Shown piece after piece: positions 1-64,000 of a stretch of DNA of 64,000 nucleotides. Positions within the stretch are counted from its first letter, which is position 1. Each line of letters begins with the position of its first letter. The stretch comes from Bacilli bacterium. GTDB taxonomy: Bacteria; Bacillota_I; Bacilli_A; RF39; UBA660. The notes beneath the pieces are model-generated. The model did not search any database. It was not told where the DNA came from and saw only the letters and a program-made list of their open reading frames with translations. Position numbers and translations under genes: made by a program. Where the stretch lies: contig JAFYER010000012.1 in NCBI GenBank assembly GCA_017544165.1, positions 719-64,718 of the forward strand, read 5' to 3'.

Positions 1-489
1 TAACTCATCCGTAAATTCTTTTCTGGCATCTATTGCTTTTAATCTTTGGTTTATCCAATCATCCGAGTACCCTTTTCTTCTATAGGCCTCAAGCGCCCTA
101 TTAATTGTAATTTCCGGGTCATATTCCTCATCTATTCTTTCTTTTCCTAAACGAGCAAGCCATTGTTTAATTGGTTCTACTTTCTTGCTAGGAATCGATT
201 CAATTATACGGAACATTTCTTCTAGATCAACGACATCAGTTAATCTTTTTTTCCCATCTTCAGAAGTTAATTTTAACTGGTTACAATTTGTAACCGTTTC
301 ATTTCCCTCTTTTTTTAATCTAAATTTTATAATCTTCCAATTATTTCTAGCAGTTTGATAGTCACTATCCGTTAAAGCCCCAACAATATCAACAACACTA
401 ATATAATACTTTTCTTCATCAGGATTCCATACAGTTCTTACCTTTTTATTTTCAAATGTTTTATTTAAGACATGTAATTTATTATTCAT
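1..489 (-). CDS. BRO-N / antirepressor-like protein, truncated by the window edge
   Basis: Not in the ORF track. Hand translation from ATG 489..487 gives MNNKLHVLNKTFENKKVRTVWNPDEEKYYISVVDIVGALTDSDYQTARNNWKIIKFRLKKEGNETVTNCNQLKL...EPIKQWLARLGKERIDEEYDPE..., open through position 1. The pattern is recalled from widespread Bro-N domain proteins. The start overlaps the stop of the upstream XRE gene by 8 nt. Confidence 0.6.
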   Translation of the reverse strand, partial: MNNKLHVLNKTFENKKVRTVWNPDEEKYYISVVDIVGALTDSDYQTARNNWKIIKFRLKKEGNETVTNCNQLKLTSEDGKKRLTDVVDLEEMFRIIESIPSKKVEPIKQWLARLGKERIDEEYDPEITINRALEAYRRKGYSDDWINQRLKAIDARKEFTDEL

Positions 490-727
490 TTTCCCCCTCC
501 TTTTTTACAATATCCAATTCATATCCTAAAGCAGATAATAATTTACAAAAATTGCCAACTGACATAGAATGCATATTTTTTTCCATCCTAGCAATCGTAG
601 ATTGTGCAATTCCAATTCTATTTGAAAGTTCCCTCTGACTTAGATTAGATTCATATCTAATTTTTAAATATTTACATATTAAGTCAAATTCTTCATTATT
701 TATTACTTCTTCATTGTTAATTTTCAT
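482..727 (-). CDS. XRE-family helix-turn-helix transcriptional regulator
   Basis: 81-aa ORF with an HTH_3-like segment, SQRELSNRIGIAQSTIARMEKN. It is translationally coupled to the BRO-like gene downstream. Confidence 0.8.
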   Translation of the reverse strand: MKINNEEVINNEEFDLICKYLKIRYESNLSQRELSNRIGIAQSTIARMEKNMHSMSVGNFCKLLSALGYELDIVKKEGENE

Positions 728-816
728 ATTTATTACCTCTAAATAGACAATAGCAAATATGCATCATGTTGTCAATAAAAAAAAGATTAGCTTTTTCTAA
801 TCATAATAATGGAAAA

Positions 817-1338
817 CTATTTTGTTTTTGTACGACATTTACTTCCTTTATTTTTAAAATAATCAGTTATTTGCTTTTTAGCAATATAAAAATCCATATT
901 ATCTAGTTTCTCAATAAAGGATATCTCTGATCCTCCTTTTTGAAAAATGTCACCAGTATTTTTGTAGTATGAATAATCTATTATATATATTTTTCCATCT
1001 AACTTACACGTTATAGTAGAGGTAAGAATACGACTGTAATGACCATCTCTATATCGCCAAACAAATGTTAAACATAATAAAGCACACAACACAATGGATA
1101 AAAATACTATTCTCTTTTTTGAAATATAATGACTGACTAAAAGCCAATCGTTATCCAATAATTCATCCAAACTAACATTTAAAATTTCAGCTATTTTTTT
1201 AGACGTATTTATATCCGGAGAAGTTTCACCAACTTCCTATTTACTTAATGTCTGACGCGTAATATCTAATTTTTCAGCAAGCTGTTCTTGTGTCATTTTG
1301 TTCTTTTTTCGATAACATTTTATTTTATCACCTATCAT
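817..1338 (-). pseudogene. XRE-family HTH protein with a C-terminal membrane-anchored domain, interrupted by an in-frame TAG
   Basis: ATG at 1338..1336 follows the RBS AGAGGTG. The translation is MIGDKIKCYRKKNKMTQEQLAEKLDITRQTLSK*EVGETSPDINTSKKIAEILNVSLDELLDNDW..., in the same frame as track ORF 817..1170. The TAG at 1239..1237 sits where the conserved Trp (TGG) of the LSxWExG motif is expected. Confidence 0.7.
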
Positions 1339-1452
1339 ATATTCACCTCTTGATTGTTATTATAATAAATTATTGTTCTTAAATACATCTATTATCATTA
1401 ACATTCGTGCAAAATATCTTAACATATTTAAAAGTATAAGTTTTTTCAAATA

Positions 1453-1645
1453 AAAAAGACTAGTTTTACCTAGCCTTTTAATTAATTGTTTTTTGCTTTG
1501 ATTGCGGCTTGTACAACTGCTCCATTCGGGATGGTAAAATTTATACCTTTGTTAATACTTTTTTATACTTTAAGCATTCCTTCTATTACAGTTGTATATA
1601 CTAAAATCTATTTGGTACTAATAAAACTAAAATAATTGATATATT
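1453..1645 (-). repeat. Relic A: decayed ppdK 3' end plus terminator hairpin
   Basis: The hairpin AAAAAGACTAG-TTTTAC-CTAGCCTTT (1453..1478) is followed by a T-run on the minus strand. 1482..1530 translates on the minus strand as ..PNGAVVQAAIKAKNN*, compared with ..AAAQAAIKSGKTK* at the real PPDK end. 1557..1640 is shared with relic C. Confidence 0.6.
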
Positions 1646-1659
1646 TTAAGTAAATATTA

Positions 1660-2451
1660 TCACAGATTTCTTTCTAAATAATTTGCTATTCCATCATTAT
1701 CATTAGATAGTGTAACAAAAGCAGCTTTAGCTTTTACAATATCTATAGCATTCTCCATTGCTACACCTATACCTACATTTTCAATTAATACTAAATCATT
1801 CTCACCATCTCCAAAGAAAATAACTTCTTCAATAGAGTACTTCAAATCATTACATATTTTCTTTAATGTAGTAAGTTTACTAGCATTTTTTGGATTAACT
1901 GTCAGCCACATTCGACTATTTTTATCATCAGTATCTATCATTTTAACAACATTAATATTATCAAATTCTTTTTCAAGTAAACACCTATTTTCTTCGAGTT
2001 CTTTGGCCTTTTCAAAAAAAATGTTCATTCTAGATATAGAACTATCTACATCACCTAAATCATTTATATATTTAACAACTGGTCTTCCATCAGATTTTTC
2101 TTTGGTTTTAATTAAATACATATATGGTGTACAGAAATCGATTTGGTAAGAGCACTCGTTAAACAAATTATATATCTTTTCTACAGTTTCATTCTCAATA
2201 CAACTTATATTTTCAATTTTATCTTCCTTTACATAATATATGTCAGAACCATTATTTAAAACAATATAATCAAATAGATTAACATCTAATACACCTTTTA
2301 CGGACAATAGATTTCTTGCTGTAACGCCAATTATTATATAATGTTTGTTTTTAAGCTTTATCAAGCATTCTCTTGTTCTATCAGTTATTCTCTTATTACT
2401 TGACAGCAAAGTTCCATCGAAATCCATAGCAATTATTTTTATTTTTTTCAT
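1660..2451 (-). CDS. Cof-type HAD-IIB phosphatase
   Basis: Motif I is IAMDFDGTLL. The C-terminal motif is FGDGENDL. Length is 263 aa and the stop codon is TGA. Confidence 0.85.
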   Translation of the reverse strand: MKKIKIIAMDFDGTLLSSNKRITDRTRECLIKLKNKHYIIIGVTARNLLSVKGVLDVNLFDYIVLNNGSDIYYVKEDKIENISCIENETVEKIYNLFNECSYQIDFCTPYMYLIKTKEKSDGRPVVKYINDLGDVDSSISRMNIFFEKAKELEENRCLLEKEFDNINVVKMIDTDDKNSRMWLTVNPKNASKLTTLKKICNDLKYSIEEVIFFGDGENDLVLIENVGIGVAMENAIDIVKAKAAFVTLSNDNDGIANYLERNL

Positions 2452-2483
2452 TTTTAATCACCTAAATAAATTATACCATAATA

Positions 2484-2560
2484 AAGACTAGTTTTACCTA
2501 GTCTTTAATATTAATTGTTTTTTGCTTTAATTGCAGCTTGTAGTACTATTTCATTTAGAG
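2484..2560 (-). repeat. Relic B: decayed ppdK 3' end plus terminator hairpin
   Basis: The hairpin is AAAGACTAG-TTTTAC-CTAGTCTTT (2484..2506). 2511..2560 translates on the minus strand as ..LNEIVLQAAIKAKNN*. It is nearly identical to relic A across the tail and hairpin. Confidence 0.6.
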
Positions 2561-2637
2561 GGCACTTATTCAAATATTGATTAAACTTATATTTTTAGTA
2601 TATCACTAATCTTTAAATTGTCATATATGCGATTCCC

Positions 2638-4008
2638 TTAAAAATCACAATTTTTGTGAACTCTTGGATAAGGTGTTACATCTTTAATACTATCAATACC
2701 TGTAATATACATAAGAAGTCTTTCAAAGCCTATACCAAACCCACTTCTCTCACATGTTCCATATTTTCTAAGTTTTAGATACCATTCGTATTCATCGATT
2801 TTCATATCTAATTCTTTCATTCTGGATACTAATTTATCTAAATCTTCTTCTCTTTGACTCATACCAAATACTTCTCCAATTCCAGGCATTTCTAAATCTG
2901 CACCTGCAACGGTTCCATCTGGCATTTGTTTCATATAGAATGATTTTAATTCTTTTGGCCACATTGTTAAAAAGAATGGACACTTAAAGTAATCTGTTAA
3001 ATACTTTTCATGTTCTTTTGCTATATCAGCTCCATAAGTAGGTTCAAATTCAAAACCTTTACCACTCTTTTGTAATATTTCAATACATTCTTTATATGGT
3101 ACTCTTTTAAATTCACAAGTTAATACTTTAGTAAGTCTGTAAATTAAACCTTCTTCAACATACTTATCTAAATACTCCATTTCATACTTCGCATGATCCA
3201 GTGTGTATTTAATTACATATTTAACTAAATCTTCTGCTATATCCATAATTCCATCTAAGTCACAAAACGCAACTTCTGGTTCAATTTGCCAAAACTCTGC
3301 TACATGGTATGGTGTATGTGATTTATCTGCTCTAAATGTTGGCCCAAAAGTATAAACTTTACTAAATGCTTGTGCAAATGTTTCTGCTTCAAATTGAGTT
3401 GAAACAGACAATCCTACTTTCTTGCCAAAGAAATCATCTTCATAACTAACTTTTCCAGTTTTAGCAATTTCATCTAAATCTTGTGTTGTCACTTGAAACA
3501 TTTCTCCTGCCCCTTCGCAATCACTTGCTGTAAAAATTGGTGCATGTAAATATAAGTAACCATGTGATTGAAAATATTCATGTATAGCCATTGATAATAT
3601 ACTTCTTACTCTAAATACAGCTTGAAATAATGTTGTTCTTGGCCTTAAATATGCCTGTTCTCGTAAAAATTCACGAGAATGTGCTTTAGGTTGAATTGGA
3701 TAATCTTCTGGGCAATCTCCTATAAGAGTAATCTCTTTAGCTTTTAATTCAAAACTTTGACCTTCTGCAGGTGAAGGTATCAATGCGCCTTTCACCTTGA
3801 CAGATGATCCAAAATGAATTTTTGAAATATCTTCAAAATCCTTTGTATCCTTATCATAAACTACTTGAAGTTTTCTAAAACAAGTTCCATCAGATAAATC
3901 AATGAACCCAACTTCTTTTTGTTTACGATGCTTTCTTATCCAACCTTTAACTTCTACATCTTTGTCCAATAATTCTCCATGCGAATCGTAAATTCTTTTA
4001 ATTTCCAT
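2638..4008 (-). CDS. asnS: asparagine--tRNA ligase
   Basis: Class IIb aaRS pattern, FRADKSHTPYHVAEFWQIEPEVAF...GFGIGFERL. The start was moved to MEIKRIY (4008), which follows the RBS AAAGGAG. A T-box leader lies upstream. Confidence 0.95.
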   Translation of the reverse strand: MEIKRIYDSHGELLDKDVEVKGWIRKHRKQKEVGFIDLSDGTCFRKLQVVYDKDTKDFEDISKIHFGSSVKVKGALIPSPAEGQSFELKAKEITLIGDCPEDYPIQPKAHSREFLREQAYLRPRTTLFQAVFRVRSILSMAIHEYFQSHGYLYLHAPIFTASDCEGAGEMFQVTTQDLDEIAKTGKVSYEDDFFGKKVGLSVSTQFEAETFAQAFSKVYTFGPTFRADKSHTPYHVAEFWQIEPEVAFCDLDGIMDIAEDLVKYVIKYTLDHAKYEMEYLDKYVEEGLIYRLTKVLTCEFKRVPYKECIEILQKSGKGFEFEPTYGADIAKEHEKYLTDYFKCPFFLTMWPKELKSFYMKQMPDGTVAGADLEMPGIGEVFGMSQREEDLDKLVSRMKELDMKIDEYEWYLKLRKYGTCERSGFGIGFERLLMYITGIDSIKDVTPYPRVHKNCDF

Positions 4009-4089
4009 TTTTATTTCTCCTTTCATAATAATATTTGTCAAAAATAGTTGTAGGTTCTATTTTTATTTTTTCCTCCTTTCTTTATTTAA

Positions 4090-4396
4090 TATAAAAACCC
4101 GTATCATCCTACAATATAAGGACGAATACGGGTATCCGCGGTGCCACCTTAATTTATTACTTAAAAAAACCATCTATATATACATATAAACGGTTTGTTA
4201 TTACAGTAATCTCTTTTTTCAGTTCTAACAAACCTAGCAACATGGTAACGGATTGCTCTCCGGACTAGTCTACTAAGATTACTCTTTTCGGTAGTCTGCT
4301 CAGGAGTGTTCTTTCGCCAAATGTTATTATTAGTTCACACTATACCTAACTCACTCGAATAACAATTTTGGGTACTTTTCTCCCTCAACGCAATTT
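4090..4396 (-). promoter_or_regulatory. T-box riboswitch leader (candidate Asn specifier AAC)
   Basis: Read on the minus strand. Stem I begins at TTGCGTTGAGGGAGAAAAGTACC. The candidate specifier is GAAAG-AAC-A (AAC = 4310..4308). The T-box motif AATTAAGGTGGCACCGCGG lies at 4153..4135. The terminator ATACCCGTATTCGTCC...GGATGATACGGGTTTTT lies at 4134..4093. Confidence 0.8.
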
Positions 4397-4398
4397 AA

Positions 4399-4426
4399 TC
4401 ATACCATATTTACACTTAATTGTCAA
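4399..4426 (-). promoter_or_regulatory. sigma-A type promoter for the asnS leader
   Basis: TTGACA (4426..4421), a 16-17 nt spacer, then TATGAT (4404..4399), directly upstream of T-box stem I. Confidence 0.5.
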
Positions 4427-4438
4427 ATTAAGCATAAG

Positions 4439-4710
4439 AAAAGACTAAGTTTTATCTTAGTCTTTCACCTTTTAATTATTAAATTTGACTTGAGGACATA
4501 TGTCCCGAAGTGATGCATGTTGTCCACTAATTTGACTGCCCTTTAGATTTAATTGCAGCTTGGGCAATAACAAATATTTGGAGGAGTTAAACCATACCAC
4601 GATAATGTTTGGTGGGAGTTGTTTTTTTTATGCCTTAAGCATTCCCTATATTACAGTAATATATACTAAATATTTTATTGGTATTATTAAGACTAGCTAT
4701 AATAAATCAC
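4439..4710 (-). repeat. Relic C: decayed ppdK 3' end plus terminator hairpin
   Basis: The hairpin is AAAGACTAAG-TTTTAT-CTTAGTCTTT (4439..4465). 4527..4585 translates on the minus strand as ..QIFVIAQAAIKSKGQSN*, with GATTGCAGCTTGGGCA identical to the real ppdK end. Weaker similarity continues about 80 nt into the ppdK coding sequence. 4617..4710 is shared with relic A. Confidence 0.6.
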
Positions 4711-4715
4711 TCAAT

Positions 4716-5513
4716 TTACATTCTTTGATCATCTGCCATTTGCCATGGTTTAAATTTTTTACCTTCTGTATGACCACTTAAATTAAATTCTAAAAAACCT
4801 TCACTTCTTAAATAATCTTCATCTTTATCTAATGGTTTTATCACATTTTTAATTACATCTAACCATATAAAATCAGGTATTGGAGTATATTTTTTAGGTA
4901 TTTTCTTATCAAGTATCTCTTGTGATACATCACATTTTAAAAGAAAATCAATTCTTTCATCGCGACTTTTTTGATACTCTTCATTATTAACTATATAAGT
5001 GTTATATGATTTAAAATTATCTATATTTACTTTTCTAATATCATTCCATGGAATTGTGTATCTTTCATGACAACTAATTCCTTTTAATACTTCTCTACCA
5101 TCAAATCCTTGTCCTACTGCATCTATATATACTGCATTACCTAAAGATACTCCAATACTGATACCTGCATACCTTTCATATCTATTAGATATTTCATTAT
5201 CTAAATGAAATAATATAAGTACTCCATTTTTATTACCTTTCTTAATCATCTTTAATGCTTCTAAATGATCTTGATTAAAGTTTTTAATAATAATAGATCT
5301 CATACATGGTTCAGATATTGGATTACCATTTCTAATATTATATGACTCATCGAATTTATCTTTGTTCTTTTCAAAATCATCTTCATCTAATATAACTACC
5401 AAATCATCAACTGGACTTAAACCAGGAAAAAACTTCATAATATTTACCATATCTTTCGCGCGATGATATTTTAAAATATATGGAATATCTTTCTCTTTTT
5501 TGATACTATACAT
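4716..5513 (-). CDS. hypothetical protein (265 aa)
   Basis: Long ORF with the RBS AGGAAG and an extended -10 (TGTTATAAT) immediately after the ppdK terminator. I recognise no family. Confidence 0.6.
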   Translation of the reverse strand: MYSIKKEKDIPYILKYHRAKDMVNIMKFFPGLSPVDDLVVILDEDDFEKNKDKFDESYNIRNGNPISEPCMRSIIIKNFNQDHLEALKMIKKGNKNGVLILFHLDNEISNRYERYAGISIGVSLGNAVYIDAVGQGFDGREVLKGISCHERYTIPWNDIRKVNIDNFKSYNTYIVNNEEYQKSRDERIDFLLKCDVSQEILDKKIPKKYTPIPDFIWLDVIKNVIKPLDKDEDYLRSEGFLEFNLSGHTEGKKFKPWQMADDQRM

Positions 5514-5542
5514 AATATCACTTCCTATGTAAATTATAACAC

Positions 5543-5570
5543 AAAAAAGACTAGTTTTACCTAGCTTTTT
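5543..5570 (-). terminator. rho-independent terminator of ppdK
   Basis: Minus strand AAAAAGCTAG-GTAAAA-CTAGTCTTTTTT, starting 9 nt after the ppdK stop codon. Confidence 0.7.
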
Positions 5571-5578
5571 GTCATCAA

Positions 5579-8212
5579 TTATTTTGTTTTCCCAGACTTG
5601 ATTGCAGCTTGGGCAGCAGCAAGTCTAGCAATAGGAACTCTAAATGGAGAGCACGAAACATATGTTAGTCCAACCTCATGACAGAATTCAACACTCGATG
5701 GATCTCCACCATGTTCACCACAAATACCTAATTTGATATTGGGTCTTACTTCTTTACCTAAATCTACGGCCATTTTAATTAATTTACCAACGCCTTTTTG
5801 ATCTACTTTAGCGAATGGATCTTGTTCATAAATCTTGTTTTCATAATATGAACCTAAGAATTTACCAGCGTCATCTCTTGAAAAGCCAAATGTCATTTGG
5901 GTTAAATCATTTGTTCCAAATGAGAAAAACTCTGCTTCTTTTGCAATTTCATCAGCCGTAAGAGCCGCTCTAGGGATTTCAATCATGGTACCAATATGAT
6001 ACTCCATATTAGACTTTTTCTCTTTTTTAACTTGTTCTGCAGTTTCCACTACTATATCTTTAACAAACTTTAATTCTTTAACTTCACCAACAAGAGGTAT
6101 CATTATTTCTGGAACAATATCATAGCCATCCTCCTCTTTTACTTCAATAGCAGCTTCCATTAATGCTCTAGTTTGCATTCTAGCAATTTCAGGATAAGTT
6201 ACAGCTAAACGGCAACCACGATGTCCCATCATTGGGTTAAATTCATGTAGTTCATTACATTTTGCTTTTAATTCTGCCATAGTGACTTTCATATCTTTTG
6301 CAAGTGCTTTTATATCAGCATCTTCCTTAGGTAAAAATTCATGTAAAGGTGGATCTAAATAACGAACTGTCATTGGAAGTCCTTTTAGCTCTTTATACAT
6401 TGCCTTGAAATCGCTTTTTTGATAAGGAATTAGATTTTCAAGTGCTTTTTCTCTTTCCTTTGTTGTTTTGGCAAGAATCATTTTTCTAATATTAAAGATT
6501 CTTTCTTCATCAAAGAACATGTGCTCTGTTCTACATAATCCGATTCCCTCTGCACCCAATTCGATAGCTTTTGCAGTATCTTTTGGTGTATCTGCATTAG
6601 TTCTTACACCAAGCTTACGATATTTATCAGCCCACTCCATAACTCTACCAAATTCTCCGGCGATTGTCGCATCAACAGTTTTGATAGCACCATCGTAGAT
6701 ATTACCAGTTGAACCATCAATTGAAATAATATCTCCTTCATGGTAAACTTTGCCATCTAATTCAAATTCTTTTTTTGCTTCATTCATTTTGATATCACCA
6801 CAGCCAGATACGCAGCAAGTACCCATTCCACGAGCAACAACAGCAGCATGTGATGTCATACCACCACGAACTGTTAATATACCTTGAGCCGCCTTCATAC
6901 CAGTGATATCCTCAGGAGATGTTTCGAGTCTTACTAAAACTACTTTTTCACCTTTTCCACCAATGCCTTCTTTTTCAGCATCCTCAGCCGTAAAGACAAT
7001 TTTACCACAGGCAGCTCCAGGGGACGCACCTAATCCTCTACCAATTACTTTGGCTTCTTTTAAAGCTTTTGCATCGAATTGAGGATGAAGTAATGTATCA
7101 AGATTTCTTGGATCAATCATTAAAACCGCTTCTTCTTCAGTTTTCATACCTTCATCAACTAAATCACAAGCAATTTTTAAGGCAGCTTGCGCAGTTCTCT
7201 TACCATTTCTTGTTTGAAGCATATAAAGCTTACCATGTTCAACAGTAAATTCCATATCTTGCATATCATGATAATGTTCCTCAAGAATTTTACATACTTC
7301 TTTAAATTGTTTGAAGGCTTCTGGGAACTTTTGTTCCATTTCTGCGATTTTCATTGGAGTTCTAACACCTGCTACAACATCTTCACCTTGGGCGTTAGTT
7401 AAAAATTCGCCAAATAAACCTTTTTCTCCAGTTGCAGGGTCTCTTGTGAAAGCAACACCCGTTCCACAATCATCGCCCATATTACCAAAAGCCATTGATT
7501 GAACGTTAACAGCAGTTCCCCAAGAATAAGGAATATCATTATCCCGACGATAAACATTTGCTCTTGGATTATCCCATGAACGGAATACGGCTTTGATAGC
7601 TCCCATTAATTGCTCTTTTGGATCATCTGGGAAATCTTTACCAATCTTACTTTTATATTCTTTTTTAAATTTATAGGCAAGTTCTTTTAAATCATCAGCA
7701 GTAAGTTCAACATCTAGTTTAACACCTTTTTCTTCTTTAATTTCATCAATTAATTCTTCGAAGTATTTCTTGCCAACTTCCATTACAACATCGGAATACA
7801 TTTGAATAAATCTTCGATAACAATCCCATGCCCATCTTGGATTGTTGCTCATTTTAGAAAGTGATTCAACAACATCCTCATTTAATCCAAGATTTAGAAT
7901 TGTATCCATCATACCTGGCATTGATGCTCTTGCACCAGATCTTACTGAAACAAGTAATGGTTTTTCTTTATCACCAAATTTTTTACCAGTGATTTCCTCT
8001 AGTTTAGAAATATACTCATTAATTTGGGACTCTATTTCCTCATTAATCTCTCTTCCATCTTCATAATACCTCGTACATGCTTCAGTTGTTATTGTAAATC
8101 CTTGAGGCACTGGCAAACCAATATTTGTCATTTCTGCAAGGTTTGCGCCTTTACCGCCAAGCAAATTTCTTAAATCCTTGTTTCCTTCCGAAAACATATA
8201 AACATATTTCAT
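5579..8212 (-). CDS. ppdK: pyruvate, phosphate dikinase
   Basis: Phosphohistidine motif GGMTSHAAVVARGMG. The N-terminal ATP-grasp domain and C-terminal PEP-utilising TIM-barrel motifs are present. The start was moved to MKYVYMFSEGN, which follows the RBS GGAGG. Confidence 0.95.
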   Translation of the reverse strand: MKYVYMFSEGNKDLRNLLGGKGANLAEMTNIGLPVPQGFTITTEACTRYYEDGREINEEIESQINEYISKLEEITGKKFGDKEKPLLVSVRSGARASMPGMMDTILNLGLNEDVVESLSKMSNNPRWAWDCYRRFIQMYSDVVMEVGKKYFEELIDEIKEEKGVKLDVELTADDLKELAYKFKKEYKSKIGKDFPDDPKEQLMGAIKAVFRSWDNPRANVYRRDNDIPYSWGTAVNVQSMAFGNMGDDCGTGVAFTRDPATGEKGLFGEFLTNAQGEDVVAGVRTPMKIAEMEQKFPEAFKQFKEVCKILEEHYHDMQDMEFTVEHGKLYMLQTRNGKRTAQAALKIACDLVDEGMKTEEEAVLMIDPRNLDTLLHPQFDAKALKEAKVIGRGLGASPGAACGKIVFTAEDAEKEGIGGKGEKVVLVRLETSPEDITGMKAAQGILTVRGGMTSHAAVVARGMGTCCVSGCGDIKMNEAKKEFELDGKVYHEGDIISIDGSTGNIYDGAIKTVDATIAGEFGRVMEWADKYRKLGVRTNADTPKDTAKAIELGAEGIGLCRTEHMFFDEERIFNIRKMILAKTTKEREKALENLIPYQKSDFKAMYKELKGLPMTVRYLDPPLHEFLPKEDADIKALAKDMKVTMAELKAKCNELHEFNPMMGHRGCRLAVTYPEIARMQTRALMEAAIEVKEEDGYDIVPEIMIPLVGEVKELKFVKDIVVETAEQVKKEKKSNMEYHIGTMIEIPRAALTADEIAKEAEFFSFGTNDLTQMTFGFSRDDAGKFLGSYYENKIYEQDPFAKVDQKGVGKLIKMAVDLGKEVRPNIKLGICGEHGGDPSSVEFCHEVGLTYVSCSPFRVPIARLAAAQAAIKSGKTK

Positions 8213-8291
8213 ATATAAGCCTCCATAAATTGTATTATACCATAGCAATAAAAAAACAAATATAAAAACCTATATTTGTTTACGAAGTAAT

Positions 8292-9041
8292 TTACTTAAT
8301 ATTATTCATAGCTTTAACCTGTTTTAAAATACTATTTAATCCACAGCTATCTTTATATTTTAAATAGAAATCATAATTAAGCCAAACTGTTAAATAATTA
8401 TTAATTTTATCTTTAGAATTCTTAGGTTTAATTAAAAATGTATCAATATTTGGAATATCTTTTTTTTCTATAGGGTTATATGTTTTTAAAAACAACAAGT
8501 AGGATATAATAGTAAGAACTTCAAAAACCATTATAGGAATAGACAAAAATCCTATAAGCAAATCTTGTTTTAATGAAGATATTTTGTTAATAAAACTATT
8601 TGATAAAAAGAAAATGTGTTTTATATCAGTTACAAGATACAAAGCAATAACGGTTAAAGCTATAATCCATGTTTTTATTTTACCTGTCATTGACCCTTGA
8701 ACATTGATTCCTTTTCCAAATTTAACTGTTTGAATAATAACAATAGCTATTTCGAAGAAAATAGGAATTAAAGCAAATTTAGTAATTGTCAAAAGAACTA
8801 ACAAATTAGCTACAGTAAAAGCTTTGTCTGCCACACCATCAAACATACTACCAAAAAAAGATACAACCTTACATTTTCTAGCAATCATGCCATCAAGGAA
8901 ATCGGTAAAATAACACAAAATCGACAATACTGCAGCAGCAGCACCACCGTGTCTATGATAAATTGGTACCAAACAAAAAACACCAATAATACGCACTGCA
9001 GTCAAGGCATTAACAATTAAAAATGCAACTATTCTAACCAT
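8292..9041 (-). CDS. CDP-alcohol phosphatidyltransferase family protein
   Basis: Motif DGMIARKCKVVSFFGSMFDGVADK (DGxxARx8Gx3Dx3D) with multiple TM segments. Confidence 0.8.
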   Translation of the reverse strand: MVRIVAFLIVNALTAVRIIGVFCLVPIYHRHGGAAAAVLSILCYFTDFLDGMIARKCKVVSFFGSMFDGVADKAFTVANLLVLLTITKFALIPIFFEIAIVIIQTVKFGKGINVQGSMTGKIKTWIIALTVIALYLVTDIKHIFFLSNSFINKISSLKQDLLIGFLSIPIMVFEVLTIISYLLFLKTYNPIEKKDIPNIDTFLIKPKNSKDKINNYLTVWLNYDFYLKYKDSCGLNSILKQVKAMNNIK

Positions 9042-9052
9042 ACTTCTCCTTT

Positions 9053-9688
9053 TTAGTACTCTATCGAAGTAATCTTACCAATGTTTGAAAATTCTAAAAC
9101 ATAAGTGTCTTCATTCCAAGATATTTCGATCATTCTAATATTTTCATCATCAACAATTATCTTTATATAATTTTCTTCTATTTTATAGTTATATACATTA
9201 TCGACAATAATTGGATAATTATCTTTAATCAAGTCAAAAATATAAGAAACATTAAAAAATGTATTGATTCTTTCATCATAAGTAGCTTCAGAAAGAACCC
9301 CAAAATTGACAAAATATGCCTTATCATTTTCAATATAATACCTTTTTATACCATCACTATTTTCTGAATAACCAGTAGTTTTATTACCTAATAAATCGCC
9401 CTTATAAACTTCTGAGTCATTATATTTAAAAATATATGAATAATTATTATTTAATAAGGCTTGTTTTTTTGCGTCAAAAGATATTTCAACAACTTCATTA
9501 GTTGTTTCATTGTTAGTATTATTAGAATTATCAACACTATAATTATTTAAAGGTTTTACAACCATAATATAAATAATTCCAATAGCAATTACCCAAAATA
9601 GTAAGCCAATTGCTGATCTAATTTTTTTGTTGGCCACAACTTTCAAAAATTTGTTATTTGGATTATTATTTGATAGATTATCCCACAT
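9053..9688 (-). CDS. hypothetical membrane-anchored protein
   Basis: One N-terminal TM segment (IGLLFWVIAIGIIYIMVV). The start overlaps the end of fmt by 11 nt. No recognised domain. Confidence 0.55.
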   Translation of the reverse strand: MWDNLSNNNPNNKFLKVVANKKIRSAIGLLFWVIAIGIIYIMVVKPLNNYSVDNSNNTNNETTNEVVEISFDAKKQALLNNNYSYIFKYNDSEVYKGDLLGNKTTGYSENSDGIKRYYIENDKAYFVNFGVLSEATYDERINTFFNVSYIFDLIKDNYPIIVDNVYNYKIEENYIKIIVDDENIRMIEISWNEDTYVLEFSNIGKITSIEY

Positions 9689-10601
9689 CTAAATCATCAT
9701 CCTTTTTCAAACCATTAATAAATGATTTAATGTCCATTTCCTTTTTACCAAATGGTTTTATTTTTGTCAAATATATTATACCATCTTTACAAGTAATTCC
9801 TAAACTATTTTTTGATAATATAACTTTTTTTGTTTCAAATATTTCTTTCTTTTCAAAATAAGCTTCATAGACTTTTATTTCATTATTACATAGTTTAAAA
9901 TATGCAAGTGGCCATGGATTAAATGCTCTTATTTTATTAATTATATTATTACCATTGTCCTCAAAATCGATAAGTTCATCTTCTCTTTCAATCATTTTTG
10001 TATATGTTGCCTTTTCATCATCTTGTTTTTGGCGATTATTAGTTCCAGCAATGATTTTAGGTAACTCCTCTTTTATTATTTCTACCCCTAAATAAGATAG
10101 TTTATCGTGTAATGAGCCAACGTTATCATCATCACAAATATCGCATTCCATTTGATTAATGATATCACCGGTATCCATTTGCTGATCCATATACATAAGT
10201 GTCACACCGGTTTTTTTATCGCCATTTAATAATGCCCATTGGATTGGAGAAGCCCCCCGATACATTGGAAGAAGTGAAGCATGAACATTAAGAGCGCCAA
10301 GCCTTGCAGCATTTAAAACCTCTTTAGGTAGAATTTGTCCAAAAGCACATGTAATGATAAGATCTGGCTTTACATCTAATATTTTTTGATAATCATTGCG
10401 TATTTTAATTGGTTGAAAAACTTCTTTACCATATTGAACTGCAACTTTTTTAACTGGTGAATAAGATATTTTTTTATCTCTACCTACCTCTTTATCTGGC
10501 TGGGTAACTACGAGCACAACATTAGTATTATTTATCAAATACTCTAAAATAGGAACAGAAAAATCGGGAGTTCCCATAAAAACCACTTTAAGATTTTGCA
10601 T
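9678..10601 (-). CDS. fmt: methionyl-tRNA formyltransferase
   Basis: VVFMGTPDFSVP...NVHASLLPMYRGASPIQWAL. The start was set at MQNLKVVF, which follows the RBS GGTGAT. Confidence 0.9.
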   Translation of the reverse strand: MQNLKVVFMGTPDFSVPILEYLINNTNVVLVVTQPDKEVGRDKKISYSPVKKVAVQYGKEVFQPIKIRNDYQKILDVKPDLIITCAFGQILPKEVLNAARLGALNVHASLLPMYRGASPIQWALLNGDKKTGVTLMYMDQQMDTGDIINQMECDICDDDNVGSLHDKLSYLGVEIIKEELPKIIAGTNNRQKQDDEKATYTKMIEREDELIDFEDNGNNIINKIRAFNPWPLAYFKLCNNEIKVYEAYFEKKEIFETKKVILSKNSLGITCKDGIIYLTKIKPFGKKEMDIKSFINGLKKDDDLDVG

Positions 10602-10625
10602 TTTCATCACCACTTATATTTTACT

Positions 10626-10655
10626 AAAAAAAAAATACCTTTTTCAAGGTATTTT
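10626..10655 (-). terminator. rho-independent terminator
   Basis: Minus strand AAAATACCTT-GAAA-AAGGTATTTTTTTTTT, directly after the stop of the 580-aa gene. Confidence 0.7.
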
Positions 10656-10656
10656 A

Positions 10657-12399
10657 TTAAATGCTTTGCTTTTTTTCTTTTGAATAGGCGCGCATTCTTT
10701 CTATAATTTCGTCTTTTTTTCTTAAACATTCATTATGAAATCTAGTTAAATCGTTATCAACACCTTTTTCTAAAGCATTATATAAATTATAAATCTTGAA
10801 ACCAGAAAAATACATTTCATAATCATGGCAAAGCAAATTTAAAGCCTCAAAATTATCTTTACCTACTGCATCATAAATTGCTTGAATATTACCATTTTTA
10901 CGTGAAGCTATAATAGAATCTTTAAATTCAAAATAAAACTCTTTTACTAAACAAAATAATTTGGCATAGCTAGAACGACTGGTATTAATACTAGTTTGGC
11001 TATCTCCCAATAAAAATTTGCCTTTTTTATGCATTAACGTACATATTTCTTGGGCAAGAAGTTCATTAATAACTTCATTAAGCATTTCATAATTTCTTTT
11101 GTTTGGATCTTTTTCATGAGAAACTTCTTCTTTATCTTTTATTTCATCATCGCAAATATCCCATCCCGAAACCGAATGTATCATTTTTTCATCATAACCA
11201 AGTAAACATAATTCATATATATGGTTTAATTCATGAATTAATGTACAATCAAATGATTCAATGTCACGATTTCCATTTATGTGCATGACTGGGTAATATT
11301 CTAATTTTCCATCAACAAGTTTATAATTTGGCACAATACAAGTAAGTTCTTTGATAATTGTCGATAAAAATTCGCCTTCTTTAATGACTAAATCAGCTTC
11401 ATCAACACGTTTTTTAACAGCTGCTATATGTGGCATAGCAAGTATAGTTTCTTCGACAGCTTGATGTTCTAAAGAAGTTTTCAAACTACATATTTTATCA
11501 GCATGCTCGAGACTCGGTATTATTCTTTTGCATTCGCTATCAGCAAGATATGCTTCATAATCATCACCATAATCAAAACCCATTTTTTTAAAATAATCAA
11601 TTCGTTCACTTCTAATGCTTTCTTTTTGCCAATCAGGAACATTATCATCATTCAGCATTCTTTCACTTTCTGAGGTAAAAGCACTTATTTTTGTATTATG
11701 CGAGATATCGGCAGTAAAACTTAAATATAATCCTCCTTCTTCAAAGGTATATAGAAAGTAATTATCAATATCAATATTAGCTATTTTTTGTTGATCGGCT
11801 GCAGATAAATATGGCATGATTTCCTTCAAATAAAGCATAAAATACTTTTTATTCATATCATCTTTAATTTTTTCAATTTGTTGCAAATAAGATTGATATT
11901 TACCATATTTTTCGTTAAAAATCTTTTTTTCAAAAACAACAGAATCCTTAAATGCACTTTCATAACTATCAAGCATTTGATATATTTCATCACTGCTAAC
12001 TACTTTGCCTTGTGATTTTAAATGCTCTCTTATTTTACTTGCGAAATCATCAATAAAACTTTTAAAATAGTCCTTATCTTTGTTTTTATAATAGTCATCA
12101 AGAGTTCCCTTTTCTATCGATGAAAGACTACCAAAAAAAATTTTAGCTAACGTTTCATCATAATCTATATTTAATAATTTAAAAAAATGTTTAATAGCTT
12201 CTGCCTTCACCTGCTTTTTCGCTTCATATACAAGATTGCTATAGCCATTCAAACTTAAATATCCAATTGTTATTATGCTATTAAATCTATTAGTAATATT
12301 AGCTCTTTCTTCTTCACCATAAAAATCGACAAAAGCCTCAATAGCATCAGGAATTATCGTTTGTAAAAAACTATCTATGTTTAATTTACTTTCTAACAT
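10657..12399 (-). CDS. hypothetical protein with an HExxH zinc-metallopeptidase-like motif (580 aa)
   Basis: CTLIHELNHIYE, plus a downstream NEVINE that could supply a third ligand. No signal peptide. The family is not recognised. Confidence 0.6.
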   Translation of the reverse strand: MLESKLNIDSFLQTIIPDAIEAFVDFYGEEERANITNRFNSIITIGYLSLNGYSNLVYEAKKQVKAEAIKHFFKLLNIDYDETLAKIFFGSLSSIEKGTLDDYYKNKDKDYFKSFIDDFASKIREHLKSQGKVVSSDEIYQMLDSYESAFKDSVVFEKKIFNEKYGKYQSYLQQIEKIKDDMNKKYFMLYLKEIMPYLSAADQQKIANIDIDNYFLYTFEEGGLYLSFTADISHNTKISAFTSESERMLNDDNVPDWQKESIRSERIDYFKKMGFDYGDDYEAYLADSECKRIIPSLEHADKICSLKTSLEHQAVEETILAMPHIAAVKKRVDEADLVIKEGEFLSTIIKELTCIVPNYKLVDGKLEYYPVMHINGNRDIESFDCTLIHELNHIYELCLLGYDEKMIHSVSGWDICDDEIKDKEEVSHEKDPNKRNYEMLNEVINELLAQEICTLMHKKGKFLLGDSQTSINTSRSSYAKLFCLVKEFYFEFKDSIIASRKNGNIQAIYDAVGKDNFEALNLLCHDYEMYFSGFKIYNLYNALEKGVDNDLTRFHNECLRKKDEIIERMRAYSKEKKQSI

Positions 12400-12679
12400 A
12401 CAAATCTCCTAAAAAGTTAGTTAAATGATAAAAGTCATCAGGAAAATTAGAAATAAAGTTAAAAATTGTTTCTTCCTTATCAGTTTTTAAGAATATATAA
12501 TATTTTTCTTTTTCAAGATTATTATCATTTTCGTAACTTGTTTTCCACATACGAATAATACGTATTAAATTAATAATATCATTATCGTTAATTCTAATCT
12601 TTTTACCATTGATCAAAGCATCACTATTATTGATTTGTACTTCATAATTTGGTAAATGCATTTCAAGTTTTTCTATCAT
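12386..12679 (-). CDS. hypothetical protein (97 aa)
   Basis: Its end overlaps the start of the 580-aa gene by 14 nt, which suggests translational coupling. No recognised motif. Confidence 0.5.
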   Translation of the reverse strand: MIEKLEMHLPNYEVQINNSDALINGKKIRINDNDIINLIRIIRMWKTSYENDNNLEKEKYYIFLKTDKEETIFNFISNFPDDFYHLTNFLGDLYVRK

Positions 12680-12783
12680 AAAAACCTCTCTATCTTTATT
12701 TAACCATAAGATTTAGAATATAAAAAGTAATAAACAAATTATTTACACAAAAAAAGAATCTATAAAAGATTCTAATTTTTAAA

Positions 12784-12859
12784 TGGTGTCCTGTTGGGAG
12801 CTCGAATCCCAGACCCCTTGATTAAAAGTCAAGTGCTCTACCTACTGAGCTAACAGGAC
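12784..12859 (-). tRNA. tRNA-Lys(UUU)
   Basis: GTCCTGTTAGCTCAGTAGGTAGAGCACTTGACTTTTAATCAAGGGGTCTGGGATTCGAGCTCCCAACAGGACACCA. Hand-folded cloverleaf with anticodon loop CTTTTAA and an encoded CCA. Confidence 0.9.
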
Positions 12860-12870
12860 ATAAATATAGA

Positions 12871-12946
12871 TGGCTGCCTCGGATGGATTCGAACCATCGG
12901 AATGTCAGAGTCAAAGTCTGATGCCTTACCGCTTGGCTACGAGGCA
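12871..12946 (-). tRNA. tRNA-Gln(UUG)
   Basis: TGCCTCGTAGCCAAGCGGTAAGGCATCAGACTTTGACTCTGAC...CGAGGCAGCCA. Anticodon loop CTTTGAC. Confidence 0.9.
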
Positions 12947-12954
12947 ATAATAGA

Positions 12955-13038
12955 TGGTGGGAGGATATGGATTTGAACCATAGAACCCGAAGGAACAGAT
13001 TTACAGTCTGCCGCGTTTGACCACTTCGCTACCCTCCC
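12955..13038 (-). tRNA. tRNA-Tyr(GUA)
   Basis: GGGAGGGTAGCGAAGTGGTCAAACGCGGCAGACTGTAAATCTGTTCCTTCGGGTTC...CCTCCCACCA. It has a long variable arm and the anticodon loop CTGTAAA. Confidence 0.9.
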
Positions 13039-13135
13039 AGCACTAAAAAACATTTCCCTTTCGGTACAGGTATAATCTTACCATACTTTTTTTAATTTGT
13101 GAACACTTTTTTTACATTTTTTTATGTTTTACAAA

Positions 13136-13162
13136 TATAAAAGAAAGCTTATTAAAGCTTTC
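13136..13162 (-). terminator. rho-independent terminator after the 177-aa gene
   Basis: Minus strand GAAAGCTT-TAAT-AAGCTTTC followed by TTTTAT. Confidence 0.6.
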
Positions 13163-13169
13163 CATAACA

Positions 13170-13703
13170 TTATTCTAAAGATAATTGTCCACTTTCTACT
13201 GGTAAACCACTATAATTTGCGTCTGTTAAGTTAATTGTTCTTTGAGCTCCAAGAGCATTTTGAATCTCTACAGTTGCCGTATCAGTAGTTAGCGTCGTAT
13301 TTTGAACAGTATTATCAAACTCATGATCACCATCTGAGGCAGTTTGTTTATAATAAATTACTGGTGCATTAGTAGCATCATATGGAACGTTGTCAAAGAC
13401 AGCATCACCATTTGCATTTGTAGTTATAGTGCTACCATATTCATTACCCGTTGCATCAGTTCTAACAAATGTTGCTCCGATGATTGGTGTACCACTAGAA
13501 GTACCATCTTCGGTTACATGAAGTGTTAAAGTTCCAGTTGCCCCAATCGTAAAAGCATAAGTGTTTGTGCCTTCTGTAATGTCTACAGATGTAGGCAAAA
13601 TACTTGCATTATCATAACCATTAACAGTAGCGGTAACATTATAACTTCCATTAACTATATCAGATGTTCCTGTACCATTAGTAATTGTTATTACTTTTGC
13701 CAT
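13170..13703 (-). CDS. hypothetical Thr/Gly/Asn-rich protein with a Cna-B / prealbumin-like repeat signature (177 aa)
   Basis: GATFVRTDATGNEYGSTITTNANGDAVFDNVPYD resembles Cna-B / SdrD-B type beta-sandwich motifs. There is no signal peptide. RBS is AAAGGGGAG. GC content is higher than in neighbouring genes. Confidence 0.55.
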   Translation of the reverse strand: MAKVITITNGTGTSDIVNGSYNVTATVNGYDNASILPTSVDITEGTNTYAFTIGATGTLTLHVTEDGTSSGTPIIGATFVRTDATGNEYGSTITTNANGDAVFDNVPYDATNAPVIYYKQTASDGDHEFDNTVQNTTLTTDTATVEIQNALGAQRTINLTDANYSGLPVESGQLSLE

Positions 13704-14023
13704 AAAATCATCTCCCCTTTATTTATTGGCAGATTGGCATAAAATTGATCTGTCAATAGAAAGGTAACTCTCCTTGAAAAAATTATACTTTGATACATTA
13801 TGGGATAGTAATTACTATTTGCATAAATTGTTCTACAATTAGTTATACCATTAATAGTAAAAACTATTTTATAAAAATCTTTGTCTTTTCCACAAAAGAC
13901 AAATATCCCACATTTGGTATATCCTGAAGCTATTTTTTGACCATTTAAATTATAAATAGTCACCTTTGCTTGGCATTTAGGGCATGCCCCCATTCCCATA
14001 AATTTAATTGTTATCTTTCTCAT
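13691..14023 (-). CDS. hypothetical Cys-rich small protein (110 aa from MRKITIKF)
   Basis: The start was moved to the ATG that follows the RBS AAAGGTGA. KVTIYNLNGQKIASGYTKCGIFVFCGKDKDFYKIVF looks like a prealbumin-fold segment. The C-terminus shares LTDxxYxxLPxxxGxxxL with the downstream 177-aa protein. Confidence 0.5.
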   Translation of the reverse strand: MRKITIKFMGMGACPKCQAKVTIYNLNGQKIASGYTKCGIFVFCGKDKDFYKIVFTINGITNCRTIYANSNYYPIMYQSIIFSRRVTFLLTDQFYANLPINKGEMILWQK

Positions 14024-14090
14024 TTCATCACCTTTCAATTTATAGTATGCATTTTTAAATATTTCGCATATAATAAATATCCCAATAAAA

Positions 14091-14116
14091 TAAAAAAAAT
14101 CACACAAATGTGTGAT
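14091..14116 (-). terminator. rho-independent terminator after tRNA-Thr
   Basis: ATCACACA-TT-TGTGTGAT hairpin followed by a T-run on the minus strand. Confidence 0.75.
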
Positions 14117-14166
14117 ATTTTTTAAATGGTGCCGACAGAGAGAATCGAACTCCCAACCTACTGATT

Positions 14167-14796
14167 CATACTACTATAGTTTTCACTACCACAAATGTGT
14201 TTGTAGTCTGGACTTTCTCTTAACCATGTTCAATAATGAATTTAGGTTCATCGTATAAAGTCTCTACACTCGGTTTAACCTAGCTCGGGATTGTCATACA
14301 AACTATATTTTTTTCTATCTTTCCTACCTTTGCCTCTATTTGCTCCCTTATAAGTAGAAGTTAATGAATGACAATTAGGACATAATAGAATTAAATTGGA
14401 TTCTGAATTGTTTAGGTAATTACCATCTATATGATCAATTTCTAATGGTATAACATGACTATAAACATTTCTCTCTCCCCAACCACATTTAGAACATTTA
14501 TTACCATATTTCATGAATAGATATTTTCTAACATAATTTGAGATTTGATATTTACCTTTCATACCATTTTCAATTCCATTTTGCCAATTACAAATATATC
14601 TTTTATATTCATATTCTTTTTGACAAATGTTATTGCAATAGACTTTTTTCCTTTTTAAAGGCTTACCACAATTTAAACAATTCATCTTCCCCCCAATATA
14701 GTCAATGAAGAGTTCCCCGAATTAGCGATGTCCACCTTAAAAGTTTCCTCTTAAGGGTGCAAGATAGTTCAAGAGTTGAATATCAACATCTATCCC
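14167..14796 (-). mobile_element. group I intron (IC3-like) in the tRNA-Thr anticodon loop
   Basis: The splice-site U36 can form a U.G pair with the internal guide CUAUCUUGCA (14767..14758). The terminal base is G (14167). The conserved-looking segments CUUUUAAGGUGGACAUCGCUAAUUCGGGGAAC and GGUUAAGAGAAAGUCCAGACU...GUAGUGAAAACU...GUAUG resemble tRNA-Leu group I introns as I recall them. An HNH ORF lies inside. Confidence 0.8.
14275..14685 (-). CDS. HNH homing endonuclease, intron-encoded
   Basis: An N-terminal CxxC...C zinc-finger-like segment, then the HNH motif EIDHIDGNYLNNSESNLILLCPNCH. The G-rich RBS is GGGGGGAAG. The ORF lies wholly within the intron. Confidence 0.85.
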   Translation of the reverse strand: MNCLNCGKPLKRKKVYCNNICQKEYEYKRYICNWQNGIENGMKGKYQISNYVRKYLFMKYGNKCSKCGWGERNVYSHVIPLEIDHIDGNYLNNSESNLILLCPNCHSLTSTYKGANRGKGRKDRKKYSLYDNPELG

Positions 14797-14839
14797 ACAA
14801 GTCAGTTGCGCTACCAATTACGCTATGTCGGCATAAAAA

Positions 14840-14916
14840 TGGTGGGCGATATAGGACTCGAACCTATGACCCCCTGCTTGTAAGGCAGGTGCTCTAACCA
14901 ACTGAGCTAATCGCCC
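14840..14916 (-). tRNA. tRNA-Val(UAC)
   Basis: GGGCGATTAGCTCAGTTGGTTAGAGCACCTGCCTTACAAGCAGGGGGTCATAGGTTCGAGTCCTATATCGCCCACCA. Confidence 0.9.
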
Positions 14917-14974
14917 GTCTTTCTTCAAGACAATTTAAATTATACTATATAATTAGAATTAGTGCAAGAAAAAA

Positions 14975-15403
14975 TTAATATATCAGTCCTTCGGAAATGG
15001 CAAAAGGTAAGAAATGATCTCTTATAGCTGAAGACAATTTATACTTACTATCGCCTATTTTATACCAATGATACTTTAGTATTTCAAAATCAGAGGATAG
15101 ATATACATCATCAAGTGGCTTATTACAAATAAACATAGTCATAATAATATTTAAATTAAAATCTGAGGCAGCACATTCTTTAAAACACATAACTGGAGTT
15201 AAATCTTCTTCTTTAATTTCAAAACCATTATGGATTTCTTCGCGCACTTCCCTGATTGCGGCTTCAACTTCCGTTTCACCGATTTCAACACCGCCACCTA
15301 CCATCGTCCATATTTTATTTTTACTACTCCGAACAGATTGAACAATTAGTAATTTACCATCTCTAATGAAAGCTACTCCCACTACTCTTTTAATCTTTTC
15401 CAT
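14975..15403 (-). CDS. NUDIX hydrolase
   Basis: Nudix box GGGVEIGETEVEAAIREVREEIH. Confidence 0.85.
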   Translation of the reverse strand: MEKIKRVVGVAFIRDGKLLIVQSVRSSKNKIWTMVGGGVEIGETEVEAAIREVREEIHNGFEIKEEDLTPVMCFKECAASDFNLNIIMTMFICNKPLDDVYLSSDFEILKYHWYKIGDSKYKLSSAIRDHFLPFAISEGLIY

Positions 15404-15523
15404 ACCTATTACTCCTATGTTAATTATACCGCATTGTTGTCAAATAATAATTAAAAAAATCTTTACTTTACAGCAAATTCTTGCTATATATTGATTGTAC
15501 AGTATATGATAGAAAGGTCATAT

Positions 15524-16906
15524 ATGAACTTTGATATTTATCAGCAAGAACTTATTAAGACAAAGGAAAATATTTTGGTAATTGCAGGTCCAGGCAGTGG
15601 TAAAACGACAACTATTATCAAAAAAGTTGAGTTTTTACTTGATCAAAATGAAAATGCTAAAATACTTCTTTTGTCATTTACTAATAAGAGTGTTGATGAT
15701 ATAAAAAATAGAATTAATAATGAAAATGTTGATATAATGACTTTTCATAAATTAGCTACAAATATTTTAGAAACATATAATTATAACTACAATATAGTAA
15801 ATGGTAATCTTCTTTCCTATATAATTGATGAATACTTTTTGCAAATGGATAAAAAAGATATTAATTTCTTATGCAGATATTTAAATATACTAAATTTTAA
15901 TGGAAAATCCAATGAATATAAATCCTTTAAAAAACTAATTATTACATTTATCAATCTTTTTAAAACTAATAATCATGATATTGATAAATTAAAAGATATG
16001 ATTCAAAACTATCATGACAAATATTTAATAAAAGTTATTTTAAATATACTAAATATTTATGAAACAGAAAAACGAAGTACAAATACAATGGATTTTGATG
16101 ATTTAATTGTTTATGCAACCAATTTATTAAAAAACAATTATATTTATGAAAAATACGATTATATAATCATTGATGAATTTCAGGATACTTCACTTATTAG
16201 ACTAAATCTTATCAAAGAAATCTTTAATAATTCAAAGGCTATTATAACCGCAGTTGGTGACGATGCTCAATCAATTTTTCGATTTACAGGCTGTGATTTA
16301 AATATTTTTTTAAATTTTAATAAATACTTTCCCAATTCAAAAGTACTGTACTTAAGAAATACATATAGAAATTCGCAAGAAATAGTCGATATCTCCGAAA
16401 AATTTATTGAAAAAAATCCAAAGCAGTTAGTTAAGAATATGCATAGCAATATTTGTTCAAATAACCCAATTGAAATAATACCTTTTTTTGACTCTATTAA
16501 AGCTTTAAAAAAGATATTAGATAGTATAAAAGATACTGATATTATGATACTATCTCGTAATTATAATGATATATATAAATATATTGATGATAGTTTTATC
16601 ATTAATAAAGACATTCTAATATATAAAAGCAAAGAAATAAAATACTTAACTATTCATAGTTCTAAAGGATTAGAAAGTAAATATGTCATAATATTAAATA
16701 ATAGTGATAGTACCTACGGTTTTCCCAATAAACTTGAAGATCATTCTATCTTAAAATATGTAACAAGAAATGATAATGAAATACCTTTTGCTGAAGAAAG
16801 AAGGCTTTTTTTCGTCGCTATTACAAGATGCAAAGAAAAGACTTTTCTTCTAGTGCCTTATAAAAATCCATCAATTTTTATTAAAGAAATAAAAAAGATG
16901 TTATAA
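15524..16906 (+). CDS. UvrD/Rep-family (SF1) helicase, short form (about 460 aa)
   Basis: Walker A is AGPGSGKTT. Also present: DEFQDTS, an IHSSKGLE-like segment, and the C-terminal VAITRCKEKTFLL. The start was set at MNFDIYQQELI. Confidence 0.8.
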   Translation: MNFDIYQQELIKTKENILVIAGPGSGKTTTIIKKVEFLLDQNENAKILLLSFTNKSVDDIKNRINNENVDIMTFHKLATNILETYNYNYNIVNGNLLSYIIDEYFLQMDKKDINFLCRYLNILNFNGKSNEYKSFKKLIITFINLFKTNNHDIDKLKDMIQNYHDKYLIKVILNILNIYETEKRSTNTMDFDDLIVYATNLLKNNYIYEKYDYIIIDEFQDTSLIRLNLIKEIFNNSKAIITAVGDDAQSIFRFTGCDLNIFLNFNKYFPNSKVLYLRNTYRNSQEIVDISEKFIEKNPKQLVKNMHSNICSNNPIEIIPFFDSIKALKKILDSIKDTDIMILSRNYNDIYKYIDDSFIINKDILIYKSKEIKYLTIHSSKGLESKYVIILNNSDSTYGFPNKLEDHSILKYVTRNDNEIPFAEERRLFFVAITRCKEKTFLLVPYKNPSIFIKEIKKML

Positions 16907-16922
16907 TAAAACATCTTTTTAA

Positions 16923-17285
16923 CTACTTTTTGCTAAGTGGCTTTCTTACTATAAATGGAATATCTGTAGCATCAATTTTAATAACTCGTTTGCTGCGTAA
17001 GAATAATAAGAAATATTTAAAACAAGTTACCCGATTTTCAATTGTCCTTTTACTAGATTTAGCCGTAGACTTCTTAATACACTCAATAATTATTTTTTCT
17101 GTCAAATCTTTTAAAACTATTTTTTTGTCTTGTAAATAATTAATAAAAACACGAATATGTTTTAAACGCCAATCACGCGTTGAATCACTTATTTTTAATG
17201 TTGAAACATATTCTTCATATTTTGTATACCATTTTAAATAATCACCCTCGAAAAAATAATTTCTAGTTACTGCTCTATTTTTCAT
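16923..17285 (-). pseudogene. tyrosine recombinase N-terminal (SAM-like) domain only; probable integrase remnant
   Basis: The 120-aa ORF has the helical pattern of an integrase N-terminal core-binding domain (TRDWRLKHIRVFINYLQDKKI...TIENRVTCFKYFLLFLRSKRVI). No catalytic R..HxxR..Y domain follows. Confidence 0.45.
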
Positions 17286-17288
17286 ATT

Positions 17289-19019
17289 TTACTCCTCATC
17301 TGCTCCTGTATCTTCTTTTAGTTTATTAAAATCTACTTTGCCAAGTTTAGTTTTAGGTAATCTTTTTCTTATGACAATTTCATTTGGAACCATATATTTC
17401 GCTAAATGCTTTTTACAATACATTTTAATTTCATTTTTAATAAATAATCCTTTATAACCTTCTTTTAAAACAACAAATGCTTTAGGAACTTCTTGTTTGT
17501 ATGGATGAGGTACACCTACTACACTGCATTGAAATACGGCAGGATGTGATTCGATAACCTCTTCGATATGCGATGGATAAACATTATATCCACTTGTAAT
17601 AATCATTCTTTTGATACGACCTTTATAAAAGATAAAGCCATCTTCATCCATATAGCCAAGGTCGCCAGTATGAAGCCATACATGACCATCATCATGAACT
17701 TGCAGAGCATCATTAGTTTCACTTTCATTATTTAAATAACCCATCATTAAGGCTTTACTATGAACAACGATTTCTCCCGTATCACCATATTTAACGGTTT
17801 TACGTGTCGCAGGGTCAATTATTTTAACGTAATTACCCGCAAGTGGTATTCCAACTGAACCTGGCTTATTGACATGGTCATGTGCCATTGTTACACAAGC
17901 AAGAGCCTCAGATAAACCATAACCTTGGGTAATTCTCGCATCAGAATTATGATCTTCAAAATATTTATTAATTTTATTTTCTAACTGAATCGGTAATAAA
18001 TCTCCTCCGCTTATAACATATTTCAAAAATGATAAATCTAAGTGTTTTTCATTGGTGCTATTAGACAAAGCCTCGAATAAAGTTGGCACACCAAGTACGC
18101 AAGTTGGTCTTGTTTTTTTAAAAAGAGTATCAAATTTTTTAGCGTCAAATTTAGGAACTAAAATAGTGCTACAACCTAGTGCTAGTGGAGTATGCATAAG
18201 TACTGATAAACCAAAGCCATGGAAATTAGGCATTATAGCAAGTGCTGAATCACCTGGTGTAAGTCTTATTAAATCAATTTCTTCGCCTTTAGCAGCAAAA
18301 ATAAAGGCTCTATTTTGAATAACAACATTTTTGGGAGTTCCTGATGTTCCACCTGAATGCAATATAACAGCAGGAGTATTTCTTCCATATTTATGTCGTT
18401 CAAATTCCGGTGAGAATTTAGCAAATCTCATAAATTTTCGCCAATTTATATATAATTCATCTTTAGGATGATGTTCAAACTTTTTAAGTTGCGAAAAGTT
18501 ATATAATGACCTTTTTATTAAACCAAGTGAATCACCAGGACTTACAAAAATAACTTTTTGAATACAAGTAGACTTTACAAAGCTTTTAATTTTATCATAT
18601 TGAGCATCATAAATAACTAAATACTTGCTTTGCGTCGATAAAATTGTTTCCTTTATCTCTTCCTCGGCTGAAAGCGGATGTGTCATATTTGCAATTGCTC
18701 CAAGCTTATTTAGAGCATATAAAGAAATTAGTGCTTCAGGGACATTAGGAAGCATTATTGTAACTATATCACCTTTGGTAATACCATAAGCATTAAATCC
18801 CTTAGCGCAGTCATCAATTTTTTTTAATAAATAAGTATAATCAAATTTTCTCCCCATATAAGAAATAGCAACATTATGGGGATATTTTTCTTTGGAAGCT
18901 TTTACTTGATCAAAAATTGTTATATCGGGAATTTTATATTTTAAATCTTGCTCAGTGTAATATTTAGCCCAAGGGGCTGCAAGTTTCTTTTTTTTGTAAA
19001 AAATACTAAATATACTCAT
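17289..19019 (-). CDS. AMP-dependent acyl-CoA/acyl-ACP synthetase (long-chain fatty-acid ligase-like)
   Basis: AMP-binding motifs LHSGGTSGTPK, YGLSE and TGDLGYMDEDGFIFYKGR. Confidence 0.85.
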   Translation of the reverse strand: MSIFSIFYKKKKLAAPWAKYYTEQDLKYKIPDITIFDQVKASKEKYPHNVAISYMGRKFDYTYLLKKIDDCAKGFNAYGITKGDIVTIMLPNVPEALISLYALNKLGAIANMTHPLSAEEEIKETILSTQSKYLVIYDAQYDKIKSFVKSTCIQKVIFVSPGDSLGLIKRSLYNFSQLKKFEHHPKDELYINWRKFMRFAKFSPEFERHKYGRNTPAVILHSGGTSGTPKNVVIQNRAFIFAAKGEEIDLIRLTPGDSALAIMPNFHGFGLSVLMHTPLALGCSTILVPKFDAKKFDTLFKKTRPTCVLGVPTLFEALSNSTNEKHLDLSFLKYVISGGDLLPIQLENKINKYFEDHNSDARITQGYGLSEALACVTMAHDHVNKPGSVGIPLAGNYVKIIDPATRKTVKYGDTGEIVVHSKALMMGYLNNESETNDALQVHDDGHVWLHTGDLGYMDEDGFIFYKGRIKRMIITSGYNVYPSHIEEVIESHPAVFQCSVVGVPHPYKQEVPKAFVVLKEGYKGLFIKNEIKMYCKKHLAKYMVPNEIVIRKRLPKTKLGKVDFNKLKEDTGADEE

Positions 19020-19021
19020 TT

Positions 19022-19609
19022 TTATAACTCCTTTCTAAGTTTACTGACAATTTCTTTTAAATGGTCATTTTCAACTTCTAAATCACCTTTAACTATTATA
19101 GGCTTACCATATTTAATTTTTACGCTTTTACCAAATAATTTATATTTGCCCTTGATAGCAAACGGAACAATCGTAGTTTTTGTATCTTTTGCCATTTTAA
19201 CTGCTCCGATTTTAAAAGGAAGCATTACTTCATATTTCTTCTCAGTGGTGCCTTCGGGGAAAATTCCTATTAAACATTCATTATTTAGATATTCTTCAGC
19301 AAATTTCAACGCATTTGAGTCTTTTTGTCTACGATTTACAGGAATAAGCCCCATATTACCAAAAATAAATTTTCCAAAACCACGCCATAGTTCATCTTTA
19401 GCTAAAAAATGGATTGGCCTTTTTGTAGAACTACCAAGTAAAAAACAGTCAAAATTGCTTGTATGAGTACCAGCTAAAATAACTCTACCTTTTTTGGGAA
19501 TATTTTCCCTTCCATAAAACTTTGGATGAAAAAATAATCTAAATAAAAAACAAAATAATGGTCTAAAAAAACAATATATAAAAGTTTTGTCTTTAATTTT
19601 TTTCTTCAT
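19022..19609 (-). CDS. 1-acyl-sn-glycerol-3-phosphate (lysophospholipid) acyltransferase
   Basis: HxxxxD motif AGTHTSNFD and a FPEGT motif. Separated by 2 nt from the downstream ligase gene. Confidence 0.8.
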   Translation of the reverse strand: MKKKIKDKTFIYCFFRPLFCFLFRLFFHPKFYGRENIPKKGRVILAGTHTSNFDCFLLGSSTKRPIHFLAKDELWRGFGKFIFGNMGLIPVNRRQKDSNALKFAEEYLNNECLIGIFPEGTTEKKYEVMLPFKIGAVKMAKDTKTTIVPFAIKGKYKLFGKSVKIKYGKPIIVKGDLEVENDHLKEIVSKLRKEL

Positions 19610-19650
19610 AAAAACTCCAACTAAATTATATAATAATTCCCCCCAAATTA

Positions 19651-20505
19651 CTATACAATATCCAAATATTCTTTTAAATCATTAATTATTTTATTAGTAT
19701 CTTCAACGCCCATATCATAAAAACTTTGTAATTTTTCCGTATCTCTTTCAATTAATTGAGTCCATATTTTTTTATGAGGTCTAATGACAAATATTTCTTT
19801 CTTATTTTCCATGTCTATTATTTTTTCTACCACTTGATTATATCTTTTTGGCCAACTGTCAATAGCTTTTAAAAAGTTTTTGTAACGTTGATACTTAAAA
19901 CGTATCATTTTAAGTTTTTTCGGAGCCATTTGTTTTTTACGATATTTTATTGGCTGAGTAAGGATAACGATTAGTTTATCATAACCTTTCTTTTTCATAA
20001 AATTAATTGGAAGAGCATCAGAAAAAGCCCCATCCATATATTTATTGCCATCAACCTTAATAATGCGTGATGATAATGGAAGTGCTGAAGTCGCTCTTAG
20101 TTTTTCGATATCTTTAAAAGCATCTTTTATTTCAAGATATGTTGGTTTACCGGTTTTAATATTGGTCGCTACAGCCCAAAATGGTTTATTTACCCTTTTA
20201 AATGTTTCATTATCAAACGGATCATATATTTTTTGAACTTTATAATAAGCAAAACGTTTGCTGACAGCATTACCGGTTAATACTAAATTTCTTAGACTTA
20301 TATATCTTTTATCTTTAGCATACCTTTTGCTGTATCTAATCACTCTTCCTTTTTGATTTGAATAAAGGTTTGCTCCGAAAAGTGCTCCGGCCGAAACACC
20401 AACGATCCCATCAACCATAATGTTATTTTCCATTAAAACATCTAGAGCACCCGCCGTAAACATGCCGCGCATGCCACCGCCCTCTAAAACAAGACCAACT
20501 TTCAT
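19651..20505 (-). CDS. patatin-like phospholipase
   Basis: Oxyanion motif GGGMRG, nucleophile GVSAGA and a downstream DGAF Asp. The start was set at MKVGLVLEGGG, which follows the RBS GGGTGA. Confidence 0.85.
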   Translation of the reverse strand: MKVGLVLEGGGMRGMFTAGALDVLMENNIMVDGIVGVSAGALFGANLYSNQKGRVIRYSKRYAKDKRYISLRNLVLTGNAVSKRFAYYKVQKIYDPFDNETFKRVNKPFWAVATNIKTGKPTYLEIKDAFKDIEKLRATSALPLSSRIIKVDGNKYMDGAFSDALPINFMKKKGYDKLIVILTQPIKYRKKQMAPKKLKMIRFKYQRYKNFLKAIDSWPKRYNQVVEKIIDMENKKEIFVIRPHKKIWTQLIERDTEKLQSFYDMGVEDTNKIINDLKEYLDIV

Positions 20506-20539
20506 ATAATCACCCAACAAATATTATTATACTACATTT

Positions 20540-21991
20540 TTATAGTTTTCTAACTCTTTTAACTGGTTCTAAGTCTTTATCTATTAACAAATCATCAAGC
20601 ATTTTATATTGCATACTTAATTTTAAAAGTGGCCTTACTATATAATAGTCTTTGTCATACGCAAAACTGCGAGAATCTACTTTTAATCCCTCGCCAGGAA
20701 CTGCTACCATCTTTCTATTTGTGCAAGTTGTATACGCCAAAGGATGAATACTTGGATCAATAAATGCAACTCGATCATGAACACGATTGCTACCTAAAAA
20801 AAGGTATACTCCATTAACAGGATCGACTGTAAATTGGGTTCCAGTATAACCCGCATAAGCAAAAGATTTGCCACTTAATGCATGATATACTTCTGATTCT
20901 TTTAAGATTGGATTTTTTAAATAGCATAAGTAGCCAAAATATTGATGAGTTTTTTTAATGTCATTTTCATAATAAATACTTCCCGTTTGATTTCTAGTAA
21001 TATTATCTATATCATCCCTTGATAAAAGGGAACCATCTATAATACTTAAAGCGAGATTTGTCATATCGCTAGCTGTCGAAAACATCCCCGCATGGCCGCA
21101 TAAATCTCCTGAAGTACTTTCCATCTTTTGCGCTTTAGGATCATTTACTTGTCCATCTTCATAAACATCTACTTTGACACTCCCATCACCTAAAAGTTGT
21201 GTACGATAATTGGTGCTTGCTACTCTATTAATATCTACTGGCCTATAAGATGTTTCCAGCATATTAGCCTTATTTAGAATATAAGTTTGGACAAAATGAT
21301 AATACGGCATACCAGTTGCTTTTTCTACAACATATTTTAAAACCATTGCACCCATATCAGTATATACACTTTTAACATATTTTTCATTGATTTTAATATC
21401 ATGTAACAAGTCAAGTGCTTCGCCCTTATCACTTGCATTTTCAATTTTTCCACTTGTTATAAGCGGCACTCTAAAAGTTATCAAATCAAAAATTGTTACA
21501 CCCTTTAAATTAGTAAATTCCGGACAATATTTAGTTATTTCATCATTTATACCTATTAATCCATTTTCTACTAATTTTACTACACTAAGTGTTATAAACA
21601 TTTTAGAAACAGATGCTAAGTCAAATATCGTATCACATTGCATTTCTTTCGGAGTAATTATAGTGCGATTATTAACTAAACTTACCTCTTTAGAGTTGCC
21701 AACCGTAATTATTTCATTATAATTACTAGTTCCATATGAAATAACGGCTCCAGGAGCCATTCCCATTTCTTTTATAAAAGTATTTAATTTTTCTTCGATT
21801 TTGGAGCGGTCATATAAAATATCTCTTAAATCCTCAATTGGTAAATAACCATGAGTAGATAATAGTGATAAAAGTTCATTGTACATTAAATGATAGTCTT
21901 TTATTGTAAAAAGGTTTTGATATTCATTATTACCTAAAAATTGGTTATTATAAACTTTATCTATATATGTTTTGATTCGTTTTTTATCCAT
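20540..21991 (-). CDS. serine hydrolase, beta-lactamase / PBP4*-like family
   Basis: SxxK motif ASVSKMF. Length 483 aa. No obvious signal peptide. Confidence 0.8.
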   Translation of the reverse strand: MDKKRIKTYIDKVYNNQFLGNNEYQNLFTIKDYHLMYNELLSLLSTHGYLPIEDLRDILYDRSKIEEKLNTFIKEMGMAPGAVISYGTSNYNEIITVGNSKEVSLVNNRTIITPKEMQCDTIFDLASVSKMFITLSVVKLVENGLIGINDEITKYCPEFTNLKGVTIFDLITFRVPLITSGKIENASDKGEALDLLHDIKINEKYVKSVYTDMGAMVLKYVVEKATGMPYYHFVQTYILNKANMLETSYRPVDINRVASTNYRTQLLGDGSVKVDVYEDGQVNDPKAQKMESTSGDLCGHAGMFSTASDMTNLALSIIDGSLLSRDDIDNITRNQTGSIYYENDIKKTHQYFGYLCYLKNPILKESEVYHALSGKSFAYAGYTGTQFTVDPVNGVYLFLGSNRVHDRVAFIDPSIHPLAYTTCTNRKMVAVPGEGLKVDSRSFAYDKDYYIVRPLLKLSMQYKMLDDLLIDKDLEPVKRVRKL

Positions 21992-22102
21992 AGAAAACCC
22001 CTCGAGCTATATATTATACACTTTTTTTGAAAAAATTCAAATCCATCTATTTTGACATTTTCAATATTTATGTTATAATACATAACCAATCAAGGGGTTA
22101 TT

Positions 22103-22894
22103 ATGGAAAAAAAAGATATTTTAAAGGATTATTTAGTTAGTAGACTCGTTACTCAAAATAAAGTTGTCGACGGCTATGGAAAAGTATATTATAAGGTAAA
22201 CGAAGATTTAATTGATACTTGTTTAGATGTCGATTTTTATCAAAAAGATGTTTTAGCAGTCTTATCTTCGGGTGATCATGTACTGACATCTCGTTTTTTA
22301 GAGGCAAAAAATGTCGATGCATTTGACAGTAACAAATTAACTATTTATTATTTTTATTTGAGATTATGGACGATTAAATATAGAAATCAGCTATATCCAA
22401 ATGTTTTTGAAGGAAATACATGGCTTGCAAGGTTACTTAGAAAAGTTAATCCTCAAAATAATAATGAATTATGTGCGTTATTATTCTTCAAAAAACACCT
22501 AGAGGGTAATACTCATTTGGATAATCTATTTTATCAAATAGATGCTCAACCTCAAGGAAAGACTTTATTTACTACTGCTGATGAACTGCAAGATTGTTTA
22601 AGCCCTGAATTAGATTTTTACCACGTTGATTTATTTTCACCACTAAAAGCTAAAAAAACTTATGATGTTATTTTAATATCTAACATATTAGACTGGGCTA
22701 AAAATGATCCGTCTCGCTTAGAAAGCGTTAAAGATAATTTAACAAGACTATTAAATGATGAAGGAACTGTTATTTGTAGTAGCCTAGTTCGAAATGAGGA
22801 AAGAAGTTTTGCTCAAGAAAGAGAAATATTTGCTGGTGACTTCGAGTTTGATGGTGGTTTGCAAGGATATACCTATACCAGAAAAAAGCATTAA
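22103..22894 (+). CDS. hypothetical protein, possibly DUF3419 / BtaA-like SAM-binding fold
   Basis: DVLAVLSSGDHVLTSRFL...VDAFDSNKLTIYYFYLRLWTIKY...YDVILISNILDW. Paralogous to 25479..26411. The family assignment is from memory only. Confidence 0.45.
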   Translation: MEKKDILKDYLVSRLVTQNKVVDGYGKVYYKVNEDLIDTCLDVDFYQKDVLAVLSSGDHVLTSRFLEAKNVDAFDSNKLTIYYFYLRLWTIKYRNQLYPNVFEGNTWLARLLRKVNPQNNNELCALLFFKKHLEGNTHLDNLFYQIDAQPQGKTLFTTADELQDCLSPELDFYHVDLFSPLKAKKTYDVILISNILDWAKNDPSRLESVKDNLTRLLNDEGTVICSSLVRNEERSFAQEREIFAGDFEFDGGLQGYTYTRKKH

Positions 22895-22922
22895 AAAAGC
22901 TGTGATTATTCACAGTCTTTTT

Positions 22923-23690
22923 TTATACACAAGTATATCCTCCATCGATTGGTAATATGACACCTGTTACATAGGAAGCTTCATCAGAAGCAAGGAATAT
23001 AGCACCAGCATTAAGTTCACCCTCGATGCCATATCTTCCCATTGGCACTGTACCTTTCATGTATGCTTTAAATTCATCAGTATTTAATACTGCACTTGTA
23101 AGTTCAGTTTCAAAATAACCAGGGCATATTGCATTACAAGTAATATTATATTTAGCAAGTTCTGCAGCAACTGCTCTTGTAAAGTTAACTACACCACCCT
23201 TTGAAGAATGGTAAGCAATTGTTCCCATAGCAGTATTTCCTACTAGTCCGTACATTGAGGCAATATTGATAATTCTTCCATAATTATTTTTTTTCATAAT
23301 ATTACCAAATGCTCTAGTCATCTTAAAGACAGATGTTTGATCAGTAGCAATCGTAAAATCCCATTCATCATCAGTCATCTCAAGAACACCAGCATCTTTC
23401 GAAGAACCAGCACAGTTAACTAAAATATCAACTTTACCAAATTCTTTTTCAGCCATTTTTGCAGCATTTTCAATATCATCGGTTGAGGTTACATCACACT
23501 TAATAGGTAAAACTCTCACACCTTTTTCCTCTAGTTCAGTTTTTAACTCTTCAAGCCTTTCTATTCTTCTTGCCAAAATTACTAAATCAGCACCTTGACC
23601 AGCAAACCCTCTTGCCATTTGTTTACCAAGACCAGATGATGCACCAGTAATAACAGCAACTCTTCCCTTTAAATTAAACATTTCCTTCAC
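22923..23690 (-). CDS. short-chain dehydrogenase/reductase (gluconate-5-dehydrogenase-like)
   Basis: TGASSGLGK, NCAG and YHSSK (YxxxK). Confidence 0.9.
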   Translation of the reverse strand: MKEMFNLKGRVAVITGASSGLGKQMARGFAGQGADLVILARRIERLEELKTELEEKGVRVLPIKCDVTSTDDIENAAKMAEKEFGKVDILVNCAGSSKDAGVLEMTDDEWDFTIATDQTSVFKMTRAFGNIMKKNNYGRIINIASMYGLVGNTAMGTIAYHSSKGGVVNFTRAVAAELAKYNITCNAICPGYFETELTSAVLNTDEFKAYMKGTVPMGRYGIEGELNAGAIFLASDEASYVTGVILPIDGGYTCV

Positions 23691-23743
23691 CTTTACTTTC
23701 TATAACATAATTATAACATAAAAAAAGAAGATTTAAACTTCTT

Positions 23744-24571
23744 TTAATTTGAATTAAACTTTGATACTAAGTCTTTTAGCTTAGCACAGCTTTCAGAAAG
23801 ATTTTTGCTCTCATGTTCTAGCTTTTGTTTTTCATTTTGACGATATCTTTCAAATTGTTCACGAAGTTTAGCAATGCCTTCTTCTTTCTCACGAACATAT
23901 TTCAAATTATTTTGTCTTTCTCTATTTAATTGTTGCCTTTCCTTAGCTAAATGCTCTTCTTGTAAAGCAACTGTTTCACTATGAATTATTCTTTCCTTCT
24001 CAAGTTGATTTTTTTCTTTTTCAACTTGATCTTTTTCATGTTCAACAGATTCCCTTAAAATGTTTAAACGAGATTCTTCAGTGTCACGATATTTTTCAAA
24101 TTGAGCCTTTTCTTCATTGAGATTTTCTTCAGCTAGCTCGATACCATGTTCTGTAAGAGAAAGTTGGGTTCTAATCGTATCAACTTCTTTAGCATATTCT
24201 TTCTCTGCTTTTTGAAGTTTATCACGACTTTCTTTCATTTCTTCTTCAAAACGACGGCGATCTTCTTCTAAAATACGGCGTTGTTCTTCGCAATATTTTT
24301 CAAAGTCAGCTTTTTCTTGTTCAAATTTTTCTCTTTCTTCTTTTAAAGTTCTTTCTTTAGTAGATATATCCTTCTTTTGAGAAAATAAATCGCTAACAAC
24401 GCTATCTACACCTGCAACATCTTTTTGAAGTTCATTATATAATGAATCATATTCGCTTGTATCAGTTTTTTCTTCAGGTAAATCAACAGGTTCCTTTTTC
24501 TTTTCTTCCTTATTTTCTATTGGTTCTCCTAAAACATTAACATCATTTAATAAACTTGAAAGATCTGCCAT
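23744..24571 (-). CDS. Glu/Lys-rich coiled-coil protein
   Basis: Heptad-like low-complexity sequence (EEREKFEQEKADFEKYCEEQRRILEEDRRRFEEE...). The start was set at MADLSSLL, which follows the RBS AAGGTGG. Confidence 0.6.
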   Translation of the reverse strand: MADLSSLLNDVNVLGEPIENKEEKKKEPVDLPEEKTDTSEYDSLYNELQKDVAGVDSVVSDLFSQKKDISTKERTLKEEREKFEQEKADFEKYCEEQRRILEEDRRRFEEEMKESRDKLQKAEKEYAKEVDTIRTQLSLTEHGIELAEENLNEEKAQFEKYRDTEESRLNILRESVEHEKDQVEKEKNQLEKERIIHSETVALQEEHLAKERQQLNRERQNNLKYVREKEEGIAKLREQFERYRQNEKQKLEHESKNLSESCAKLKDLVSKFNSN

Positions 24572-24689
24572 CTTAACTACCACCTTTTTTATTCTATTAA
24601 TATATTAACATAAAAGTTGTTAAAAAAAAATAATAAATTTAGTTTTTTTATAAGAATTAAAAAACCAGCATAAAAGCCGGTTTTACTTA

Positions 24690-25292
24690 CTATCTATTAT
24701 AGTACTCAACAATTAGTTGTTCATTAATGTCTGGATTAAGTTCAGTTCTATCAGGAACTCTTACATATTTTCCTTCGAGTTTCTTAGCATCAAATTCCAC
24801 AAATGCTGGTGTATTTAATTTTAATTCTAATGCATCAACAATTGCTGGATGGTTCTTACTATTTTCTTTTACAGAAATAATATCACCTGGTTTGCAAGTA
24901 TATGAAGGAATATTAACTTTAATTCCATTAACTAAGATATGTCCATGATTAACAATTTGTCTTGCACTTCTTCTTGTGCGTGCCATTCCCATACGATAAA
25001 CTAAATTATCTATTCTACTTTCTAGTAAAATAAACATGTTATCACCAGCAATACCCTTCATTTTAGAAGCTCTATCAAATACTTTATGGAATTGTTTTTC
25101 CGTTAAACCATATAAAGTTCTTGCTTTTTGTTTTTCTTGTAATTGAATACCATATTCACTAAGTTTTCTCTTACGATCTTTACCATGTGCACCTGGTGCA
25201 TAAGGTCTTTTTGCAAGTTCTTTACCAGTTTCTAATGTTGAAAAGCCATATCTTCTTGCCTTTTTATAAGCTGGTCCAGTATATCTTGCCAT
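24690..25292 (-). CDS. rpsD: 30S ribosomal protein S4
   Basis: [18 protein letters not shown]...[31 protein letters not shown]. Confidence 0.95.
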
Positions 25293-25472
25293 AATATCTC
25301 TCCTTTCTTTATATTACAAATAAAAGTCATGTGCTAAAAGGTATTTATAGGGAGTTTGAATAATTTCGTAAATTGGCCTTACTACTTTATTCTTGGTCAA
25401 ACACATTATAAATCCTTATAACACTGCCAATCAATTGCATAATCATTATACTATATATATTCTAATTGTCAA
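25293..25472 (-). promoter_or_regulatory. rpsD promoter plus a roughly 150-nt untranslated leader (possible S4 autoregulatory leader)
   Basis: TTGACA (25472..25467), a 16-nt spacer, then TATAAT (25450..25445). A long ORF-free leader precedes the RBS AAAGGAGAG. The regulatory role is inferred from Bacillus rpsD. Confidence 0.4.
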
Positions 25473-25478
25473 ATACAA

Positions 25479-26411
25479 TTACTTAGTTCTTACTAAAAGT
25501 ATAGCATCCCTACTATCACGGGAATTACCAAATCTATATAATTCTTCATCTTGAAATGACTTTTCAATATCTACGCATGCATTCCTAAATAAGTTTTGTA
25601 GATAAGGATAATCTAAAGCATATTTTAAAACTATTGATGCATCTTTACAGGCTAATTTTTTAACTCTTTCTTCATATTCAAGTAGTTTAGCATAATCCCA
25701 ATTACTTCCAAAAGAATCAAAAAAGTCTAAAACATTTGATAAATATATAAAATCATATGGTCCTGTAAAATGCTTATCTATCTCTTGAGCATCAGCTGTT
25801 TTAAAAGTGATATTTGCTTTTGACAAATTTTCTTTGGTTAAATTGTAATAATACTCGTTTGATAAGTATAAAACATATTCGGTTAAATAGTGAACGCTTC
25901 TATTTGCATGCGTTAAAGTTACAATAAGATTTTTTTGTTCATAACCAATTCTTTTGGATCTTAAAAATGCATCATAATCAATTAAAGATTGCCAAAAATA
26001 GCTATGACGTTTTTCCATGTAAGGAAATAATCCTTTTATTATTTCATAAAGTTCTTCATTACTCGTGGCACTAGAATATATCTTTTCCATCATATTCATA
26101 TAAGAAAAATAATCGTATTTTAAAATCATCGCCCTTTTTAAACCTAAAGCATAATATTCAGTTAAGGCATTAATGTCAAAAGTGTCGATATCATTTATTT
26201 TATAATCAAGCATACTAAAAACTTGGTCACCACTTGCTAGAATTGATAGAACCTTTTGCCTTCCATAGGCATCCCCAAAATCTAAAGCACTATTAACATT
26301 TTCATTAGTCCATGCATAAACAGGACAAAACGTATCATGTTTAGACCAAAAACTATTATTTTCTATTATATTTTTTGCACCATCGATTGCATCATGAACG
26401 TCTACAGCCAT
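25479..26411 (-). CDS. hypothetical protein, possibly DUF3419 / BtaA-like SAM-binding fold
   Basis: KVLSILASGDQVFSMLDYKINDIDTFDINALTEYYALGLKRAMILKY...YDFIYLSNVLDFF. Paralogous to 22103..22894. Confidence 0.45.
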   Translation of the reverse strand: MAVDVHDAIDGAKNIIENNSFWSKHDTFCPVYAWTNENVNSALDFGDAYGRQKVLSILASGDQVFSMLDYKINDIDTFDINALTEYYALGLKRAMILKYDYFSYMNMMEKIYSSATSNEELYEIIKGLFPYMEKRHSYFWQSLIDYDAFLRSKRIGYEQKNLIVTLTHANRSVHYLTEYVLYLSNEYYYNLTKENLSKANITFKTADAQEIDKHFTGPYDFIYLSNVLDFFDSFGSNWDYAKLLEYEERVKKLACKDASIVLKYALDYPYLQNLFRNACVDIEKSFQDEELYRFGNSRDSRDAILLVRTK

Positions 26412-26461
26412 AATTGCCCCCAATAAATTATGTCATATGCTACTATATTAACTACAGTTTG

Positions 26462-27214
26462 TCAATTAGTAACCTTTTTTGCATGTAAAACAATGCGATA
26501 ATGGTTATTAACATCACAAGTCGATAAAGTTATTATTTGATCTTCTGCTGATAATTCAACATCATATTCATAATTACTTCTTTTTTTAAGTATGTTTAAA
26601 AACTCTTCATATTCATCACTATTAGGAAAGATGTTTTTAATGTAGTAATCTTCGATTAAAATTTTATATGTAGAAAATACTTCATATTCACTTATCTCAT
26701 TTTCCGTTATAAACAAAATCTGCTTATGAGGATTATTTTTTTGCCAATTACTAGTTAGTGTTTCTTTTAGAGAACCAAACATACTTCCATCCATTCTTCC
26801 ATGACCAAACATTGAAATATTCTTATCTTCCCCATCAAATGTATTATTAAAGTTAACAAAAATCCACCCGGCGGAATTAACACTCCTATCAAAGCTATGA
26901 TTTAAATAAAAATCATTATCTGCTCCCTTAACTACTGGATAATCGATTTTAGTATTAGCCACCTTTAAATAGGCAATAACATCACTATTAATTTCTTTTA
27001 GCTTGGAAAAATTAATATTATTGTTACCTTCATTAATATTATCGATAAAAATATACTGATTAATCATTTCTTTAATATTATTATTTCTTTTATTTTCAGT
27101 AAGCCAAAATACTATTTTATATATAGAAAGTCCTAATATTATTAGAAGGACAATTGTAATTATAAATAAAATAAATTTCAATAAACCTCTTTTTACACTT
27201 TTCTTTAACTTCAT
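26462..27214 (-). CDS. srtB: class B sortase
   Basis: N-terminal TM anchor. Also YLKVANTKIDYPVVKG, FGHGRMDGSMF, and the catalytic segment TLSTC with a downstream R. Confidence 0.85.
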   Translation of the reverse strand: MKLKKSVKRGLLKFILFIITIVLLIILGLSIYKIVFWLTENKRNNNIKEMINQYIFIDNINEGNNNINFSKLKEINSDVIAYLKVANTKIDYPVVKGADNDFYLNHSFDRSVNSAGWIFVNFNNTFDGEDKNISMFGHGRMDGSMFGSLKETLTSNWQKNNPHKQILFITENEISEYEVFSTYKILIEDYYIKNIFPNSDEYEEFLNILKKRSNYEYDVELSAEDQIITLSTCDVNNHYRIVLHAKKVTN

Positions 27215-27267
27215 TTATTTTACCTCTAAATAAAAACTAGCATATTTTCATATGCTAGTCAATATTT

Positions 27268-28458
27268 TTAATTTCTTTTAAGCTTTTTATTAAGAAGTAT
27301 TACCCCCCCAAGTCCGGCAATAGCTATCAAAGCAGTTCCAACATAGAATACAACTTTATCGCCAGTATTTGGATTTGATGTATTTTCAACATAGAAATTG
27401 GTTGAAGCCTGTCCATCTGTGAAATTAACTAAAATCTTATGTTCACCACTATTAAGCGATTTCATAAACTCTTCATTAAAGGTAATAACTGTACTTCCAG
27501 CCTTAGCTGTATAATACTTTTCATCTACTTTTTTGTCATCTACATATACATCAACAAACTTGTCAAAATCTGCATCAATAATTATTGTTAATGTTTTATC
27601 ACTTTTATTATAAAAAGTTTGATTAGCAGAATTTTCTAAAAAATCGTAATATACTGTATTATCATCATAGATAACAAATATACCTACATTTTCAGTATTA
27701 AAATGCATACCACTATCTTTTTCATCGTATAATATTTCAATTGGTTCACTATAATCCATATTATCTTCATCAGCAAGTCTAATAGCGGTTAATCTATTAA
27801 ATAATTGATAATCATCTTTATCTGCTTTTAATAATAGTTTATATGTTGAATCAAGTAGGCGCTTTTCGTTGCCATGGTCATCATTAACGTAGACAAACAT
27901 TAAAGCTACAACTTCTTTTCTATCACCAAGCATCTCTTGTAAAGCTTCTATTTTTTCCTGATCCTCAGCAGGAAGTAATGAAAACATATCAGCAGATACT
28001 GTTTCAATTTCTAAAGTATCATCAATATGAAATGGTTTTTTATCTTTAGTGTCCTCTAAGAAATTTCCTGCTCCATCAATTATCTTGTTTAAATATAAAA
28101 GACTATTATCAGGTTCAGGTGGTTCCAATATTGGAGGTTCACATGCCTTGATAGATACGCTATTTTTAGAAAGTTCATTAGTTCCACTTTCATTTGATAA
28201 AGTAATGTCAATTGTTGTATCAGCATCAAAACCTAACACGAAATCAATTGAATAGTTACCATCGCTTATTTCATCAGTTTTAAAACCGATAAGATCACCT
28301 GCTGGATTAAATAAGGAAACAGTTGCATCATGACCGATTTGGGCACCGCTTACCGTTAAAACACATGTTTCTTCATCAAATGAAGTATTGATTGAAGCTG
28401 CATTTACAACACTAGGAATAAGTAATAAAGCAATTAAACTAAATAGTGTCTTTTTCAT
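27268..28458 (-). CDS. cell-wall-anchored surface protein with an NPNTG sorting signal
   Basis: Signal peptide is MKKTLFSLIALLLIPSVVNA. The C-terminus is SNPNTGD, then a hydrophobic stretch, then KKLKRN. Confidence 0.75.
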   Translation of the reverse strand: MKKTLFSLIALLLIPSVVNAASINTSFDEETCVLTVSGAQIGHDATVSLFNPAGDLIGFKTDEISDGNYSIDFVLGFDADTTIDITLSNESGTNELSKNSVSIKACEPPILEPPEPDNSLLYLNKIIDGAGNFLEDTKDKKPFHIDDTLEIETVSADMFSLLPAEDQEKIEALQEMLGDRKEVVALMFVYVNDDHGNEKRLLDSTYKLLLKADKDDYQLFNRLTAIRLADEDNMDYSEPIEILYDEKDSGMHFNTENVGIFVIYDDNTVYYDFLENSANQTFYNKSDKTLTIIIDADFDKFVDVYVDDKKVDEKYYTAKAGSTVITFNEEFMKSLNSGEHKILVNFTDGQASTNFYVENTSNPNTGDKVVFYVGTALIAIAGLGGVILLNKKLKRN

Positions 28459-28460
28459 TA

Positions 28461-30320
28461 TTACTCACCTCCATTTGCTTCATTATAGTGAATTTGGAAT
28501 ACTCTTCCTTCACCTATACCATATGTAAGTGATGGAATTGCATTTTCTTCGATTTCACCATTTATTAAGAATAAAGCAATTTTACGTACATTTAAATCTT
28601 TAGCATCGTTAGTATCAATTAAAACTATTTGATGCATAATTGAAGCATTGTCAATATTATCAAAATAATCTAAATTTTCAATTGGTACGCGTGTATCATA
28701 ACCAAATCTTACAAAATCTTTATTTACTTCGGTATTTAATGTATAACCACTATAAATTGTATTGAAATTTGCTTTAGCAATATAACCGCTTTCAGCAACA
28801 TCATGATTTAAATTAAATGTTTTAATATCAACAATCATATCAGTATTATCATAGAATAATGCTAAAACATTTGGAGTAAAGTTTTTATTTCTTGCATAAG
28901 CTCTTTCATTTTGTCCCCAGTTGTTTAAATCAATTGTATGATTAGTTTCATCTAAATTATCGACAACCATTATTGAATTTAGTTCTTCATAATCTTCATT
29001 TTCTACATAGAAGCTTGATAAAACTCCCCGATACTCAACTGAGAAGTATTTTCCTTGATTACAAGTATTACCATTATTATTTTCTTGACAATTTCTTCCT
29101 ATATCATCTGTTTCAATAACAGCTTCATTAAAGGCATAACGATTAATATAAAGTTTTACTGGTTCGCCAAATACATTAGTTCCACCATTTGTAATATTAA
29201 GTTCAAGTGTCATCATGTCTTGATAGAATGAACTAAAGATTACAGTTGCTACATTTGCATCATAATCAACACTATAACCATAACCTGTGCCAGTAACATC
29301 ATCAAAAGTTCCAAATGAACCACAATTGTTAGCACCACTGTTGACAACTGGTCTTGGAACAATCTTACTTAAATATAATTTCTTTGTTCCATAAAATAAT
29401 TGATTAATATATGCTTCATGTGATGCAGCAGTAAAACCAAATGCTAAATTGTTATCATTAAAGTTATTGACATCTCCTAGACCATTAAAACCAATAAAGC
29501 CTGGCATATAAACATTGATATCAAAATAAGCAAAATTGATTCTTCCATAAGATAGTTCATCAAAGCCTTTATTTATGATGATATAGCACATATGATTTTC
29601 ATCATCACACATAGGTTCAAACATATTTTCATTTCGGCCATCAAATAATATTACTGCTTCAGCTCTAAAATCGCCTTGCATTAATTCATTAAAATCTTGT
29701 TCATCAAATTCAAATAATAATACAGAACCATTTAGGACAGCATCCTCAGGTAAAATAATATCGCCATCACGATAATTTTCAACAAGTGTTTTTACTTCAG
29801 TACTGTAATTATTAATATCTTGTAAACTATCGCGATCATAATCAGTACCTATATAATTCATATATGAAATATTAAAACTTGCTTTTGGTGCATAATGGAT
29901 GTTAACTTCTACCTTGTTATCCTCAGTTGCAGTCTCTGGAATAAAGAATTCATAAACATATTCATCCAAGCTAAAGTCATATTCTCTAAAGAATGCTCCA
30001 TTTTCAGAACCTGCTACAAACCCTAATACTAAATCATGACCATTTAATCTAACCTCTAGACCATCGACATAATAACCAGGATTTGCCGATAATTCTAAAT
30101 GTACAAGATAATTACTCTTTTGTACTGCATCACTAGTATAGATATTATTTGGATCACTTTCATCATATCTAACTGTGTAGCTTCCTTGTCCAGTCTCCCC
30201 TGACTTAGTAATATTTACAAGTTTGCTTGGATCATCAATATTAATAGCATAAACGCCAATAAATGTAGCAATACCAAGTAAGACAACTATTGTAAATATT
30301 AACTTGCGTATTTTTTTCAT
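28461..30320 (-). CDS. large secreted protein (619 aa), no sorting signal
   Basis: Signal/anchor is MKKIRKLIFTIVVLLGIATFIGVYA. The gene abuts the NPNTG protein gene. Family unrecognised. Confidence 0.6.
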   Translation of the reverse strand: MKKIRKLIFTIVVLLGIATFIGVYAINIDDPSKLVNITKSGETGQGSYTVRYDESDPNNIYTSDAVQKSNYLVHLELSANPGYYVDGLEVRLNGHDLVLGFVAGSENGAFFREYDFSLDEYVYEFFIPETATEDNKVEVNIHYAPKASFNISYMNYIGTDYDRDSLQDINNYSTEVKTLVENYRDGDIILPEDAVLNGSVLLFEFDEQDFNELMQGDFRAEAVILFDGRNENMFEPMCDDENHMCYIIINKGFDELSYGRINFAYFDINVYMPGFIGFNGLGDVNNFNDNNLAFGFTAASHEAYINQLFYGTKKLYLSKIVPRPVVNSGANNCGSFGTFDDVTGTGYGYSVDYDANVATVIFSSFYQDMMTLELNITNGGTNVFGEPVKLYINRYAFNEAVIETDDIGRNCQENNNGNTCNQGKYFSVEYRGVLSSFYVENEDYEELNSIMVVDNLDETNHTIDLNNWGQNERAYARNKNFTPNVLALFYDNTDMIVDIKTFNLNHDVAESGYIAKANFNTIYSGYTLNTEVNKDFVRFGYDTRVPIENLDYFDNIDNASIMHQIVLIDTNDAKDLNVRKIALFLINGEIEENAIPSLTYGIGEGRVFQIHYNEANGGE

Positions 30321-30440
30321 CTTATTCTCCTTATATTACTCTTTTATCATACCATAAAAACAATCTTTTTTTCAATATTACGATACATAATTTTGTCAAA
30401 TAAAAAAACTTAGCACTAAATACTAAGTTAAAAAAACAAA

Positions 30441-30517
30441 TGGCGTCCTCGAGGGGATTTGAACCTCCGACCTACTCCTTAGGAGGGAGCCGCTCTATCC
30501 AGCTGAGCTACGAGGAC
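30441..30517 (-). tRNA. tRNA-Arg(CCU)
   Basis: GTCCTCGTAGCTCAGCTGGATAGAGCGGCTCCCTCCTAAGGAGTAGGTCGGAGGTTCAAATCCCCTCGAGGACGCCA. Confidence 0.9.
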
Positions 30518-30531
30518 ACACATTCATTATA

Positions 30532-31809
30532 TCACATTTTACTATTTGGTTTTAAAATTACCTCAGTAGTTTGATATTTTTTTAATAATTCTATTATCTT
30601 TTCTCCATCTTTAAAAGTTATTTCACTAAAAATATCTTTCATATTAGCAATTATTTTGTCATATTTAATGATTGAATTTCTTATGTCTATATTAACATCC
30701 GTAGCATCCTCATAACCTAAAATAGTCGAGGCTATTAAGACTTTTTTCTTTCTTTCAAAGTCTTCGGTTAAACAATTAAGCTCATTCATCTGCTCATCTA
30801 ATTTTTTACTTATTTCAATTGGATATGATGAAGATATTTCAAAAGTTATAATAATTTGTTCTTCCTCGACCGAAACCATATAATAAATTTCATCGACCAA
30901 ATTATTTGATATAACATAATCATTAAACTCACTTGTTGTTCCAAAATTTAAATCCATTATAATATTAAAAAGTATTCTTAAATGTAAATCATCAAAAACT
31001 TTATAACTTTTCTTAGAAATTTTATAACTTTTTAATAGTTTTTCTTTTGTGACATTTGTTTTAACTTCATCATGTTTTTTGACAACTTCATTCAGTTCTT
31101 TTTTACAAATAATTTCGGGATTTGAATATTTATCAAATTTTTGATTATTAAAATATTCATCGACTATTTTTTCAATTTCGTAAGGATTGACATTACCTGT
31201 TATAGTCAAAAACATATTTTTGGGATGATAAAAATTTCGAAATACATTTTGGGCATCTTCGATTGTAATACTTTTAATATCTTCGGGCATACCCGTTACT
31301 AAGTATTTTTTATTGTTTTCGATATACAAATTTTTTTGCAAAGTATCATAACCAATATTATAGGGATTATTTAAAACCATTTTAGCTTCTTCGATAATGA
31401 TTGGTTTTTCTTTCTGAATTAGCCTTTTCGTGAAAAAAGGATTTAAGACAAAATATAGTAAATGATTTAAGTTATCTTTAATGTTTTCATTGCAAACAAC
31501 TTCATATGACGTATGATCATATGTTGTATATGCATTAACATAACTGCCTAATTTGTTGTAATAATCATGTGCAGTCATATCTTTTGTTTCATTAAACTTA
31601 ATATGCTCTAAAAAATGGGCTATTCCTTTTGGCACTTCATAAGTTTGGCCACCCACTTTAAACTTGGTATGAACGCTTCCATATTTAACTGTTAAACTAA
31701 GTGATACTTCCTCACTCAAATTATATTTCCAAATATAAACTCTAAAACCATTTTTTAAAGTATGTTCAAAAACAGTTTCCCCTGCTCCTTTAATTTTAAT
31801 CTCTTTCAT
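30532..31809 (-). CDS. M16 (pitrilysin) family zinc peptidase, catalytic subunit
   Basis: Inverted zinc motif HFLEH (GIAHFLEHIKF) with a downstream NAYT. Confidence 0.8.
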   Translation of the reverse strand: MKEIKIKGAGETVFEHTLKNGFRVYIWKYNLSEEVSLSLTVKYGSVHTKFKVGGQTYEVPKGIAHFLEHIKFNETKDMTAHDYYNKLGSYVNAYTTYDHTSYEVVCNENIKDNLNHLLYFVLNPFFTKRLIQKEKPIIIEEAKMVLNNPYNIGYDTLQKNLYIENNKKYLVTGMPEDIKSITIEDAQNVFRNFYHPKNMFLTITGNVNPYEIEKIVDEYFNNQKFDKYSNPEIICKKELNEVVKKHDEVKTNVTKEKLLKSYKISKKSYKVFDDLHLRILFNIIMDLNFGTTSEFNDYVISNNLVDEIYYMVSVEEEQIIITFEISSSYPIEISKKLDEQMNELNCLTEDFERKKKVLIASTILGYEDATDVNIDIRNSIIKYDKIIANMKDIFSEITFKDGEKIIELLKKYQTTEVILKPNSKM

Positions 31810-33070
31810 TTGCTGCCTCGCTTAAAATATAAATGGTATTTTCTTTGATTTTACCAGCTAGTCTTATAATGTCCTCTTTGGTTATTTTATCAATTAAATC
31901 GATTTTTTCTTCGATATCATAATTTCCTATATAATATTTAAACTCATAATTTGAAAGTATGGCATAAGGATTATTCTTATTAACATTCAAGGACAATAAT
32001 AGATTTCTTTTAGCATCTTTGATATCATCTTCCGTAAAATCACCTTTTTGCATTTCTTTAATGGCTTTTTTCACCATTTTAATTGCCTTTTCAGTATTTT
32101 CTAAACTTAATGAAGAAGCAATGCATAAAAGATTATCATATTTAAAATACATACTGGCTACTTTATAGCAATAATTATTTTCTTCCCTAATATACCTATA
32201 TAATTTACTAGTAAGTCCCCCATTACCTAATATATAATTTAATAAATGAAAAGTAATTTCTTTTTCATCTTTTGTTAAATTATCCAAATTATAAATCATA
32301 ACCAATTGAGATTGTAAAAAAGATGAAGCTTCTTTTGTCATAACAAATCTTTTTCTTGTTTTATTATCAATATAATAATCTATTTTTTGATTACGTATCT
32401 TATGATTAATATAGCGTTTTTTAATTAGTTTAACAATATTATCCATATTAGTATTACCAATTACAAAAAAGTCAATCATAGCATTATTCATGATGGATTT
32501 ATAATAGTCATAAAGCTTAGATGGCGTAATTTTACTTATGTCCTCTTTGGTACCAAGTACATTAAAAGAACTTACACTTTTATCATCCATTTTTATTAAA
32601 GCATTATTAATCGCTTTCTTTTCAGCGTTTTCTTCGATACTGTCAATATCAATTAAAATACTATTTTTTACTATATTAAAAACGTCTAAATCAAATTCTT
32701 CGGCAGAAACATTAGGTTTAGTAATTGTTTCACATAAAAAAGATATGACATCGTCAAGATAAGTTTTATCATCAATAAATTCAGGATTAATAAAATCTAT
32801 TGAAAAAATAAAATTTAGGCAATTACCGACTTTATTAGAATAAGCATAATAATATGCCTTATATAGGTTTTCAAGTTTAATAGCCATTGCTCTTCGGTTA
32901 GGATATTTTTTCGAAGATTGAGCCATTACCTCAGACAAAAAAGAACTTACTCCTAGATTATCTTTTTCAATTGGCATCCGAAATACTACTTCAATTTTAG
33001 TTGTCTTAAAACGATTTGTTTTAATTGTATGAATATTGTATGATTTACAATCGATTTTTATATGCTCCAT
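31796..33070 (-). CDS. M16 family peptidase-like protein, non-catalytic subunit
   Basis: M16 fold pattern, but the HxxEH position reads SFLSE. It overlaps the catalytic partner by 14 nt. The start was set at MEHIKID, which follows the RBS GAGGTGG. Confidence 0.75.
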   Translation of the reverse strand: MEHIKIDCKSYNIHTIKTNRFKTTKIEVVFRMPIEKDNLGVSSFLSEVMAQSSKKYPNRRAMAIKLENLYKAYYYAYSNKVGNCLNFIFSIDFINPEFIDDKTYLDDVISFLCETITKPNVSAEEFDLDVFNIVKNSILIDIDSIEENAEKKAINNALIKMDDKSVSSFNVLGTKEDISKITPSKLYDYYKSIMNNAMIDFFVIGNTNMDNIVKLIKKRYINHKIRNQKIDYYIDNKTRKRFVMTKEASSFLQSQLVMIYNLDNLTKDEKEITFHLLNYILGNGGLTSKLYRYIREENNYCYKVASMYFKYDNLLCIASSLSLENTEKAIKMVKKAIKEMQKGDFTEDDIKDAKRNLLLSLNVNKNNPYAILSNYEFKYYIGNYDIEEKIDLIDKITKEDIIRLAGKIKENTIYILSEAANERD

Positions 33071-33097
33071 CTGCCACCTCATTTTTATTATTTACGA

Positions 33098-34219
33098 TTA
33101 TTTATTATTTATGTTTAAATATTGTTCATCAAAAAAATCATCAGTCATCCCTGAAATATAATCTATAGCGATTCTTTCCGGAGAATTTTCCCTATATTCC
33201 TCACTCATTTTTGCTAAATAAGAGCCAATAATTGTGCTTTTAGAATTATTATTTTTGATGTCACTGATATATTTAGTAATAAGAGTTCTAAATTTTGTTT
33301 CAAGCTCCTTTTTTCCTTTATCAGTTAAACTCTTACTATAAATATGTTCATAATTAAATTTTTTTAGAGCACTAATTGCTTTAAAAACATCATCACTCAT
33401 TTTTAAATATGGAAGGTCAATGCTATTTTTAATAATATCATTAATAATTGTTTCTACGATATCACTATTATTTGTACCCAAAACTGATGTAATTTCTTTA
33501 GGAATATCCTCGAAAGAAACTAAACCTTTACGAACTCCATCTTCAATATCACGACCAAGATAGGCAATAATGTCACTTATTCTTACAACACAACCCTCGA
33601 GAGTCATTGGTCTTAAGTATTTAGCTGTTTCTGGGTCACTATAAGCTCCATAATATTCTTTTAAAAAATCATCACTACTTTTTTTCTTAGGATAATACTC
33701 ATTTGATACAAGTTCTCCATTATGGCACATAATAGCATCAAGAACTTGAACAGAAACATTATGGCCCTTACCATAGTTTTCCACAAACATTAAATTACGA
33801 ACGCTATTTATATTATGATAAAAATTACCTTCGCCTAGTTCCATAGATATTCTATTTAGTATTCTTTCACCCTCATGTCCATAAGGTGTATGCCCTAAAT
33901 CATGACCAAGAGCAGCAGCCTCGATTAAATCTTCATTTAAACCAAGAGCTCTTCCGATGGTTCTAGCAATTTTGGAAACATATTGAACATGTAGCATCCT
34001 ACTTTGTAAGTGGTCATTATCACGATTAGCAAATACTTGGCATTTTTTCATATACCTTATATATGATAAAGAATATATTATTTTATCAGCATCATGAAAA
34101 TATGGTGGACGAATATCTTTCTTAACAGTTTTTAAATAAACTGCTTCTTCATCTTTAGTTGCATATTTTCCTAACACTGTATTATGTCTTTGCATATTAC
34201 TAATAATCGATTCATTCAT
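33098..34219 (-). CDS. HD-domain dNTP triphosphohydrolase (dGTPase-like)
   Basis: HVQYVS...AAALGHDLGHTPYGHEGE...VRISDIIAY. Confidence 0.8.
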   Translation of the reverse strand: MNESIISNMQRHNTVLGKYATKDEEAVYLKTVKKDIRPPYFHDADKIIYSLSYIRYMKKCQVFANRDNDHLQSRMLHVQYVSKIARTIGRALGLNEDLIEAAALGHDLGHTPYGHEGERILNRISMELGEGNFYHNINSVRNLMFVENYGKGHNVSVQVLDAIMCHNGELVSNEYYPKKKSSDDFLKEYYGAYSDPETAKYLRPMTLEGCVVRISDIIAYLGRDIEDGVRKGLVSFEDIPKEITSVLGTNNSDIVETIINDIIKNSIDLPYLKMSDDVFKAISALKKFNYEHIYSKSLTDKGKKELETKFRTLITKYISDIKNNNSKSTIIGSYLAKMSEEYRENSPERIAIDYISGMTDDFFDEQYLNINNK

Positions 34220-34325
34220 TACTACCACTTCCTAACCATATTTTATCAAATTTTAAAAAGGATTTATATAAAAATTTGACATTTTTATAAAGAACGATAA
34301 AATAGAAGATAAGGAAGGATTAGAT

Positions 34326-34934
34326 ATGAAAAAGAAAAGTATTATATTACTCATTATGTTTTTGTTTTTACTAACAGGATGTAAAGGAAAGCCAAAGGAA
34401 AACCCAATCGTTACGATGACTATTGCAGATTATGGAGAAATTAAGATGGAATTATACCCTAAGATAGCTCCGAACACTGTTGCTAACTTTGTTAATTTAA
34501 TCGAAGATGGTTTTTATGATGGTAATAATTTTCATCGTCTTATGAAAGGCTTTTGTTTACAAGGTGGTGACCCTACCGCTACTGGCGGAGGCGATGCTGG
34601 TTATAAAATCAAAGGTGAATTTAGTTTAAATGGTTATACTAATAAACTATCACATACAACGGGAATAGTATCTATGGCAAGAGCTACAGATTATAACTCC
34701 GCTGGTAGTCAATTCTTTATTGTACTTAGTGATAATTACACAATGGATCTTGATGGTAAATATGCTGGCTTTGGTAAAGTAATCGAAGGAATGGACGTCA
34801 TCAAAGAAATTGAAAATGGCGAATATGAATATTCTGATGAACAAAATGGTATTTTAGCAGAACCTATTATCATTGAAAAAGTTACAGTAGATGCAAAAGG
34901 CTATGAATACACAGTTAAGAAGATTTCTAACTAG
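34326..34934 (+). CDS. cyclophilin-type peptidyl-prolyl isomerase, lipoprotein
   Basis: Lipobox LLTGC, plus FHRLMKGFCLQGGDP...GSQFFIV. Confidence 0.9.
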   Translation: MKKKSIILLIMFLFLLTGCKGKPKENPIVTMTIADYGEIKMELYPKIAPNTVANFVNLIEDGFYDGNNFHRLMKGFCLQGGDPTATGGGDAGYKIKGEFSLNGYTNKLSHTTGIVSMARATDYNSAGSQFFIVLSDNYTMDLDGKYAGFGKVIEGMDVIKEIENGEYEYSDEQNGILAEPIIIEKVTVDAKGYEYTVKKISN

Positions 34935-34950
34935 TATTCACAGCCTTTTT

Positions 34951-36306
34951 TTAGTTGTTATATTTGTTTATAAGTTCTAAATACTTTTCTTGATATTCTT
35001 TTAGTTTTTCTTCGGAAGTTGCTTCCACTCTAAAGGTAATATTTGGGCCGGTATTACTGGCTCTAATAAGAACCCAACCATCTTCGAAGGTAATTCTAAT
35101 GCCATCAATATCATTTATTCGAAGGCCTTGTGGTTCTATTTCTTTTTTGATGCTTTCAATTATGTCAAATTTAGTTTCATCTTTAGTTTTAATTTTAATC
35201 TCATCAGTTGCAAAATAATGAGTAAATTCTTTTATCATTTCACTTAATTTAAAATCTGTTTGACTCATTATTTCAATGAAACGTAGTGATGCATATAGGG
35301 CTGAACAACAATCGATATCGCGGTCATTAAAGTATGCATGTCCCGAGTATTCACAACCAAATGGAATGCTATCTTCATGGACTTTAAACTGAGTATAAGA
35401 AGCACCAGTTCGATAACAAATTGGATTTCCTCCTAATGTTTTTGTGTAATCTTCAACGGTTTTTGAACACTTTATATCATATAAAAACTCTTTTTTATCA
35501 ACCTTGTCTATCATGCTTTTGATAACAATATTCATAAAGTATTCAATCGGTAGTATTTCACCACTTTCCATTACTAGGCCTAGTCTATCTCCGTCACCGT
35601 CATAAGCAATACCAAAATCAGCGTTATTTTCTATTACAGCTTTTGATAACATTTGCATATTCTCTTTTACCGAAGGGTCTGGATGGTGATTTGGAAAACT
35701 TCCATCGGAAATATCATTGATATATATTGCTTCTATCTCTTCGAAATTAAATACATCTTTGATAATTGTACTTACTACACCATTTCCCGGATCAAAAACA
35801 ACTTTTCTTTTAATTGGGCCAATATTAATTGTGTTATATAGATATTCAAAATATGCTTCTTTAATACTAGCTTTTTCGATTGTTCCCATTCCACTTTTGA
35901 AGTTACCCTCCAAAACATAGTTTTTAAATTCGTCAATCATCTCTCCACGAGCATTAATCATTCCATCAAACGAAAATTTAAATCCGTTATCATCTTTTGG
36001 GTTATGAGAAGCAGTAACCATAATACCAGGAATATTATAATAATTTCTTGCAAAATAGTTCATTGGGGTCGTGGTAAGACCTAAATCAATTACACTACAA
36101 CCACTTTCCGTAATACCTTTGATTAAACTTTCAGTTAAACTATCTGAGGATAGTCTATTATCATGGGAAACAACACATTTTGTTTGATTATATTTTTCTT
36201 GTAAATAAGAGCCATATCCTTTTCCTATTTTATAGGCTACTTCTTCATTTATTTCACTAGGGTATATACCTCTTATGTCATATGCTCTAAATATTTCTAT
36301 ATTCAT
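34951..36306 (-). CDS. phosphomannomutase / phosphoglucomutase family
   Basis: Active-site loop TASHNPKDDNGFK and metal loop YDGDGDR. Confidence 0.9.
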   Translation of the reverse strand: MNIEIFRAYDIRGIYPSEINEEVAYKIGKGYGSYLQEKYNQTKCVVSHDNRLSSDSLTESLIKGITESGCSVIDLGLTTTPMNYFARNYYNIPGIMVTASHNPKDDNGFKFSFDGMINARGEMIDEFKNYVLEGNFKSGMGTIEKASIKEAYFEYLYNTINIGPIKRKVVFDPGNGVVSTIIKDVFNFEEIEAIYINDISDGSFPNHHPDPSVKENMQMLSKAVIENNADFGIAYDGDGDRLGLVMESGEILPIEYFMNIVIKSMIDKVDKKEFLYDIKCSKTVEDYTKTLGGNPICYRTGASYTQFKVHEDSIPFGCEYSGHAYFNDRDIDCCSALYASLRFIEIMSQTDFKLSEMIKEFTHYFATDEIKIKTKDETKFDIIESIKKEIEPQGLRINDIDGIRITFEDGWVLIRASNTGPNITFRVEATSEEKLKEYQEKYLELINKYNN

Positions 36307-36312
36307 AACAGC

Positions 36313-37038
36313 CTACTTTATAATAGCTTCGAGAGCTATTTTAATCATATTATCAAGGGACTTTTCTCTTTCCTCAATAGAAAGAACTCTATCACTATAT
36401 TTTGAATCAGTTACTGTAACCATTGCCGTTGCTTTTCTCCCTAAAACATTAGCTACATGGCATAGTGCAAATGTTTCCATCTCCTCACCTAATGGTTTAT
36501 ATTCTTTTGGGATTCTATTAATTACTCTTTCAGCGTCAATATAAGGGCCAAACACTTCAGTTGTGGCAAGCATACCAACATGAACTAAATTTCTTAAATT
36601 TAGTTCATTACTAGCAGCAATAATACTTTCGTTTAATTCTTTTGATACGCCCACAACGTCTTTATCATAATTACTATAAGTATAAGCAAAGTTGCTTTCC
36701 GAATAAGCACTATCGGCAAGAATTATCTCATTTAACTGAGCATCCGGACTTAAGGCTCCGCATGTACCAATTCTAATTATCTTTTGAACATTAAAGAAAT
36801 GAAATAGTTCGAATGAATAGATTCCCATACTTGGCATCCCCATTCCACTACCCATTACAGTTATTTTTTTTCCTTTATAAATGCCAGTAAAACCAAACAT
36901 ATTTCTTACATTTGTAATAAGTTTGGGATCATCTAAAAAATTATCTGCAATGTATTTTGCCCGAAGTGGATCACCTGGCATTAATACAAGCTCACTAATA
37001 TCAGCATCCGGATTAATATGAAGTGGTTTCTCTACCAT
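36313..37038 (-). CDS. deoD: purine nucleoside phosphorylase DeoD-type
   Basis: LMPGDPLRAKYIADNFL...GSGMGMPSMGIYSFEL...GEEMETFAL. Confidence 0.9.
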   Translation of the reverse strand: MVEKPLHINPDADISELVLMPGDPLRAKYIADNFLDDPKLITNVRNMFGFTGIYKGKKITVMGSGMGMPSMGIYSFELFHFFNVQKIIRIGTCGALSPDAQLNEIILADSAYSESNFAYTYSNYDKDVVGVSKELNESIIAASNELNLRNLVHVGMLATTEVFGPYIDAERVINRIPKEYKPLGEEMETFALCHVANVLGRKATAMVTVTDSKYSDRVLSIEEREKSLDNMIKIALEAIIK

Positions 37039-37212
37039 TAAAAATCACCATACCTTACTATTTAAATAGTATCAAATAACAAAGATAATTTCTAGATGTT
37101 TACGTATAATTTACTATTTGTTCACACATATATAATATTTTTTAAAAAAGTTTCATTTAAAAAAAGGAAATCAGATAAAAACTCGGTATATATAAGGGTG
37201 AAAGGAGGTTTA

Positions 37213-38127
37213 ATGTTTTTTACAGCTAAGTATGACCGAGTTTTTCGCTCTATCTTTATCGACGATAATGATCATGAACTTCTCGAAGGTCTTTTGTCTA
37301 CTTGCCTTGATACTAATATTAAAATTATTAAGCTTTTAAAAACGGAACTTAGTGTTAATTCTAATAAAGAAAGAGTTAAAAGATTAGATTTACTTGTTAA
37401 GGCCCAAGATAATATTATTAATCTTGAATTAAATACTAATTTTAATCTAGCCATCAAAGTCCGTAATCTTAATTACTTTTCTTCTTTTTATAGTTCTAAT
37501 ACTAGTATTGGTAATGACTATGATGATAAAACTAATTACATTCATATTGATTTATTTTATGGCATGAATCAAAACAAACCAAATATTGATGAGTTTTTTC
37601 TTTATAGTCAAATATCTAATGATTTATATGTAGATAACTTTAAGATTGTTACCCTTAATATGGACAAGATTATGGGCTTTTGGTATGATAATGACATCAA
37701 AATGATTAAAAAATATGAACTACTTATTATGCTAAACCTAAATCATGAAGAACTAGAAAGACTCGAAAAAATTGGTCATAACAAAAGATTAATCAAGAAG
37801 TATAAGGATAAGGTGTGTAAATTGAATGAGGATTATGATTTTCTTGCTCCAATATCAGCTGAACGGGACTATATAATGCTAATGAATACTGAAAGGAAAA
37901 TAGCTATTAGAGAAGCAAAAGAACAAGCTATAAAAGAAGGTATTGAGCAAGGCATTGAACAAGGTATTGAGCAAGGTATTGAGCAAGGTATTGAACAAGG
38001 TGCTATGCAAAGAAATGCTGAAATAATTAAAAACATGCAAAAAGCAGAGTTTACTAAAGAACAAATAATGAAATGTCTTGATATCGATGAAAAAGAATAT
38101 AATAGGATTATAAGTATAAAGAAATAA
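37213..38127 (+). CDS. Rpn/YhgA-like PD-(D/E)XK recombination-promoting nuclease (putative transposase)
   Basis: The start was moved to MFFTAKYDRVFRSIF, which follows the RBS AAAGGAGG. Also KRLDLLV...NLELN and a C-terminal (GIEQ)n repeat, both typical of this family as I recall it. Confidence 0.8.
   Translation: MFFTAKYDRVFRSIFIDDNDHELLEGLLSTCLDTNIKIIKLLKTELSVNSNKERVKRLDLLVKAQDNIINLELNTNFNLAIKVRNLNYFSSFYSSNTSIGNDYDDKTNYIHIDLFYGMNQNKPNIDEFFLYSQISNDLYVDNFKIVTLNMDKIMGFWYDNDIKMIKKYELLIMLNLNHEELERLEKIGHNKRLIKKYKDKVCKLNEDYDFLAPISAERDYIMLMNTERKIAIREAKEQAIKEGIEQGIEQGIEQGIEQGIEQGAMQRNAEIIKNMQKAEFTKEQIMKCLDIDEKEYNRIISIKK
37939..37998 (+). repeat. 12-nt tandem repeat x5 (GGTATTGAGCAA) encoding (GIEQ)5
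   Basis: The units lie at 37939, 37951, 37963, 37975 and 37987, with only synonymous differences between them. Confidence 0.95.
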
Positions 38128-38178
38128 CAACTTGTTATTTCTTTTTTAATGAAAAAAAGCATTGCTTTTGGGCAATAC

Positions 38179-41100
38179 TTATTTTTTTTGCAATTTTATA
38201 CCAACATTATAATCATTTAAAGTTAAATCTTTATCCAATGAATCATCTTGCTTAAGTTCAACTGATAATGTTTCATTTTTAATATAATCGATATTTTCTA
38301 AAATTGAATTAGCAAACTCTTCATCACAATTAAATATTGTTATGATTCTATCTGCTATATCAAAACCGCTTTCTTTCCGAAGTTGTTGAACTTTTGAAAC
38401 AAACTCTCTAGCGTTACCTTCCATTTTAAGTTCCTCAGAAATTCTAGTATCAAGAATTATGAAATTACCATTTTCCATACCAACGTTGAATCCCTCTTTG
38501 GCAGTATATCTTATTTCAACCATTTCTGGTGTAATATCATATTCTTCATCACCAATAGTCATTCTGATATTTTGATTATTCTGAAGTCTTACAATATCCT
38601 CGAAAGATAATTCAGAAAGTTTATTTTGATATTCACCCATGTTTTTGCCAAATACCTTACCTACTTCTCTAAAGTTTGGTTTAACTGATAATGTCATAAA
38701 AGCATTTAAATCATCAGCAAAAGTTAATTTCTTAACATTCAACTCTTCCATAATTAGATTAGTTAAACTAGCAAGAATTTTTTTGTTTTTACCATCAATA
38801 AGGGCTTCCGGAAGTGGTTGACGTACCTTAATCTTATTTTCTTCCCTTACATATCTTCCTGTACTAATTAAACTTCTCACTAAATCCATCTTTTCTTCAA
38901 GACTTAAATCGATTAGTTTTTCATCATATTTAGGAAAATCAGCAAGATGTACTGATTCATTTCCTGTTAGATTTTGATACATTTCTTCAGATAAATAAGG
39001 AATAACTGGAGCTATCATCTTAGATAACCCTACTAATACTTCATATGTTGTCTTATAAACGCTTTTCTTTGAATTATCTAATGTACTTCCCCAGAATCTA
39101 TTACGATTTCTTCTGATATACCAATTAGATAAATCATCAGATACAAAATCAGTAATACTTTTAACTACAATATTTAAATCATAAGCATCATAAGCTTTTG
39201 TAACATTTTTTAATAAAGAATTATATCTAGATAATAACCACCTATCTATTTCTTCGTAGTCTTTAATTGATACATTGCAATCTTTAATATCGATATTATC
39301 TGTATTAGCATATAAACTAAAGAAATTATATGTATTTCTTAAAGGATTAAAAAACTTAGAATAAACCTCTTTTAAACCTTCAATATCAAATTTAAGTGGT
39401 GTCCATACAGGTGATACATAAAACATATACCATCTAATATTATCGGCACCATATTTTTCTATTACTTCAATTGGGTCAATGATATTACCGGTTGATTTAG
39501 ACATTTTTTTACCATTACCATCAAGTACCATATCATTGACAACAACATTTTTAAAGCAAGACTCTCCAGATATAATAGTAGAAATAACTAATAATACATA
39601 GAACCATCCTCTAGTTTGGTCAATCCCCTCCGCAATGAAGTCAGCTGGAAATTGTGATTCAAATAATTCTTTATTCTCAAATGGATAATGAAATTGAGCA
39701 TAAGGCATGGATCCTGAATCAAACCAAACATCTAATACGTCCTCAACTCGTGTTAAAGTATCCCCTGTAATTGGTGATTTAATGTGAATATTGTCAATAT
39801 AAGGACGATGTAATTCTAAATTATTTACATCTATATCCTCGATTGCTAAATCTTGTAATTCTTTTCTTGAACCAATGCAATATAATTCACCAGTTTCATC
39901 ATTTTTCCAAATAGGAAGTGGACATCCCCAATATCTAGATCTTGAGATTCCCCAGTCAATCATATTGTCAAGCCAGTTAGCAAATCTCTTTTCACCTACA
40001 TATTCTGGATACCAATTAATTTTGGAATTAGCTGCAATAATTTTATCTTTATATTTAGTCGTAGCAACATACCAGGCGGGTTTTGGATAACTAATTAAAG
40101 CACTTTTACATCTCCAACAATGTGGATAGTCATGAGTTAACTTAATCTTTTTAAATAATTTATCATTTTCTTTTAAGTATTTAATAATCTCTATTTCTAA
40201 TTCTGGGTCAGTTACAAGTCTTCCCTTCCAAGGACCTTCAGTGTAACATCCATCAGGACCAACTGGATTAACAAAAGAAATGCCATTATCATTTGCTACA
40301 CGGTTGTCATCAGCACCATATGCTGGAGCTATATGAACAATACCAGTACCATCAGAGTCAGTAACATATTCATCAGCTAAAACTTCAAAAGCCTTGCCTT
40401 CCACATTAACAAATGGTAAAAATTGATCATATTTAATACCTACTAATTCTCTACCTTTATATGATTCAAGAACTTTTATGTCATCACCAAGAACTTTTTC
40501 TACTAAAGATTCACAAATAATAAACTTATAACCCATTGATTCAACTTTAACATATGTATATTTAGGATTAACACATAGTGCAACGTTTGCCATCAAAGTC
40601 CAAGGTGTTGTCGTCCAAACAAGAAAATAAGCGTCCTCATCACTCTTTTTAAATGGCAAAATAATAGAATTAACAGGATCTTCTTGATAACCTTGCGCAA
40701 CTTCATTTTGGGATAACTCAGTTCCGCATCTTGGACAATACCAAAGGATTTTATTACCATGATATATTAAATCTTTTTTAAACATTTCTTTGATAATCCA
40801 CCATTCAGATTCAATAAATTCATTTGAACATGTTACATACGGATTATCGCAATCAATAAATTGACCCATCATATCCGTTAATTTATTAACTTCATCGATG
40901 TTTAATGCAGTATTTTTGTTACATTCTTTACAAAAATTCTCTACACCAAATTTTTCAATATCTTGTTTACCATTAAATCCAAGCTTTTTTTCAACGTTAA
41001 CCTCAATCGGTAATCCGTGAGTATCCAGTCCTATTTTCCGAAGTACTCGATAGCCTTGCATTGTTTTATACTTGGTAAATGTATCTTTGATACCTTTGGC

Positions 41101-41271
41101 AAGAACATGATGAATTCCTGGTTTTGCATTAGCATATATCGGTCCATCATAAAATACAAAGTCCTTTTTTCTTTGTTCAATACTTTTTTCAAATATATTA
41201 TTTTTCTTCCAATACTCTAATATACTTCTTTCAACTTCCTTTACTGCTCTTTTGTCTAGTTCCTTAAACAT
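38179..41271 (-). CDS. ileS: isoleucine--tRNA ligase
   Basis: HIGH-type motif PGIHHVLAK and a KMSKS motif. About 1030 aa. A T-box leader lies upstream. The start could be at 41283 or 41271. Confidence 0.95.
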   Translation of the reverse strand: MFKELDKRAVKEVERSILEYWKKNNIFEKSIEQRKKDFVFYDGPIYANAKPGIHHVLAKGIKDTFTKYKTMQGYRVLRKIGLDTHGLPIEVNVEKKLGFNGKQDIEKFGVENFCKECNKNTALNIDEVNKLTDMMGQFIDCDNPYVTCSNEFIESEWWIIKEMFKKDLIYHGNKILWYCPRCGTELSQNEVAQGYQEDPVNSIILPFKKSDEDAYFLVWTTTPWTLMANVALCVNPKYTYVKVESMGYKFIICESLVEKVLGDDIKVLESYKGRELVGIKYDQFLPFVNVEGKAFEVLADEYVTDSDGTGIVHIAPAYGADDNRVANDNGISFVNPVGPDGCYTEGPWKGRLVTDPELEIEIIKYLKENDKLFKKIKLTHDYPHCWRCKSALISYPKPAWYVATTKYKDKIIAANSKINWYPEYVGEKRFANWLDNMIDWGISRSRYWGCPLPIWKNDETGELYCIGSRKELQDLAIEDIDVNNLELHRPYIDNIHIKSPITGDTLTRVEDVLDVWFDSGSMPYAQFHYPFENKELFESQFPADFIAEGIDQTRGWFYVLLVISTIISGESCFKNVVVNDMVLDGNGKKMSKSTGNIIDPIEVIEKYGADNIRWYMFYVSPVWTPLKFDIEGLKEVYSKFFNPLRNTYNFFSLYANTDNIDIKDCNVSIKDYEEIDRWLLSRYNSLLKNVTKAYDAYDLNIVVKSITDFVSDDLSNWYIRRNRNRFWGSTLDNSKKSVYKTTYEVLVGLSKMIAPVIPYLSEEMYQNLTGNESVHLADFPKYDEKLIDLSLEEKMDLVRSLISTGRYVREENKIKVRQPLPEALIDGKNKKILASLTNLIMEELNVKKLTFADDLNAFMTLSVKPNFREVGKVFGKNMGEYQNKLSELSFEDIVRLQNNQNIRMTIGDEEYDITPEMVEIRYTAKEGFNVGMENGNFIILDTRISEELKMEGNAREFVSKVQQLRKESGFDIADRIITIFNCDEEFANSILENIDYIKNETLSVELKQDDSLDKDLTLNDYNVGIKLQKK

Positions 41272-41283
41272 ATCTTCCTCCAT

Positions 41284-41500
41284 AAAAAAAGATGCTACCT
41301 AAGGGCGAATTATCCGCGGTACCACCTTAATTTTTTCTTAAATACTTTTAACGCAAGTTACACGACCTATTCTATTTACTTAAATAGGCAATTCCCAAGT
41401 GATCTAAATTACTCTACTTATTTGCTAACTTTCACCTAACATAGCTCTCTTAAAAAACTTTTAAGTAATTCCGTCTTGTTCATAACTTTTAAAAAATTAC
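41284..41500 (-). promoter_or_regulatory. T-box riboswitch leader (Ile specifier AUC)
   Basis: Candidate specifier TAG-ATC-A (ATC = 41403..41401). The T-box motif AATTAAGGTGGTACCGCGG lies at 41332..41314, followed by a terminator with a T-run. The candidate promoter is TTGCTT-17-TATAAT, with its -10 at 41513..41508. Confidence 0.8.
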
Positions 41501-41544
41501 TAGCTAAATTATATGATAAATAATTTTAAAAAGCAATTATAAAA

Positions 41545-42411
41545 TCATCTTTTATTATTTAAATAAAGCATTTTATCAAATAATTTATAAAAAAGAGATA
41601 ATAAAAATATTATAAAATAAATACCAATATTTATATCTATAAAGATTGTAATAAAACTAAGCAAACCAAGTAAAGTTCCATAAATATAACATCCACCCTT
41701 AGTATAAGGGCTAATCATCGTAAGTGGTGCAATGAAAATAACTCCAAATACTAAATTATTGTTCATATATAAGTCTAGGTCAATATTCCCAGTTATAAAA
41801 CTATAAATAATTAGTAAAATATAATAAATAGAAAACGCCGTCAAAGGAATATGCTTTTTATAACTAAATCTAAAACATAATACTAATAAACTAATAATTG
41901 AGAAAAGAAAAAAAGAATTACCTATTCCACCAGATCCTTGACCAAATAAATAGTTTATAAAAGAATAATCGTGTTCAACTGATTTTTCAAATGCATTTAA
42001 GAATGTATAATCCTTTAGAAAAATAGAAAAAATAAACAATATTATCATAAAAAGTGCTATAGCATTAAAATTTATAAAACATAAAATAGCATTTATGACT
42101 ATTATTGTCACAAGATACATTATGATATTGGTATTAGGCATAGTTACTAATGATATAAGAATATTAGTTAAAAGTAAATATGATACAAATGGTTTTCTTT
42201 TAATAATTGAAAAAAGTAAAGAAACAAAAATACTAATCCCTAATAAAAATAAAGGCTTAAACAGCATTACTATTGATACTAAATGATGACGATATAACTG
42301 AATACCATTTTTATAAAAACCAAGTAAGAAAAAAGGAATTAACAAATAAATCATTAATTTTACTAAACTATTTTCTTTTTCTTTACTATGAAGATATACT
42401 CTATTATTCAT
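41545..42411 (-). CDS. RnfD/NqrB-like polytopic membrane protein, divergent
   Basis: Eight or more TM segments. LFGQGSGGIGNSFFLFSIISLLVL and FIAPLTMISPYTKGGCYIYG align with the RnfD motifs G..GsiGEtS and ATDpvTsP..G..iyG. Overlaps the RnfC-like gene by 8 nt. Confidence 0.55.
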   Translation of the reverse strand: MNNRVYLHSKEKENSLVKLMIYLLIPFFLLGFYKNGIQLYRHHLVSIVMLFKPLFLLGISIFVSLLFSIIKRKPFVSYLLLTNILISLVTMPNTNIIMYLVTIIVINAILCFINFNAIALFMIILFIFSIFLKDYTFLNAFEKSVEHDYSFINYLFGQGSGGIGNSFFLFSIISLLVLCFRFSYKKHIPLTAFSIYYILLIIYSFITGNIDLDLYMNNNLVFGVIFIAPLTMISPYTKGGCYIYGTLLGLLSFITIFIDINIGIYFIIFLLSLFYKLFDKMLYLNNKR

Positions 42412-43561
42412 GGTTATCCTCCAAATAGCGACGTAGATTTATATTACAAGGGCAAATATATGAACATAAACCACAATTTATACAATTATGAGATTTTATT
42501 TTAGTATCCATAACTCTTTTAGGGTTTACTTTAACCGGGCATATCTTATAACACATCCCACAATTAATGCATTTGCTTTCCTTTACTTCTTCATCCGGAA
42601 TAACAATTAGACCAAGTGTATTTTTTGTAACGATTGTTTTTTCAATTTGACATGGTTTTCCTGTCATTAGACCATCTAATATAAATAAATTAGGTTTTTT
42701 ATTGATGATTTTAATTTTATTATCAATGATGTCTTTAAAAATAGTACCTACTTTAACCTTTAAAACCATTGATTTAGCAAGGCTTGGCCCGGCAACTGTA
42801 ATAAATGTTTCATATGTAGTTTTATTGTATTTTAGAGCATTATATATTTCATACATTGTCTTAGCATCAATTACAAAAGAATCCATTTCCTTAAGATTTA
42901 AATACTCTAAAAGAAAAAATGGTTTACCAAGTAAATATCTATCTTCGATAAGTTCAAGGAAAATATTAGGATATGTGCCAATTCTCGCCAAAAATGTTTC
43001 AATATTCTCAGCGTTATTGCTTTTAATAACAATACTGGTTCTTTTGATACTAAATGATGTTGCCAAAATATCTGCCATTTCTAATATTTCTTTATGATAT
43101 TTTTTTAACACATAGGCATTATTTTGAATATATGGTTCATCATCAAAACCACTTATTATTAAATTATTTATTTTTTTAGTTTCTAAAACACTGGCAATAT
43201 ATTTAAAATAAAATTCATAAAGCTTACTGATTATTGCATCACGATCAAATTTATTATCTTTATATTTACGAGATTTCTTTTCCTCTTCTTTAAAACTATT
43301 TTCGATAACAATAGCATTGCCTAAATTGCCATCAATATTTAAGGTAGTCATGCCAATAACTTTACCAGATACTGGGCTTACTATCTTATTTAAATTATCC
43401 TCTAAGAGGATTTCACCTTTATTAACAATTTCATTATTTTTAACTAAAGTTTTATAATTTTTTTTCATGGGAATATAAACATAATCGACATCTAAATAAT
43501 CAACTATATTACCGCTATATACTACATCTAAGTCAGTTTTTAATTTTGTTAAATTTCTCAT
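42404..43561 (-). CDS. RnfC-like protein with two 4Fe-4S ferredoxin motifs, divergent
   Basis: N-terminal barrel-sandwich segment VSPVSGKVIG. GFDDEPYIQ replaces the usual GAECEPYLT. The C-terminus has CINCGMCYKICP and CINCGLCSYICP. Confidence 0.65.
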   Translation of the reverse strand: MRNLTKLKTDLDVVYSGNIVDYLDVDYVYIPMKKNYKTLVKNNEIVNKGEILLEDNLNKIVSPVSGKVIGMTTLNIDGNLGNAIVIENSFKEEEKKSRKYKDNKFDRDAIISKLYEFYFKYIASVLETKKINNLIISGFDDEPYIQNNAYVLKKYHKEILEMADILATSFSIKRTSIVIKSNNAENIETFLARIGTYPNIFLELIEDRYLLGKPFFLLEYLNLKEMDSFVIDAKTMYEIYNALKYNKTTYETFITVAGPSLAKSMVLKVKVGTIFKDIIDNKIKIINKKPNLFILDGLMTGKPCQIEKTIVTKNTLGLIVIPDEEVKESKCINCGMCYKICPVKVNPKRVMDTKIKSHNCINCGLCSYICPCNINLRRYLEDNHE

Positions 43562-43610
43562 ATTACCACAACTAAATTATACTATATTGTCTTAAAAAAG
43601 CCTAGTTTTA

Positions 43611-44438
43611 TTATTCTAAAAAATGATTTAAAGTTTCATCTTTTTCTAATATCTTCAAACTTTTTTGGGGAGTTGGCAAATTTTCAGGCATAGTTCCTCC
43701 ATTTTTGGCTATTACTTCTCTTATATTTTTACCAATATTATAATGCGTGATATTAGCATTATTTTCTCCTTTAATATGATCATTAATAAGCTTATTTTCG
43801 GTCTGCGTAATTCTAAATAAATTGGCAGCTAGTTCGATGCTACCCATATTATCTAAAATATCCTCTCTATACCTTAGGCCTTTTCTTTTAGCAATATCAT
43901 TGGCTGTTTCCCCATTATATAAGCCTTTGTAACCAGCATTATGAAACTTATCAAAATTTTTAACACCTGCATTTTTAGCCGCTATATTTAATGAAATATT
44001 TCCCTTCCTAGTTAGCTGTCTTTGATATAATCTTTTCTCATCCTCAGTCAGCATACTATACTCTTTTTCACTTAATTCTTGTTTTCTAGTTTGAATTGCA
44101 AAATAAGTTTGTGCTAAAGCAATAATTCTAATTCTAGGATTACAATTTTGAACTATTAAATAACATGCATATCTTGATAATCTATAATCCTGTATTTTTC
44201 TTTTAGCTCCTTTAGCAATATTTATCATTTTGTCCTCAAGGACAAAATGATCACTAACATTGTAATTACTACCATTACACGCCTCAATTGCTTTTTCAAC
44301 TACTTTATTAAACTTTCTCCACTCTTTATAGTCTAATACTTCCATTAATTCTCTTGCCAGCCAATATTCCCTACCTTCCTCATCAACATGTTTGATATCT
44401 TCAAAGATGTGATCTGAATACTTTTCCAATTCATTCAT
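43611..44438 (-). CDS. dinD: DNA damage-inducible protein D
   Basis: Close to E. coli DinD as I recall it: SRYACYLIVQN...AQTYFAIQTRKQE...MGSIELAANLFRITQTE...GGTMPENLPTP. Confidence 0.85.
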   Translation of the reverse strand: MNELEKYSDHIFEDIKHVDEEGREYWLARELMEVLDYKEWRKFNKVVEKAIEACNGSNYNVSDHFVLEDKMINIAKGAKRKIQDYRLSRYACYLIVQNCNPRIRIIALAQTYFAIQTRKQELSEKEYSMLTEDEKRLYQRQLTRKGNISLNIAAKNAGVKNFDKFHNAGYKGLYNGETANDIAKRKGLRYREDILDNMGSIELAANLFRITQTENKLINDHIKGENNANITHYNIGKNIREVIAKNGGTMPENLPTPQKSLKILEKDETLNHFLE

Positions 44439-44580
44439 TTTATTTCTCCTTTCTAATGGATTTAAATTATAACAAAAAAAATATTACTTTAAAAAAAAGC
44501 AATATTTTTATTTCATATATCAAATTAGTTAATTGATAACTCAAAAGCAATAATTCAATTACCAAATTGATAATATTTTA

Positions 44581-46341
44581 CTATTTTAGTTGTTTTAAAT
44601 AATTCTGAAGGTCTATAGCAACCTCTTTGGGAATAATCTTTGCTAGTTCATCTAAGTCAGCATTTTTAATTTTTTCTAAACTTCCGTACGTTTTTAATAG
44701 TAATTTCTTGCGTTTATCTCCTATTTTATCGACATTATCTAATACACTTGCAAGAGTTCCTTTACTTCTGATTTGTTTATGATAGGAAATAGCATAGCGA
44801 TGGACTTCATCTTGAATTCGTGTAAGAAGATTAAATACGTCAGTTTCATTTGTTAAATCTATTTCCTCTTGTGTTTGATTTAAAAGTGTTTTTGTATGGT
44901 GATGTTCATCTTTTTTTAAACCACATACTGGAATATTAAGACCTAATTTATTAAGTGATTCCATGCAAGCATTCATTTGCTTTTCACCACCATCGACAAA
45001 AATCAAATCTGGAAGCGCTTTTTCTTCGGTTAAAAGCCGAAAATACCTTCGATAAACTGCTTCCATCATCATATGATAATCATCATTTTTATCGATAGAC
45101 ATTTTAAATTTACGATAATCTTTCTTCGAAGGTTTACCATTTTTAAAAACCACCATTCCACTTACAGAAAAGCTGCCAAAAAGATTAGAATTATCAAATG
45201 TTTCAATAACATTTAAATGAGGAATGTTTAATAGTTCCCCTAGTCTTTCATTAGCTTTTATGGTTCTTTTTTCATCTAGTTTAAAACTTTCAATTTCTCG
45301 TTCTAAATTGATTTTAGCATTGGTATAACATAAATCTAAAAGTTCTTTTTTCTTACCTTTTTCTGGATATAAAACTTTTAAACCTAGCAATTCTTCGAGT
45401 GAGGTTTTATTGACATCTTTACTACATAATAATTCTCGAGGTTTTTCATGATTTTGATAATACGCATATATATAAAGATTTAATTCTTCCTCGCAAGAGG
45501 AAACAGTATTAATTATATTACTATGGCCACCAAGCAGTTTACCGTTTCTAATAAAAAATATTTGAATAGACAAGTAGCCATTTAAATAATAGTAATTAAT
45601 AATATCACGATTGACATAATCATGTAATTCAACTTTTTGTTTATCAAGAACCACTTTAATATAATTTAGTTCATTTCTAAGTTCAAGCGCTTTTTCAAAA
45701 TTTAAATTGTTAGATAAAATATTAATTTTTTCCATGATTTTATCGATTAATATCTTATCATTACCCCTTAGAAAAGATAGAATATCGTTTTCCATTTTAG
45801 TAAGCTCTTCTTGATTTAAATTATTGACACAATAACCAAGGCACTCGCCAATATGATAATATAGACAAAGTTTATGGGGATTTCCCTCACACTTTTTCAA
45901 GGGATATAATCTATTTATTAAATTGACAATTCTTCTTGCGGCATAAGCATTTGGATAAGGCCCAAAAATTTGCTTTTTATCTTTCTTTTTTATCGAAGTA
46001 TATCTAGATACTTTAAGCATTGGATAAGGTTTAGAAATATATTCGATATAAGGATAAGTCTTATCATCTTTCAAAAGGATATTATATTTAGGATCATATT
46101 TTTTTATAAGATTTAATTCCAAAATAAAACTTTCAGTCTCTGTTTTGGTAACAATATACTGAAAATGATCAACTTCACTTACCATTAAGGCTGTTTTACC
46201 TGTTACTGTACCTCGAAAATAAGAATGAAGTCTTTTATTTAAATCTTTGGCTTTTCCCACATAAATTATGGTTCCTTCACTATTTACCATTTGATAAGAA
46301 CCTGGAAGATGTGGAACTAATTTTAATTCATCCTTAAACAT
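44581..46341 (-). CDS. uvrC: excinuclease ABC subunit C
   Basis: GIY-YIG N-terminus (GSYQMVNSEGTIIYVGKAKDLNKRLHSYF), a UvrC-type endonuclease domain and a C-terminal HhH. Confidence 0.95.
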   Translation of the reverse strand: MFKDELKLVPHLPGSYQMVNSEGTIIYVGKAKDLNKRLHSYFRGTVTGKTALMVSEVDHFQYIVTKTETESFILELNLIKKYDPKYNILLKDDKTYPYIEYISKPYPMLKVSRYTSIKKKDKKQIFGPYPNAYAARRIVNLINRLYPLKKCEGNPHKLCLYYHIGECLGYCVNNLNQEELTKMENDILSFLRGNDKILIDKIMEKINILSNNLNFEKALELRNELNYIKVVLDKQKVELHDYVNRDIINYYYLNGYLSIQIFFIRNGKLLGGHSNIINTVSSCEEELNLYIYAYYQNHEKPRELLCSKDVNKTSLEELLGLKVLYPEKGKKKELLDLCYTNAKINLEREIESFKLDEKRTIKANERLGELLNIPHLNVIETFDNSNLFGSFSVSGMVVFKNGKPSKKDYRKFKMSIDKNDDYHMMMEAVYRRYFRLLTEEKALPDLIFVDGGEKQMNACMESLNKLGLNIPVCGLKKDEHHHTKTLLNQTQEEIDLTNETDVFNLLTRIQDEVHRYAISYHKQIRSKGTLASVLDNVDKIGDKRKKLLLKTYGSLEKIKNADLDELAKIIPKEVAIDLQNYLKQLK

Positions 46342-46419
46342 AATTACTCCCTTGCCCTTATTATACTACATAATTTTATTTTTTATCATTTTAAGTTATA
46401 ATTAACTAAAGGAGTTAAT

Positions 46420-46776
46420 ATGTTATTAAAAACTTATGAACTGACAATTAAAAAATCAAAATTTATCGGGTTATTATATGATATAAAAGATGAAGATGAA
46501 ATAAAAATAATTCTAGAGGATTTAAAAAAAGAGCATCCCAAAGCAAGGCATATGCCCTATGCGTATATATTAAATAATATAGCTAAAAAAACGGATGATA
46601 AAGAGCCTCATAATAGCGCAGGAATCCAAATTTATAATCAGCTTATTTATAATAATTTAGATCATCACCTTTTAGTAGTTATCAGATACTTTGGTGGGAC
46701 TAAACTAGGCGCAAGTAACCTTTTAAGAGCATATCTTGAATGCGCTAAAAACACAATTAACCCACAAAAAAACTAG
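46420..46776 (+). CDS. IMPACT/YigZ-family (UPF0029) protein, N-terminal domain only
   Basis: KSKFIG...ARHMPYAY...DDKEPHNSAG...VVIRYFGGTKLG. Confidence 0.75.
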   Translation: MLLKTYELTIKKSKFIGLLYDIKDEDEIKIILEDLKKEHPKARHMPYAYILNNIAKKTDDKEPHNSAGIQIYNQLIYNNLDHHLLVVIRYFGGTKLGASNLLRAYLECAKNTINPQKN

Positions 46777-46795
46777 CTTAAAGCTAGTCTTTTTA
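46765..46795. terminator. bidirectional rho-independent terminator
   Basis: AAAAAAACTAGCTT/AAGCTAGTCTTTTT palindrome between the convergent yigZ-like and hup genes. Confidence 0.7.
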
Positions 46796-46801
46796 TTTCT
46801 A

Positions 46802-47074
46802 CTAATTTAAAGCGTCTTTTAACTTACTTCCAGCTTTGAAAGAAGCAACAACTTTAGCAGGAATCTTAATTGATTCTTTAGTTAAAGGATTGATTCCTTC
46901 TCTAGCAGCTCTTTTTTTAGCAGAGAAAGTACCAAAACCAACTAGAGTAACTTTTCCCTCTTTTTTAAGACCTTTAGTGATACCCTTAACAGCAGCATCA
47001 AGTGCTCTTGTAGCATCAGCTTTAGTTAGACCAGCTTCATTAGCAATGAATTCTACTAATTCAGTTTTAGACAT
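46802..47074 (-). CDS. hup: DNA-binding protein HU
   Basis: MSKTELVEFIANEAGLTKADATRALDAAV...GFGTFSAKKRAAREGINP. Confidence 0.95.
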   Translation of the reverse strand: MSKTELVEFIANEAGLTKADATRALDAAVKGITKGLKKEGKVTLVGFGTFSAKKRAAREGINPLTKESIKIPAKVVASFKAGSKLKDALN

Positions 47075-47193
47075 GTTTCTTACCTCCTATTATATTTATA
47101 AGGCCTAGTGTCCTTACATATTAAGAGTAGCAAATAATATCGGAAATTTCAATAAAAAAGTGCAAATTTTACGATATATTTTGCACTTTTTGA

Positions 47194-48672
47194 CTATAAA
47201 ACAATGGCAATTAGGTTATTTGCACCTTTATTTACTATTTTTGTCACTGTATTTGATAGTTTAAACCTAGCATTATCCGGCATCATTGCAAGTTTAGCTT
47301 CAATACCTTCCCTGACAATTTGTTCAAGACTTCGACCAAAAATTTCACTTTGCCAAATGCTATTTTTATCTTTTTCATAATCTTTCATTATATAATCGAT
47401 TACTTCTTTAGATTGAACTTCACTACCAATAATAGGTTCAAAGGTTGATTCTACATCGACTTTCATTAAGTGAATTGATGAAGCTGTTGCCTTAAGTTTA
47501 ACACCGTACCTACTACCTTGTTTAACTATTTCTGGTGTTTCTAATTTCATATCTTTTATTGTCGGATAGATTATTCCATAACCAGCATTTTTAGCCATCT
47601 TCATCGCCGAGCGAATATTTTGCATTTCTTCTTCGTTTTCCTTATATGAAACAAACATATTTAAAAGCGATGATTTAGTAAGCTCGTTATCACCTATTAC
47701 GGACTTCAATACATCTTTATAAAGTTCATCAGAGGCCTCAAGTGTTATAGTAACTTGTCCTAAAGCTGAATCAAAATTACTTATATAGCTTTTAGAAATA
47801 TAAGTGCTATCTTCGAAATAATTAGTAATGGTATCAATATCTTTTAGTTTACTAATAGATGTTATGCTTTGATTTATTCTTTCAAAATAATGTAATTTTA
47901 TATCATTGTCATTTGGTAAAATATCAATCCATTTTGGTATTTTAAAATTAACACTTTCGACCGGAAATTCATACAAAGCCGTTTTTAAAATACTTCTTAT
48001 TTCTTTTTCATCCATTTTATCAACACTACATGGTATTACAGGAACGTTATAATCATCACTAAGTGAATTTGCAAGATCAATTACTTCTTTACTTTTTGGA
48101 TTAACCGAATTTAAAACGACAATAAACGGTTTTCCTATTTCTTTTAACTCAGAAACTACTTTTTCTTCAGCATCAATATAGTTTTTTCTTTCAATATCTG
48201 TTATTGTTCCATCAGTTGTAACCACAATAGCAATAGTAGCGTGATCTTTTATGACCTTTTGCGTGCCAATCTCGGCTGCCTCAGTCAAAGGAATATAATC
48301 TTCATACCAAGGGCTTTTAACCATTCTTGGTTTGCCATCTTCATCTAAAAATCCTTGTGAGTCATTAATAACATAGCCAACACAATCGACAAGTTTAATC
48401 TCCGTTGTAAATTCATCTACCTTAATCGTAGCTCCGGAAGAAGGTACAAATTTTGGCTCAGTCGTCATGATTGTTTTACCCTGTGCACTTTGAGGCACTT
48501 CGTCTAAACACTTTTGTTTTTCATATTCATCTTCGATATTAGGAACTACCATATTTTCAATAAATCTTTTGATAAACGTCGATTTTCCAGTTCGAACAGC
48601 ACCCACTACTCCTAAATAGATTTGCCCATTTCCTCTTTTACTAATCGAAGCAATAACATTTTCATTTTCCAT
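47194..48672 (-). CDS. spoIVA: stage IV sporulation protein A
   Basis: Walker A is GVVGAVRTGKSTFIKRF. Length is 492 aa. The characteristic SpoIVA pattern runs to the C-terminal NLIAIVL. Confidence 0.9.
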   Translation of the reverse strand: MENENVIASISKRGNGQIYLGVVGAVRTGKSTFIKRFIENMVVPNIEDEYEKQKCLDEVPQSAQGKTIMTTEPKFVPSSGATIKVDEFTTEIKLVDCVGYVINDSQGFLDEDGKPRMVKSPWYEDYIPLTEAAEIGTQKVIKDHATIAIVVTTDGTITDIERKNYIDAEEKVVSELKEIGKPFIVVLNSVNPKSKEVIDLANSLSDDYNVPVIPCSVDKMDEKEIRSILKTALYEFPVESVNFKIPKWIDILPNDNDIKLHYFERINQSITSISKLKDIDTITNYFEDSTYISKSYISNFDSALGQVTITLEASDELYKDVLKSVIGDNELTKSSLLNMFVSYKENEEEMQNIRSAMKMAKNAGYGIIYPTIKDMKLETPEIVKQGSRYGVKLKATASSIHLMKVDVESTFEPIIGSEVQSKEVIDYIMKDYEKDKNSIWQSEIFGRSLEQIVREGIEAKLAMMPDNARFKLSNTVTKIVNKGANNLIAIVL

Positions 48673-48722
48673 AAATCCTCCTAATTCATAATAAAATATA
48701 TGAATTATTAAAGAATCTATAA

Positions 48723-49654
48723 CTAATTATTTAAAAAATTCATGACAACATCAATTAAAATATTCTTCTCTTTAGGATTAGACTCAGCTATTAATAGGGT
48801 TATCGCAACTAAAGTATTATTATCTATAACCCGTTTATTATTTCTGTATAAAATATCATAAAAATCCAAAAAATAGATAAATAACGTCGCTGCAATTGCT
48901 TATTACCATCAATAAAAGTATGATTTTTAGTTACCAAATATAAAAAATTAGCAGCCTTTTCCTCAACTGTTGAATATAAATCTTCTCCTGAAAAAGACTG
49001 ATATACATTATTAATAATTGACTCTAAACCTTTATTTCTTTCTAATGCAAATAAATCACTATCATTATTGAATTTTAGTTGCCTAATAATGTCTAAACAA
49101 TCATTATAACTAATCTTATTACCTGATATTGTTCCATTAGGTTTAGTAACATTTTTATGATCATATTCATCAAGCAAGTTTAATGCACTAGAATAATTAT
49201 TAATAACTTTAATAATTTCACTAGCTTCACTATCTTTAAAATCTTCATTTATTCTTCCGGCTATATCAATGAGTTTTACTGTTTTTTCTAAGTATTCTAA
49301 TCTTTTTTGATTAACAGCATATCCCTTTAATAAATAATCTTTTAATACTTTAGTTGCCCATTTTCTAAAGATAACACCATTTTTACTCTTAACGCGATAA
49401 CCAACACTTATAATGACATCTAGATTATAAAGTTTAGGTTTCCTACCACCTGAGCTTTTATCGGAATTTCCGATAGAAGTTTCTTTATCCAACTCTTCAT
49501 CTTTAAAAACATTGGAAATATGTTCGGCAATCGTGCTTTGACTAACGTCAAAAAGCTCACTCATTTGTAATTGGGATAGCCATACCGTTTCATTGCGAAT
49601 ATTTACCTCCAATTTTACTTCTTGATTCTCAAAAATTACAATTTCATTTTTCAT
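48723..49654 (-). pseudogene. RhuM-family / Fic-Doc fusion protein with a frameshift in the Doc motif
   Basis: The N-terminus has the RhuM pattern (NQEVKLEV...VWLSQLQMSELF...LYNLDVIISVGYRVKS). At HTFIDGNK the frame breaks. Restoring one base in AAG-C_A (around 48897..48899) gives GNKRIAATLFIYFLDFYDILYRNNKRVIDNNTLVAITLLIAESNPKEKNILIDVVMNFLNN*, open to 48723. Confidence 0.7.
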
Positions 49655-49732
49655 TTTATCCCCCTACAAAAATTACTATTGTTACTACACTAGCAAAACT
49701 ATAATATACTTTATATTATTTATCAATGCTTT

Positions 49733-49975
49733 TTAAAACATTTTATCAATATTTTGGGGAACTTTATCACCTACTACTTTATCAATTATTTTTTGCCTTT
49801 TTTCATCGCTTACCTTTTTGCCTGTTAAATTAGATAAAGTATCAATTATCTCGTTTAAGGTATCTTTATTTTTCATATTCCCATTTTGAAGTTTTCTAGC
49901 AAGATCAATTATAGTTTCCTTACTAACTTTGGTTTTGTTTTCAACCTTATCCCAAAAATTATTATCTAAAGGCAT
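49733..49975 (-). CDS. spoVIF: stage VI sporulation protein F
   Basis: FWDKVENKTKVSKETIIDLARKLQNGNMKNKDTLNEII parallels B. subtilis SpoVIF FFKNIEKKTGVKMQDVMNLAGSLQNANFKDENTV as I recall it. The start was set at MPLDNNFW. Confidence 0.7.
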   Translation of the reverse strand: MPLDNNFWDKVENKTKVSKETIIDLARKLQNGNMKNKDTLNEIIDTLSNLTGKKVSDEKRQKIIDKVVGDKVPQNIDKMF

Positions 49976-50045
49976 TATTTTCACATCCTTCATAATAATT
50001 TATGCAATTTGCCTATAAAAGGCACAAAAAAAGTAGGATAATTTC

Positions 50046-51299
50046 CTACTTATTGTTTTCTTTAACTATTTCTAAAGCTTTATGCATTGTCATATCGTAT
50101 TTAACAATATCAATTGTTCCATAAGCTTTAATAAGTTCTTCGACAGTAATTCCATAATTTTCAGCCATTGTCTTAGCTTCTTTTTCAACTTCTTTTTGGG
50201 TAAACTCTATTTTTTCAGCCTTAGCTATTTCTTCGATTAAATAGCGATATTTAACTCTCTTAGTAGCTTCTCCTTCCATTTGCTTATGTAAATCATCATG
50301 AGTTTGACCTGTGAGTTCATAATATTTATTGATATCAAGGCCTTGCATCTTAAGTTGCTCTTCATATTGATGCATCATGTGATGAACTTCATCATCAATA
50401 ATTTCTTCGTTGATATCAACTTTCATATTATTGGCAGCCTTGTCTAAACATTTTTCTAAGTATTCATCCTCTAAATGTTTGTTTTTTTCATCTTCAAGGT
50501 TTTTCTTAACTTTTTTCTTTAAATCTTCAACTGTTTTAACATCATCGTAGCCTAAGTCTTTAAAAAATTCTTCATTAATCTCCGGAAGTACTCTTGCTTT
50601 GATTTCATTTATCTTTACTTCAAATTTAACATCTTTATTTTTTAAGTGGTCAATATAATTCTCTGGAAATTTAAGATTTAAAGTAACTTCATCACCGGCT
50701 TTATGACCAACTAGTCCTTCTTCAAAACCAGGAATAAATGAATGTGAACCAATTTCAAGTGGGAAGTTTTCACCAGTTCCACCTTCTAAAAGTTCACCAT
50801 CAACATAGCCTTTAAAGTCAATAACTGCTGTATTTCCTTCTTCTATGCTGCCGTTTTCTTTAACAACTAAATCAGCCATTTGATCTTGCATTTTTTTGAT
50901 TTCTTCGTCAACTTCTTTAGCAGTTACTTTAGCTTTTTCACATTTAATTCCTAAATTTTTATACTCACCTAGTTTAATTTCTGGTCTTGTAATAACAGTA
51001 AATTTGAAAATAATATTACTATCGCTAATACCTGTTACGTCAACTTTAGGTTCTAAAGCAGGTACTAAATCTTTATTATCATCAAGAAGTTTACGATAAG
51101 CATCATTAATTGCTATGTCAACAGCATCCATATAAAGTGATTCAATACCAAATTTCTTAATATATACATCTTTAGGACAAGATCCTTTTCTAAAACCATC
51201 TACTTTTACATCTTTAACTTTTTTCTTAAAAGATTTATCTAAAGCATCTTTCCAAGCGCTATCTAATTTAATTTCATATTCATGTACATTTTTTTTCAT
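50046..51299 (-). CDS. tig: trigger factor
   Basis: An FKBP-type PPIase core (FKGYVDGELLEGGTGENFPLEIGSHSFIPGFEEGL) flanked by ribosome-binding and C-terminal chaperone domains. Confidence 0.95.
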   Translation of the reverse strand: MKKNVHEYEIKLDSAWKDALDKSFKKKVKDVKVDGFRKGSCPKDVYIKKFGIESLYMDAVDIAINDAYRKLLDDNKDLVPALEPKVDVTGISDSNIIFKFTVITRPEIKLGEYKNLGIKCEKAKVTAKEVDEEIKKMQDQMADLVVKENGSIEEGNTAVIDFKGYVDGELLEGGTGENFPLEIGSHSFIPGFEEGLVGHKAGDEVTLNLKFPENYIDHLKNKDVKFEVKINEIKARVLPEINEEFFKDLGYDDVKTVEDLKKKVKKNLEDEKNKHLEDEYLEKCLDKAANNMKVDINEEIIDDEVHHMMHQYEEQLKMQGLDINKYYELTGQTHDDLHKQMEGEATKRVKYRYLIEEIAKAEKIEFTQKEVEKEAKTMAENYGITVEELIKAYGTIDIVKYDMTMHKALEIVKENNK

Positions 51300-51388
51300 A
51301 TAATATCTCCTTTTCTAATCATTTGTATTATATTATATTTGCAAATCTAAATCAACACAAAAGAAAAGCTTAACTACTAAGTTAAGCC

Positions 51389-52789
51389 TTACCTTACAAT
51401 TCTATACGGATCAGATTCTGTTCCCGTGCCAGATAATAAAACATTTGATTTCATATAAAACGCCGGATTATGTAAATAAGTGCCAGATGAAGCTATACCG
51501 GAAACAGTCCCATCACTAGTATAGTATCTTACGCTATTTGCAGCATATGCAGGTGTTATAGTCCAAGAAATACCGGTTGGTAATAAATATGTAGAATCTT
51601 TACAATTTGCAGCATAAGTTGAAGAATACGCATCACTATGGTTGCAACTACCAGACTCATAACTACTATATAGAAAATCACTTATATATATTAAACCGAT
51701 TTTATCAAACGAAAAGTCACCAATAACATTTTCACCGGTTCTTTCAGCTTCATACATTTGATTAGGTGTTAATGAAACAACTGTTGATGTTCGCAAATAC
51801 CATTTAGCATTAAGAATTTTACTGGTATCTCGACGCAAAGACGTATTGTTTGAATAATCTGACAAATATGATCTAATGTTTGAAGTCTTCCAATCCCCTG
51901 TATTTCCAAATCTAATTGAAATGCCACTAGTTGATTTAACAAGTTTTAAAAGCTTACTAGTATATAATGTACTATCGCCATCAAGAGCTTCATCATCAAG
52001 CACACCAACTATTCTATATAAGTAACTGGAAGAACAAGAATTTTGAAAACAGATGTAATTATTTGGATTTTTTCCTTCATAACGAAGGCCATCTTCGCTT
52101 TTAACTGTCCAAGGTAAACTATTACTATCAGTGTTTGAAGACCCAACCAAACCATTTACAATTGTCAAAGCAGTACGGTTATTAGTACAATCATTAGCTT
52201 TAAAAATAATCCTACCTTTAATATTTTTTCCGGCATTAATAGATTGTTCAAAATTATAATTATAATATGCTACTTTAAATTTCCATTTTTGAGCAACAGT
52301 TTGACCATTATTAGCACTAATAGTAGCAGTCATTATTTTATAGCTAGTATCCGCAGCATAAGGTTTATTAACTAAATCAAATGAAAAACTAGAGTTTTGT
52401 CCAGTACTATCTGTACCAATAATAACAAGTTCTTGCAAATTATCTGAATTAGCGGGACTTGGAACAAATACTCCTGTAGTCGAATCTGGAATATACATAA
52501 TATCGTATGAACAAGTAAGATGTGAAGAGCCGTTATTGGTTAGATTAACATTTGTAGTAACTTCACCGCTTTCCGCAAATAATTCATCACTTATCGGGGT
52601 ATATGGATTTACACTAAATGTAATAGCAGCGGTACTATTTAAACTTAATGTTATATTTGAATTGTTACTTATATTCGTGTTAACAGAAACTCTTGTAATC
52701 GAAAAATACGCATATGATGCGCCTAGAGCAAGTGTTAACATTAGAAAACTGCCTATAATAAACAGCATTATCAAATATTTTTTCTTCAT
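51389..52789 (-). CDS. secreted protein with a SipW-type (TasA/camelysin-like) signal peptide, paralog 1
   Basis: The N-terminus is MKKKYLIMLFIIGSFLMLTLALGASYAYFS. It shares the blocks GKNPNNYICF, YRIVGV, LIYISDF and the terminal GTGTESDPYRIV with 56660..58393. Confidence 0.6.
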   Translation of the reverse strand: MKKKYLIMLFIIGSFLMLTLALGASYAYFSITRVSVNTNISNNSNITLSLNSTAAITFSVNPYTPISDELFAESGEVTTNVNLTNNGSSHLTCSYDIMYIPDSTTGVFVPSPANSDNLQELVIIGTDSTGQNSSFSFDLVNKPYAADTSYKIMTATISANNGQTVAQKWKFKVAYYNYNFEQSINAGKNIKGRIIFKANDCTNNRTALTIVNGLVGSSNTDSNSLPWTVKSEDGLRYEGKNPNNYICFQNSCSSSYLYRIVGVLDDEALDGDSTLYTSKLLKLVKSTSGISIRFGNTGDWKTSNIRSYLSDYSNNTSLRRDTSKILNAKWYLRTSTVVSLTPNQMYEAERTGENVIGDFSFDKIGLIYISDFLYSSYESGSCNHSDAYSSTYAANCKDSTYLLPTGISWTITPAYAANSVRYYTSDGTVSGIASSGTYLHNPAFYMKSNVLLSGTGTESDPYRIVR

Positions 52790-52794
52790 TGCTT

Positions 52795-53922
52795 TTATTC
52801 CTTATTTATAACTTTTTTTCGATTAATAAACATTATTATTTCTTTAATAATTGCCATACATGGTGTAGCAACAACCATACCAATGATATTGAAGAAATAT
52901 CCGAAAAGAAGTAATCCAATAATTATTACTACTGGTGGAAGTTGCATAGCTTTACTCATAACCATTGGTTGAAGAACATAACTTTCAAGTATTTGAACGA
53001 TAATAGCAATAATTAAAACACCTATGCCAATGATTGGCCCTTGAGTAAAGCCTACAATAACAGCAGCAGCTCCCCCAATATAAGGTCCAATGTAAGGTAT
53101 CAAATCTGTAAGTCCACAGAAAAGGCCAAATAATATTGCCATATCAAGGCCTACAAGAGCAAACCCAATTGTATCACAAACAAATACCATAAGAGCAATA
53201 AGTAATGTACCATTGACAACTCTATGAGAATTTGAACTAATATTTTCTATCAATTTCACATAATCATCACGATTTTTCTTAGGAAGTAATTTTCTAAATT
53301 CAACGCTTAAATTATCAAAATCAATTAGCATATAGATGCCAACAACTAAACTTAAAACTATAATGCCAAACGCTGAGAACAAATGTTTAACAAATCCTAT
53401 AATATGATTTGGAAGTGATGAAGTAAAGCTCACAACCATTTCTTGGCCAGTATCTACTAAACCGCTTTTTATACTATCCATATCAAGACCACTTATATCA
53501 AGTTTATCTAATGATTTAGTAACAAAATTAGTCGTTGAATTTAAAATTGATGGTATTGTTGAAATCAAATCATTTACTTGATCATATAATACGGGAATAA
53601 AAATGTATACAAACAATATAATAATCCCTATAATCCCTAAAAAGATGAGAATAGCGCTTAGATATTTATTTAAACCTTTATTAACCAATTTGCGATGTAA
53701 GGGATTAACGAGCCAAGCAATAATAAAGCCAATAAAAAGAGGTGATATAACTTTTATTACACCTTTAAACATACTAAACAATTCTAGTTTTTGAAGAGCT
53801 ATTAATACTCCTAAAACAATACCAACAATTGTTATAACATAAAATACTTTGATTAAGTTTTTAGATAAATGAATAAGTTCATTTAAACTATCTTTATCAA
53901 CATTATTACCCTTTTTTAGCAT
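52795..53922 (-). CDS. AI-2E family transporter (PerM/YhhT-like)
   Basis: Eight TM segments and the characteristic LIPYIGPYIGGAAA motif. Confidence 0.85.
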   Translation of the reverse strand: MLKKGNNVDKDSLNELIHLSKNLIKVFYVITIVGIVLGVLIALQKLELFSMFKGVIKVISPLFIGFIIAWLVNPLHRKLVNKGLNKYLSAILIFLGIIGIIILFVYIFIPVLYDQVNDLISTIPSILNSTTNFVTKSLDKLDISGLDMDSIKSGLVDTGQEMVVSFTSSLPNHIIGFVKHLFSAFGIIVLSLVVGIYMLIDFDNLSVEFRKLLPKKNRDDYVKLIENISSNSHRVVNGTLLIALMVFVCDTIGFALVGLDMAILFGLFCGLTDLIPYIGPYIGGAAAVIVGFTQGPIIGIGVLIIAIIVQILESYVLQPMVMSKAMQLPPVVIIIGLLLFGYFFNIIGMVVATPCMAIIKEIIMFINRKKVINKE

Positions 53923-53993
53923 AAAATCCCTACCCTATATATAATATTATATATAGTTTTTCGTTATTATTCAACAACTAATGGGTAAAAAAA

Positions 53994-54461
53994 TTAAATA
54001 TTAGCAACTAAATAAGTATAAATATTTCTCACATCTAAATAAGGCAATTTAAAAACTAAATCTAAAATTTTAGATAAGTCCTGCTCTTTTATTGCTTTTT
54101 TCATATTATCAGCATTTGCTTTATTACTTTTCAAATAAATATTTAAAAATTTATTCATAATTTGTTTATTTGTAATATTACTTGCAAAAAAGTCATCAAG
54201 AGAAAAGGTCGTTGTATTATATAAAACATCATAACGATATTTATTATCGTTAATTATCCTAAGGGTTCCACTCAAATAATCATAAGGTACAATATTGTTA
54301 TCGCTAATCATGACCATGATATCCTCTTTTGAATATTTCTTGGTAAAACTATCAATTTCTTCGATTGATTTAAAACCATAAGATTTATCATTAGAAATAA
54401 TACTAATATCAATAGGCATAAAATCATTTGGCCTATTTTCTAAAACTAAATGATAGCCCAT
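53994..54461 (-). CDS. hypothetical protein (155 aa)
   Basis: ORF with normal codon usage. No recognised motif. Confidence 0.5.
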   Translation of the reverse strand: MGYHLVLENRPNDFMPIDISIISNDKSYGFKSIEEIDSFTKKYSKEDIMVMISDNNIVPYDYLSGTLRIINDNKYRYDVLYNTTTFSLDDFFASNITNKQIMNKFLNIYLKSNKANADNMKKAIKEQDLSKILDLVFKLPYLDVRNIYTYLVANI

Positions 54462-54523
54462 AAATTCACCTTCTTCTCCTTCGAGGATAAATAATATATC
54501 ATATTTTTAAGATAAATGTCAAT

Positions 54524-55675
54524 TTAAATCTTTGCTATTTCTCTAGTTAGTTTATTTTTTTTGTTTTCAATAGCCACTCTTTCAACAATAAAGATTAAAA
54601 CAATGGCATTTAAAGTATAACTTCCTCCATAAGAAAGGAATGGAAGCGGTACTCCAGTAAGGGGTATTAAAGCAAGTATTCCTAATAAATTAATAATTAT
54701 ATGTAAAGCAAAATACCAAAAAGCTCCATAAGCAATTATACTTGTTCGTAAATTATCAGCACTTTTAGCAATTCGATATATCCGAAGAAGTATTACCCCA
54801 TAGCCAACAATAATTAAAGCGCCAAAAACAGCACCAAGTTCTTCGCATACTATTGGGAAAATAAAATCAGTATGACTTTCCGGTAAATACATATACTTTT
54901 GCGTGCTCTTACCAAGACCAGTTCCCCATAAACCACCATTTGATATGGCAATTAAGCCATTACATACTTGATAACCAGAATCTTCTCGATATCTTGAACA
55001 TGGATTTTTAAAATTAAATCGAGATAACCTTTCATCTGTTAATAAACTATCACTTTTATAGACTAGGATTCCCCCAAGAATAATTCCTAAAACAATAAAT
55101 ATTTTAATGATTTTATTAAAATTATGATGAATAAGTGGAACAGTTATAAAAATAAAACCAGCGATTAAAGTAAAAATTGCCGCACTACCTAGATCTGGTT
55201 GTTTAGCAATTAAAAATGCCATAACTGCTGCCACCGTTATAGGAATAAAATATAATGACAAGTTTTTATTACGCCTTTCAGTTAAAATATTATAAAAAAC
55301 AGCCATAAAAATAATAATAACTGTTTTAGCAAATTCACTTGGTTGTAAAGTAAATGGCCCTATTTTAAACCAACTTTGGGCATTATTAGTTATTTTTCCA
55401 TATACCAAAACAAGACCTAATAAACCTATTACACCAAATACGGCTAGATAAGATAAAAATCCATATCTTTTCGTAGGAATAAATAAAATGAAAAATCCAA
55501 TAAAATATGCAACAATTAAAGCTGCAAGTTGTCTTATAAAAAAGTGATACGAAGATACATGATATCTAAGTACTGTCGATACACTCGAAGCAGATAAAAT
55601 CATTATTAAACCTAAAACGGAATAAATAATGATTAATACTAATAGAAATTTATCCATTTTTCGTATATCTTTCAT
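54524..55675 (-). CDS. FtsW/RodA/SpoVE-family peptidoglycan glycosyltransferase
   Basis: QPSEFAK, PESHTDFIF and LPFLSYGGS. The start was set at MKDIRKMDKF, which follows the RBS AGGAAGG. Confidence 0.85.
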   Translation of the reverse strand: MKDIRKMDKFLLVLIIIYSVLGLIMILSASSVSTVLRYHVSSYHFFIRQLAALIVAYFIGFFILFIPTKRYGFLSYLAVFGVIGLLGLVLVYGKITNNAQSWFKIGPFTLQPSEFAKTVIIIFMAVFYNILTERRNKNLSLYFIPITVAAVMAFLIAKQPDLGSAAIFTLIAGFIFITVPLIHHNFNKIIKIFIVLGIILGGILVYKSDSLLTDERLSRFNFKNPCSRYREDSGYQVCNGLIAISNGGLWGTGLGKSTQKYMYLPESHTDFIFPIVCEELGAVFGALIIVGYGVILLRIYRIAKSADNLRTSIIAYGAFWYFALHIIINLLGILALIPLTGVPLPFLSYGGSYTLNAIVLIFIVERVAIENKKNKLTREIAKI

Positions 55676-55800
55676 ATAGACCTTCCTATTATAATATTTT
55701 ATCAAATGCCATATTTAATTTCAAACAAATAGTCATTTTGTAGTGTCAAAATAGACATAAAACAATATCTTATAATAGATGCATAAAGGAGGTCTTAAAA

Positions 55801-55989
55801 ATGTATTATTATGGTAATAATGGCTACTATGGTGGCAATTATACTACTCCTTGCTATGGAAACACTTATGCTGGTTATACAAGTGGATATGGTATAGGAG
55901 CAGCTATTTGGATAGTTTTATTTATCCTACTTGTAATAATAATCGGAGCATGGGGATTTAATAACAACAATGGTTTTAATAATAACTAA
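55801..55989 (+). CDS. YjcZ-family small sporulation protein
   Basis: A Gly/Tyr-rich N-terminus followed by the hydrophobic IWIVLFILLVIIIGAWG. RBS is AAAGGAGG. Confidence 0.55.
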   Translation: MYYYGNNGYYGGNYTTPCYGNTYAGYTSGYGIGAAIWIVLFILLVIIIGAWGFNNNNGFNNN

Positions 55990-56067
55990 GAGGGCCTAAG
56001 CCTTCTTTTTATATTGTAAAATAATATTTTTTTTGATAAAATACCCCTAGTAAAGGGGAAAAATATC

Positions 56068-56622
56068 ATGGAAGTTCCAAAAATTAAAATTTTTGATGAA
56101 AAAGATAAAATACTAAGAGTTAAATCTAAAAAAGTTTCTTTTCCTATTGATAAAGATACTAAAGATTTAATAAATAAAGCTATTACCTATTTAAAACTAT
56201 CTCAAGATGAAAAAATAGCCGAAGAATGTAATCTTAGAGCTGGAATGGGACTTGCTTTTATTCAAATGGGCATTCCTAAAAGAATTTTTGTCATAGCTAA
56301 TAAAAATGAAGATGAAAAAACATTCGAAGAACATATTGTTATAAATCCAGAAATAATATCTCAAAGTGAAGAACTAATCTATGTTGGTGAAGGCGAAGGA
56401 TGTCTTTCTATCAATAGGCCAGTCGATGGTATTGTTCCAAGACATGCAAGAGTAACCGTTAAATATTTTGATATTGATGGCAATGAACAACAAATAAGAG
56501 TACGCGAAGATATAGCTATAGCCTTTCAACATGAAATAGATCATTTAAACGGAATACTTTTTATCGATTACATTGATCCTAAAAATCCTTATAAAAACAA
56601 AAATAAAATGCGAGAAATCTAA
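56068..56622 (+). CDS. def: peptide deformylase
   Basis: Motifs GMGLAFIQ, EGCLS and HEIDHLNG. Confidence 0.95.
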   Translation: MEVPKIKIFDEKDKILRVKSKKVSFPIDKDTKDLINKAITYLKLSQDEKIAEECNLRAGMGLAFIQMGIPKRIFVIANKNEDEKTFEEHIVINPEIISQSEELIYVGEGEGCLSINRPVDGIVPRHARVTVKYFDIDGNEQQIRVREDIAIAFQHEIDHLNGILFIDYIDPKNPYKNKNKMREI

Positions 56623-56641
56623 TTTAATCTCGCATTTTTTA
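56607..56641 (+). terminator. rho-independent terminator of def
   Basis: AATGCGAGA...TCTCGCATTTTTT hairpin overlapping the def stop codon. Confidence 0.7.
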
Positions 56642-56659
56642 GTTTTAAGACCAGTTTTA

Positions 56660-58393
56660 TTATGCTATTGTATATGGATTATTCCAAGTTCCATTTCCAC
56701 CGGTTAACTGCGTATCAGTTTTCAAATACAAAGTTGGACGAACTGCATGAGTGCTCTTAGCAGAATCGAAGTATATATAACCACCCGTTTTAACATACAT
56801 ATGAAAGTCATTATTCGTACTTACATCCATTGTCCATTGCTCTGTTCTACTTGATGGTGCTGTCGATGTTATATTTAAATATAATAAATAGTTATTAATT
56901 GCACATTCAGAATAATAGCTGCTGCCATATATTGTATAGTCAATACACGTATTTCTATCATATGTATTTCCACCATTAGTTGCATAACCATAATCACTTA
57001 CATATAAAAGGGCAACCTTTCCATACCAATAAGCCGGGAATTTTTCTGGTAATGATTCATCAATAAATACCGCTCCTAAGTTATTGATATTTCTTTCTAC
57101 GTCATAATAACCTTGTGTACTAGTACTATACCCACCCGTTCCATATAAATCCCATCTTACAGTTGCAATTTGATTTAATGCACTACTTGTTATTTTTTTG
57201 GGTAATGTTCCACTTACAGCGGTATAGCGACTTGATGTTGCTTCACTTGGTATATATACAGTAGTTCCACTTCCATCTAGATAGCTATATGTTGCATTAT
57301 AATAGTTGTGTCCATTTCCAGCTACTATATTATTTGTGATCGTATAATTTGTATGTAATTTATTTCCATCGACATCATATCCGTTTTTTAAATAATTTGT
57401 TCCATTAAGCATCAGCATTAACTGGCTATCACTCCAGTCTTCGGAACCTCCAGTACTCATTGAAGATCCTACGTGGTGGTATTTACCATCGATCATAAAA
57501 TTGCCTAAAGAATCATTTCGTACAATTTTAACTAAACCACCTGTTGACTTCGTGTCACATTCTGTTGTTTGACCATATGTTCCTGTACAATATTCCATAT
57601 TAGTCATTACTCCGATTATTCGCCATAATTCACCATTAAAAGAAATATAATTATTAGGATTTTTTCCTGCATAACGCCATTCACCTCCATGATCAGATGT
57701 TAATATCCACGGACTATTTGATACAGCATCTGTCCCACTTTTTGGAGCAAGATAAGAAATATAATCAGCTAAGGTATATGTAGTTTCGCTACCACAATTA
57801 ACATGAGCTATTGTTAAATAACCCCTATAGTTTTTTCCCTTATGTGTTTGTTGATTTATCTCTGATAAGTTGTACATTTGCACAGTAAATGGATCGGTTT
57901 GTATAGACGTACTGTTAGCATTTGCCATTATATACCCGCTTCCTATTACAAAAGACGATGCATTATAATTTGGAACTTGGACTTCTCCAGTGTTTAAAGC
58001 ACTAACTGTATATTCTTTTGTGGCACCTGAAGATATAGTATAATTATCAAAATTATTATCCCATACCCATATATAATCATAAGTACACTTTGCTATTTCA
58101 TTTGAATTATTAGTAAATGATATATCAAGAGCATTAGAATAACTTCCAGCTACTGTATTATTGCCATTATAATACACATCTTCAAAAGAAATGGACATTG
58201 TACCACCGGTATTTGATGTATTATTAAGAGTTACAGTAAAATTATAATTAGTTTCATTAAATGTAATATTATATAAAATATTATTAGAGGCACTAGCACT
58301 TGACGTAAAAAACGCATATGTTATCCCAATTATTATCCCTAAAAGAACAACAATTCCCATAATAGCTAACACAAGTTTACGATTGTTACTCAT
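56660..58393 (-). CDS. secreted protein with a SipW-type signal peptide, paralog 2
   Basis: The N-terminus is MSNNRKLVLAIMGIVVLLGIIIGITYAFFTSS. It has the blocks GKNPNNYISF, WRIIGV, LLYVSDYGYA, AVRPTLYLK and the terminal GGNGTWNNPYTIA. Confidence 0.6.
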   Translation of the reverse strand: MSNNRKLVLAIMGIVVLLGIIIGITYAFFTSSASASNNILYNITFNETNYNFTVTLNNTSNTGGTMSISFEDVYYNGNNTVAGSYSNALDISFTNNSNEIAKCTYDYIWVWDNNFDNYTISSGATKEYTVSALNTGEVQVPNYNASSFVIGSGYIMANANSTSIQTDPFTVQMYNLSEINQQTHKGKNYRGYLTIAHVNCGSETTYTLADYISYLAPKSGTDAVSNSPWILTSDHGGEWRYAGKNPNNYISFNGELWRIIGVMTNMEYCTGTYGQTTECDTKSTGGLVKIVRNDSLGNFMIDGKYHHVGSSMSTGGSEDWSDSQLMLMLNGTNYLKNGYDVDGNKLHTNYTITNNIVAGNGHNYYNATYSYLDGSGTTVYIPSEATSSRYTAVSGTLPKKITSSALNQIATVRWDLYGTGGYSTSTQGYYDVERNINNLGAVFIDESLPEKFPAYWYGKVALLYVSDYGYATNGGNTYDRNTCIDYTIYGSSYYSECAINNYLLYLNITSTAPSSRTEQWTMDVSTNNDFHMYVKTGGYIYFDSAKSTHAVRPTLYLKTDTQLTGGNGTWNNPYTIA

Positions 58394-58459
58394 TTAATTC
58401 ACCACCATATTTTTCTAATATCATTATAGCCTAAAAACAAAAGTATTACAACAAAAAAA

Positions 58460-59017
58460 CTAGTAACCTAGTTTTTTATAATAATCATAAAGTTCCTTAA
58501 AACGGTTAAAATGAATAACTTCCCGTTGTCTTAAAAATAAAAGTGGTCCTATTATATCTTCATCATCAGTTTGATTAATAAGTGCTTCATAAGTAGCTCT
58601 TGCTTTTTGCTCTGCGGCCATATCTTCCGATAAATTAGCTATTACATCCCCTGTTACCGCAAAATAGGCAGATGTAAAGGGATTACCCGTACTATCTTGT
58701 GGAAATAACCCTACTCCATGCTGAGTATAATAACATCCAAGACCGGCTTTTTCAAGTTCTTCGATTGACGCATCTTTAGTAAGCATATGAACCATTGTGC
58801 AAATCATTTCCACATGTGCAAGTTCTTCGGTAGCAATATCATTTAAAAGTGCTTTTCCTTTATCATCTGGCATGGTAAATTTTTGGGAAAAGTATCTAAA
58901 AGATGCTGCAAGTTCTCCATTAGCTCCGCCAAACTGTTCAATTAGATATTTTGCCATTTTAAGATTTTTCTTTTTTATACAAATTGGATACTCTAATTTT
59001 TTATCGTATTTAAACAT
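58460..59017 (-). CDS. cotJC: spore coat protein CotJC (manganese-catalase family)
   Basis: MFKYDKKLEYPI...GGANGELAASFRYFSQ...EELAHVEM. The start was set at MFKYDKK. Confidence 0.85.
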   Translation of the reverse strand: MFKYDKKLEYPICIKKKNLKMAKYLIEQFGGANGELAASFRYFSQKFTMPDDKGKALLNDIATEELAHVEMICTMVHMLTKDASIEELEKAGLGCYYTQHGVGLFPQDSTGNPFTSAYFAVTGDVIANLSEDMAAEQKARATYEALINQTDDEDIIGPLLFLRQREVIHFNRFKELYDYYKKLGY

Positions 59018-59459
59018 ACATACCACCATCCTTTTCCCAAGGCCAAGGTGATTCTATCCATTTATAGTCTTGATAATCTCCATTTGTGTTACAAAGTGGT
59101 CCATACATTTTTTCATATTTATTTTTAAGCATTTCTAACTTTTTAGTTTCCTCTTTATATTTATTTAAAATATCTTGGTCTTCGGGATTAACATCTAAAT
59201 ATAGTACATAATCAGTAACTGCAAAAGATGATTCCATTATTTTAGCAAGCATCATTTCTCTTTCATCCTTTAATGCTGGTTTAATATATTTCATATTTTT
59301 GAAAGGCTCAAACTCATTATCAAACATATTACCCCTTAAAAACTTTGGTGATAATTCATTTACATTATTATTTTGATAATTATAAGCATAATTATAATTA
59401 TTAGGTATACCAAATAAATTATTCACGTCACTAAAATCATTTATATTTTCAAAAAACAT
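59010..59459 (-). CDS. cotJB: spore coat protein CotJB with an N-terminal extension
   Basis: FAVTDYVLYLDVNPEDQDILNKYKE...YEKMYGPL matches the CotJB pattern. The gene overlaps the cotJC start. Confidence 0.7.
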   Translation of the reverse strand: MFFENINDFSDVNNLFGIPNNYNYAYNYQNNNVNELSPKFLRGNMFDNEFEPFKNMKYIKPALKDEREMMLAKIMESSFAVTDYVLYLDVNPEDQDILNKYKEETKKLEMLKNKYEKMYGPLCNTNGDYQDYKWIESPWPWEKDGGMYV

Positions 59460-59554
59460 ACTATTTCCTCCATAAATATAGTATGTTAGTCCTAGGTAAT
59501 GTCCTATGTTTTTGCCTAAAAAAACACGTTAAATAACTAACATGTTTTTTGTTA

Positions 59555-60610
59555 CTAAAATTTACTTAATAAATCGATTAATCTTGTATTTTTATATATA
59601 CTTTCTCTACCTATTTTTTCATATTCAAGTAAACCAACTCCTACTAAAGCATTTAAATATGTAGCAGCTGTTTGTCTTGTGACTCTACATTTTTCCTCTA
59701 CATAACTAATTTTGGTATATACTTCATAGAATAATGTATTTAATAATTCATCAGAATACACTTTTGGTAATTTTTTAGCAAATTCTTCTTTATAAGAATC
59801 CATTTCTTTTTGAATTTGTTTAATCAATTCAATTGTATTTTTAGATGTAACATTCACACCCTTTAAAATATATACAATCCAATTTTCATATTCATCATTT
59901 TCTCTGAATTCAGTAAATAAGCGATAATATTCATCTTTATGTTTGTTAATATAATTACTTAGGTACAAAATTGGACTATCAAGTAATTTACTTAACACTA
60001 AATATAAAACATTCAAAATTCTTCCCGTTCTACCATTTCCATCATAAAATGGATGTATTGTTTCAAATTGATAATGAATAAGTGCCATTTTAATCAATGG
60101 ATCGGTTTCATCATCATAATCATTTATATAATCCTCCAGATTTTTAAGCAAATCCCTTATTTCTCTTTCTGCTTGAGGTGGGGTATAAATAATCTCACCA
60201 GTTTTGCTATTAACTAAATTAGTGCCAGGTGTTTTTCTAATACCAGTTTTATTTGGCTCAATCATTGATTGTAATTCAATTAAAACATTTGTTGATATAA
60301 AACCTTTTTCCTTAATTAGTGAATAACCACGCCAAATAGCACTTCTATAATCGACTACTTCTTTAGCGGCATCTTCTTTAAAACCACTTTCAGTTAAAAC
60401 TTTGTAAATACTATCATGCGATGTCACAATGTTTTCTATTGCACTGCTATCTTTTGCTTCACTAATAGTAATAGCATTAATCAAAATATGCTGATTTGGA
60501 ATTGAGTTAGCAAATCCCTTTAATTCCGCCAAAGATCTTGATGCTTCGTTTAATGCATCAAGAATTTTAGGTGTTTTTAAATTATAATTACTAAAAGGTA
60601 ATAATCTCAT
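59555..60610 (-). CDS. Fic-family protein (AMPylase-type) with Fic_N and a C-terminal wHTH
   Basis: Canonical motif HPFYDGNGRTGR. The N-terminal segment is SSAIENI. Confidence 0.9.
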   Translation of the reverse strand: MRLLPFSNYNLKTPKILDALNEASRSLAELKGFANSIPNQHILINAITISEAKDSSAIENIVTSHDSIYKVLTESGFKEDAAKEVVDYRSAIWRGYSLIKEKGFISTNVLIELQSMIEPNKTGIRKTPGTNLVNSKTGEIIYTPPQAEREIRDLLKNLEDYINDYDDETDPLIKMALIHYQFETIHPFYDGNGRTGRILNVLYLVLSKLLDSPILYLSNYINKHKDEYYRLFTEFRENDEYENWIVYILKGVNVTSKNTIELIKQIQKEMDSYKEEFAKKLPKVYSDELLNTLFYEVYTKISYVEEKCRVTRQTAATYLNALVGVGLLEYEKIGRESIYKNTRLIDLLSKF

Positions 60611-60646
60611 ATAATCATCTCCTTATATGCATATTACCATTTTCTT

Positions 60647-60723
60647 TTAACATAATCAATAAATATGTTAAATTCTTGCGTTTTTTTTAACATATTTTTA
60701 AAACATGTTAAATTATTTAACAC
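60647..60723. promoter_or_regulatory. candidate operator array upstream of fic
   Basis: Inverted repeat 1 is TTAACAT-N11-ATGTTAA (60647..60671). Inverted repeat 2 is TTAACAT-N10-ATGTTAA (60688..60711). An extra half-site TTAACAC lies at 60717..60723. Repeat 1 overlaps the putative TTGATT-17-TAATAT promoter. Confidence 0.4.
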
Positions 60724-60757
60724 TTAAATAAAAAAGACTAGATGTAATCTAATCTTT

Positions 60758-61327
60758 TCATTCATTATTAATATTAAATAGCTTATTAATTTTTTTATAG
60801 GCTTTTTCAAAATCATCCATTGCTATTTCCTGAACATTAATAGTTGGTATATTTTTTAAATCTTTAGCAATGCTTCGATATTCGTTTTGTTGTTTAACAC
60901 TATTTTCTTTGCTAAATGCTTGATAATTATGATGATGATCTCTAGCAAGTCTTTCAATAAATAAATCATCATTTTTAAGATAAAGTGAAATATAATAAAT
61001 ATCAAAATCTAATTTACTAAGTTTTTTTAATAATTTTTCATAAACATCTGAAAAGCTATATTCTTTGAAACCTAATCTAGCATATACTTCTTCGCTAAAA
61101 AAAGTTCGGTCAAAAATCAAATCCATTGGCACATCTTCCATATTTTTTAAATAATCAAGAAGTGCATAATACATTTTTTCACTAGCTTTTTTACCTTTTA
61201 TAGTTTTATCTTTTTGACCAGAAAGACGATAAAGGTTTGAACCTGATATATTTTCTCTCAAATAATTGGCAAGTGTTGTTTTTCCTGTTCCCTGTGGTCC
61301 TTCGACAATAATCATTCTATATTTCAT
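60758..61327 (-). CDS. P-loop nucleotide kinase, thymidylate/dNMP-kinase-like
   Basis: Walker A is VEGPQGTGKTT, and a DRxxxS-type segment LIFDRTFFSEEVY is present. Separated by 2 nt from the end of thyX. Confidence 0.55.
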   Translation of the reverse strand: MKYRMIIVEGPQGTGKTTLANYLRENISGSNLYRLSGQKDKTIKGKKASEKMYYALLDYLKNMEDVPMDLIFDRTFFSEEVYARLGFKEYSFSDVYEKLLKKLSKLDFDIYYISLYLKNDDLFIERLARDHHHNYQAFSKENSVKQQNEYRSIAKDLKNIPTINVQEIAMDDFEKAYKKINKLFNINNE

Positions 61328-61329
61328 AA

Positions 61330-62001
61330 TTAATCCTTCATAACGGCAATTTTTGCATATTTTTCCTTAGGAAAATCTTCATCATATGGAACATCGTCAA
61401 ATATTTCCGGCATTTCTTTTTTTAGATGCAGCAAAAATGGTATTAATAGTTGTCTAATCGCCGGATGGGCGTGTTTTGAGCATCTTAAAGTAAATACATG
61501 TTTCCACTCTCTAATATTGCAAGTCATGGTTACAAGCGCCGCAGTTGAATGAGGAAGCATCATCCTAAGTTCATCAGCTGCAGCATTAAGTGCAGCCATC
61601 TGCATATATCCTTTTTCAATATTTTCCATGGTTTCTTTCCATACTTTAAATTTTTCTTTATCATCACTATATATAGGTTCGATAAACTTGATATTGTTGG
61701 TAAATTTATCTTTGGAATAATTACAATATCTTGTTGATTCAATTGAAAAAGATGCGCCAGCCCGGTGTCTAGTTAAATCTTTATAAACACCGATATCACA
61801 TGTAAACCGAACTGTTATTTTTTCATGCTCTAAAACCGATTCATGACCCCTTGTAATACAGTTTTTCAAAAGTTTTTTATAACTATCCTCGGTTATTGTA
61901 TCTTCAGAGCGATAGCAAGTACGACATGCTCTTTCGATATTTTTCATTATTTTAATGCCATTAAATTTTTCATATTCTAATTTTGGTTTTATAATCTCCA
62001 T
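61330..62001 (-). CDS. thyX: FAD-dependent thymidylate synthase
   Basis: ThyX motif RHRAGASFSIESTRY. Confidence 0.9.
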   Translation of the reverse strand: MEIIKPKLEYEKFNGIKIMKNIERACRTCYRSEDTITEDSYKKLLKNCITRGHESVLEHEKITVRFTCDIGVYKDLTRHRAGASFSIESTRYCNYSKDKFTNNIKFIEPIYSDDKEKFKVWKETMENIEKGYMQMAALNAAADELRMMLPHSTAALVTMTCNIREWKHVFTLRCSKHAHPAIRQLLIPFLLHLKKEMPEIFDDVPYDEDFPKEKYAKIAVMKD

Positions 62002-63240
62002 TTATATCTCCCCATACCACAAAGGATATTTGCTAGTTAAATCTAGTACTTCTTTTTTTAAATCATCTAAAATATCTTCATTATCCTTATTTTTTAAAGC
62101 GGTAGCTATTATCTTACCTATTTTAATAAAGTCCACTTCTTTTAAACCCCTTGTTGTCATCGCTGGTGATCCAAGTCTTAACCCACTAGTTACCATTGGA
62201 CTTTCAGTATCGCCTGGAATAGCATTTTTATTAGTAGTAATATGAATTGTATCAAGTAAATTTTGAGCTTCTTTGCCTGTTACGCCACAAGATGATTTAA
62301 CATCAACCAAAATCAAATGATTATCAGTACCCCCTGAAATAATCTTAAAGCCTTCCTCTTTTAAGCTATCGGCAAGAGCGTTAATATTTTTAATAATTTG
62401 CTTACCATATTCTTTAAATTCTGGTTGAAGTGCTTCATAAAAGCACTGTGCTTTAGCGGCTATAACGTGTTCAAGCGGGCCGCCTTGAATACCTGGGAAA
62501 ATGGTTTTATTAATTTTTTTAATGATTTCTTCATCATTAGTAAGAATTAAACCTCCTCTTGGACCGCGAAGGGTTTTATGAGTTGTCGTTGTAACTATAT
62601 GGGCATATGGAATTGGTGATGGATGAAGACCAGTTGCAACAAGACCTGCTATATGAGCCATATCCACCATAAGGTAAGCTCCTACTTTATCAGCTATTTC
62701 TCTAAATCTTTTAAAATCAATAGTTCTTGAATAAGCTGAAGCCCCAGCAATAATCATTTTTGGTTTTTCTTTTAAAGCTAACTTTTCTACATCGTCATAA
62801 TTGATCATTTCTGTTTCTTCATCGATATCATAAGATACTATTTCATAATCAATACCACTGAAACTCATTTTATGACCATGGGTAAGATGACCACCATTAT
62901 CAAGGTTCATCCCCATAACTTTATCGCCAATATTAAGTAGTGCCCGATAAACAGCCATATTAGCGGATGATCCTGAATGTGGCTGAACATTTGCATACTT
63001 GCAGTCAAATAATTTACATGCATAATTAATGGCCGCACTTTCAACTTCATCAATATTTTCACAACCACCATAATACCTTTTTCCAGGATATCCTTCGGCA
63101 TATTTATTGGTTAAAATACTTCCTTGAAGTAAAAGTACATCGTTTGATACATAGTTTTCTGATGCAATTAATTCAATATTTTCTTCTTGTCTTTGCCGTT
63201 CTTTTTGCAAAGCTTTTTTTAATATAACATCCATTTTCAT
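62002..63240 (-). CDS. glyA: serine hydroxymethyltransferase
   Basis: [18 protein letters not shown]-lysine motif. Length 412 aa. Confidence 0.95.
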
Positions 63241-64000
63241 TACCTCCCTTTAGATGCTTCTAAAACATTTTCTAAAATCATTGCTATTGTCATAGGCCCA
63301 ACTCCCCCTGGATTTGGCGTAATATAAGCACACTTATCTTTTAAATTATCAAAATCAGCATCGCCAACTATTTTGCCATCTACTACACTTATTCCAGCAT
63401 CAACAACGATTGCCCCTGTTTTTACCATATCGGCGGTAAGTATTTTAGCCTTACCGCACCCGCAGACGATAATATCACTATTTAAAGTAATGCTCTTTAA
63501 ATCTTTGGTTTTAGTATGGCAAACTGTCACTGTGGCATTTTCCTTGAGCATTTCAAAAATAAGGGGTTTACCAACTAAGTTTCCCCGGCCAATTAAACAG
63601 ACCTTTTTGCCCTCTAAAGCGATGTTGTAATATTTTAAAAGTCTAATTATTCCTTTGGCAGTACAAGGCCTAAGCCCTGATAAATTATGTCCTAAGCTAT
63701 AAAAACTATCCTTTGTAAAGCCATCAACATCTTTTTTAGGATCAATATGTTTAATACAATTTTCAATATTAATATTATCAGGTACAGGACTTTGTAAAAT
63801 AATGCCTGTTATACTTTCATCATTATTTAACATTTCGATAATACTAATTACTTCTTCCTCGGTCGATGATAAAAGCTTAATTAATTTAGTTTTTATGCCA
63901 ACTTTTTCACAAGCTTTCATCTTGTTTCTAACATATATTTCACTTTGGGGAAAATCACCAACTAATAAAATAGCAAGTGTTAAATCAAGATTATTACTTG
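63240..64000 (-). CDS. folD: bifunctional methylene-THF dehydrogenase / methenyl-THF cyclohydrolase, N-terminus outside the window
   Basis: [28 protein letters not shown]...PGGVGPMT. The frame stays open upstream of the track's internal Met through position 64000. The stop overlaps the glyA ATG (TAATG). Confidence 0.9.

Follow-up and report, generated by a model that had tools for sequence, protein, structure and literature searches.

What separates the two halves of the tRNA-Thr(UGU) gene on the minus strand of this 64-kb window (the whole stretch of DNA that was analysed), and can the gene still yield its tRNA? Two undamaged exons of 36 and 40 nt join into a perfect 76-nt tRNA-Thr(UGU) cloverleaf (coordinates of this and other features are collected in Table 1). 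ARAGORN identifies the joined exons as tRNA-Thr(tgt) and, when run with intron detection on the genomic sequence, returns tRNA-Thr(tgt) i(37,630). The 630-nt intron lies in the anticodon loop, between U36 and A37. Since the first exon ends in U and the intron in G, the split is not shiftable and the loop CUUGUAA is obtained from one boundary only. The coordinates and sequences that a first-pass annotation had assigned to the split gene, its intron and its product are correct to the base. The adjacent tRNA-Val(UAC) gene and the split gene are probably co-transcribed. The proposal that the host is a low-GC spore former fits the SpoIVA protein encoded in the window and a GC content of 28-33%.

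The split is neither due to chance nor an assembly artefact, since an ORF identical to that of the intron occurs on 11 independent contigs from different samples, the same split is found in at least 69 loci of a one-genome-per-species set, and the empty sites are exact. The closed chromosomes to which two of the loci belong (OZ006978.1 for L153, CP091726.1 for L169) are among the genomes with the intron. Intron-less alleles, which the first-pass annotation suggested looking for in relatives, do exist. Nine metagenome contigs carry the same tRNA uninterrupted within the same tRNA cluster, and one locus (L259) is the orthologous NUDIX-Val-Thr arrangement without the intron, at 86-89% identity. 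Another intron-less allele (L064, positions 3541-3613) is identical at 71/76 positions, and the Rfam tRNA model gives it 71.7 bits. Aligned to the window, the intron-less loci show a break precisely at 14797|14166. Presence of the element is thus polymorphic at one exact site, the flanking tRNA sequence being identical.

The search with the Rfam group I intron model that had been proposed as a check formally comes out negative. At the gathering threshold, Rfam finds no group I match in the window; under permissive settings, RF00028 matches the 3' half with 25.4 bits against a threshold of 50 bits (E=3.4e-4). Among 14 loci with ORF-less relatives, none reaches the threshold of the group I model either, the best scoring 42.4 bits under permissive settings (E=7e-8) over the full model length. 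The Williams 2020 preprint (doi 10.1101/2020.01.27.920355) points out that the RF00028 seeds include none from bacteria. The low Rfam score reflects a weakness of the model on bacterial tRNA introns, not absence of a ribozyme. As no ORF-less relative reached the Rfam threshold, the analysis was switched to covariation and to an HMM whose only input was nine seeds published in the supplement of Williams 2020 (Azoarcus Ile2.5Ug, Leu.3Ug, Arg.5Ug and Thr.5Ug among them). Over the 64 kb of the window, this profile has one match (minus strand, 14299-14170; E=1.4e-13), and it scores 62.5 bits on the ORF-excised core, spanning profile positions 11-226 of 230. The match bears out the resemblance of the core to cyanobacterial and plastid tRNA-Leu(UAA) IC3 introns that had been noted earlier.

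A hand-built P1-P9 model with a P3/P7 pseudoknot was scored on 56 distinct Thr(UGU) introns. In this alignment, 93.9% of the cells are paired, as against 35.6-41.4% when the partners are slid, a comparison that favours the fold since it was derived from the same sequences that were used to score it. Both sides have changed in 33/71 modelled pairs. The covariation score is 0.297 versus 0.129 in shuffles, and none of 500 shuffles reaches it. The window's own sequence forms 70 of the 71 modelled pairs as standard pairs. The core order P3-P4-P5-P6-P7-P8-P9, with the P3/P7 pseudoknot, is therefore kept by compensatory change. The alignment was recruited by an exact 19-mer from the core and therefore samples one subfamily; the constancy of P7 follows in part from this choice.

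At the 5' end, P1 is 98.4% paired, with three pairs changed on both sides, and contains the conserved U·G pair that had been predicted. The variable pair of P3 is A-U in 39 sequences, G-C in 12 and G-U in 5. Six of the seven P4 pairs are constant across the 56 sequences, the terminal U·G being unpaired in one. P4 and P7 show no informative variation, hence no covariation evidence for or against them; the 5' strand of P7 lies in a motif, GUGUAGAGACU, that is common to the Azoarcus and the Leu and Arg seeds. The middle pair of P5 is AU in 24 sequences, GC in 14, CG in 9 and UA in 9. This helix is the sole place where short and long forms of the intron differ, and its first pair in the window is C·C. 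The two variable base pairs of P8 covary (UA/AU/GU and AU/GC/GU), and P9.0, P9a and P9b each contain pairs changed on both sides. In the alignment, P2 and P9b are capped by GAAA loops, and P5 and P8 contain CYUAAG...UAUGR motifs. The window departs from the commonest form of these receptor-like motifs, with UUCA for UAAG in P5 and CCUAAA/CAUGG in P8. Docking of L2 to P8 and of L9 to P5 is our assumption, carried over from the Azoarcus structure. The terminal G of the intron, also claimed earlier, stands at an invariant alignment column, and the empty-site alignments back the boundary.

Table 1. Features of the split tRNA-Thr(UGU) locus, in window coordinates
Feature	Coordinates	Strand	Basis or remark
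Possible promoter, TTGCAC, 17 nt, TATAAT	14939..14967	-	Read by eye; -35 matches only 3/6, promoter scan did not list it
tRNA-Val(UAC), 7 nt upstream of tRNA-Thr	14840..14916	-	Val-Thr order kept in relatives
tRNA-Thr(UGU) 5' exon, positions 1-36, ending in anticodon U36	14797..14832	-	ARAGORN; BLAST to intron-less alleles stops exactly at 14797
Group I (IC3-type) intron, 630 nt, 'Thr.5Ug' in Williams' nomenclature	14167..14796	-	ARAGORN, alignment, seed profile, empty-site alignments
P1 5' strand, exon UGU + intron GGGAUAG	14790..14799	-	U36 (14797) wobbles with G14760; U·G in 56/56 distinct relatives
P1 3' strand, internal guide sequence, CUAUCUUGCA	14758..14767	-	Alignment of relatives
P2 hairpin, GAAA tetraloop, 9 bp	14735..14756	-	8/9 bp with changes on both sides, 96.4% paired
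P3 5' strand, CAUCG	14726..14730	-	Partner 14249-14253; helix 100% paired
P4 5' strand, UUCGGGG	14715..14721	-	Partner 14284-14290; published seeds share motif AAAUUCGGGGAA
P5 5' strand, CUC; hairpin tip replaced by ORF	14710..14712	-	Alignment of relatives
G-rich RBS-like run ahead of HNH ORF	14694..14686	-	Sequence
HNH endonuclease ORF, 136 aa, in L5; stop TAA in P6 loop	14275..14685	-	Pfam, PHROG, residue conservation
P5 3' strand, GAC, in last codons of HNH ORF	14293..14295	-	Alignment of relatives
P4 3' strand, UCCCGAG, within HNH ORF (codons for N-P-E)	14284..14290	-	Alignment of relatives
P6 hairpin, CUAGGUUAAACCGAG	14269..14283	-	3/5 counted pairs with changes on both sides; 99.6% paired
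P7 5' strand, GAGACU, bulged A; presumed guanosine-binding helix	14259..14264	-	Pseudoknot partner 14210-14214; invariant in 56 sequences
P3 3' strand, CGAUG	14249..14253	-	Alignment of relatives
P8 hairpin, AACC...GGUU base, CCUAAA...CAUGG receptor-like motif	14222..14248	-	100% paired
P7 3' strand, AGUCC, after J8/7 AAGAGAA (14221..14215)	14210..14214	-	Aligned to published seeds
P9 domain: P9.0 (ACUAC/GUAGU) around P9a (14199..14190) and P9b (14189..14176, GAAA loop)	14170..14207	-	97-100% paired
Terminal (omega) G, final intron base	14167..14167	-	Invariant in alignment
tRNA-Thr(UGU) 3' exon, positions 37-76, CCA encoded	14127..14166	-	ARAGORN; BLAST to intron-less alleles restarts exactly at 14166
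Terminator-like hairpin and T-run, 10 nt past tRNA-Thr 3' end	14099..14116	-	Scan

Judged by its sequence, the element is a true group I intron of the IC3 type. An assembly chimera, an intron of the protein-spliced (bulge-helix-bulge) kind or some unrelated element inserted in the anticodon loop would agree with the sub-threshold Rfam score, but each is scarcely credible in view of the profile match to published tRNA group I introns, the covariation across the core helices other than P4 and P7, the recurrence of the identical ORF in different samples, and the presence of U-1 and the terminal G in all members.

How new is such an intron? The first-pass annotation regarded it as unusual on the premise that known hosts are mostly Leu, fMet/Ile and Arg tRNAs. 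This premise is out of date, as Williams 2020 raises the number of bacterial tRNA group I intron types to 21 and lists Thr.5Ug among them. The seed of that type, Rba53.Thr.5Ug, agrees with the window intron in host amino-acid family, in its position after anticodon base 36, in U-1 and in the terminal G, and has in common with it the core motifs AAAUUCGGGGAA, CAAUCCCGAGC, GUGUAGAGAC and AAG.GA.AGUCCAG. However, the seed has a GGU anticodon, is GC-rich and lacks an ORF, whereas the window intron interrupts Thr(UGU) in a low-GC member of the Bacillota and carries an HNH gene. The preprint contains no analysis of intron ORFs. Apart from it, the literature searched yielded no tRNA-Thr group I intron from Clostridia or Firmicutes; a group I intron database paper of 2025 contains nothing specific to tRNA-Thr or HNH, and no description of the HNH gene of Thr(UGU) introns was found in the literature. 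This kind of element was thus reported in 2020, and the window provides a well-documented new example of it, not a new phenomenon.

Other relatives are found among the small IC3 introns. The introns of Azoarcus tRNA-Ile(CAU) (Ile2.5Ug) and alphaproteobacterial tRNA-Arg(CCU) (Arg.5Ug) are likewise inserted after base 36 with a U·G in P1. The window intron resembles them in its small core lacking P5abc, in the GAAA loops of P2 and P9 and, in variant form, in receptor motifs of the CCUAAG/UAUGG type. The 3' end of the Arg.5Ug seed Bbo3 corresponds almost motif for motif to that of the window (AAGAGACAGUCCAGACCACAAAC...GAAAAUCG...GUGGUAUG). In contrast, these introns reside in other host tRNAs and other phyla and are ORF-less. 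Self-splicing is experimentally established for the Azoarcus Ile(CAU) and the Arg(CCU) introns; for the window intron it is predicted. The cyanobacterial and plastid tRNA-Leu(UAA) introns (Leu.3Ug) share the IC3 architecture and the conserved core, but are inserted between U34 and A35 instead of after U36 and are also ORF-less. We direct the reader to PMC13168695 for structural work on Azoarcus-type IC3 introns.

Could the element have lost the ability to splice? The tRNA would then be dead, and ACA/ACG codons would be decoded by another tRNA-Thr encoded elsewhere. The window covers 64 kb of the genome, which leaves room for a second tRNA-Thr copy. This reading is nonetheless very improbable. 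Both halves of the gene are undamaged and give a perfect cloverleaf, and the corresponding position in the orthologous clusters without the intron is occupied by their sole Thr(UGU) gene. Moreover, 50 of the Thr(UGU) introns in the 69 loci are ORF-less (the other 19 bear an ORF). Such copies, unable to spread by homing, keep the fold by compensatory changes in dozens of species, which argues for selection on splicing and hence on the tRNA.

The first-pass annotation placed an HNH ORF in a peripheral loop. The ORF and its location in the terminal loop of P5 stand, but it is not cleanly peripheral, as its last ~8 codons pass through P5', J5/4 and P4' into P6. The protein scores 26.2 bits against the Pfam HNH family PF01844 (cut-off 21.4) and matches PHROG HNH families with E-values down to 7e-20. 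Its matches to the NCBIfam IscB, ZorE and DotN models are far under the cut-offs and reflect a shared HNH domain, not membership. It has an N-terminal Cys4 zinc ribbon, and all invariant residues of the family are present in the window copy (C3/C6/C17/C21, C64/C67/C102, H85, N92/N93/N97 and H106), as is the nearly invariant C105. Among the introns sampled, this HNH clade is confined to Thr(UGU) introns. These features point to a putative homing endonuclease, whose activity and target are predicted.

A homing endonuclease within a bacterial tRNA intron has a precedent. The Synechocystis tRNA-fMet intron encodes I-SspI / I-Ssp6803I (Bonocora and Shub 2001, as cited in PMC3984707). That element too is a tRNA group I intron with its own homing endonuclease directed at a tRNA anticodon region (a predicted target in the case of the window), but the host tRNA and insertion point differ, and the enzyme is a PD-(D/E)XK protein rather than an HNH protein with a Cys4 zinc ribbon. 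Sister Tyr and Asn introns carry a PD-(D/E)XK family protein (PF11645). HNH endonucleases are known from phage group I introns, for instance I-HmuI of Bacillus phage SPO1. They share with the window protein the HNH motif and a location inside a group I intron, the hosts being protein-coding genes in their case and a tRNA gene in the window.

A further question is whether the HNH protein still serves homing. It might have become inactive or turned into a splicing helper, or owe its retention solely to a 3' end built into the ribozyme core, while the intron continues to splice. Indeed, the overlap of its last codons with P5', P4' and P6 places part of the ORF under RNA constraint. The ORF is broken in several sister genomes (split in L094, truncated in L091, L138 and L161, a remnant in L073) and gone from the ORF-less majority, and a PDB sequence search found no solved structure, homing endonucleases included, close to the protein (best E=0.12). 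Loss of the ORF after fixation is the usual fate of homing genes. However, the full-length protein, beyond the tail, is 63-77% identical over about 1,900 relatives, among which no catalytic or zinc residue varies; the copy in the window is intact, close relatives have empty sites, and free-standing relatives of the protein are encoded beside the same kind of target gene. We therefore regard a loss of the homing function as unlikely.

It is very probable, then, that a mobile group I intron of the IC3 type sits between U36 and A37 of the tRNA-Thr(UGU) gene, is removed by splicing and spreads by HNH homing. The splicing chemistry that we infer would proceed as follows. The Val-Thr transcript would fold with its internal guide (14767..14758) paired to the exon UGU and the 5' end of the intron, and P1 would thereby bring the wobble pair U36·G to the 5' splice site. 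The P3-P9 core, with its P3/P7 pseudoknot and with the GAAA loops of P2 and P9b facing the receptor-like motifs in P8 and P5, would bind guanosine in P7 and cleave after U36. G14167 would then occupy the guanosine site and the exons would be ligated, giving a normal 76-nt tRNA-Thr(UGU). The most likely substrate of the endonuclease encoded in the P5 loop is the intron-less tRNA-Thr(UGU) gene, cut around ...CAACUGACUUGU|AAUCAGUAGG..., and the cut would be repaired by copying the intron in.

Free-standing HNH relatives in phages adjoin UGU-anticodon tRNA genes. Such a gene is the nearest tRNA in 37/69 loci versus a background of 14% (binomial p=6e-15, the loci being counted as independent despite their relatedness). 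BLASTN of the region against GenBank phages gave tRNA-level matches and one weak ORF match, with no named relative. ARAGORN often misplaced the splits of introns in viral loci. Its 'tRNA-Stop(tta)' calls there are artefacts and no suppressor is claimed; one of these viral loci, L021, is Lys(UUU) once U-1 and the terminal G are enforced. The intron type itself does exist, and it is frequent among uncultured bacteria of the gut and the phages of these bacteria. We tentatively propose, at somewhat less than even confidence, that the HNH protein represents a clade of tRNA-Thr(UGU)-specific homing endonucleases not described before, which exists in two states: as free-standing genes immediately next to UGU-anticodon tRNA genes of large phages, and as intron-borne genes within this target in Bacillota of the gut and in some phages.

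These results bear on how such genomes are read. Since the Rfam group I model stays under threshold for every family member tested and default tRNA finders leave the halves unjoined, many genome bins of gut Bacillota probably seem to be without tRNA-Thr(UGU) though they have one. If the split gene is the sole source of a threonine tRNA with a UGU anticodon, decoding of ACA would depend on RNA-catalysed splicing in many uncultured gut bacteria. The family shows every stage of a homing cycle: empty site, ORF-bearing intron, decaying ORF and ORF-less intron. With these stages, and with a free-standing phage clade located beside its presumed target, the origin of mobile introns becomes testable with natural sequences. 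Should the two-state proposal be true, it would provide a natural snapshot of a proposed route, in which a free-standing endonuclease gene moves into an intron that lacks an ORF and renders it mobile, and phage tRNA clusters would be the vehicle that carries the intron between bacteria.

The tRNA-Thr(UGU) gene of the window is interrupted. Both exon sequences quoted in the first-pass annotation are present letter for letter, and joining them gives the 76-nt cloverleaf that it had described, with anticodon loop CUUGUAA, which ARAGORN calls tRNA-Thr(tgt). The intron-aware scan that it had recommended, ARAGORN on the genomic sequence, returns tRNA-Thr(tgt) i(37,630). Neither ARAGORN at its default settings nor the Rfam tRNA model detects the split gene; in the window they report only tRNA-Val and four other tRNAs. 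The surroundings fit a low-GC spore former: a Bacillota chromosome of 28-33% GC that encodes SpoIVA, along with IleRS, a T-box-led AsnRS, PPDK and UvrC.

Features at and around the split tRNA-Thr(UGU) gene (window coordinates)
Feature	Position	Strand	Remarks
tRNA-Thr(UGU) exons	14832..14797 and 14166..14127	minus	
Group I intron	14796..14167	minus	630 nt
HNH ORF	14685..14275	minus	inside P5 terminal loop; preceded by a G-rich, RBS-like run (14694..14686)
tRNA-Val	14840-14916	minus	ends 7 nt upstream of tRNA-Thr
Terminator-like hairpin and T-run	starts 10 nt past Thr 3' end	minus	from a scan
Promoter-like TTGCAC-17-TATAAT	14967..14939	minus	our own reading; failed the scan's -35 criterion
ORFs of 177 aa and 138 aa	13170-14107	minus	between tRNA-Thr and the Tyr-Gln-Lys genes
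tRNA-Tyr	12955-13038		uninterrupted
T-box leader	4115-4397	minus	107 bits, above gathering score; precedes a tRNA synthetase gene (2638-4041; class II, Asn/Asp/Lys type)

In most relatives tRNA-Tyr follows tRNA-Thr within about 10 nt, unlike the window with its two intervening ORFs, an arrangement that recurs in contigs bearing an identical HNH. The 177-aa ORF has weak SpaA/prealbumin-like matches, below the Pfam cut-off.

Intron-less alleles, for which the first-pass annotation had advised a search, were found in metagenome contigs and in sister genome bins. With the intron-less junction and T-arm of the window's tRNA as query, the uninterrupted gene appeared in nine metagenome contigs, mostly within a Leu-Val-Thr-Tyr-Gln-Lys cluster; one retrieved locus, L259, is the orthologous NUDIX-Val-Thr-terminator locus, with 86-89% identity to the window. 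When each intron-less contig was compared with the window by BLAST, the alignment broke at 14797 and resumed at 14166 in every case. The 630 nt are therefore an exact present-or-absent unit. Three sister bins (loci L064, L089 and L127) carry an intron-less tRNA-Thr(UGU) that matches the window's spliced tRNA at 71 of 76 positions and is identical to it from position 20 to 50.

The sole group I covariance model in Rfam (RF00028) does not by itself bear out the group I assignment. It scores the window intron at 25.4 bits (E=3.4e-4), in the 3' half only and below the gathering score, and finds nothing at threshold in 14 loci with ORF-less relatives. The best score among relatives, 42.4 bits (E=7e-8) over the full model length, is still below the gathering threshold. 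The structure was therefore tested directly, on an alignment of 56 distinct Thr(UGU) introns from which the window's ORF had been cut out. The model of P1 to P9, which treats P7 as a pseudoknot, was written by us from the very sequences scored, and under it 93.9% of cells are paired, versus 35.6-41.4% in controls with the partners shifted by 1-3 columns. Both sides are altered in 33 of the 71 pairs, and the covariation score is 0.297 versus 0.129 in shuffles, none of 500 reaching it. Such two-sided changes occur in P1, P2, P3, P5, P6, P8, P9.0, P9a and P9b. P4 deviates in one cell only, and P7 is constant across all 56 introns, an invariance that is partly built in since the relatives were recruited by a core 19-mer. 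All 56 introns have the U·G pair at the 5' splice site. An independent profile was made solely from tRNA group I introns already published, nine members of the Williams seed alignment (bioRxiv 2020, doi 10.1101/2020.01.27.920355): Azoarcus Ile2.5Ug, two Leu.3Ug, two Arg.5Ug, Thr.5Ug, Thr.3Ug, Met.2Ug and Ser.3Ug. Its single match anywhere in the window spans P5' to the end of P9 (14299-14170 on the minus strand, E=1.4e-13); with the ORF removed, the core matches profile positions 11-226 of 230 at 62.5 bits. The fold covariation and this profile match uphold the group I claim despite the sub-threshold Rfam score.

The intron ORF encodes 136 aa, as first annotated, and its Pfam HNH match exceeds the cut-off; against PHROG it hits HNH families (best E=7e-20). 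The window copy retains every residue invariant in a 27-member alignment, namely an N-terminal Cys4 ribbon, the HNH zinc cysteines, H85, N92/N93/N97 and H106. A PDB sequence search gave no close match among solved structures. The ORF does lie in a peripheral loop, that of P5, but its last codons enter the ribozyme core: the end ...Y-D-N-P-E-L-G-stop corresponds to P5', J5/4, P4' and the 5' side of P6, and the stop codon falls in the P6 loop. Such reading through the core is seen at the ends of both HNH and PD-(D/E)XK ORFs, which are unrelated families (window 14275-14300; relative proteins P0013, P0078, P0097 and P0113; ORFs of L015, L020, L037 and L046); several terminate in ...VETL(Y/H/Q)(D/G)(E/K)P..., the translation of GUGUAGAGACUUUAUACGA.

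About 1,900 proteins are related to the HNH protein (63-77% identity), and every context retrieved is a tRNA-Thr(UGU) split at the same place, beside tRNA-Val and mostly also tRNA-Tyr. A second recruitment used the ribozyme-core 19-mer GTGTAGAGACTTTAYACGA as an exact word over viral contigs and a one-genome-per-species set, and matched 42 viral contigs and at least 119 loci, respectively. In the latter set tRNA-Thr(UGU) is split after base 36 at no fewer than 69 loci; among those listed, 50 introns are ORF-less (225-245 nt) and 19 measure 611-630 nt, the two forms differing solely at the tip of one hairpin. Across relatives the ORF is intact, split (L094), truncated (L091, L138, L161), a remnant (L073) or absent; the L073 intron, of 336 nt, keeps a recognisable leftover of the HNH coding sequence. 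The Thr(UGU) intron in L118 (locus L118:1-651) has an extra insertion of ~60-80 nt in the P1 loop, itself a long inverted repeat. Among the listed long introns sampled, the window-type HNH is confined to Thr(UGU); PD-(D/E)XK ORFs (PF11645) occupy Tyr, Asn and 'Stop'-labelled introns, and HNH_3 those of Leu and Phe.

The HNH protein has 207 relatives in IMG/VR, of which the best 80 (L176-L255) were examined. The ribozyme core lies on both sides of the ORF in nine, and in the five of these that were read (L176-L179, L199) the interrupted gene is tRNA-Thr(UGU), split at the window's site. No core match was found around the other 71. In 69 of these 71, tRNA genes lie inside the 3.4-kb locus, and at 37 of the 69 the nearest tRNA is an uninterrupted one with a UGU anticodon, which shares the ORF's strand in every case and lies a median 55 nt away. 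UGU-anticodon tRNAs make up 54 of all 393 tRNAs in the core-less loci (binomial p=6e-15 for the excess as neighbours, a statistic that ignores kinship among loci). Among these neighbours are some unusual tRNAs of 83-84 nt whose variable arms are long. We infer that the core-less phage HNH is a free-standing endonuclease beside its target. A 163-kb contig, L008, which may be phage or a reduced bacterial genome, carries a Thr(UGU) intron whose HNH is 71% identical to the window's. The P1 of this intron is far shorter (UUGU/GCAA) and its 5' region differs; the locus holds a tmRNA gene, 13 tRNA genes and small ORFs mostly without annotation.

The 42 viral contigs with the core 19-mer (L009-L050, IMG/VR), many of 100-230 kb, show phage tRNA genes split in most of those that ARAGORN resolves, including Asn(GUU), Leu(UAA) and Lys(CUU), by introns both with and without ORFs. 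In L018 (172 kb) and L022 (177 kb), exons joined with U-1 and a terminal G enforced give cloverleaves with the amber-reading anticodon CUA, split after U35; the L022 tRNA has a long variable arm, and the L018 D-arm is weak. Each could be an intron-interrupted suppressor tRNA. A related intron, 'Tyr.4Ug', interrupts the neighbouring tRNA-Tyr(GUA) gene after U35 (L056, L064, L071, L079, L091, L094, L098, L105, L110, L127, L157, L160-L162, L165, L167). Its long forms carry a PD-(D/E)XK (PF11645) ORF in the P1 loop, not an HNH in P5; in L091, L094, L098 and L160-L162 the Thr and Tyr genes are split in tandem. In Omnitrophota and Planctomycetes bins the core motif also splits tRNA-Ser(GCU) and tRNA-Arg(UCU); Rhodospirillaceae and marine Alphaproteobacteria have it in tRNA-Thr(CGU), a gammaproteobacterial bin in tRNA-Pro(CGG), and a Saccharimonadales bin in tRNA-Phe (L055, L061, L062, L075, L076, L081, L083, L085, L093, L104, L114, L121 and others).

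A review from 2014 on group I introns in bacteria listed tRNA hosts without Thr and placed all known phage introns in protein-coding genes, with no phage tRNA gene known as a host (PMC3984707). The premise that bacterial hosts are mostly Leu, fMet/Ile and Arg genes has since been overtaken: Williams (2020) scanned 80,413 bacterial genomes, raised the tRNA types from four classical ones to 21, observed that the Rfam group I seeds include none from bacteria, and did not analyse intron ORFs. Its seeds include Rba53.Thr.5Ug, Thr.3Ug, Thr.2Ug, Tyr.4Ug, Ser.3Ug and Asn.4Ug; since Rba53.Thr.5Ug is among these, the window intron is a 'Thr.5Ug' intron. We found no published account of a tRNA intron that carries an HNH gene, or of the Thr(UGU) intron family in gut Bacillota, in literature coverage that was partial and makes this weak evidence.

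The split-gene finding itself is real, and the first-pass interpretation was right in substance, given the covariation, the published-seed profile and the exact empty sites. The element is a well-supported further example of an already catalogued kind of intron, with splicing predicted from sequence; the gene for the putative HNH endonuclease and its free-standing phage relatives may be the new parts. RF00028 stays below threshold for every member tested, and tRNA finders run with default settings pass over the split gene; the annotations of many genome bins of gut Bacillota therefore probably lack tRNA-Thr(UGU).
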